Assembly: GCA_964592405.1 (NCBI GenBank)
Contig: CAZQBY010000012.1
Location: 1 to 32,508 of the forward strand
Direction: 5' to 3'
Length of the DNA: 32,508 nucleotides
Source: an uncultured archaeon
GTDB taxonomy: Archaea > Altiarchaeota > Altiarchaeia > JAFGQM01
In this document: piece after piece, positions 1 to 32,508 of the stretch
How the letters are laid out: the number at the start of each line of letters is the position of its first letter
Position numbering within the stretch: position 1 is the stretch's first letter
Translations under genes and position numbers: made by a program
The notes under the pieces: generated by a model
Databases searched by the model: none
The model's input: the letters and a program-made list of their open reading frames with translations, nothing else
What the model was told of the DNA's origin: nothing

Positions 1-365
1 TGCGACGACGGCTTGGACAACGACTGCGACGGATATGTGGATCTGGATGATTTGGATTGCCGTTCCTGCGAGACGGATGATGATTGTGATGATGGTCTGT
101 TCTGTAACGGAGTAGAAACCTGCAACTTGGAGACCTTCACCTGCACTGCTGGAATCCCGCCAGACTGTGATGACAATGAGTCATGTACTATCGACACCTG
201 TGAGGAGAGTGAAGGTCCTGTTTGTCTCCACACGCCAATAGACGAGGACAATGACACTTATGACATCTGCGAGGGCGAGGAGCAGGACTGCGATGACAGT
301 GACTCCTCGATAAATCCTGGGGCTGCTGAGGTATGCGACGACGGCTTGGACAACGACTGCGACGG
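1..365 (+). repeat. Identical 32-nt intragenic direct repeat (1-32 and 334-365)
   Basis: TGCGACGACGGCTTGGACAACGACTGCGACGG occurs at both positions and encodes CDDGLDNDCDG. Confidence 0.9.
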
Positions 366-1533
366 CCTCGTGGACTGCGACGACTCGGACTGCGACGGCT
401 CCGACGCCTGCACTCATACCGAATGCAACTACGGTAATTTCACCTGCAACCCTGTTTCCGGGCCAGGAGAAGATGAGTGCGAGTCCGACGAGGACTGCTG
501 GACCATTATAGAAGTTGTGAAGGAGGCCAATGTCACCAACGCCACCCATGGTCAGCCGATAAGCTGGACGATAACAGTCGTGAACCTGGGCATAATCGAC
601 GTGCATGTCCTGCTAAGTGACAGCAATGGCCGGAATTTCACTATTGAGATATTGCCTTATGGAGAGGAGAATTCTTGGTCTGTCAGTTACACTACAAATG
701 CCTCCTGCGACGATATAAACAACACGGTAAATGCGACTGCCATGAGCGAGGCTGGTAACTACTCTACCAGTGCGTTTGCTTTTGTTCAGATCATTACCTG
801 TGGCGATGGAATCTGTAACTGTGATGAAACCTGCAGCTCATGTCCTACTGACTGCGGTCCCTGTTCCAATGGCGGAGGCGGAGGCGGACGCAGACGCAGG
901 GGCGGCGGAGGTGGAGGCGGTGTTGGAATCTTTACCGGTGGCATAGAACTCCCACCGCCCGAGGAGCCAGAACTTCCAGAGGCGGAGCTGCAAGTCGAAC
1001 CGGAACCACAGCCGGAACCACAGCCAGAGCCAGAAGAAACCATTGGAGAGCCGGAGCCGGCGACTGTGGAGCAGCCACCAGAGACTCCAACCGGAGGTGC
1101 AGTCACAACTGCAGAGCCCAGTTTCTGGCCATGGCTTGCTGCGATAGCAGCTATAGCAGGCCTGTTTCTCATATTCCTGTTCTTGCGCAGGAAGACAAAC
1201 TACATAGTCACACGTGAGTTTATCGATACTCTTGCAGAAGAAGACCGGATGGCGGAGTTCAGGGAATTCGCAGAGGACAATAATGTGTATATGCTTGGCG
1301 AGGTTCCAGAAGACCTTGAAGATCTGATCAAACAGGCCTTCCTGAAGGATGAAGACAAGGTAGATGCGAGGAAGCTGGCCAAGGACAAGGGCATAAGCAT
1401 GCAGTATGCCGAGGCACTGATATTAGCCAGACTGACAAAATCGGTTATCCTTACGGATGATGAGGAGATTCACGCCATCTGTGAGGATCTGGGTGTTGAA
1501 TTTATGCCTCTGAAGAAGCTCAAGGCCAGCTAG
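1..1533 (+). CDS. Cys/Asp-rich cell-surface protein (5'-truncated): metal-binding-type repeats, DUF11-like domain, Gly and Pro/Glu stalk, TM anchor, cytoplasmic PIN-like tail
   Basis: Frame is open from base 1 (CDDGLDNDCDG). Repeats such as DCDDSDSSINPGAAEVCDDGLDNDCDGLVD resemble the PF11617 putative metal-binding motif. IEVVKEAN...GQPISWTITVVNLG is DUF11-like with many N-x-S/T sequons. Also CGDGIC..ETC..CP.DC motif, TM WPWLAAIAAIAGLFLIFLFL followed by RRK, then a ~110-aa soluble tail. Confidence 0.8.
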   Translation, partial: CDDGLDNDCDGYVDLDDLDCRSCETDDDCDDGLFCNGVETCNLETFTCTAGIPPDCDDNESCTIDTCEESEGPVCLHTPIDEDNDTYDICEGEEQDCDDSDSSINPGAAEVCDDGLDNDCDGLVDCDDSDCDGSDACTHTECNYGNFTCNPVSGPGEDECESDEDCWTIIEVVKEANVTNATHGQPISWTITVVNLGIIDVHVLLSDSNGRNFTIEILPYGEENSWSVSYTTNASCDDINNTVNATAMSEAGNYSTSAFAFVQIITCGDGICNCDETCSSCPTDCGPCSNGGGGGGRRRRGGGGGGGVGIFTGGIELPPPEEPELPEAELQVEPEPQPEPQPEPEETIGEPEPATVEQPPETPTGGAVTTAEPSFWPWLAAIAAIAGLFLIFLFLRRKTNYIVTREFIDTLAEEDRMAEFREFAEDNNVYMLGEVPEDLEDLIKQAFLKDEDKVDARKLAKDKGISMQYAEALILARLTKSVILTDDEEIHAICEDLGVEFMPLKKLKAS

Positions 1534-1538
1534 TCATA

Positions 1539-2528
1539 TTACCGCTCCCTTTTGACTATATAGCTAGCCAGGTCCAGAAGCAGCTTTTTGGCTGGTGAAT
1601 CCGGCAGAACAGATAATCTCTTCTTTCCACCCTCTATAAGCTCTCTGGCAGTGTTGGCCCCCCGCTCAACGGACCCGTATTTATTGAGTATCTCTATGGT
1701 CTCTTTTATCTCCTCATAGGAATTTTCCTCCTTGTCTAGGATATGCGTCAGCCGTCTTTTTTCTTCAGGCGTGCAGAGGGCAAGTGTGTAGATGATGGCC
1801 AGAGTGCGTTTGCCCTCATTAATATCGCCCCCTATCTCCTTGCCATATTTCTTAACATCTCCTGTGAGATTTAGGACATCATCATGTATCTGAAATCCTA
1901 CACCCAAATCCATGCCGAAGTTGGCCAGAGCATCAATCTGCCTTTTGGTTCCGCCGCCGAGTATCCCTCCAACCTTACATGAAACCGCCATCAATGCACC
2001 GGTCTTCCTGCGTATCATGCTGAGATATGCGTCCTCGGTCAGGTCCCACTGCCTTTCCTGCACCCATGATATATCCATGGCCTGCCCCTCGCATACTCTG
2101 GTCGTAGCTTTTGTAATATCCGCAATAATCTCAGGCTTTCCACTTTGGATAACTGCATCAGAAAGGGCTTCATATGCAACAGAAAAGAGACCATCACCGG
2201 CATTTATGGCGATTCCCAGCCCATATTTGTGGTGAAGACAGGGTTTACCCCTCCGGAGCTTGCTTCGGTCGGCTATATCATCATGTATCAGGGTGAAATT
2301 GTGTATCATCTCTATGGCAGCCGCAGCCTTGAGGGCATCTCTTCTGTTGCCTCCAACAGCCTCACAGGATATCATGCAAAGGGCCGGTCTTATCCTCTTC
2401 CCCCCGCGCGAGAAGAGATTTCTCAATGGCTTGTAGAGCTCTTCAACATCCCTGTCCAGATATCGCGATATTTCAGCATCTACAAGCCTCATATAGGGGG
2501 ACAGCCTTTTCTTCACATCCAGATCCAC
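1539..2528 (-). CDS. idsA: Geranylgeranyl diphosphate synthase (short-chain polyprenyl synthetase)
   Basis: GGKRIRP; first Asp-rich motif FTLIHDDIAD..LRRG with an aromatic residue at -5 (type I GGPPS); GQAMD; KTGAL; second motif FQIHDD; DINEGK. GTG start. Confidence 0.92.
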   Translation of the reverse strand: MDLDVKKRLSPYMRLVDAEISRYLDRDVEELYKPLRNLFSRGGKRIRPALCMISCEAVGGNRRDALKAAAAIEMIHNFTLIHDDIADRSKLRRGKPCLHHKYGLGIAINAGDGLFSVAYEALSDAVIQSGKPEIIADITKATTRVCEGQAMDISWVQERQWDLTEDAYLSMIRRKTGALMAVSCKVGGILGGGTKRQIDALANFGMDLGVGFQIHDDVLNLTGDVKKYGKEIGGDINEGKRTLAIIYTLALCTPEEKRRLTHILDKEENSYEEIKETIEILNKYGSVERGANTARELIEGGKKRLSVLPDSPAKKLLLDLASYIVKRER

Positions 2529-2560
2529 GTGATATTAATTATTTGAACAATAAAAGATAT

Positions 2561-3142
2561 GTGATATCTATTATAGATTACGGTGCAGGGAATCTCAAAA
2601 GCATTGCAAATGCCCTAAAAAAAGCAGGAGCTGAAAGCGAGATAACTACTGATCTGGGCGATACTGACGCGATAATACTTCCCGGAGTTGGCAATTTTGG
2701 TGATGCCATGCAGAGGATAGGGCCCATCAGGACAAAACTGCTGGATGCAATCGATGCCGGCGTGCCCTTCTTGGGATTGTGCTTGGGGCTGCAGATACTC
2801 TTCGACAGCAGTGAAGAGGCGCCGGGCATCGGAGGTTTGGGCCTCATCCCTGAGACCTGCAAGCGTTTTGTGATGGATAAGGTTCCACATATGGGCTGGA
2901 ATCAGGTTTATGATATGGAGGGTATGCTGTTTGATGGTATCAGGGAAGGTGAAAGCTTTTATTTTGTCCACTCCTATTATGCCCCCATAGTGGCGGAGAC
3001 CTCTGCAGTGTGTGAATATGGCGTCAAGTTCTCTGCCGCCGTCCAGAAGGCTAACCTCTACGCCTGCCAGTTCCACCCGGAGCGAAGCGGGGAAGCCGGG
3101 CTAAAGGTCCTCGCTAACTTCGTGAAGGAAGCCCGGCGATAA
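2561..3142 (+). CDS. hisH: Imidazole glycerol phosphate synthase glutamine amidotransferase subunit
   Basis: IIDYGAGNLKS, ILPGVGNF, catalytic GLCLGLQ, VPHMGWN, YFVHSY, QFHPE. Start reassigned to GTG at 2561 because the longer ORF overlaps idsA. Confidence 0.95.
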   Translation: MISIIDYGAGNLKSIANALKKAGAESEITTDLGDTDAIILPGVGNFGDAMQRIGPIRTKLLDAIDAGVPFLGLCLGLQILFDSSEEAPGIGGLGLIPETCKRFVMDKVPHMGWNQVYDMEGMLFDGIREGESFYFVHSYYAPIVAETSAVCEYGVKFSAAVQKANLYACQFHPERSGEAGLKVLANFVKEARR

Positions 3143-3154
3143 GCATCCCTTGTG

Positions 3155-3784
3155 CTATAGCCACATTCCCATTACCCTCAAATAGGGCATTACGACTGAT
3201 GTAAGCCCGTAGTAGAAAACTATCACCACGCTTAGACCCAGCACGCCCGCCCCGACGTATGCGGTTATCAAATCTGTCGAGAACAGCTCCTTCAGCGAGC
3301 GGTACAGAGTGGCGAATCCCAATACTGCGCCCCATAGGACCAGCACTCCTCCCAGTAGTGTCGTGGCCGCCCATGCGGTCATGTTAACGCTGAGTATCCC
3401 GAGCAGAGAGATCAACCCTGCAACGAACAGGGTGATGCCCGGGACGAAGATGCTGTAGGCTATGGATGTCAATCCCTCAAAGAAGCCGCCTGTGCCGCCA
3501 AGAGCCCTCATTGCCACGCTTGTGAGGTATCCCAGGAACAGCCCCCCTAAGAACACCAGCATGAATGTCGCGAAGGCGTTTATGAGTGCTATTGCCACCA
3601 CCCCGATCTGTTGGGGGCGGTAGTAGGTTGAGGGACTTCCCCCCACAGCCGCCATCATACCTGCCGATATCGCCAGCAGCACGGAAACTATCAACAAAAG
3701 AAGAACCGCCGTCCCAATGCTCCTGGTGGCCTTGGCCTGCATTATGGCCTCGACCGGATTCGTGAACAAAGATATTATGCCCAT
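3155..3784 (-). CDS. Multi-pass membrane protein, Yip1-like
   Basis: N-terminal LFTNPVEA, about five hydrophobic segments, and ALGGTGGFFEGLTSIAYS matching the Yip1-family LGG.G.F..L...Y pattern. Confidence 0.65.
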   Translation of the reverse strand: MGIISLFTNPVEAIMQAKATRSIGTAVLLLLIVSVLLAISAGMMAAVGGSPSTYYRPQQIGVVAIALINAFATFMLVFLGGLFLGYLTSVAMRALGGTGGFFEGLTSIAYSIFVPGITLFVAGLISLLGILSVNMTAWAATTLLGGVLVLWGAVLGFATLYRSLKELFSTDLITAYVGAGVLGLSVVIVFYYGLTSVVMPYLRVMGMWL

Positions 3785-3945
3785 TTTGCCATCTCCTATT
3801 GTTTTAGCCTAACCCATTCCCTTTGTTTTTGACTTGAAATATAAGGAAATCAAGCATAAAAATGGCCGGGATACATTTTTATAGGTCAAGCCGTTATAAT
3901 CACAACCCAAAAACCCTCGGTGTTTTCAATTGGGAGGTTTAAAAA

Positions 3946-4428
3946 ATGGTTAAGAAAGTAGTAAGTGATGTGATGGAGCGTGGAGATGACCAAGTGGAAG
4001 CCATAGTGACCAAGCCCGGAGAGTACGTTGACAAGTTTGCAAAGTCCAAGCACGGCAAGAACATCGGTAGCTGGGCCTTTATAATCGGCTTTATAATAGC
4101 CGTATTAGCAGGTCTGGTGGCTGCTGCGAACGCCGCCAAACTGGCAACCATAGACATGACGGTCACCAGCATGCTGACAGGCATACTGGTCCTGATAGGT
4201 GTCATAGTGGGGTTAGTCAACATCTCGGGGAAGGAGTCCGTATCCTTCCTGGTCGCAGCGATTGCGATAATGTCGGGCTCTGCCGGATTTAGCGCACTCG
4301 CTTCACTGAATTTGGGCGTTGTGGCGGCCTTCCTCAACGGGCTGGTCGGTATGATTGCTGTCTTTGTCGCTCCCGCAGCAATTATCGTTGCCCTGAGGGT
4401 CATCTATTCCACGGCAAGGGAGGCATAA
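3946..4428 (+). CDS. Hypothetical membrane protein (~4 TM)
   Basis: SD-like GGAGGT just upstream of the ATG; four hydrophobic segments; T-rich tract after the stop. Confidence 0.75.
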   Translation: MVKKVVSDVMERGDDQVEAIVTKPGEYVDKFAKSKHGKNIGSWAFIIGFIIAVLAGLVAAANAAKLATIDMTVTSMLTGILVLIGVIVGLVNISGKESVSFLVAAIAIMSGSAGFSALASLNLGVVAAFLNGLVGMIAVFVAPAAIIVALRVIYSTAREA

Positions 4429-4435
4429 ATCTTGC

Positions 4436-4454
4436 CCCCTACTTTTTTATTTTT
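4436..4454. terminator. T-rich tract between convergent genes (probable terminator)
   Basis: CCCCTACTTTTTTATTTTT directly after the 3946-4428 stop. Confidence 0.45.
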
Positions 4455-4972
4455 CAGAGCTTAGCGGCAGCTCTGCTCTCGAGGAAGCGGTAGACCGTTG
4501 CATGCCGGGCCCCGTCTATGAGCATCTGGATGGCCTTTTCCGTCAGTTCAACGTCCTCTTCATTGCCGATTATCGAAATGGTCTTGCCATAGACAGATAT
4601 CCGGGTATTCGTCAGGCTCTCAATGGTTCTGCGAACCTTTCCGTTTTCGCCAATTATGCGGGCCCTAACCCTCGTGACATCGGACTTATTGCGATTAAGC
4701 AGGGTGTAAAGGTTGATTATAGAGAGAACCTGATCATCTCTAAGCAGTCTTATGGCGTATTGTGGGCTGAAGCCTCTCCCAACAGCCTTAACGACCTCTA
4801 GGGCCTTCCATTCCTTGAGACCATCCTCATCCGGACAGATTATTGTAATGCTGCCGTCATGTGTGATGTCCAGCTTTACTCCACATCTCTCTTGGAGCAT
4901 CGCCTTGGTTTTTCCCTTCTTTCCAACAAGGGCCCCTACCCGGTCCTTTGGAATCTTTAGATATTCAGCCAT
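4454..4972 (-). CDS. KH-domain rRNA-processing protein (Dim2/Pno1, KRR1-like)
   Basis: Two KH GxxG motifs (LVGKKGKTK and IIGENGKVR), AVGRGFSP, GARHATVYRFLE; overlaps the rio1 stop as in the conserved archaeal rio1-dim2 pair. Confidence 0.92.
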   Translation of the reverse strand: MAEYLKIPKDRVGALVGKKGKTKAMLQERCGVKLDITHDGSITIICPDEDGLKEWKALEVVKAVGRGFSPQYAIRLLRDDQVLSIINLYTLLNRNKSDVTRVRARIIGENGKVRRTIESLTNTRISVYGKTISIIGNEEDVELTEKAIQMLIDGARHATVYRFLESRAAAKL

Positions 4973-5729
4973 TCTTTCCCCTAACCTTTTTTAGCATCTC
5001 TCCGATATTGCATTTGACCCCCAGCCTTTGGAAGAACATGCATATATTTTTCACGTCGCGTTCCAAAAACTCCTCAGCATGCGGATGGCTTAACAGGACG
5101 GCCTGCCCAAAATCTATCAGATAGGGCGTGTCCTTCAACATAAGAATATTGTATTCGCTAAGGTCGGCGTGCACAATCCCGGTCATATAAAGCATCTTTA
5201 CCTGACGGACTATCTCCCTAAAGGTCCTTTCGGGGTTCTTCAGCTTTGACTCCAGCAACCGTTTTGCCGGATGGTCATCACCTATATACTGCATCACCAA
5301 AACATTCTTCTCTATTGCTATTGGTTTGGGTGCGTGTATCCCGGCTTCCTGTGCTTTTTTGAGATTGCGGAACTCTTTCATGGCCCAACACTTGATCAAA
5401 TCGCGTGGGCTTCGCTTGATCCTTTTGAATCGCTCATCGCCCCTGATATACTTCAGAACGCTGGGCTTTCTGAAGTAACTGGCAGATGAAAATCTGAATA
5501 TCTTTATCACTATCCTCCCGTCCCCCAGAATACCGAGAAAGACATCTGCCTCCTTGCCGGTGGCAATGGGCCCCTTTATCTGGTCTATAAACCCGTCTGA
5601 TCCCAGCTTGCCGATACTCTCTAGGGTTTCATAGCTAAAGACACTCCCCTCTATCTTGTGCCTCTCCAAATCTTTTCTCACGGACTCGGCTCTCCTGCGC
5701 CTGTATTCAAGGTCATGCCTGCCTGCCAT
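4965..5729 (-). CDS. rio1: RIO1-family serine/threonine kinase
   Basis: IATGKEADVF, KEFRNL, IVHADLSEYNIL, IDFGQAV, HPHAEEFLERD. Confidence 0.93.
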   Translation of the reverse strand: MAGRHDLEYRRRRAESVRKDLERHKIEGSVFSYETLESIGKLGSDGFIDQIKGPIATGKEADVFLGILGDGRIVIKIFRFSSASYFRKPSVLKYIRGDERFKRIKRSPRDLIKCWAMKEFRNLKKAQEAGIHAPKPIAIEKNVLVMQYIGDDHPAKRLLESKLKNPERTFREIVRQVKMLYMTGIVHADLSEYNILMLKDTPYLIDFGQAVLLSHPHAEEFLERDVKNICMFFQRLGVKCNIGEMLKKVRGKNG

Positions 5730-5765
5730 GGCTAGGTAATTGGAAGTTGCAAACTAAAGAAGGAC

Positions 5766-6053
5766 TTATTCTTCTGAGAGGACCCTGATGTTAGGGATGT
5801 CCTCAAAGCACTTGTTCAGAACAACCTTGTCGCCGATTCCCCCAACATGCTCCTGAGGTATCTCAAAGAAATCCTTCCCCACACCGCTTATACCAAATTT
5901 CTCTTCAAATATTCGGGCCTTCTCTGGATCAACTTCCCCCCTCACCACAAGGGAATACTGCCCATCCTTCTTTAGGTCTAAGTCTTCTATGATGCCCACA
6001 GTGGCACCTGTCTGGTCAACTACCTCGACACCCCTTATTGATTTGGTTCTCAT
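5766..6053 (-). CDS. PRC-barrel domain protein
   Basis: IRGVEVVDQTGATVGIIEDLDL...IPQEHVGGIGDKVVL fits the PRC-barrel pattern. Confidence 0.8.
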   Translation of the reverse strand: MRTKSIRGVEVVDQTGATVGIIEDLDLKKDGQYSLVVRGEVDPEKARIFEEKFGISGVGKDFFEIPQEHVGGIGDKVVLNKCFEDIPNIRVLSEE

Positions 6054-6114
6054 ATAGTAATTTCTTCGTTCAAGAATAAAAGAATGTATTTATGCCTTCT
6101 TTCATAATCTAACT

Positions 6115-7794
6115 GTGGACTCACTTAAGAATATAGTTCTAAATGCAATTTCCGAGCATCTGGAAGGCGTTGCTGAGACCATGATAGGTGAGGTTCCGCC
6201 GGAAATAGGCGGCGATTTTGCTTTCCCCTGCTTTGCCCATGCCAAACAGCTCAGAAAAAAACCCCGGGAGTTGGCTGAGGAACTGGCACAGAAGCTAAGG
6301 GGAGGTTTTATTGAAAAGGCAGAGGCAAAAGACGGATTTGTCAATATATTTCTCAGCCCGCACAGGATAGCAGATGCCCTGCTCGATGAGATACTTCAGC
6401 TTGGAGACGCCTATGGCAGTGGCGGTCACAGGGGGAAGCTCATAGTTGAACATACTTCGGCCAACCCAAATGCACCACTCCATATTGGCCATTTGAGGAA
6501 CTCCATTATTGGCGATTCAATGGTCCGTATACTGCGCTTTGCCGGTTATGATGTGGAGTCACAGTTCTTTGTCAATGACATGGGGGGCCAGCTGGCCGTG
6601 CTTGCATCTAGTCTGGACGGGCGCAACTACAAGAGAGAACTGAAGGAATCCGGCAAAAAGCCGGATATATGGCTTGGTGAGCAGTATGTTGAAGCCAACA
6701 GGAAGGTAGACCCGGAGGTTGCAAAAGCCCTGCAGAAGAACTATGAACGTGGTGGCAGGGCCGTCAAGAAAATCTTTGACTTTATAGTTGATACTGCACT
6801 GACCGGAATGCGCCAGACTCTGGACTCATATGACATACATATTGATACCTTTGTCCGCGAGAGCGACTTTGTATTTGGGGGAGGCGTCAGGGACATCATT
6901 GAGCAGCTGAAAAAAACACCTTATTGGTTTGAGAGGGATGGTGCTTCGGCATTAGACCTGACAAAGTATGGAATAAAGAAAGAGCTGATCCTGCTGAGGA
7001 GCGATGGAACTACCCTTTACACCACCCGCGATTTGACATATCATCTATGGAAACTGAGGAGGGGGGACTGCATCAATGTCATAGCCAATGAGCAGACCCT
7101 GCAGCAAAAGCAGTTGCGCGCAGCCCTTGAGGTGCTTGGCATCAGGGATGTTGAAAAGCGCGTTAGACATCTCTCCTACGAACTGGTGACAGTCCCCGGG
7201 ATGCGCATGTCTTCCCGCACCGGTGAGTTCATCTCTGCAGATGAGCTGCTGGAGGAGGGGATAACACGCGCCCGTAAAGAAATAAACAGCAGACAGCTTG
7301 ATATCCTCACAAAGGACCGTGACCATATTGCCCGGTCCGTGGCCGTCGGCGCCATACGCTTCAACATGGTCAAGATAACTCCGCTGAAACCCATTGAGTT
7401 TAAATGGCATGAGGCCTTAAGTTTTGAAGGGGAATCTGCCCCTTATCTGCAATACAGCCATGCGCGCGCATGCAGAATACTAGAAAAGGCAGGGGATCTC
7501 GGCAGGCCGGAGCCGTCTGCTGTAGAATTTACCAATGAGGAACAAAAGCTGCTTGTGCTTTTGGCCCAGTTTCCCGACAGTGTAAAAGCTGCAGTTTCTG
7601 ACCTGAAACCCAACCTGATAGCCAATTACCTCATCTCCTTGGCTGAAGCCTTCAACCGATTTTATTTCAAATGTCCGGTTCTTGATTCAGAGGAACCTGT
7701 CAGGAGCATGCGATTGGCTATAGTCAGAATGTTCAGGCAGGTTATGGCCAATGGTCTGGGGCTTCTGGGCATAGAGGCCTTAGAGCGCATGTAA
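6115..7794 (+). CDS. argS: Arginine--tRNA ligase
   Basis: VEHTSANPNAPLHIGHLRN (HIGH), RSDGTTLYTTRD, MSSRTG, YLQYSHAR, FY..CPVL, C-terminal ERM. Confidence 0.97.
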   Translation: MDSLKNIVLNAISEHLEGVAETMIGEVPPEIGGDFAFPCFAHAKQLRKKPRELAEELAQKLRGGFIEKAEAKDGFVNIFLSPHRIADALLDEILQLGDAYGSGGHRGKLIVEHTSANPNAPLHIGHLRNSIIGDSMVRILRFAGYDVESQFFVNDMGGQLAVLASSLDGRNYKRELKESGKKPDIWLGEQYVEANRKVDPEVAKALQKNYERGGRAVKKIFDFIVDTALTGMRQTLDSYDIHIDTFVRESDFVFGGGVRDIIEQLKKTPYWFERDGASALDLTKYGIKKELILLRSDGTTLYTTRDLTYHLWKLRRGDCINVIANEQTLQQKQLRAALEVLGIRDVEKRVRHLSYELVTVPGMRMSSRTGEFISADELLEEGITRARKEINSRQLDILTKDRDHIARSVAVGAIRFNMVKITPLKPIEFKWHEALSFEGESAPYLQYSHARACRILEKAGDLGRPEPSAVEFTNEEQKLLVLLAQFPDSVKAAVSDLKPNLIANYLISLAEAFNRFYFKCPVLDSEEPVRSMRLAIVRMFRQVMANGLGLLGIEALERM

Positions 7795-7795
7795 A

Positions 7796-8344
7796 ATGAC
7801 ACTTCGGTGCCCAAAGTGTGGAAGCAATCGGATAATCTTTTTGTCCACCACGGATGGAACCGCCGTTGGCAGTACAGACCAGAGGTATCTCTGCAAGAAC
7901 TGCGACTACCGCGGCTCACTTATCCTGGATACTCCGGCATCCAAGAAAGAGCCGACAGGCTTTGCCTTGGCCGGAACCCTCATAATGTTAGACCTTTTCC
8001 TGTTCCTTCTGGTCATTGTGCTCTTATTTGCGGACATGATCACAGGGCCTTTAGGACTTGTAGCCCTGACGGCCTGGATAGTTGTTTTTCTGACAACCAT
8101 AGTCTATCTCACAATACATCTTGTACAGGGGAGCGACGAGTGGTACCAGTTGGGCGCCATGCTAACGGGTGGTGCATTTATAGCGCTTGTAATCGGGATG
8201 ATAGCAGCTTTGGACATATATGCTATGTTGCTTCTGATGACATTCTCGGCACTCGGGATGTTCCTGATTAAGTGGATGTTTACCGACACAAGTGAGGATG
8301 AGATTGCCCGGGATTTGAAAAAGCTGAGCAGAGAGATAAAATAG
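7796..8344 (+). CDS. Hypothetical membrane protein with N-terminal Zn ribbon
   Basis: CPKCGS...CKNCDY followed by about four hydrophobic helices; starts 1 nt after the argS stop. Confidence 0.7.
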   Translation: MTLRCPKCGSNRIIFLSTTDGTAVGSTDQRYLCKNCDYRGSLILDTPASKKEPTGFALAGTLIMLDLFLFLLVIVLLFADMITGPLGLVALTAWIVVFLTTIVYLTIHLVQGSDEWYQLGAMLTGGAFIALVIGMIAALDIYAMLLLMTFSALGMFLIKWMFTDTSEDEIARDLKKLSREIK

Positions 8345-8827
8345 TTACCCGCTCTTCATCGGCACCCCTTTGACCCTGCCAGCCTTTTTATTATTGCTGC
8401 GGAGTCTGGGCACTATCTTCCAGCAGATATAACCTATCACAATCCCAATTAGTGCGCCTGCCAATACATCATGAGGATAATGCTCACCGACATAGACTCT
8501 GGATAAACCAACCAGTGCCACATATGTCAGATAGCCTATAAGAACCGGAGCCTCTGACAGAAGAAACACAAGTGGGGCAGCAACCAGAGCAACATGCCTG
8601 CTTGGGAAAGACTGTAGAGGATCCTGGCATAAAACCGGACCAAGCCCACTACACGGTCTTGGTTCTACAACTATGATTTTTATGGCAGTGACCAAAACAA
8701 GGGTCATGAATACTGAAAGGATGACTGGGAGGGCCCATTCTTTCCTGCGGTAGAGGATATACAGGATAATGATGGGCAAAACCAGCAGATAACTCTCGCC
8801 CACGAGAAATATCAGCTCCTCAATCAT
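8345..8827 (-). CDS. PAP2-family membrane phosphatase
   Basis: C1 K-x6-RP (KIIVVEPRP), C2 SFPSRH, C3 SRVYVGEHYPHD. Confidence 0.88.
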   Translation of the reverse strand: MIEELIFLVGESYLLVLPIIILYILYRRKEWALPVILSVFMTLVLVTAIKIIVVEPRPCSGLGPVLCQDPLQSFPSRHVALVAAPLVFLLSEAPVLIGYLTYVALVGLSRVYVGEHYPHDVLAGALIGIVIGYICWKIVPRLRSNNKKAGRVKGVPMKSG

Positions 8828-9665
8828 TTTTCATCAATTCCTTAGTAACCACCTCGCGCATAAGACTAACCGGTGGGTCATAACCCCATATCCTCAGCGA
8901 TTCTGCCCCCTGCCGGACGAACATCTCCAGACCACTTATGGTGCGCGCTCCAGCTTCTTTTGCTTTCCTCAGAAGCCTTGTTTCTAGGGGGTTGTACACA
9001 ATATCCATCACCACCATGTTGGATGGAATACCGGAAGTGAGGGGGGTTTCATCCACCTTTGGATACATTCCAGCAGAGGTTGCGTTTATGAGTATGTCAA
9101 AACCAACAGGGTCCGGGCGCCTCTGGACTTCTATATCCTTCATCTTTTCTCCAATTTCCTTCGCCAGCGCTTCTGCCTTCCTGACTGTCCGGTTGTAGAT
9201 TGTCACATTGGCACCTTCCATCAAACAGCCGAATATTATTGCGCGCGCGGCTCCTCCTGCCCCCAACACAAGGATGTTCTTTTCCCTCAAGTGCGGGACA
9301 ACATCCTTGAGTGCCGATATTGCACCGTGCAGATCTGTATTGAAGCCCATGGCCTTTCTGCCGAACTTCACACAGTTAACAGCACCTATCAGATCAGCGG
9401 CCATCTCCTTCTCATCCAGCAGCTCCACAATGGTCTCCTTGTGGGGTATTGTAACATTTATGCCGGCATAGTTCTCCTTTAGATAGTCATAAGCCCTGCT
9501 CAGGTTCTCCACCTCAAGCGCCTCATATGTTGCATTAACGCCCAAGGCTCTGAAAGCGGCGGTGTGCATGACCGGCGACAAGCTGTGTTTGATGGGATTT
9601 CCGATTACTGCATATTTTTTCACTTCTCCATCCGGATGTGTCACCATTCCTGCTTTTTTGGTCAT
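8820..9665 (-). CDS. aroE: Shikimate dehydrogenase
   Basis: GNPIKHSLSP, NVTIPHK, GAVN, NTD, GAGGAARA, NRT, DIVYNP. Start set at the ATGA overlap with the rqcH stop (9665). Confidence 0.95.
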   Translation of the reverse strand: MTKKAGMVTHPDGEVKKYAVIGNPIKHSLSPVMHTAAFRALGVNATYEALEVENLSRAYDYLKENYAGINVTIPHKETIVELLDEKEMAADLIGAVNCVKFGRKAMGFNTDLHGAISALKDVVPHLREKNILVLGAGGAARAIIFGCLMEGANVTIYNRTVRKAEALAKEIGEKMKDIEVQRRPDPVGFDILINATSAGMYPKVDETPLTSGIPSNMVVMDIVYNPLETRLLRKAKEAGARTISGLEMFVRQGAESLRIWGYDPPVSLMREVVTKELMKND

Positions 9666-11575
9666 CTTGCGATTGCTCCCCTGCCGGCAGGTATCCATCT
9701 CTGGATATCCCCGAGATCGAGCCTTTTGATCTTCTGGCCGTCTTCTTTATTGGTTTTCCTTAAAATATTTGCCTTGATCTCTCTTGCCAGCTGGCCAGAT
9801 TTCATATCACCTGCGTCAATTACCACATAGTATCTGGTCCGGCTCTTTACGGCATCCTCCGGCCCGCCTATGACAGTGGCATAATCCCCCACTATAAAAC
9901 CTATAGCCAACCTAAGTGGTGTTGCCTTAAACCACTCGCGTTCGCCACGTATGACAAAGGCCCCTTTGGTCAGATACTCACCACTTTGTGCAGTCTTTGA
10001 CACCTGTTCCGGCCTGACGGCGTAAACATCCGCGCTCCCCCACCCGGCTTTCCAGGCATTGGAATAGCTGGCGGCAGCCTCTGCAGCCTGCCTCTTTGTG
10101 CTCTCCGGTATCTCTTTGCCCTCAGGATTTTTGATTATGAAGAACGGAGCGCCATGAACAGTTGAGTGAAAGACCAGATCGTCTGGCTCCATATGCCTTT
10201 TTATTATCATCTCGTTGCTTGTGGCATCCTTCCCCCCGATGACAAGAAAACCATCACTTGAGATAAACCAGCGGAATTTCTCATACCATTTGGGCTTGGG
10301 CTTTTCTATGGGTTTCCTAGGCATCTTTTCCTCTTCCCTGACCTTCTTCTCTCTGACAAGTTTCAGCTTCATCTCACTCTCCTTTAGCGCCTTTTTTACA
10401 CCACTCAGCTTGGATTTTGCCTTCTTCGCCTTCTCATAATAAAATGCAGCATTTTCACTCACCGACTTGTCTATGGATATTGCAACGCCTCCAACCTCTA
10501 TCCTGCGCATGGCCGGGTCGATAACCCTGATGCCCTTCTCCTGTGAATATTCCACCCAGTTTTTGCCGTCTGCTTTAGCTGCCTTTATGCCATCCAAGAC
10601 CTCTTCTATCTGCTGAAAGCTCGTATAAACAAGATCGCCCATCCTTTTATACTCCTCTGCCTTTCTGGACATCTCCTCAAGGGTCTTCTTCTGGTTTTCT
10701 ATAACCTTCTCCAAGCGCCTTATCTCCGCATTGTATTCCCCGGCGGCTGCCATGCCCTCTTCCCCAATCCTCAGCTGGGAGAAATACTCGTCCACGGCCT
10801 CGTTGAAGGAGGGCTTTTCCTCCCTTTCCAGTCCTGCATAAACCATCATATCAATGGGGACAACATCTTCCAGTTTGTTGTCTATTCCGGCCCTTATTAT
10901 ACCTGCATTTATCTCTGAGCTGAGCACATCCTTCAGAACACGATACAACTTCCCTGCCTTCTTTCTGTCAGCGCACTCCTTTGGATGGATGCCCGCCCGC
11001 TTGAGTATCTCATTGGCATAGGTCGCTCCCAGTCCCAAATCCGATGCCAGTGCCTTGACAACCTCGCTCCTTCTCCCCAGGACAAGAGCAAAATCGTCTG
11101 CCGACATGCTCTTCACATCCGGCATCTCCGGCGGATAAACATAGGGCAGTCCGGGTTTCAGCGTCCTGTCTTTCCATTCCTGGCTTTCGAGTATGGCAGT
11201 TATCCGATTGTTTTCATCCAACAGTATGATATTCCCACGGCTGAAGAGCTCCACAATGAGTTTTCCCCTGCCTCTTATCTCAAACTCTACAATCCGGTCG
11301 AACCCGTGCTGTGCAACCCCCCTTATGATTCCGCCATTTAGGTGCTTTCTCAAGAGCATTGCAAAATTGCCGGGTTTCTTGGGAGCCTTGTATTCAAATC
11401 GTGTGATACACAGATAATTGGGCGCAACTATTAGCTCCCTTTTTCCATCTCCGCGCAGACTTATCTTGATTTCCCTCTTTCCTATCTGGTATATCTGGTC
11501 AATCCTGGTGCCAACCAGATGCAGGAGCTCCTTGGAGATGAAGAATATGTCCAGACTGCTTAGCTGAGTCTTCAC
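9662..11575 (-). CDS. rqcH: Ribosome quality-control protein Rqc2/RqcH (NFACT family)
   Basis: FAMLLRKHL, FDRIVEF, VELFSRGNIIL, coiled coil, WYEKFRWFISSDG..GGKDA..NE, QVSKT..SGEYLTKGAFVIRG. Confidence 0.93.
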   Translation of the reverse strand: MKTQLSSLDIFFISKELLHLVGTRIDQIYQIGKREIKISLRGDGKRELIVAPNYLCITRFEYKAPKKPGNFAMLLRKHLNGGIIRGVAQHGFDRIVEFEIRGRGKLIVELFSRGNIILLDENNRITAILESQEWKDRTLKPGLPYVYPPEMPDVKSMSADDFALVLGRRSEVVKALASDLGLGATYANEILKRAGIHPKECADRKKAGKLYRVLKDVLSSEINAGIIRAGIDNKLEDVVPIDMMVYAGLEREEKPSFNEAVDEYFSQLRIGEEGMAAAGEYNAEIRRLEKVIENQKKTLEEMSRKAEEYKRMGDLVYTSFQQIEEVLDGIKAAKADGKNWVEYSQEKGIRVIDPAMRRIEVGGVAISIDKSVSENAAFYYEKAKKAKSKLSGVKKALKESEMKLKLVREKKVREEEKMPRKPIEKPKPKWYEKFRWFISSDGFLVIGGKDATSNEMIIKRHMEPDDLVFHSTVHGAPFFIIKNPEGKEIPESTKRQAAEAAASYSNAWKAGWGSADVYAVRPEQVSKTAQSGEYLTKGAFVIRGEREWFKATPLRLAIGFIVGDYATVIGGPEDAVKSRTRYYVVIDAGDMKSGQLAREIKANILRKTNKEDGQKIKRLDLGDIQRWIPAGRGAIAR

Positions 11576-11596
11576 GGATATTTTGCCGGACTGGCA

Positions 11597-12235
11597 TTAA
11601 ATATTCCCCGTCTTGCCGTTTATGCTTTCCTCCAGCTCCCTGTATCGGTTGCGGATGGTAACCTGTGTAACGCCGGAGATCTCTGCGATCTCCTTTTGCG
11701 AGGTTTCCAAATCCTCCATCTCTGAGGCAAGGCAGATGGAAGCTGCGGCGACTCCGGCAGGCCCCTTTCCACTTATCGCCCCCGTCCTATTGACTATATC
11801 TATTATCTTTTCGGCCCGTTTTATGGTATCCTTGGGCAGTCGCATCTCAATACCAAATTTATGCACATACTCAATGGGTGTGGTTGGGGGAACACGAAGA
11901 TTCATCTTCCTGAGCAGATATCTGTAGACCTTGTTGATAGAGCGGTAGTCCGTTCTCAGGACATCACATATCTTGTGTAGGGTGAGTGGTATGGTCCTCT
12001 TGCGGCAGACCAGATATATAAGCGCAGTGATTACCTTTTCGCTCTGCTTGTATTTGGTCAGCCCCCTCATCCGGACCTCCTCATACATGGACTGCACATC
12101 ATACATAACATCATCCTCCAGATCCAGCAGGGATGCCTGCCTGAATATCTCCTTGTCTACAGAAAGCCCGGAGTTTACCTCTTCGGAAGGTTTATTCACA
12201 CCTATTCTGATCCTATACTCCCCATCAGGCGTCAT
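11597..12235 (-). CDS. TFB/TFIIB-like protein, two cyclin repeats only (no Zn ribbon or B-reader)
   Basis: The second repeat GKGPAGVAAASI...SQKEIAEISGVTQVTIRNRYREL is canonical TFB. The first repeat is divergent. No N-terminal CxxC motifs; ATGA-coupled to gar1. Confidence 0.85.
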   Translation of the reverse strand: MTPDGEYRIRIGVNKPSEEVNSGLSVDKEIFRQASLLDLEDDVMYDVQSMYEEVRMRGLTKYKQSEKVITALIYLVCRKRTIPLTLHKICDVLRTDYRSINKVYRYLLRKMNLRVPPTTPIEYVHKFGIEMRLPKDTIKRAEKIIDIVNRTGAISGKGPAGVAAASICLASEMEDLETSQKEIAEISGVTQVTIRNRYRELEESINGKTGNI

Positions 12236-12471
12236 TTTGCATGATTGTCCGGGTTTGATGTCTTGAGCATGATTGTTTTTCCCTGAAGCTCCTGTCCACG
12301 ATTGGTTATAACAACTCCAAACGGGGCTCTTACAGGGCCTATGATGTCAACAAGCTTTCCGATTTCCGCACCGTTTTCATCATATACATTGATATTCGTG
12401 TCGGGCACCACAGACAGTTTGACTATCAGTTTATCTCCAACAGTCCGAAAACCAGTGCCAATTTTATCCAT
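12232..12471 (-). CDS. gar1: H/ACA RNP protein Gar1
   Basis: MDKIG...VYDENGAEIGKLVDIIGPVRAPF matches the Gar1/Naf1 IG.V.DI.GPV..PY motif; conserved gar1-tfb adjacency. Start set at ATG 12471. Confidence 0.85.
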   Translation of the reverse strand: MDKIGTGFRTVGDKLIVKLSVVPDTNINVYDENGAEIGKLVDIIGPVRAPFGVVITNRGQELQGKTIMLKTSNPDNHAK

Positions 12472-12528
12472 CCAAGTTTTGTTATCACCGATTGGTGACA
12501 AATAGTGTTAGATATATTTTGAGCTCTA

Positions 12529-12579
12529 TCTATAAAAACCTTTTACCCACCCTGAATAATTTATCCAACGTTGGATAAA
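12529..12579 (-). promoter_or_regulatory. BRE-TATA promoter of the gar1 operon with a perfect 20-bp palindrome upstream
   Basis: Minus strand AAAAGG-TTTTTATAGA (12544-12529); palindrome TTTATCCAACGTTGGATAAA at 12560-12579. Confidence 0.6.
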
Positions 12580-12636
12580 AATACCACTAGCAGTACATCT
12601 CTTGGTAATCTCTCTACACGGGTTGTTTCCAATGGC

Positions 12637-13647
12637 TCAAAGACCTGATGTCCTTGCCCGCTTGCGCATTATGCGTATCAGTTTGACTACCGGAACATCT
12701 GTTGGACACACCTTCTCACATTTTCCACACAGCATGCAACAGTCCAGCCCTCTGTTAATGGCGGCTTTTATACCCGACTGGTAGCCGACTGACAAAGAAC
12801 CTATGCCGGACATCATCGGCGAACCGAAGAGGCCGCCTATTGTGAGATAGACAGGGCAATAGAGGGAACAGCTGTAACAGTTGATGCACATGAGAACCTC
12901 TTTGGAGGGGCTATGGGCGATTGCAATCCGGCCGTTGTCGAGGACTATCAAACGGCCCTTCAGCTTCATTTTCTCTGTCTTTATTGCCCCTCCTGATGAT
13001 ATCTCCATAAGCCTGACAACACTCTCTGCATACTCCTCGGAGAACAGCCGATCCACAGTGGTTATGACAAAGGGTTCACTGAATTCGTCCATTACTCTGC
13101 CCTCTTCAGCCTCCAGATAGACATTCCCCGCATCTGTTACGGCAACTGCGGAGATTATTGCATGTCTGGTCTCTGACCTCTTGAAGACGCTCTTCTCCTG
13201 CGGATATGGGAAGTATGGATGGATAAATGACCGGCCCTTCTCATAGCCTGAATATCTTTCTGACAGTACCTGCACCTTATTGCTCATGAAGAATGCCTGC
13301 ATAACTTCTGCCTCCATGGTCTGTGGAGAGGGCACTATCCCCAACCTTTCCCTTCCTATGAAGCCGCGTATATATTCGGCCACATCTATAGGCTTTTTGG
13401 CGAGGAAGACGCTGATGCCGTTTTCCCTCAGTTTCCTGATAGCTGAAAAGACTGCATCACCCATATTTCCCACTATCCTCCTCTTTATCCATTTGACCTG
13501 CTTCACAAGGTCTGGATTCTCCCTGAGCAGTTTGTCGCGCCTCTTCACAAGCTTCTGGGCTTTACACATCAGTGCCGTGATATCGCTCCTCAATTCTGGA
13601 TCCAGCGCCCTTTTTTTGACTATTATGGAATTTCCTTTTAGGTTCAT
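12637..13647 (-). CDS. LUD-domain/4Fe-4S dicluster protein (divergent LutB/YkgF-like)
   Basis: IVLDNGR preceding CINCYSCSLYCPVY, and a second motif CMLCGKCEKVCP, as in LutB-type proteins. Confidence 0.72.
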   Translation of the reverse strand: MNLKGNSIIVKKRALDPELRSDITALMCKAQKLVKRRDKLLRENPDLVKQVKWIKRRIVGNMGDAVFSAIRKLRENGISVFLAKKPIDVAEYIRGFIGRERLGIVPSPQTMEAEVMQAFFMSNKVQVLSERYSGYEKGRSFIHPYFPYPQEKSVFKRSETRHAIISAVAVTDAGNVYLEAEEGRVMDEFSEPFVITTVDRLFSEEYAESVVRLMEISSGGAIKTEKMKLKGRLIVLDNGRIAIAHSPSKEVLMCINCYSCSLYCPVYLTIGGLFGSPMMSGIGSLSVGYQSGIKAAINRGLDCCMLCGKCEKVCPTDVPVVKLIRIMRKRARTSGL

Positions 13648-13691
13648 GTGGGGATACTTGACTTTAAAATGATTAAAATCATAAATTCTAC

Positions 13692-14663
13692 ATGAGGGTT
13701 TTTATATTTGGCGACTCCAACGTTGATATTACAGCTAGGTGGCAGGATGTTGAGGCCTCCCTGGACTGCCTCTCACCTGAATATCGGAAGCTCATCTTCC
13801 AAAATATGCTGAGATCACAGCGGGAGGGAAAAGACCTTGAATACTACTTCGGACACCGTCCGGATGAACTCTCACAGTTTTTTGCTTCCCTCGAGCACCG
13901 GGTGGAGTTCGGGGGCTGCGGGGCCATAAAGGCGCGCACAATGGCCATGCTGGGCCATGATGTGGTCTTCTATTCGTGGGTGGGGGATGACAAGAATGGG
14001 CGCATGATACTCGATGAGCTCAACAGGGCGGGTGTGGACATATCACACATTCTTGTGGATGGCCGGACCTGCGAAACATTCAACATATTTGATCCGAAAA
14101 GGGAACGGCTGGCGTTCTCCTTCTGGAAGCCAAAGCTGGATCTGGCAGGATTCATTCAGGATGTCCGGAATGAGGGCCCAGACAAGATTTTTCTCACAGG
14201 CGCGCACCGGATAAAGGAGTCTCTCGGGTATGCGAGGCTTCCCACGGCCCATGTCTTCACCGGCTCCTTCGCCGCCTATTCTGCAAGTGAGCTGGACCGG
14301 AAGTATGCAGCGGATTTCTCCAAGGGCATACTCGTGGGGAATGAAACGGAGGTAATGCAGCTCTCGCGCATAAGCGCCGTGGTCCCCGCCATGAGGGCCC
14401 TCCGGAACAGGGTCATAGTGGTTCACGGGGCGCGCGAGACCTTTGTCAAGAGGGGCCATGAGGTAATCAGGGCGTTGGTTCCAAGGGCAGACCGCTCCAA
14501 GGCGAAAGAACTCACGGGCTTGGGCGACGTCTGGGAGGCATTCTTCCTGAGCGCAATCGGCGACATCGAGGCGGCCCCGCAGCAGGAGATAAAGCAGGCA
14601 ATGGAGCTTGCCAGCAGGGCGGCGGTCCACAGAATGATGACCGGGGAGTTTCCGGTGGTCTAG
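13692..14663 (+). CDS. PfkB/ribokinase-family carbohydrate kinase
   Basis: FGDSNVD, FGGCG, VGDDKNG..IL.EL...GV, GNETE, and anion-hole motif ELTGLGDVW (cf. DTTGAGD). Confidence 0.8.
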   Translation: MRVFIFGDSNVDITARWQDVEASLDCLSPEYRKLIFQNMLRSQREGKDLEYYFGHRPDELSQFFASLEHRVEFGGCGAIKARTMAMLGHDVVFYSWVGDDKNGRMILDELNRAGVDISHILVDGRTCETFNIFDPKRERLAFSFWKPKLDLAGFIQDVRNEGPDKIFLTGAHRIKESLGYARLPTAHVFTGSFAAYSASELDRKYAADFSKGILVGNETEVMQLSRISAVVPAMRALRNRVIVVHGARETFVKRGHEVIRALVPRADRSKAKELTGLGDVWEAFFLSAIGDIEAAPQQEIKQAMELASRAAVHRMMTGEFPVV

Positions 14664-14700
14664 ATTTAAAACCCTATCGCTTCTAAATAACCGATTTCTC

Positions 14701-17700
14701 ATGATTCGACAGCCGATAATCTCTGTCCTGGGCCATGTGGACCATGGCAAATGCGTCACAGCGGACACAGAAATAGTCTTGGCTGACGGCTCAATCCGCC
14801 CCATAAAGGAAATCTACGACTCTGTTGCTTCACAGATCCAACCATCTGAGACTCAAGACGGCGAGATTATTGATGTCTCAGATAAAGACTTGCGGCTCCT
14901 CTCACTAGACGAATACGGCTCGATAAAGCCAAAAAAAGCAAGCCATCTGTGGAAGCGCAGGGCCGAAAGAGTAATCGAGGTCTTGACAAACCATGGCTCG
15001 AAGATAAAGGTCACCCCTGAGCATCCCTTCTTCTCCATGGATTCAAGTGGCAACGTTACCAAGGTGCGCGCAGACGAGCTTGAAGCCGGCCATTTTGTTC
15101 TAGTGCCTTCAAAGATACCCTCTCCAAGAATCAGCTTAAAAAAATACAAGCAGTTGGTCCTCCTCAAACTCGGCGAATCGCCGGATTTTTTGGCATTCGT
15201 GGACCCGGCATTAACAGAAGCACTGCGCAGCCTGCTGAGACAAACCCCAAACTCAAAACTGGTTGCAAACCACCCATACGATTGCATAAGGAATAACCGG
15301 TTCAGGGTGGCCGATCTCATAACACTCTCCAAGGGCCGAATCCCGCTGGAACTGGTCTACGACTCGATAGAATCCATCAAATTTTCGACGACTAAGCAAA
15401 GGGCATCACACACCTCCCCTTTGATGCGGCTGCCGAAGACCTGGGACCAGTTTGTTGACGCCTTCTATGTCCTGGGCGCGTTGTGGGGGGATGGGACCTG
15501 CAATGTCGCATGCCTCTCGAATACGGATGACAACCTCATAGCTGAATACAAAAAAGCGCTTGCCAATGCGTTCGGCCTCAAAATCAGGGCAATAAAAAAG
15601 CGCACCACAAACATGATTGTCACATCGGGAGGTAAAACCTTCAGCGAGTTTGTGTGTCAGGTTTTCGGTTATCCAAGGGACTCAAAAAGCCATACCATCG
15701 ACATCCCCGAGCTCATGCAAAAGGCTCCCGACAAGTTTTTGGCGGGTTTCATCTCCGGCTATTTCGACACCGATGGCTACGTTTCGGCCTCTACGGGGGT
15801 CGAAGTCCTTTCCATGAGCGCGAACATGATAAAAAAGCTTTCGATTCTCCTGCAGCGCTTTGGATGTCCGACAGTCCTAAGCAGAAAAGGGGCCGCACAC
15901 CGGTTGAAGATTTCTGGGAGCGAATATCTACGGAATTTCAAGAGGGGGATAGGCTTCCGTTTGCTCCGCAAGGAAGCGCAGGTGGATGCCCTCATGAACA
16001 AGGCCACGACAAACCGAAACTTCGACCTGCTGCCCGTATCCGGGAAGGCAATCAAGAAGCTGCGTGTGGAATTTGGCCTTTCCGGCATGGAGAGTGGAAT
16101 ACCCTTCCAAAAGAAATATGAAAACTATGAACACGTCTCCCGCCACTTCGTCAAATCCTTTCTCAAATCAATCCGGCAGATTGTTTTGGCAGAGTCATAT
16201 CTGGACACCATAAAAGAGAAGATGCAGGTTATAAAGGCTCTTGAAAAGCCTATGAATTACACTACACTCTACAAGATGCTTTCCATGCCACACAGAAAGC
16301 TTGCAAACTATATCACGTTTCTGGTGAGTGAGAAAATAATAGAGAAAACAAAAGGGGATTTTTACACTACAACCGAATTTGGTAAAAAAGTCTTCGCCGA
16401 GCTTTCCTCAATATGCAAAAACCCGGAAATAGTGTTCAACCATACTGGCACTCTTTCGGGAATTGTTTCCTCTGACTTTGTCTGCGTCCAGGTCAAGAGT
16501 GTGAGAGAGATCAGGAAACGACAATATGTCTACGACTTCACAGTGCCCAATATACACAACTTCGTAGCCGGCAGATGCATAGTCCACAACACCAGCTTCC
16601 TCGACAAGGTCAGGGAGAGCTCGGTCGCGGCGCGCGAGGCTGGCGGCATCACGCAGCACATAGGCGCTACGGAGGTCCCGATCGACGTGGTCAAAAAAAT
16701 CTGCGGCAGGATGCTGGATGTTATGAAAGTCAGGATAACCATTCCCGGCCTGCTGTTTGTGGACACGCCCGGCCACGAGGCGTTCACCAATCTGAGAAAA
16801 CGTGGCGGCAGCATAGCCGACCTGGCAGTGCTCGTCATCGACATACGGGAGGGCTTCATGCCGCAGACCATAGAGGCGCTGGAGATACTCAGGAACTACA
16901 AGACGCCCTTCATAATTGTCGCAAACAAAATAGACCTTCTCTCTGGATGGCGTGACTCCGGGACCTATTGTTTTGGAGAGTCCTTCAGACAGCAGCAGGA
17001 GTTTGTCAAAGCGGGACTTGACCAGAAGATTTATGACATTATAGGCAGGCTGGGCGAGATGGGCATACAGTCAGAGCGCTTTGACCGCGTGGAGGACTTC
17101 ACAAAACAGGTGAGTATAGTCCCTCTTTCCGCAAAAACAGGTGAGGGCATCGCTGAGGCGCTCATGCTGCTCACCGGCCTGAGTCAGCGTTATCTTGAGA
17201 AAAACCTGCAGATAGAGGTCAGCGGGCCGGGGAAAGCCAGCATCCTTGAGGTAAAGGAGGAGAAGGGTCTGGGAACCAGCCTTGATCTGATACTGTATGA
17301 CGGCACCATCCGCCGTGGCGATGTGATAGTCCTGAGCGGAAGAAACGGTCCGATAGAAACCAGGGTCAAGGCCATCCTAAAGCCCAAGCCGCTGGACGAG
17401 ATGCGGGACCCAAAGGACCGCTTTGATAATATCAAAGCAGTTTCTGCGGCAAGTGGCCTGAAGCTTGTAGCACCGGGCATAGAGGAGGCCCTCCCGGGCG
17501 GGCAGGTGTATGTCGTGGACAACAACGTTGAGGAGCTGAAGGGGAGAATCCGCAAGGAGCTGGAGTCCATCAGATTCGAGCATGAAAATATCGGTGTTAT
17601 AGTGCGCGCAGATACCTTGGGCAGCCTGGAGGCAATTCTAGGGATGTTGAGAAAAAAGGGAGTGCCTGTCAGGAAGGCGGACATAGGTGCCGTGACAAAA

Positions 17701-18297
17701 ACAGATCTCATGGAAGCTGAATCAATAGGGAAGAACAACCCGGAATACGGGATTGTCCTTGCCTTTAATGCACCGGTTCCTGAGGAGATTGCCCAGTATG
17801 CCAAGGATGCGCGCATAACAATCCTTGCCGATAAGGTTATATACAAAATAGTCGAAGATTATGAAAACTGGTTAAAGGATGTCAAGCGCGCGCAGGAGAT
17901 GGCCATGTTTGACACCGTGCCCTTCCCTGCCGAGCTGAAGTTCTTGGAGGGCTGCACCTTCCGGAGGTCTGACCCGGCCATAATTGGAGTGGCTGTTCTC
18001 AGAGGCAGGATACGCCCCGGCTACACGCTGATGAAACCTGATGGCACAAAAGTCGGCATAATCAAATCCATCCAAGAGAAGAACGAGAAAGTGGACGAGG
18101 CCAAGAAGGGTGATGAGGTGGCAATAGCGGTAGACGGGCCGCTGGTCGGCAGGAACATTGAGGAGGGCGACGTGCTTTACACCCACATAACCTTTAGCCA
18201 GTACGAGCAGATACTAAAAAAGGGCAGGAAGTTCCTCAACGGCGAGGAGGAAGAGCTCCTTAAGCAGATAGCGGACATAGTCAGGAAGGCGAAATAG
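14701..18297 (+). CDS. infB: Translation initiation factor aIF5B (IF-2), intein-containing; spliced product 585 aa
   Basis: GHVDHGK|intein|TSFLD, EAGGITQHIGA, DTPGHEAF, NKID, SAKTGEG, ADTLGSLEA. Confidence 0.97.
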   Translation: MIRQPIISVLGHVDHGKCVTADTEIVLADGSIRPIKEIYDSVASQIQPSETQDGEIIDVSDKDLRLLSLDEYGSIKPKKASHLWKRRAERVIEVLTNHGSKIKVTPEHPFFSMDSSGNVTKVRADELEAGHFVLVPSKIPSPRISLKKYKQLVLLKLGESPDFLAFVDPALTEALRSLLRQTPNSKLVANHPYDCIRNNRFRVADLITLSKGRIPLELVYDSIESIKFSTTKQRASHTSPLMRLPKTWDQFVDAFYVLGALWGDGTCNVACLSNTDDNLIAEYKKALANAFGLKIRAIKKRTTNMIVTSGGKTFSEFVCQVFGYPRDSKSHTIDIPELMQKAPDKFLAGFISGYFDTDGYVSASTGVEVLSMSANMIKKLSILLQRFGCPTVLSRKGAAHRLKISGSEYLRNFKRGIGFRLLRKEAQVDALMNKATTNRNFDLLPVSGKAIKKLRVEFGLSGMESGIPFQKKYENYEHVSRHFVKSFLKSIRQIVLAESYLDTIKEKMQVIKALEKPMNYTTLYKMLSMPHRKLANYITFLVSEKIIEKTKGDFYTTTEFGKKVFAELSSICKNPEIVFNHTGTLSGIVSSDFVCVQVKSVREIRKRQYVYDFTVPNIHNFVAGRCIVHNTSFLDKVRESSVAAREAGGITQHIGATEVPIDVVKKICGRMLDVMKVRITIPGLLFVDTPGHEAFTNLRKRGGSIADLAVLVIDIREGFMPQTIEALEILRNYKTPFIIVANKIDLLSGWRDSGTYCFGESFRQQQEFVKAGLDQKIYDIIGRLGEMGIQSERFDRVEDFTKQVSIVPLSAKTGEGIAEALMLLTGLSQRYLEKNLQIEVSGPGKASILEVKEEKGLGTSLDLILYDGTIRRGDVIVLSGRNGPIETRVKAILKPKPLDEMRDPKDRFDNIKAVSAASGLKLVAPGIEEALPGGQVYVVDNNVEELKGRIRKELESIRFEHENIGVIVRADTLGSLEAILGMLRKKGVPVRKADIGAVTKTDLMEAESIGKNNPEYGIVLAFNAPVPEEIAQYAKDARITILADKVIYKIVEDYENWLKDVKRAQEMAMFDTVPFPAELKFLEGCTFRRSDPAIIGVAVLRGRIRPGYTLMKPDGTKVGIIKSIQEKNEKVDEAKKGDEVAIAVDGPLVGRNIEEGDVLYTHITFSQYEQILKKGRKFLNGEEEELLKQIADIVRKAK
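14752..16590 (+). mobile_element. Intein (613 aa) with LAGLIDADG homing endonuclease in the P-loop of aIF5B
   Basis: Begins CVTADTEIVLADG; block B VTPEHPF; endonuclease motifs YVLGALWGDG and FISGYFDTDG; block F VYDFTV; ends VHN followed by Thr as +1 nucleophile. Confidence 0.96.
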
Positions 18298-18347
18298 CCC
18301 AAGTCTGCCTTTTTAATGCTTTGGCGTGATAATAATTCTTAAAAAAG

Positions 18348-18998
18348 ATGGCTCCTCCAAGGAGGGTGTGGAGGATACCCCCTCACAAGCTGCTGATGGT
18401 GATGTCGCCCGAGCCGGGGAAGGCGGGCTTCACCACCCACCACAAGAGATTTGTCGTGGCCCCCTTGAGAGGGCACGAGGTAAGCTCGGGCGGTAAAGAG
18501 CTCCACCTGTCCACAGGGAGGGACCCAGACCAGGTGAGCCTTGCCATCCCGTGGCACCCAAACCAGGGGCCGACCCAGAGCAAGGTCCACGGCACTTACA
18601 GGTTCAGGCTTTCCGGCGAGGGCTTCCCAGAGGCAGCTATACACTCTATCGAATACACGGACAGCAGCAGGGAGGGAACGGCCGTCTACGAGCTCCCCGA
18701 TGAGGCTAGGAGTGTCAGGCACGCTCATGAGCTGCTTAAAGATGCGCTTCCGCACGAACAGGCGTCGCATCTGATGGCCGGCGACCAGACCGGGAGGTCG
18801 CAGGTCGTCATCAGGCCCAACAGGACGGTCCTTGTCTTCGGCGTGCCTCGCGGCACTGTCGAGCACAAGAACCTGACTATAAGGGAATATGTGGATAAGA
18901 AGGGAAACCGAAGGTTCGGCTTCTTCGACGAGTTTGGCAATCCATATCCATGGGTGATGTTTTTTGCGAACCCTAAGCACAAAACGAAAGCCGACTAG
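18348..18998 (+). CDS. Hypothetical protein with Pro/Arg-rich N-terminus
   Basis: 216-aa ORF starting after an AT-rich spacer; its stop overlaps the convergent ORF by 4 nt. No recognisable domain. Confidence 0.6.
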   Translation: MAPPRRVWRIPPHKLLMVMSPEPGKAGFTTHHKRFVVAPLRGHEVSSGGKELHLSTGRDPDQVSLAIPWHPNQGPTQSKVHGTYRFRLSGEGFPEAAIHSIEYTDSSREGTAVYELPDEARSVRHAHELLKDALPHEQASHLMAGDQTGRSQVVIRPNRTVLVFGVPRGTVEHKNLTIREYVDKKGNRRFGFFDEFGNPYPWVMFFANPKHKTKAD

Positions 18999-20557
18999 TC
19001 ACCCTCCCTGAGCTTCTTGTACAACTTTTCCGTCTGGAACATCCGCCTCCAGGGCTCTATCTCCTTGCGGTACTTGGGCATAAGCGGGTGATGCCCGGCT
19101 CCCATCCTTGCCTGTCTGTTGGGCCTCATATACCTCCCGAAGAGCCTCTCCCTGGATGCATCTATCACGGCGGTCTCAGAATCCTTTGATGGAGTTTTAG
19201 GAGGGATGGCCTTCTCACCTTCTCTGCTTATGATCGCGCGCATCTGGGCATCCGCAGCGTCCACGAGGTTCCTGAGGCTCCTGATCTGGTTTGCATATCT
19301 AGGGTGAGACCACCAGGCCTCCTTGTCCATAAGGAGCGCGCGTATCTCCCGTATCTTGGGCCTCCACTCGGGCACCTTGTATGTCTCCCCCGGCTCTAGG
19401 GCTATGTTGGAATATGCCGAGGCCCGGCCGGCCCTCTTGATGTGCGCCACGGGGTTGAAGAACCCGCCGATTGCATTTTGGGGCATGTCAGCCTCCACGG
19501 CCGAATACAGGACCGCGTCCTCACCCCTCTCCGAGGAGGTGATGAATGGGTAGGAGAATAGAAGCTTAGGACGGACGCACAGGTTGCCAGCCCCCCGCGT
19601 GACCTGCACTTTACTCGGGATGCCTTCCCCTCCTGATACCCAATGAGGGTTGAAGGCAATCCTCCCTCTGCCAACCGACTGATATGCCTTCCTGACAAGG
19701 TTCAGGAATCCGGAGTGCACACTCATCGGGCCGAGGAACTTGCGGGAGAACACGATCCGGGCCATCGAGATGCCCTCGTCGTTCTTTAGGTTGCCCATCT
19801 TCTTGGCCTTTGGCCTCTTGACGCCTCGGCTCATCCTAAGGAAGTTTAGGACTGCGTCAAGAGCCCCTCCGATGACATCCTGCGCAGCAACGTCGCCGTC
19901 GAATGTTATCCCTCCTCCTGCCATGAGTACATCAGGCCTTTTCTCGAAATAGCGGTCTATGTTGTGGAAGTAGGATCCGGTGTCCCTTAGGACAAGGTCC
20001 CCCTCACTTTCCCTCCCGAACTGCTTGGCGAGCCCGCCCGTGTGCCTTCTTCTGACACGCGTCAGGTTCTTGGCGTACAGATCGTCGTCAAAGAGTATAG
20101 CGATGTCGTCTGGACGGTCCAGCAGCCCCTTTGAGTAGGCAAGCACTGTCGCCCTGTTGCGCGCGGGCCCGTAGCCGTCGGGGGTGCTCGACAGGCTGCC
20201 CACATAGCGCCTCAGGTTTTTCCATCTTTTGGGGTCCGACTTCAACATCTCCGACAGTATGCGGGCCTGCTCGCGAGGACCGAAGTGGTGTATCCTCACG
20301 TTCCTGAGGCCGAGGCTCTTTCTGGCATGCCTCTCAAGATCCTTCAGCACCCTCTTGTTCTTTTGCGCCTCCTGTGGGGAGGTGTAGTCGGCCACGACGA
20401 AATGGACAGGCCTGTCGTAGCGGTGGCGGTGGGCGTTCTCGATGAAGGACCTGACGCAGGCCGCCAGCCCCTCCGGCCTCGCAGTGGGTATCAATACGAC
20501 CTTCCTGCCCGGCTTGGACTTTTCAGCCCTCCTTCTATGGGTTGGTCTTCTGGCCAT
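18995..20557 (-). CDS. Basic hypothetical protein, probable GT-A-fold glycosyltransferase-like
   Basis: VVLIPTARPEGLAACVRS, HFVVAD, GYGPARN, IAILFDDD (DxD-like), late RGED motif; Arg/Lys-rich throughout. Confidence 0.6.
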   Translation of the reverse strand: MARRPTHRRRAEKSKPGRKVVLIPTARPEGLAACVRSFIENAHRHRYDRPVHFVVADYTSPQEAQKNKRVLKDLERHARKSLGLRNVRIHHFGPREQARILSEMLKSDPKRWKNLRRYVGSLSSTPDGYGPARNRATVLAYSKGLLDRPDDIAILFDDDLYAKNLTRVRRRHTGGLAKQFGRESEGDLVLRDTGSYFHNIDRYFEKRPDVLMAGGGITFDGDVAAQDVIGGALDAVLNFLRMSRGVKRPKAKKMGNLKNDEGISMARIVFSRKFLGPMSVHSGFLNLVRKAYQSVGRGRIAFNPHWVSGGEGIPSKVQVTRGAGNLCVRPKLLFSYPFITSSERGEDAVLYSAVEADMPQNAIGGFFNPVAHIKRAGRASAYSNIALEPGETYKVPEWRPKIREIRALLMDKEAWWSHPRYANQIRSLRNLVDAADAQMRAIISREGEKAIPPKTPSKDSETAVIDASRERLFGRYMRPNRQARMGAGHHPLMPKYRKEIEPWRRMFQTEKLYKKLREGD

Positions 20558-20691
20558 GACTCTTATTGGCTTTTATTATATACACTGGCAAAGATTTAAA
20601 ATTAAATCCTTATATACCCTCCCCTTCTAATAAACCGCTTTTTCTAAGCCGGCCTTTTAGAAAAAAAGGTCGAACAAAAATCAAAATGGAA

Positions 20692-20757
20692 TCTTCACCT
20701 TCGGCGCGAAGGACCTTCGGTCCTTGCGCACAGGGTCTTCAGACCCTCGTGTGAAGA
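20692..20757 (+). ncRNA. Structured RNA element (three-way junction) in the rps6e 5' region
   Basis: Outer stem TCTTCAC/GTGAAGA encloses hairpins GCGC(G)AAGGAC-CTTCG-GTCCTT-GCGC and AGGGTC-TTCA-GACCCT; followed by a T-run. Confidence 0.55.
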
Positions 20758-20805
20758 GACTTTTTTGTTTTTAATAAGAACAAAGCAAAAACACAAAACA
20801 AAAAA

Positions 20806-21435
20806 ATGGAAGCGAAGATAGTTGTCGGGACCAAGACTGGAAAGTCTTACAACATAGAGGCAAAGGAGGACCTGGCTGCTGTTTTCATCGGTAAGAGGAT
20901 CGGGGACACTGTGAACCTCACGCCTCTTGGGTTAAAGGGTTATGAAGTCAGGATCACCGGTGGATCAGACAAGTGCGGGTTCCCGATGAGAAAAGACATT
21001 CACAAGACCGGACGGGCAAGTGCCCTGTTATCAACCCGGACAACAGGCTATAAGCCAAAGAGAAAGGGCATGCGCGCCCGAAAGACTGTAGTTGGTGATA
21101 TAATAGATGCCAGTATCGCGCAGATAAACACGGTTGTTGTGAAGGAGGGCAAGGACTCCATAGAGAAGCTGCTTGGTCTGGATAAGGCCACTGGAGATGA
21201 GGCTCCTGATAAAAAGGCCGGGGGCAGGGAAACAAAAGGTGCTCCCGGGGAATCCCGGAAGGAATCCGCGGAGGAGTCTCAGGAGAAGACCCTAAAGGAA
21301 ACTCCAAAGGAAACTCCAAAGGAACCCTCAAAGGAAACTTCCGGGGGAGGTTCCAAAGAAACTCCGGAGGGTAAGAAACCCGAAAAGTCCTCTGAAGAGA
21401 GCGCTCCTGCCGGACCAAAGGAACAGGCCAGATAA
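20806..21435 (+). CDS. rps6e: 30S ribosomal protein eS6 with low-complexity C-terminal extension
   Basis: IGKRIGD, GYEVRITGGSDKCGFPMR, G.RARKTV.G, QIN; about 85 extra K/E/P/T/S-rich residues. Confidence 0.95.
   Translation: MEAKIVVGTKTGKSYNIEAKEDLAAVFIGKRIGDTVNLTPLGLKGYEVRITGGSDKCGFPMRKDIHKTGRASALLSTRTTGYKPKRKGMRARKTVVGDIIDASIAQINTVVVKEGKDSIEKLLGLDKATGDEAPDKKAGGRETKGAPGESRKESAEESQEKTLKETPKETPKEPSKETSGGGSKETPEGKKPEKSSEESAPAGPKEQAR
21295..21342 (+). repeat. 12-nt tandem repeat x4 (KETP-like)
   Basis: AAGGAAACTCCA AAGGAAACTCCA AAGGAACCCTCA AAGGAAACTTCC. Confidence 0.85.
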
Positions 21436-21444
21436 ATCATAATA

Positions 21445-22653
21445 ATGACTCAAGCCGAAGTCAACATAGGTCTAGTAGGTCATGTGGACCACGGGAAGAC
21501 AACACTGACCAAAGCCCTTTCAGGAGTGTGGACAGACCGCCACAGCGAGGAGATAAGAAGAGGTATATCCATACGCCTCGGTTATGCTGACTGTTCAATC
21601 TACAAATGTAAGAAGTGCAAGGAGCCAGAGGCATTCACAACAAGCAAAAAATGCCCAAACTGCGGGAGCAATACAACTTTTGTGCGCAAGGTGTCATTTG
21701 TTGATGCACCCGGTCATGAAACGCTTATTGCCACAATGCTGTCCGGTTCAGCCCTTATGGACGGCGTTATACTTGTAATAGCGGCAGATGAAAAATGTCC
21801 ACAGCCCCAGACCAAGGAACATCTTTTGGCCCTGAAACTTATGGGACTGAAAAATATTGTTGTAGTCCAGAACAAGGTGGATGTGGTCAGCAGGGAGCGG
21901 GCCAGACAAAATAGGGACGAGATACAGCAGTTTCTTCAGAGAGTTGGAGTGGAGGCACCAATCATACCAATCGCTGCAAACTATAATGCCAATACTGATG
22001 TCCTGCTTGCTGCCATTCAGGAGTTCATACCAACGCCAAAAAGGGATCTGACAAGACCTCCAAAGATGTATATTGCGCGCTCATTTGATATCAATCGTCC
22101 GGGGACGGATATCAGGGACATCAGGGGAGGGGTGGTTGGAGGCAGTCTTATTCAGGGCGAACTCAGGAAGGGTGACGAGGTGGAGATAAAACCGGGCATC
22201 AAGAAGGTCCACCAGAACCAGAATGTGTGGGAGACCATCCGGACCAGAATAGCCGAGATAGATGCAGGAGGTGAGAAAGTGGAGAAAACACACCCGGGCG
22301 GTCTGATAGCAATACAAACCTATCTGGACCCGAATCTCACAAAATCCGATGCCCTTTCCGGCAACGTTCTTGGCAGAGTGGGTAGCCTGCCAGACCCTAT
22401 AAAATCCCTGAACTGCAAAATAAAACTCATTGAGAGGGAGCTCATAGATACGGATATCGCCATAATGCCCAATGAGCCGCTCATGCTGAGTATAGGTACG
22501 ACAGTAACTGTCGGTATAATAGAGAAGATAAAAGCGGGCCAAGCGTCAATGAAACTCAAACTGCCAATAATTGCAGAAAAAGGCGATAAGTTTGCCATAT
22601 CCAAGCGCATAGACATGAAGTGGCGGCTGGTTGGCTATGGGGAGATAATCTAA
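21445..22653 (+). CDS. eif2g: Translation initiation factor 2 gamma subunit
   Basis: QAEVNIGLVGHVDHGKTT, RGISIRLGYA, Zn knuckle CKKC..CPNC, DAPGHE, PQPQTKEH, NKVD, RSFDINRPG, WRLVGYG. Confidence 0.97.
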   Translation: MTQAEVNIGLVGHVDHGKTTLTKALSGVWTDRHSEEIRRGISIRLGYADCSIYKCKKCKEPEAFTTSKKCPNCGSNTTFVRKVSFVDAPGHETLIATMLSGSALMDGVILVIAADEKCPQPQTKEHLLALKLMGLKNIVVVQNKVDVVSRERARQNRDEIQQFLQRVGVEAPIIPIAANYNANTDVLLAAIQEFIPTPKRDLTRPPKMYIARSFDINRPGTDIRDIRGGVVGGSLIQGELRKGDEVEIKPGIKKVHQNQNVWETIRTRIAEIDAGGEKVEKTHPGGLIAIQTYLDPNLTKSDALSGNVLGRVGSLPDPIKSLNCKIKLIERELIDTDIAIMPNEPLMLSIGTTVTVGIIEKIKAGQASMKLKLPIIAEKGDKFAISKRIDMKWRLVGYGEII

Positions 22654-22659
22654 ACCTGT

Positions 22660-22692
22660 TTGAACCCAAATCCTTTTGGGTCAATCTTTTTT
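22660..22692. terminator. Hairpin plus T-tract between convergent eif2g and the triple-cyclin gene
   Basis: ACCCAAA-TCCT-TTTGGGT followed by TCTTTTTT. Confidence 0.45.
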
Positions 22693-22704
22693 GGTCCCAA
22701 ACCA

Positions 22705-23820
22705 CTAAACCCACCTTTTTAGGCTTTCCGGCTTGGTAAGATAGTTGTTCAGCTCACTGACCAGGGCACAGTATTGTTTGGGATCAAGGGGTTTTTTGTA
22801 GATATCCAGCAGGTTCAGCTTGCTGATCTTTCTTATGAAGAGTTGCCACCTCCCACGGGGCACCCCACCCATGTCAAACAACAGTGAAAGCTCGAATATG
22901 TTGGTTCCGAAGCTGGCGTATATCCTGTTCAGCAACTCCATTTCAGAGCTGCTCAATCTTTCTAATGCCTTGGCTACATCATACACTTCACCCTTTTTGA
23001 AGAGAAGATATGTCTGGGATATGGAAGGCAGATAGGGCTCAAGATAAGAGCGCAGTGCCGGTATGGACACATTAAAATCGCGTGCTACCCTTTCAATGGT
23101 AATATATCTCTGCTGGTCAATGGTATATAGGTAGTATGATATGGCGGCCAGAATGCGCGCAGTGGAGATATCTAGTGAGCGGTTGACCTTATCCAATATT
23201 TCATACAACCGTGGATCATCCCCTCCGGTGTGCTTCTGCAGCAGGGTCTTGGCTCTCTCAACAGGGTTCATGCCACCCTCATAGAACCCCATATAGTCGC
23301 GAAGCGTCGAGGTGGATATCTCATAGCGCTTGGCGATGTCAGTGAGTGAGACCTCCCTGCCGTTCTTATAGAGTGAGATATAAACGGATGCCGCAGCCAT
23401 CGCGGCCGGATTTGTGTTACTTCTCTGGCTGCTGAGATTCTTATAGAGCTTGTCAAGAACCTTGAGTGCTTCTCTCAGATCTACACCAAATAGGCTGTTT
23501 TCCAATATCTTCTTCGCAGTTTCAATGGAACTTGTAGTCGGATAAGTCCGCAGATACTCGCGGAGCGTTGCAGAGGATATCCTGAATCCGGAGGAGGTGC
23601 TCTCAAGTGTTACAGACTGGCCCTTACGTGTGAGGTAGATGTGGGAAGAAGCCGCTGCCAGCGCACGGGGATGGAGGTATCCGCGTCTCTTGGATAATTC
23701 AAGGGCAAGGTTCCTGCATATCTCAAGAACCTCCTCAAGTTCCTCCCCCGCATGCTTCTCTTTTAAATATCTCGTAGCACCCCTAAGAGCAAAACTCTCT
23801 TTCATATTCCCAAAAAACAC
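22705..23820 (-). CDS. TFIIB-related protein with three tandem cyclin/HTH repeats and a probable C-terminal winged helix
   Basis: Three repeats: HPRALAAASSHI..VTLE..FRISSATLREY; NPAAMAAASVYI..VSLTDIAKRYEISTSTLRDY; TARILAAISYYL..ITIERVARDFNVSIPALRSY. Start is GTG 23820 or ATG 23805. Confidence 0.75.
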   Translation of the reverse strand: MFFGNMKESFALRGATRYLKEKHAGEELEEVLEICRNLALELSKRRGYLHPRALAAASSHIYLTRKGQSVTLESTSSGFRISSATLREYLRTYPTTSSIETAKKILENSLFGVDLREALKVLDKLYKNLSSQRSNTNPAAMAAASVYISLYKNGREVSLTDIAKRYEISTSTLRDYMGFYEGGMNPVERAKTLLQKHTGGDDPRLYEILDKVNRSLDISTARILAAISYYLYTIDQQRYITIERVARDFNVSIPALRSYLEPYLPSISQTYLLFKKGEVYDVAKALERLSSSEMELLNRIYASFGTNIFELSLLFDMGGVPRGRWQLFIRKISKLNLLDIYKKPLDPKQYCALVSELNNYLTKPESLKRWV

Positions 23821-23835
23821 CCCACTTATTGTGGC

Positions 23836-24042
23836 TCAAGATTATTGTCAAAAGTCAAGAGTCAAAAATCAAGAATTTACAAAAACCAAAAGTACTATAC
23901 TAAAAGCATAAACTATAAAAAAGCTACGTTTTTTATAGGATTTTTAGTGTTTTATAAAATATATTTTTTGAAACATTAGTATTCTGTATCGGGGCACAAA
24001 AGAGAGGCATTTTTATAAGTAGTGTCGTGATATAATCACGAC
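23836..24042. promoter_or_regulatory. Divergent AT-rich promoter region with heptamer tandem repeats and a palindromic operator
   Basis: TCAARAR x4 with 7-nt period (23848-23875); TATA-like TTTTATAA near 24011-24018; inverted repeat GTCGTGAT-ATA-ATCACGAC (24024-24042). Confidence 0.6.
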
Positions 24043-24058
24043 TTTGGGTGAGTGAATC

Positions 24059-24622
24059 ATGACTAAGAACGGGAGGAGTGGGACTGCCGGGACTGGCGAA
24101 ACCGAGGCGTTTGTTCCACAAAAATACAGCCTCAGCCTTGTGGATCAGCTAAAGGAGCTGACCGAGGTGACTGAGAAATACAAGGCAGTGGCCGAGAACC
24201 CCTTCATGTTCTCACAGATATTTCTCGGCCTCAAGGCGGCCATAGATAATTTCAACTCACTGATCCTTGAACTGAACAAGCGCCTGGCCGCAATAGAAAA
24301 AAGGATGGCCGGCTTGGAGTCTGTAAAGAGTCATGATACCGTCACACTCAGCAAAAAGGATCAGGATGTCTTTGATTTTGTAAGTTCTCATGGAAAGGTT
24401 TCAGCCGAGGATTTGCAGAAGGAATTCAATTATAAGGGAAAGCATGCTGCCTCTGCCCGACTGAACAAGCTCTTCACCATGGGCGTGCTCGACAAGATTC
24501 ACTCTGGCAGGACTGTTTACTACATAGCTCCCAAGCCCAATCCCCATGATTCATCTGGGAGTTCATCTTGGAGTTCGTCTGGGAGGGAACCTCACTTTAC
24601 TGAAAGCAAACCACATATATAG
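24059..24622 (+). CDS. Coiled-coil plus winged-helix DNA-binding protein
   Basis: Heptad segment FNSLILELNKRLAAIEKRMAGLE, then wHTH LSKKDQDVFDFV..GKVSAEDLQKEFNY...ASARLNKLFTMGVL.K...GRTVYY; SD-like GGGTGAG upstream. Confidence 0.8.
   Translation: MTKNGRSGTAGTGETEAFVPQKYSLSLVDQLKELTEVTEKYKAVAENPFMFSQIFLGLKAAIDNFNSLILELNKRLAAIEKRMAGLESVKSHDTVTLSKKDQDVFDFVSSHGKVSAEDLQKEFNYKGKHAASARLNKLFTMGVLDKIHSGRTVYYIAPKPNPHDSSGSSSWSSSGREPHFTESKPHI
24550..24585 (+). repeat. 12-nt tandem repeat x3 in the 3' end of the wHTH gene
   Basis: TTCATCTGGGAG TTCATCTTGGAG TTCGTCTGGGAG. Confidence 0.7.
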
Positions 24623-24669
24623 CATATATAGAGCTATAGAGCTGTATTGCAACAACCCAAGCCAACCCA

Positions 24670-24890
24670 GGGGACCGGGCCCGCAGGGGTCTGGTATCAC
24701 CGTTTAAGGGAAAATCCACAGGAGGCCGGCCCGCCTTGCGGGACTGAAAGGTCCTGAACAAGGGTTTTGGATCTTTCCCAAGCGGTTTCCAGCCGGGCCA
24801 GACAGCCTGGAACGGAAACCGTCAGGCTTACCACCCCCATGCAGGCGTAAGAGCCTGAAAGCCCAACGGCGCCGCAGGGCGCCGGGCCTC
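24670..24890 (+). ncRNA. Putative highly structured non-coding RNA, family unassigned
   Basis: GC-rich intergenic block with at least six helices, GCAG/GAAA tetraloops and G-U pairs favouring the + strand; TATATA at ~24625-24630 upstream; pyrimidine tract downstream. Confidence 0.7.
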
Positions 24891-25054
24891 TACTTCTTTC
24901 GGCACACTTCCCCCTCAGCATCCCATTCAGCACATCTCATCACCAAAAATGCTTTAGCAAAATGCTTTATTAGTGCTTTTCTGGGTCTTACATCCTATTT
25001 ATCTTATTTATTATCCTGCATATTCTAATCTACAGGCCAAATCTACAGACAGAT

Positions 25055-26071
25055 ATGGATGAAATTCTCAGAAAGCTGGACTCTGGACAGAATCTTACTC
25101 CAGAGGAGGCTGAAAGAGCGATGTCAGCCATAATGGGAGGGAGAGCAAGTAATCAGGAGATTAAATCCTTTCTCTTGGGGCTTAAGGAGAAGGGTGAGAC
25201 TATTGATGAGATTGCGGCCTTTACCCGTGTCCTTATGAGATTTGCAGCCAAGGTGGAATGCACTCCTGAAATCGCAGGCCGCCTGGTGGACACCTGTGGT
25301 TCGGGCGGAGATGTGCTGGATACATTCAACATCTCAACAACTGCCGCCTTTGTTGTTGCAGGGGCAGGTGTGCCTGTCGCCAAGCACGGAAACCGCTCCG
25401 TTTCCTCCAAAAGCGGAAGTGTCGATGTCTTGGAGCAGCTTGGGGTGAATATAAATCTAAATGCTGAAAGCGTGCGCAGATGCATAGAAGAGGCAGGAAT
25501 AGGTTTCATGTATGCACCCGCATTCCATACCGCCATGAAGAATGTGGCACAAGCGCGCAGGGAACTGGCTACCCGAACAGTGTTCAACATACTGGGGCCG
25601 CTGATAAGTCCGGCAGGAGTCAAACATCAGCTTTACGGAATCTTTGACCATGCTCTTACAGAGAAGCTGGCAGGCGTGCTGAAGCGCATGGGAAGCGTGC
25701 ATGCATTGGTAGTTCACGGCATGGATGGGCTGGATGAGCTGTCCACCATTGGCAAGACGAAGGTTTCAGAGCTGAGGAACGGAGTAGTAACATCATATTA
25801 TATAGAACCAGAGGATTATGGTCTCAGAAGGACAGAACCAGAGCAGCTTCTGGGAGGAGGCCCAAAAGAAAATGCAGAGATACTTATGGCAATACTGGAG
25901 GGCGAGCATGGGCCAAAGCGTGATATCGTGGTCCTAAACGCCGGTGCTGCCATATATGCTGCAGATGCTGCACGGACACTCAAGGCCGGGATTGAGATGG
26001 CCAATGACAGCATAGATTCCGACAGAGCCATGGATAGGCTGCAGAAGCTCATAGAGGTATCGAATGGCTGA
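25055..26071 (+). CDS. trpD: Anthranilate phosphoribosyltransferase
   Basis: DTCGSGGD..TFNIST, KHGNRSVSSKSGS, RTVFNILGPL, VVHG.DGLDE. Confidence 0.97.
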   Translation: MDEILRKLDSGQNLTPEEAERAMSAIMGGRASNQEIKSFLLGLKEKGETIDEIAAFTRVLMRFAAKVECTPEIAGRLVDTCGSGGDVLDTFNISTTAAFVVAGAGVPVAKHGNRSVSSKSGSVDVLEQLGVNINLNAESVRRCIEEAGIGFMYAPAFHTAMKNVAQARRELATRTVFNILGPLISPAGVKHQLYGIFDHALTEKLAGVLKRMGSVHALVVHGMDGLDELSTIGKTKVSELRNGVVTSYYIEPEDYGLRRTEPEQLLGGGPKENAEILMAILEGEHGPKRDIVVLNAGAAIYAADAARTLKAGIEMANDSIDSDRAMDRLQKLIEVSNG

Positions 26072-26825
26072 TGGTATGCTTGAGCAGATAATTGAGAAAA
26101 CCAGAAGTGAACTGGAGCTTAGAAAGTGCAAGATACCTGCAGACATGTTTGACCTTGAGGGCAGCACCAAGAGCCTGAAAAAGGCCATCCGTTCTGCCAA
26201 GGGCAATGCGGTCATAACGGAGATAAAACCCGCATCCCCCAGTGAGGGCATGCTCCGGAAACCTGATGTTGAGAATCTTGCACGCCAGATGGAAAATGGG
26301 GGGGCAGTCGCCATTTCGGTTCTCACCGAGCCGTTCTACTTTCATGGAAGTCTGAACAACCTGAAAAGGGCCAAGAGTGCTACAAACCTTCCTATCATCC
26401 GGAAGGATTTTATAATAGATAGGTATCAGTTGCTTGAAGCAAAGCACTACGGTGCTGATGCAGTTCTTCTTATGGTGGCGGTTTTGGGCAGGCAGACCAA
26501 GGTTTTCTATGAGATGGCCCGCAACCTGGGTATGGAAGCCATTGTTGAGATTCATGACCCGGATGAGGTGGACATCGCCCTATCCTCCGGTTCTGAGATA
26601 ATAGGCATAAACAACCGTAATCTGGAGAATCTGATCGTGGACCTGAACACGACCAAGGAACTTGCCTCCCGAATACCAAAGAACAGGGTGACAATCTCGG
26701 AGAGTGGCATCAGGACAAGAGAGGATCTGGATTTCGTTTTGGGATATGTGGATGCTGCCCTGATCGGCACAAGCCTTATGCTTGCAGATGATGTTCAGGA
26801 GGCCGTGAGGAGACTTGTCAAATGA
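26064..26825 (+). CDS. trpC: Indole-3-glycerol phosphate synthase
   Basis: EIKPASPSEG, ISVLTEP, RKDFIID, GINNRNL, SESGI. Confidence 0.97.
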   Translation: MADGMLEQIIEKTRSELELRKCKIPADMFDLEGSTKSLKKAIRSAKGNAVITEIKPASPSEGMLRKPDVENLARQMENGGAVAISVLTEPFYFHGSLNNLKRAKSATNLPIIRKDFIIDRYQLLEAKHYGADAVLLMVAVLGRQTKVFYEMARNLGMEAIVEIHDPDEVDIALSSGSEIIGINNRNLENLIVDLNTTKELASRIPKNRVTISESGIRTREDLDFVLGYVDAALIGTSLMLADDVQEAVRRLVK

Positions 26826-27487
26826 CGCTGGTAAAGATATGTGGACTGACCAATGCCGAGGATACCCGCATGGCCATGGATCTGGGTGCAGATCTTCTGG
26901 GCTTTGTCAATGCCGAGGGTTCTCCCCGCTACCTGACACCGGATGAAATAGCCAGGATAATATCAGAAGTCCAGCCGGTCGTGCCCACAGTCCTGGTAAC
27001 CCATCTTCAGGATGTGGATCAGATCCTCAATAATTTTGATGCTGCTACGACAGATATCCTCCAGCTTCATGCCCCCCTGACCTTGGATGATTACAGGAGG
27101 ATAATGGAGGCGGTCCCAGTGGTCATAGCCAATGTTTCAGTAGATGCGGACCAGAGGGTGCTAACCAGGGAACTCAGAGAACGCGTTTACAGGCTCTCGG
27201 AAATCGTCAGTTATATACTTCTTGACACACGCTTTGGGGGGGAGATAGGCGGAACCGGCAGAAGCTATGACTGGTCTATAGCAGCAGCTCTGAAGGCGGT
27301 CTCACATAAACCTATCATTATCGCTGGTGGACTCAACTCCGACAATGTAGCGGAGGCTGTAAGACAGGTTCATCCCTTTGCTGTGGATGTCTCCAGCGGT
27401 GTAGAATCTGCACCCGGCAGGAAAGATGTGGAAATGATGAGAGCCTTCATAGAGAATGCCAAAATGCATAAATATCAGGGTGCCTAA
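26822..27487 (+). CDS. trpF: Phosphoribosylanthranilate isomerase
   Basis: VKICGLT, SPRY, QLH, GGTG..YDW, AGGL..DNV, VDVSSGVES.PGRKD. Confidence 0.96.
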   Translation: MTLVKICGLTNAEDTRMAMDLGADLLGFVNAEGSPRYLTPDEIARIISEVQPVVPTVLVTHLQDVDQILNNFDAATTDILQLHAPLTLDDYRRIMEAVPVVIANVSVDADQRVLTRELRERVYRLSEIVSYILLDTRFGGEIGGTGRSYDWSIAAALKAVSHKPIIIAGGLNSDNVAEAVRQVHPFAVDVSSGVESAPGRKDVEMMRAFIENAKMHKYQGA

Positions 27488-27903
27488 ACCTCCCTTATGA
27501 GGAACCACTTGTCGCAGTTGGCACCGGATTCCTTCATAATCTCCATAACAGTCTCATTGATAGCATAGCACACACGCAAAACCTCTTTTGGCTCAGTCCC
27601 TGCAGGAGGTTTTTCAACCACTCCAGAGGGCTGACCGGTATATATGGTATATACATATATACCCAATATCAGTATGGCTGCAACAGCTACTATAACGGCA
27701 GCTATCCGCCCCCTGTTATCTGTCCTCTTCCTTTTGGGCCTTCTGACTATTTTCTTTCTGTCTACATTTGCTATGACAGTCTTTATATCTTCTGGGTCGT
27801 AACCTGATTCTGTCATTGCCCTTCTGAGTGACTCGAGGGTTCTGCCATCCCTCAGCCCAGCTTCTACAGCCTCTGCCAGCCTCTTTATCTCAGATTCATC
27901 CAT
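27484..27903 (-). CDS. Hypothetical single-pass membrane protein
   Basis: Start reassigned to MDESEIK (27903). Helical N-terminal domain, basic patch RRPKRKR, one TM segment, C-terminal two-Cys segment. Confidence 0.7.
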   Translation of the reverse strand: MDESEIKRLAEAVEAGLRDGRTLESLRRAMTESGYDPEDIKTVIANVDRKKIVRRPKRKRTDNRGRIAAVIVAVAAILILGIYVYTIYTGQPSGVVEKPPAGTEPKEVLRVCYAINETVMEIMKESGANCDKWFLIREV

Positions 27904-27946
27904 ACCTATCCTATTACCGATTTTATACCTTTTAACTTGTATGCTT

Positions 27947-27980
27947 AAAAAATATTCCGTGCCAAAAAATATTCCGTGCC
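27947..27980. repeat. Perfect 17-nt tandem duplication in a divergent promoter region
   Basis: AAAAAATATTCCGTGCC at 27947-27963 and 27964-27980. Confidence 0.9.
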
Positions 27981-28043
27981 AAGACAATAGATGTATATCA
28001 GACAATAATATCAGGTTTTTCTTATCCATATGCTTATTATTGC

Positions 28044-28589
28044 ATGAATTCACTCTCAAAGTTGCAGGTGTTGATGGCAGGGTTTCTGCTCCTTATTGTA
28101 GCCGCCTTCATAATTGAGCTGACACTTGTCATCCCCGCCCTGATGCTTTTCATCCTCCAGTTTCCTGTTGTCCGGAGCGGTCTCAGAAGGGACTATCCCG
28201 AGGACTGGGCAAAGTATACCGCGCTCATTCTAATCTATGAGGCAATACTTGCAGCAGTGTTCTTCATAATGGCAACCACCCCCCGCTCCTATATGGATAT
28301 TGGGGCCGTCTATAACATCTTCCTGATTCTCATATTTGTCATAGTCTTGGTGATAGCCATGCGCTACCTAATTGTGAGGAGCTACTGCTATGGAACTGTC
28401 CTGTTCTCAGCAGGTAAATGGGCGGGCGTTCATCTTAAAAGCGATCTGTTCTCAAAGGTTAATGAAGCAGATTATGCAGTAAGGAACCCGCTGAATCTCA
28501 AGCTTAAGAAAGGCAACCGCGTGAAAGTGAGTGTACGTAGGGGCATGGCCAATTCTGTTCCTACAGATATTATTGAGGTGGTTAAATGA
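28044..28589 (+). CDS. DUF2101-like membrane protein (associated with archaeal type IV pilus loci)
   Basis: TM helices followed by RSYCYGTV...D..S.V....Y.V......KKG.RVKV.V.......P..IIEV, matching my recollection of the DUF2101 C-terminal domain; lies upstream of a prepilin peptidase. Confidence 0.6.
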   Translation: MNSLSKLQVLMAGFLLLIVAAFIIELTLVIPALMLFILQFPVVRSGLRRDYPEDWAKYTALILIYEAILAAVFFIMATTPRSYMDIGAVYNIFLILIFVIVLVIAMRYLIVRSYCYGTVLFSAGKWAGVHLKSDLFSKVNEADYAVRNPLNLKLKKGNRVKVSVRRGMANSVPTDIIEVVK

Positions 28590-28960
28590 CCCTGCCAATC
28601 GGCTCTATTTTGGGAAAAATAACCAGCAGAAACAACTTTGTGGTCAGCCGTGCCCTCTTTGAACAGCAGAAAAACAAAAATGAGATCTACAAACTAAAAC
28701 AGGCTTTTACACCGCATGCAGACCAAAAAATATACACTGCATTCAGAACCGCCTATCCATTCCTTATCGATATGCCTCTGGACAGCAGGGACCAGCAGAA
28801 GGCCAAGGCTCTTGCCACCTCCCTGACGCTTTCCATGGAGGAGGCTGCAGATCTCTATCTTGCCAAGAAACTCGGCTGCACGCTCGCCATAACCGAGAAA
28901 CAGATATGGCTTGAAAAGGCTGCCAAGAAGGCGCATGTAAAAACAAGGGTATTCCTATGA
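28586..28960 (+). CDS. Small degenerate PIN-like (DUF3368-like) protein
   Basis: NFVVS strand, then LSMEEAADLYLAKKLGCTLAITE resembling the PIN/DUF3368 L..GEA..I.LA.....L.TDD motif; ATGA-coupled on both sides. Confidence 0.45.
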   Translation: MTLPIGSILGKITSRNNFVVSRALFEQQKNKNEIYKLKQAFTPHADQKIYTAFRTAYPFLIDMPLDSRDQQKAKALATSLTLSMEEAADLYLAKKLGCTLAITEKQIWLEKAAKKAHVKTRVFL

Positions 28961-29832
28961 TGGATTTTCTGCTACCAAACCTCGTAATGTTTCTCACAGC
29001 ACTTGGTTTCTCGCTCTCTTCCTCTTACTACGACCTGAAGACAGGCGAGATTCCGGACAGGTTCACGCTGGGGCTGGTGGCAGTCGCCTTGGTGCTGAGG
29101 ACGGGCTTCTCCGCCCTACTGGCCGACTTTACTTACCTCCTTGATGGCATCCTCGTTGGTGGAATATTCTTCGGCTTTGGTGCCGCATTATTCTACACTG
29201 GCGGCTGGGGCGGAGGGGATGCCAAGCTAATAGCCGGCATAGGAGCGGCTTTAGGCGGGCTTACTGCCCCTTCAATAATCGACTCCTCACTCACCATATT
29301 CCCTGCATTTTTCGGCATGCTGGTGGCGCTTTCCGTGGTGGCCATACCATACTCACTGGCCTATGCCCTCATCCTGTCCTTCAGGTCCCCAAGGGTCTTC
29401 CGCCTCACTTACAACCGCCTGAGGGGGGGCTGGTTCCCTTTCGTGCTCGCGTGCGTGGTTAGCGTCGCGATGGTGGCTGTCCTCAAGCCCTACAACACTC
29501 TCATGGCTCTCGCTCTGCTCTCACCGCCCGCCTTCTATGTCCTCATCATCTTCGTGCGCGCGGTGGAGGAGCTGGCCATGCAGAAGGAGATCAGTGTGGA
29601 TGAACTCAAGGAGGGCGACATGGTTGTTGAGGACCTTGTGGCCGACGGCGAGAAGATAATCAGCAGGAGAAACATGGACGGGATATCCGAGGAATCCCTT
29701 GAGAAGCTCAGGAAAGCAAAGAAGAAGCCGAAGAAGGTCAAGATAAAATGGGGCATCAGGTTCGCCCCCGCGTTCCCGCTCGCGATACTGCTGAGCCCGT
29801 TCTGGACCAAGATAATTGCGACCTTGATATGA
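28957..29832 (+). CDS. A24-family prepilin/prearchaellin peptidase (FlaK/PibD/EppA-like)
   Basis: Catalytic Asp motifs YYDLKTGEIPD and WGGGDAKL; ELKEGD insertion; C-terminal IRFAPAF; multiple TM helices. Confidence 0.9.
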   Translation: MMDFLLPNLVMFLTALGFSLSSSYYDLKTGEIPDRFTLGLVAVALVLRTGFSALLADFTYLLDGILVGGIFFGFGAALFYTGGWGGGDAKLIAGIGAALGGLTAPSIIDSSLTIFPAFFGMLVALSVVAIPYSLAYALILSFRSPRVFRLTYNRLRGGWFPFVLACVVSVAMVAVLKPYNTLMALALLSPPAFYVLIIFVRAVEELAMQKEISVDELKEGDMVVEDLVADGEKIISRRNMDGISEESLEKLRKAKKKPKKVKIKWGIRFAPAFPLAILLSPFWTKIIATLI

Positions 29833-29899
29833 TATCCCTGATATAATATTTTTATACCAACTGCCATAAACTTAAGAGTTTATTCACATATTCATCCGA

Positions 29900-31405
29900 A
29901 TGAACTCTAGAACAGTGTTTGTTTTGGCTGTGATAATTACCCTGCTCGTAGTAATCATAATCTCTATCCCCCCGCAGCCACCCGAGGTGTCCGGGCCTCT
30001 GCCCCAAGAAGAGAGCTATTGCGGCGACGGCGCCTGCGACTATGGGGAGGATTGTGAGACATGCGCGCAGGATTGTGGTAATTGCCCTCCCCCCGAAACG
30101 CTCGCTAGGCTCGGGGAACTGCTTCCGACGCAGCAGTGCGACTTCTCCAGTGATGGTGAGGCTTACCAACAGGCTGCAGAAACTCTGAACTTGGCGATCT
30201 GTAATTGCATAGAATATGAACCGACGAAGGAAAATTGCGAGAGGACAGTCTTGGACTCTCTTTATTATGAGCGAGCATTGAACTCCTTGGACATACGCCT
30301 CTGCGACATGATATCAGGCTCTATGCTAAGGGATGTTTGCAAGAATGTCGTTCAGCAGGGACTAGACTTTTTGTCCGAGAACGAGACAGCATACCTTGCC
30401 CAGCTATACCAAAAATCGCAGAACTGGGAAGGGACCATAGAGCTCTTAGAATCGCAGGATATCCGGGACGACTTCGAGTCGCTCGTGACCCTAGCGCTCG
30501 CCTATGCAGAGAAGATATTAGTAGAATACTCCGCAGACCAGTATCTCGAGACTGCCTTGGCAGCCATAGACCGCGCGATAGAGCTGGAGCCAGACAACCC
30601 CGTTGGATACAAAGTCAAGGGCTACGTCTATGAGGCCAGTGGGGATTTGTTCAAGGCCCTGGAGTGGTACACAAAGGCCATTGAGATAGACCCAAAACAC
30701 ATACCTGCTTACATAGGAAGGGGCCATGCCTACAACAAGCTCGGCGACCTGCCCAAGGCCTTAGCCGATTTCGAGAAGGCCAAGGACCTAGATGTGAACG
30801 AGACGTACGAGCATATATATGCTCAACTATGCAGGCTCTACTCGACTAAGGCCGACCAGCTGGATGATGCCATAGAGAACTGTTTGAAGGTCTTGGAGGG
30901 CGACTTCTACGATGTAACGGTTGACGACAAGCTCGGCGCGCACATAATCCTTGCTGAACTTTATATGATCGTCAATAGGTTCGACGAGGCATACACCCAC
31001 ATACAATCAGCAATGGTCTATGCGCCGGAGAGCCCAGATGTGCTGGTCGCGCTGTCCAAGTGGTACTTCCTCACCGAGGATTATGCCATGGCGAGGGACG
31101 CCGCTGAAAGGGCTTTATCAAAGGACCCGATGAAGGCAGCAGCCTACTACTCGCTGTCGAGGGCTGCCTTTTACTTGGGCGACACGGACACAGCCATCGA
31201 GGCGGCCCTGCACGGGTTGGATGTCATAGATGACGATGTCTCCCTCCTAATACCTCAGAAGCCATCCGTGAAGCGGCTTTTATACTACCAACTGGCGAAC
31301 ATATATGATTTCCTCGGCGACGAGGAGAATGAGCGTAATTATGCTGAGATGGGGGAGTCAGTATACGCGAAATTTGAGAATTCGACAGATTATTACGTGA
31401 TATAA
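29900..31405 (+). CDS. Exported or membrane-anchored TPR-repeat protein with Cys-rich N-terminal motif
   Basis: N-terminal hydrophobic segment; CGDGACDYGEDCETCAQDC; multiple TPRs (AIELEPDN..GY..KG, AIEIDPK..AYIGRG..Y..LG...AL.DF.KA). Confidence 0.85.
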   Translation: MNSRTVFVLAVIITLLVVIIISIPPQPPEVSGPLPQEESYCGDGACDYGEDCETCAQDCGNCPPPETLARLGELLPTQQCDFSSDGEAYQQAAETLNLAICNCIEYEPTKENCERTVLDSLYYERALNSLDIRLCDMISGSMLRDVCKNVVQQGLDFLSENETAYLAQLYQKSQNWEGTIELLESQDIRDDFESLVTLALAYAEKILVEYSADQYLETALAAIDRAIELEPDNPVGYKVKGYVYEASGDLFKALEWYTKAIEIDPKHIPAYIGRGHAYNKLGDLPKALADFEKAKDLDVNETYEHIYAQLCRLYSTKADQLDDAIENCLKVLEGDFYDVTVDDKLGAHIILAELYMIVNRFDEAYTHIQSAMVYAPESPDVLVALSKWYFLTEDYAMARDAAERALSKDPMKAAAYYSLSRAAFYLGDTDTAIEAALHGLDVIDDDVSLLIPQKPSVKRLLYYQLANIYDFLGDEENERNYAEMGESVYAKFENSTDYYVI

Positions 31406-31406
31406 G

Positions 31407-32508
31407 ATGAAAACTGACAGAAAGGCTTTCGCGGTTTTTTGTGTATCCCTATTCTTAATTCTGCTCCAACAGGCTCGTGCCGAAGTGCAAGTCTGCAACC
31501 CCCCCGGAGTATGCGGATCTGCTTATCCCGAGGAATACCAGGTCGAGGTGGAATATACGAGCCATTACAACTGGACATACTGTGGATACGCCCACCATCT
31601 TCCGATAACCGGAGTGATTTCATGTTATTCGCCGGAGTACCACGGGTCCGCGCCGTCGTTCTTGCCCACCGGCTGGTGGTGCACCGACCACCCCGAGCCC
31701 ACCAAAATCGATTATCGCCAGGAGCCGAGATGGAAGTGCCATTACATCCACCGTGTAGTTGATTGGACCGAGTGCTACAACCATATGCGGTATGCAGCAT
31801 CTGTTGAGTGGAGGGTGTTGACCGGGTACACATCTCCTCTCTCCTGTGAGAACCTGAATATCCCCTTTCAGCGCTTCTGCAACTCGCCTCCGACTATCCC
31901 ATCCATACAACTGGTGCCGGCAGACACCAGCAAACCTGTGCCTGGACCCGATGACGATTTGGTTTGCAGGGTTATAATCCCCAGCGACGATCCAGATGAG
32001 CCGTATCCGTTCGATTCGATTACGTATGATATCACACTCCTTAGGAACGGGGAGCCATTTGACAGAGCCACACAAACCCTTCTGGCAGGGCATACTGCAT
32101 CGGACGTGAACCCTTACCTAATAAGTTCGGAAGATACCGAAGCAAACGATGTCTGGAAATGCAGGGTGATAGCCTGCGATCCCTTCACTTGCACGCCGCC
32201 TGTCGAGCGGCAGATTACGGTATCTCCCCCCGAGATATGCGATGACAACCTAGACAACGATTGGGATGGCCTGATAGACTGCGACGACCCGGACTGCTGC
32301 GATGATACCGGCTGCCTGGCAGACTACTTCGGCAGTAATGAGTCTGCGGCAGGGCCTAATGGAATCCCCGGCATCTGCTGTGCCAACGGGCTGGATGAAG
32401 ACGGTGATGGCCTTGTGGACACCAGCGACCCGGACTGTGCCGGCTTCATGGAAATATGCAACGACAGCATTGACAACGACGGCGACTCGCTCATAGACTG
32501 CCTGGATC
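31407..32508 (+). CDS. Secreted Cys/Asp-rich surface protein (3'-truncated; not in the ORF track)
   Basis: Manual translation from ATG 31407 is open to the window end. Signal peptide MKTDRKAFAVFCVSLFLILLQQARA; Ig-like segment NSPPTIPSI...DDLVC...WKCRVIACD; repeats EICDDNLDNDWDGLIDCDDPDC and EICNDSIDNDGDSLIDC. Confidence 0.88.
   Translation, partial: MKTDRKAFAVFCVSLFLILLQQARAEVQVCNPPGVCGSAYPEEYQVEVEYTSHYNWTYCGYAHHLPITGVISCYSPEYHGSAPSFLPTGWWCTDHPEPTKIDYRQEPRWKCHYIHRVVDWTECYNHMRYAASVEWRVLTGYTSPLSCENLNIPFQRFCNSPPTIPSIQLVPADTSKPVPGPDDDLVCRVIIPSDDPDEPYPFDSITYDITLLRNGEPFDRATQTLLAGHTASDVNPYLISSEDTEANDVWKCRVIACDPFTCTPPVERQITVSPPEICDDNLDNDWDGLIDCDDPDCCDDTGCLADYFGSNESAAGPNGIPGICCANGLDEDGDGLVDTSDPDCAGFMEICNDSIDNDGDSLIDCLD

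Follow-up and report, generated by a model that had tools for sequence, protein, structure and literature searches.

The region at about 24650-24900 on the + strand of the window (the whole 32,508-nt stretch of altiarchaeal DNA analyzed here) is an unassigned structured RNA element and a member of an undescribed, lineage-specific RNA family tied to the gene of a winged helix-turn-helix (wHTH) regulator. Tentatively, and with somewhat less than an even chance of being right, we read it as a regulatory RNA that is co-transcribed with the regulator gene and pairs via a C-rich motif, with another small RNA, termed RNA-2, as the leading partner. The element forms a GC-rich island (GC 0.59-0.63 across 24650-24899, versus 0.41 upstream and 0.32-0.43 downstream) between the ORF at 24059-24622 and trpD, and is present as a single copy in its genome (G000; 1.13 Mb, 87% complete). 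Its + strand has an MFE of -113.8 kcal/mol (z -3.89), equalled by 0 of 200 shuffles, versus a z of only -1.18 for the - strand, for which 25 of 200 shuffles fold equally well. U-G pairs in two diverged metagenomic relatives (L209 and L213) identify the + strand as the RNA strand, in agreement with the fold z-scores, and so the strand preference voiced in the original prediction holds. The sequence and coordinates given there were reproduced as written, and the upstream CATATATAG (duplicated, at 24614 and 24623) and the downstream pyrimidine tract are both present. The features of the locus are the following:

24010-24019, + strand: promoter region, TATA-like TTTTTATAAG (read from the sequence)
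24025-24041, + strand: 17-nt palindrome TCGTGATATAATCACGA, candidate operator (read from the sequence)
24059-24622, + strand: regulator gene, 187-aa ORF (from the ORF list)
24530-24545, + strand: first copy of the A/C-rich motif, CCCAAGCCCAATCCCC, in the coding end of the regulator gene, where it encodes PKPNP
24656-24669, + strand: A/C-rich motif, second copy, CCCAAGCCAACCCA, bordering the structured RNA on its 5' side
24674-24695, + strand: hairpin H1, ACCGGGCCC-GCAG-GGGUCUGGU (also in G002, G001 and G004, with one-sided changes)
24696-24821, + strand: variable middle part, with a small hairpin at 24708-24717 and stems 24716-22/24734-41, 24746-54/24769-77 and 24783-90/24814-21
24827-24838, + strand: single-stranded motif CUUACCACCCCC, the proposed seed (identical in 12 of 12 distinct copies, unpaired in the consensus)
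24842-24857, + strand: hairpin A, CAGGC-GUAAGA-GCCUG (compensatory changes)
24861-24887, + strand: terminal bulged hairpin, or hairpin B, GCCC-AAC-GGCGCC-GCAG-GGCGCC-GGGC (compensatory changes)
24888-24900, + strand: pyrimidine/U-rich tail CUCUACUUCUUUC, likely transcript end (CYCUAYUUCU in all copies)
25055-26071, + strand: trpD, outside the element (PF00591, E 4.9e-95; TIGR01245, E 5.5e-125)

According to the alignment, conservation across the family is limited to the last ~85 nt (24822-24905), in which the single-stranded CUUACCACCCCC is followed by two hairpins with compensatory changes and by the U-rich tail. Over the 13 aligned rows 97.8% of the cells are paired and 3 pairs (9 cells) are changed on both sides, and no more than 47% of the cells stay paired once the partners are shifted by 1-3 columns. 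Homologues and covariation, which the original prediction had proposed to look for, are both found: homologues occur within the family, and the covariation score of 0.167 stands against 0.077 +/- 0.016 for shuffled alignments and is reached by 0 of 500 shuffles. The closing pair of hairpin A is C-G in eight copies and G-C, U-A and U-G in one copy each (G005 lacks this hairpin), while helix 3 of the terminal hairpin is 100% paired and includes two pairs that vary on both sides (C-G/U-A in 5 rows, C-G/G-C in 2 rows). Both hairpins figure in the original prediction, and their helices CAGGC/GCCTG (24842-24857) and GGCGCC/GGCGCC (24868-24883) are borne out by the compensatory changes. Termination of archaeal transcription at oligo-U is established, and the transcript likely ends in the U-rich tail at 24888-24900.

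With a BLAST-type search the element was found in five further genomes of the family. The covariance model of the 3' module, R1, scores E <= 2.1e-5 in G000 and in six others of the family; the seventh, G006 (only 64% complete), reaches no more than E 0.86, and outside the family no row is better than E 0.03. A pattern scan of metagenomes returned 45 stretches, in seven of which R1 confirms a total of 8 matches: five are new, diverged full copies (L199, L201, L209, L193 and L213), two repeat the G005 type, and one is a second, partial match in L201, where the terminal hairpin alone (~45 nt) recurs ~800 nt downstream, past two small HTH-like ORFs and following the stop codon of another gene. The metagenomes in which the locus itself occurs (DNA runs) are hydrothermal-vent and marine; in four further DNA runs its sequence is identical, with zero variants, and hence no covariation could be gained from them.

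The second terminal copy in L201 gives the layout to be expected if an element had integrated at the 3' end of an RNA gene, and the variable middle of the element could be interpreted as scars. We nevertheless consider it very unlikely that the locus is a DNA-level feature, i.e. a set of recombination or integration (att-like) sites or of protein-binding DNA repeats with an incidental structure: the compensatory changes together with the U-G pairs show selection for RNA pairing on one strand, genes for integrases or mobile elements do not adjoin the element in the loci read, and the genome holds a single copy.

Upstream of the 3' module the family is far more variable. Hairpin H1, as originally proposed, recurs in the same-genus genomes and in G004 with one-sided A-U/G-U changes, and the metagenome copies have related GC hairpins at its position. 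In the middle part, the small hairpin GGG-AAAA-UCC (24708-24717; in relatives of the type GGR-GAAA-UCC, read by eye), the stem 24716-22/24734-41 and the stem GAAAGGUCC/GGAUCUUUC (24746-54/24769-77; also the MFE pairing) have equivalents in G002, G001 and L201, as judged by eye; the stem 24783-90/24814-21 is an MFE pairing only. The middle ~150 nt vary even inside the genus, and the distance from the stop codon of the regulator gene to the module ranges from ~50 nt in G004 to ~300 nt in G003. The original prediction had envisaged a discrete ~220-nt RNA with a tertiary fold. Its structured RNA is real, but conservation is confined to the 3' ~85 nt and the remainder is an array of hairpins that varies. 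The proposed long stem GGGAAAATCCA/TGGATCTTTCCC shares bases with the hairpin at 24708-24717 and with the stem GAAAGGUCC/GGAUCUUUC, both of which are supported by relatives; the relatives offer no counterpart to the CCTTG/CAAGG helix or the pseudoknot 24728-33/24794-99; and the long-range pair 24722-27/24885-90, likewise without counterpart, competes for positions 24885-24887 with the conserved GCCC/GGGC stem (24861-64/24884-87).

These comparisons bear on the view that the element is a compact ~220-nt tertiary fold acting as a ribozyme, an RNP scaffold or a Trp/tRNA-Trp switch for the trp operon, which we find extremely improbable. The high predicted stability of the + strand speaks for such a fold, but the middle 150 nt are not kept within the genus, the proposed pseudoknot and long-range pairs are unconserved, and the long-range pair clashes with a covarying stem. 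A ribozyme or riboswitch core was rejected because a conserved multi-helix architecture is absent, only the 3' module being kept and the rest varying from ~50 to ~300 nt. The trp-linked switch could draw on the presence of trpD, trpC and trpF downstream of the element in G000; however, trpD follows the element in only four of the seven element-carrying genomes of the GTDB family (G000, G001, G004 and G007, but not G002, G003 and G005), whereas the regulator gene lies upstream in 12 of 12 copies, and the gap between element and trpD consists of the U-rich tail and an AT-rich spacer of ~155 nt. A trp leader or riboswitch was rejected on the same grounds, namely the inconstant position before trpD and the intervening U-tract and spacer.

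No family in Rfam accounts for the element. Rfam 15 gave 0 matches at the gathering score over the full window, and a permissive scan of 24400-25100 gave four sub-threshold rows at chance level only, the top one being sR20 on the minus strand (24897-24947, 19.2 bits versus a cut-off of 44). Twenty related loci, including the arrays of other families and the RNA-2 locus described below, likewise gave 0 Rfam matches, and thus the comparison with Rfam suggested in the original prediction has returned no known family for either the window or its relatives. ARAGORN finds no tRNA in the window. The genome encodes its RNase P RNA (RF00373) at C4:14-297 (133 bits, cut-off 84) and its SRP RNA (RF01857) at C5:41335-41601 (103 bits, cut-off 96.5). 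Since both are encoded elsewhere, on contigs 4 and 5, and the locus itself matches neither model, the element is neither of the two, and the lack of tRNA, SRP and RNase P signatures noted from the sequence is confirmed. The element resembles archaeal RNase P and SRP RNAs in being structured and richer in GC than the archaeal genome around it, but differs from them in having no match to either model. A C/D box sRNA, which is expected to carry C (RUGAUGA) and D (CUGA) boxes with guides of ~12 nt, was also rejected, as the + strand element has no such boxes and the sR20 row stays below its cut-off.

All 12 distinct copies of the element begin at or inside the end of the regulator gene. The usual protein has ~155-165 aa, while the frame in G000 overruns the usual end (..GRTVYYIAPKP, at about 24545) and continues to 24622. 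Six aligned orthologues share 59-77% identity. The AlphaFold2 model (mean pLDDT 80.2) predicts an N-terminal helical hairpin (coiled-coil) and a C-terminal winged helix, with the wHTH at residues 94-151. Pfam and NCBIfam gave only sub-threshold HTH matches, and Foldseek searches with the model gave no row at E <= 1e-3, the top rows being of the MarR/ArsR type (BldR, SqrR, MarR). A homologue of the regulator is present in 49 of the 61 species genomes that make up the GTDB phylum (one class). Distant homologues are labelled Altiarchaeales, Micrarchaeota and Candidatus ainarchaeum, and the search for related loci with the regulator protein or its alignment returned near relatives only. The neighbouring eIF2-gamma gene has its closest named relatives in Candidatus Altiarchaeota (72% and 62% identity).

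The layout of a TATA-like box followed by the palindrome recurs in G002, G003, G004, G001 and G007. The palindrome is likely an operator, through which the regulator gene is probably autoregulated. Since most copies of the element lack a promoter of their own, the RNA most likely arises as the 3' portion of the regulator mRNA, from which it may be released by processing. Transcription of the element and its co-transcription with the regulator gene are inferred, as are the pairing in vivo and the regulatory outcome considered below.

The same arrangement is compatible with a cis-acting 3' UTR, in which the hairpins and the U-tract would terminate the regulator mRNA and protect it from 3' exonucleases, and the C-rich motif would be a processing or termination signal with no target in trans. 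Although we regard it as somewhat unlikely, this alternative gains from several observations: the element begins at the stop codon, mostly without a promoter of its own; its end, where CYCUAYUUCU comes after a GC hairpin, might be no more than a terminator; and in L201 the terminal hairpin alone recurs after the stop codon of a different gene. However, the genome has hairpin B only once and thus does not use it as a general terminator, and a terminator leaves unexplained a 12-nt single-stranded motif that is invariant across genera with diverged hairpins. It also fails to explain the 1000-fold local enrichment of the A/C-rich motif and the phylum-wide conservation of AACCACC despite varying hairpins, to which we now turn.

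In every family member the final codons of the regulator gene spell the A/C-rich motif that is repeated downstream. The motif CCCAAG..AMCC (a CCCAAGC..AACCC motif) occurs in 33 copies in the 2,978 nt of 12 RNA regions, compared with 2 copies in the remaining 178,832 nt (both strands) of the same loci. The number of copies per RNA varies from 1 to 7, with one or two in G000, and the motifs are located between hairpins rather than inside them. A similar organization was found outside the family: of 23 non-family loci with sequence past the stop codon of the homologous regulator gene (one more locus ended at the contig edge), 22 contain AACCACC within 300 nt; the 6,287 nt after the stop have 41 copies, the other 127,774 nt of these loci 11. 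The non-family form is typically CAGCCAACCACC(C/U)CC with a GC-rich hairpin after it, a unit that is arrayed 1-4 times, and the 12-mer CAGCCAACCACC occurs 53 times in 27 genomes versus 3 times for the reversed control. Judged by these sequences, the studied family is a variant of the motif-plus-hairpin array design of the phylum.

A repeated single-stranded motif between hairpins is what would be expected of a sponge, and it is what we observe here (33 versus 2 copies) and in the 1-4-unit arrays elsewhere. The RNA might thus be a protein-binding scaffold or sponge, whose repeated motifs (CCCAAGC..AACCC here, AACCACC elsewhere) bind an RNA-binding protein and whose copy number sets the capacity. 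We judge this unlikely, even though the motif is retained while its copies vary from 1 to 7 per RNA, lies between rather than within the hairpins, and has its first copy forced into coding sequence; against it, the adjoining protein resembles a DNA-binding MarR/ArsR-type winged helix with an operator-like palindrome, and the motif is present just once or twice in G000.

To return to our preferred reading, a regulatory RNA that acts by pairing, the RNA would be modular, with one or more single-stranded A/C-rich motifs between GC-rich hairpins and a terminal module of ~85 nt. The conservation of an unpaired C-rich motif suggests base pairing, and through this exposed motif the RNA would pair in trans with G-rich 5' segments of partner transcripts. 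As expected of an accessible sRNA seed, CUUACCACCCCC is invariant and unpaired in the consensus, the exception being the MFE fold of G000 alone, in which it is partly hidden. Near-complementary 12-mers (<=1 mismatch) are as numerous in the family genomes as matches to a reversed control pattern; one variant, however, is shared by five genomes, in each of which it occupies the homologous intergenic site that corresponds to the candidate partner:

G000, contig C15, 19084-19148, - strand: RNA-2, conserved RNA of ~60 nt that carries the seed complement GGGGUGGUAAG

RNA-2 has the layout GGCGGGGUGGUAAG - stem GGAUGCC - loop UUUCCUCCAGUU - stem GGCGUUC - UUUUUCUA - ACCCCGCC, with a TATA box (TTTTTATA) ~27 nt upstream and a U-rich end. 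A covariance model, R2, detects it in seven of the eight family genomes (E <= 3.2e-10) and gives 3 weak rows outside the family (E 0.006-0.08); Rfam gave 0 matches at E <= 1 on five RNA-2 loci. The genes downstream of RNA-2 differ between genomes (aRF1 in the three of the same genus), and on this ground we take it to be a gene in its own right. The RNA-2 5' strand, GGGGUGGUAAG, is an exact 11-nt complement of the seed in five genomes, extending to 12 nt in G005 and reduced to 8 nt plus one G-U in G004. Both the seed and its complement are invariant, and RNA-2 was found via the complement search, so that the match constitutes no independent covariation. The GGUAAG part of RNA-2 falls in a predicted internal loop and is a possible toehold.

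In cofolding, the minimum-energy dimer joins the seed to the 5' strand of RNA-2 in six of seven genomes, with dG_bind from -0.9 to -8.5 kcal/mol in these six versus -0.6 to +2.4 for scrambled seeds. For G000 no dimer is predicted (dG_bind +1.6 kcal/mol), because a G000-specific hairpin covers the seed. In all seven genomes whole-RNA duplexfold of RNA-1 (the element) with RNA-2 was no better than for shuffles, and this weakness of the pairing thermodynamics is a further point in favour of the cis-acting 3' UTR. Scanning for targets of the apical loop of RNA-2 gave no conclusive result. Within the trans-pairing reading, RNA-2 would be the best partner in the family, and the internal-loop part of GGGGUGGUAAG could serve as the toehold. 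A wider extrapolation, which we put forward as doubtful, is that throughout the phylum the 3' region of an autoregulated wHTH gene bears A/C-rich seeds that capture the G-rich 5' ends of partners; here the partner would be RNA-2, whose closing helix would be opened from the toehold.

Archaeal sRNAs that mask ribosome-binding sites include sRNA41 and, with its loop 2, sRNA154 of M. mazei, as far as they are described in PMC5867862. With these the element would have in common a structured RNA with an exposed C-rich stretch able to pair with a G-rich 5' UTR or RBS, and an end formed by a hairpin and a U-tract; however, the element, unlike an intergenic RNA transcribed from a promoter of its own, lies directly 3' of the regulator gene. 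The two also show no sequence or Rfam relationship, and the best candidate partner of the element is another small RNA rather than an RBS, general targeting of RBSs being unsupported (see below). In the texts covered by a full-text literature search we found no paper describing a non-coding RNA of Altiarchaeota.

Bacterial 3'-UTR-derived sRNAs and sponges such as SroC and 3'ETS-leuZ depend on Hfq and RNase E. The element may be likened to them as an RNA from the 3' end of an mRNA that shares its terminator and may pair with a small RNA, although, given that those RNAs are bacterial and Hfq- and RNase E-dependent, the likeness is an analogy only. CsrB and RsmZ bind CsrA through GGA motifs, and they too present a short single-stranded motif between hairpins in a species-variable number of repeats; here, by contrast, the motif is A/C-rich rather than GGA, there is no known CsrA-like partner, and G000 has one or two repeats.

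The locus yields two new families ready for covariance models, RNA-1 and RNA-2, and a phylum-wide rule (a regulator gene followed by an array of AACCACC motif plus hairpin) that annotators can use together with them. If the pairing is true, it would be a simple, testable case of a transcription factor linked to control after transcription, in archaea not yet grown, and if the toehold reading is true as well, an sRNA-sRNA (sponge/anti-sRNA) circuit under transcription-factor control. Should the pairing model be wrong, the element would still be a well-defined 3' UTR/terminator module, and under either outcome the ribozyme and riboswitch readings can be dropped.

Other pairing targets were also considered. 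The C-rich motif resembles the anti-Shine-Dalgarno end of 16S rRNA, whose 3' end is the canonical GGAUCACCUCCU in this genome, and the seed could pair perfectly with sites of the type GGGGGUGGU. A general anti-Shine-Dalgarno role was rejected, since a start codon with an ORF of at least 50 aa follows GGGGTGGT at 5 of 39 sites, against 7/47, 7/52, 3/35 and 8/61 for control 8-mers, and since near-complements do not exceed the reversed control. When duplexes were scanned for genome-wide with a seed window of 21 nt, non-conserved flanks drove the best matches. A gene on contig C2 contains a perfect 13-nt complement, which was treated as chance because it is specific to G000. A tblastn search of G000 for the small ORF downstream of the complementary 5' UTR of other families found no homologue. 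Of 35 non-array matches inspected in those other families, 13 place the complement of the array motif at an RBS, or where a 5' UTR or a small transcript with a promoter begins. This is an uncontrolled count, all cases having been found via the complement search; it would seem high, given how little of such compact genomes is intergenic, and it is weakened by the fact that G-rich SD-like words are expected upstream of genes anyway. Two of the complements located at RBSs precede genes that we take, from their N-terminal sequences, to be MCM-like and CTP-synthase-like.

The proposed pairing partner of RNA-1, which we term RNA-2, is encoded by a second unannotated RNA gene of approximately 60 nt with its own TATA box:

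G000:C15:19084-19148, minus strand: RNA-2, outside the window (loci L254-L258, L265 and L272)

This gene is kept in seven of the eight genomes of the family, and the apical loop of its product is invariant (UUUCCUCCAGUU). Searches of Rfam gave no match for RNA-2. It is preceded by a conserved membrane-protein gene and, in the three genomes belonging to the genus of G000, followed by the gene for aRF1. In the genus g10, a counterpart of RNA-2 may be represented by a small unit, the predicted transcript of which starts with GGGUGGUUGGCUGAAACUGGUUUCA and ends with a run of U:

L171 (G033:C33, two tandem copies) and L279 (G047:C29): small promoter-bearing unit

Complementarity to the array motif, found together with hairpin units after the regulator homologue, is seen in three other families of the phylum:

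L164, L166, L173 and L287 (family f5), L278 and L280 (f4), L291 and L292 (f8): conserved 5' UTRs with the array-motif complement

All three families carry GGGUGGUUGG(C/U)UG, the complement of their respective array motif, at the start of these 5' UTRs or within them. The UTRs are followed in f5 by an ORF of ~39 aa with the ending ..Y.Y..LGF.P..I, and in f4 by a Cys-rich ORF.

Three further features lie within the window:

22705-23820, minus strand: ORF of 371 aa, transcribed divergently to the regulator gene
24546-24631: extension of the regulator frame, with a duplication
24897-24947, minus strand: sub-threshold C/D-box-like match (sR20)

The 371-aa ORF gave only weak matches to HTH domains; the start of a divergent gene upstream of the regulator is conserved in relatives. 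The sR20 match, at 19.2 bits (E-value 0.2), falls short of the cut-off of 44, and its box spacing looks wrong for a genuine guide RNA. The regulator frame of G000 runs ~25 codons beyond the usual ..APKP end into the duplicated CATATATAG (copies at 24614 and 24623), the second copy of which is spaced like a TATA box relative to the 5' motif of RNA-1. Relatives other than the metagenome contig L201 have an earlier stop and no duplication of CATATATAG.

L201 also carries a second, incomplete RNA-1:

L201:4790-4846: partial RNA-1 copy

This copy, ~800 nt 3' of the full one, comprises only the terminal hairpin and U-tract and is preceded by two small HTH-like ORFs, a layout that resembles an att duplication or re-use as a terminator. 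In one genome of the family, the model of the RNA-1 3' module gives a second, weak hit (G003:C95:6700-6780, L082; 22.3 bits, E-value 0.033).
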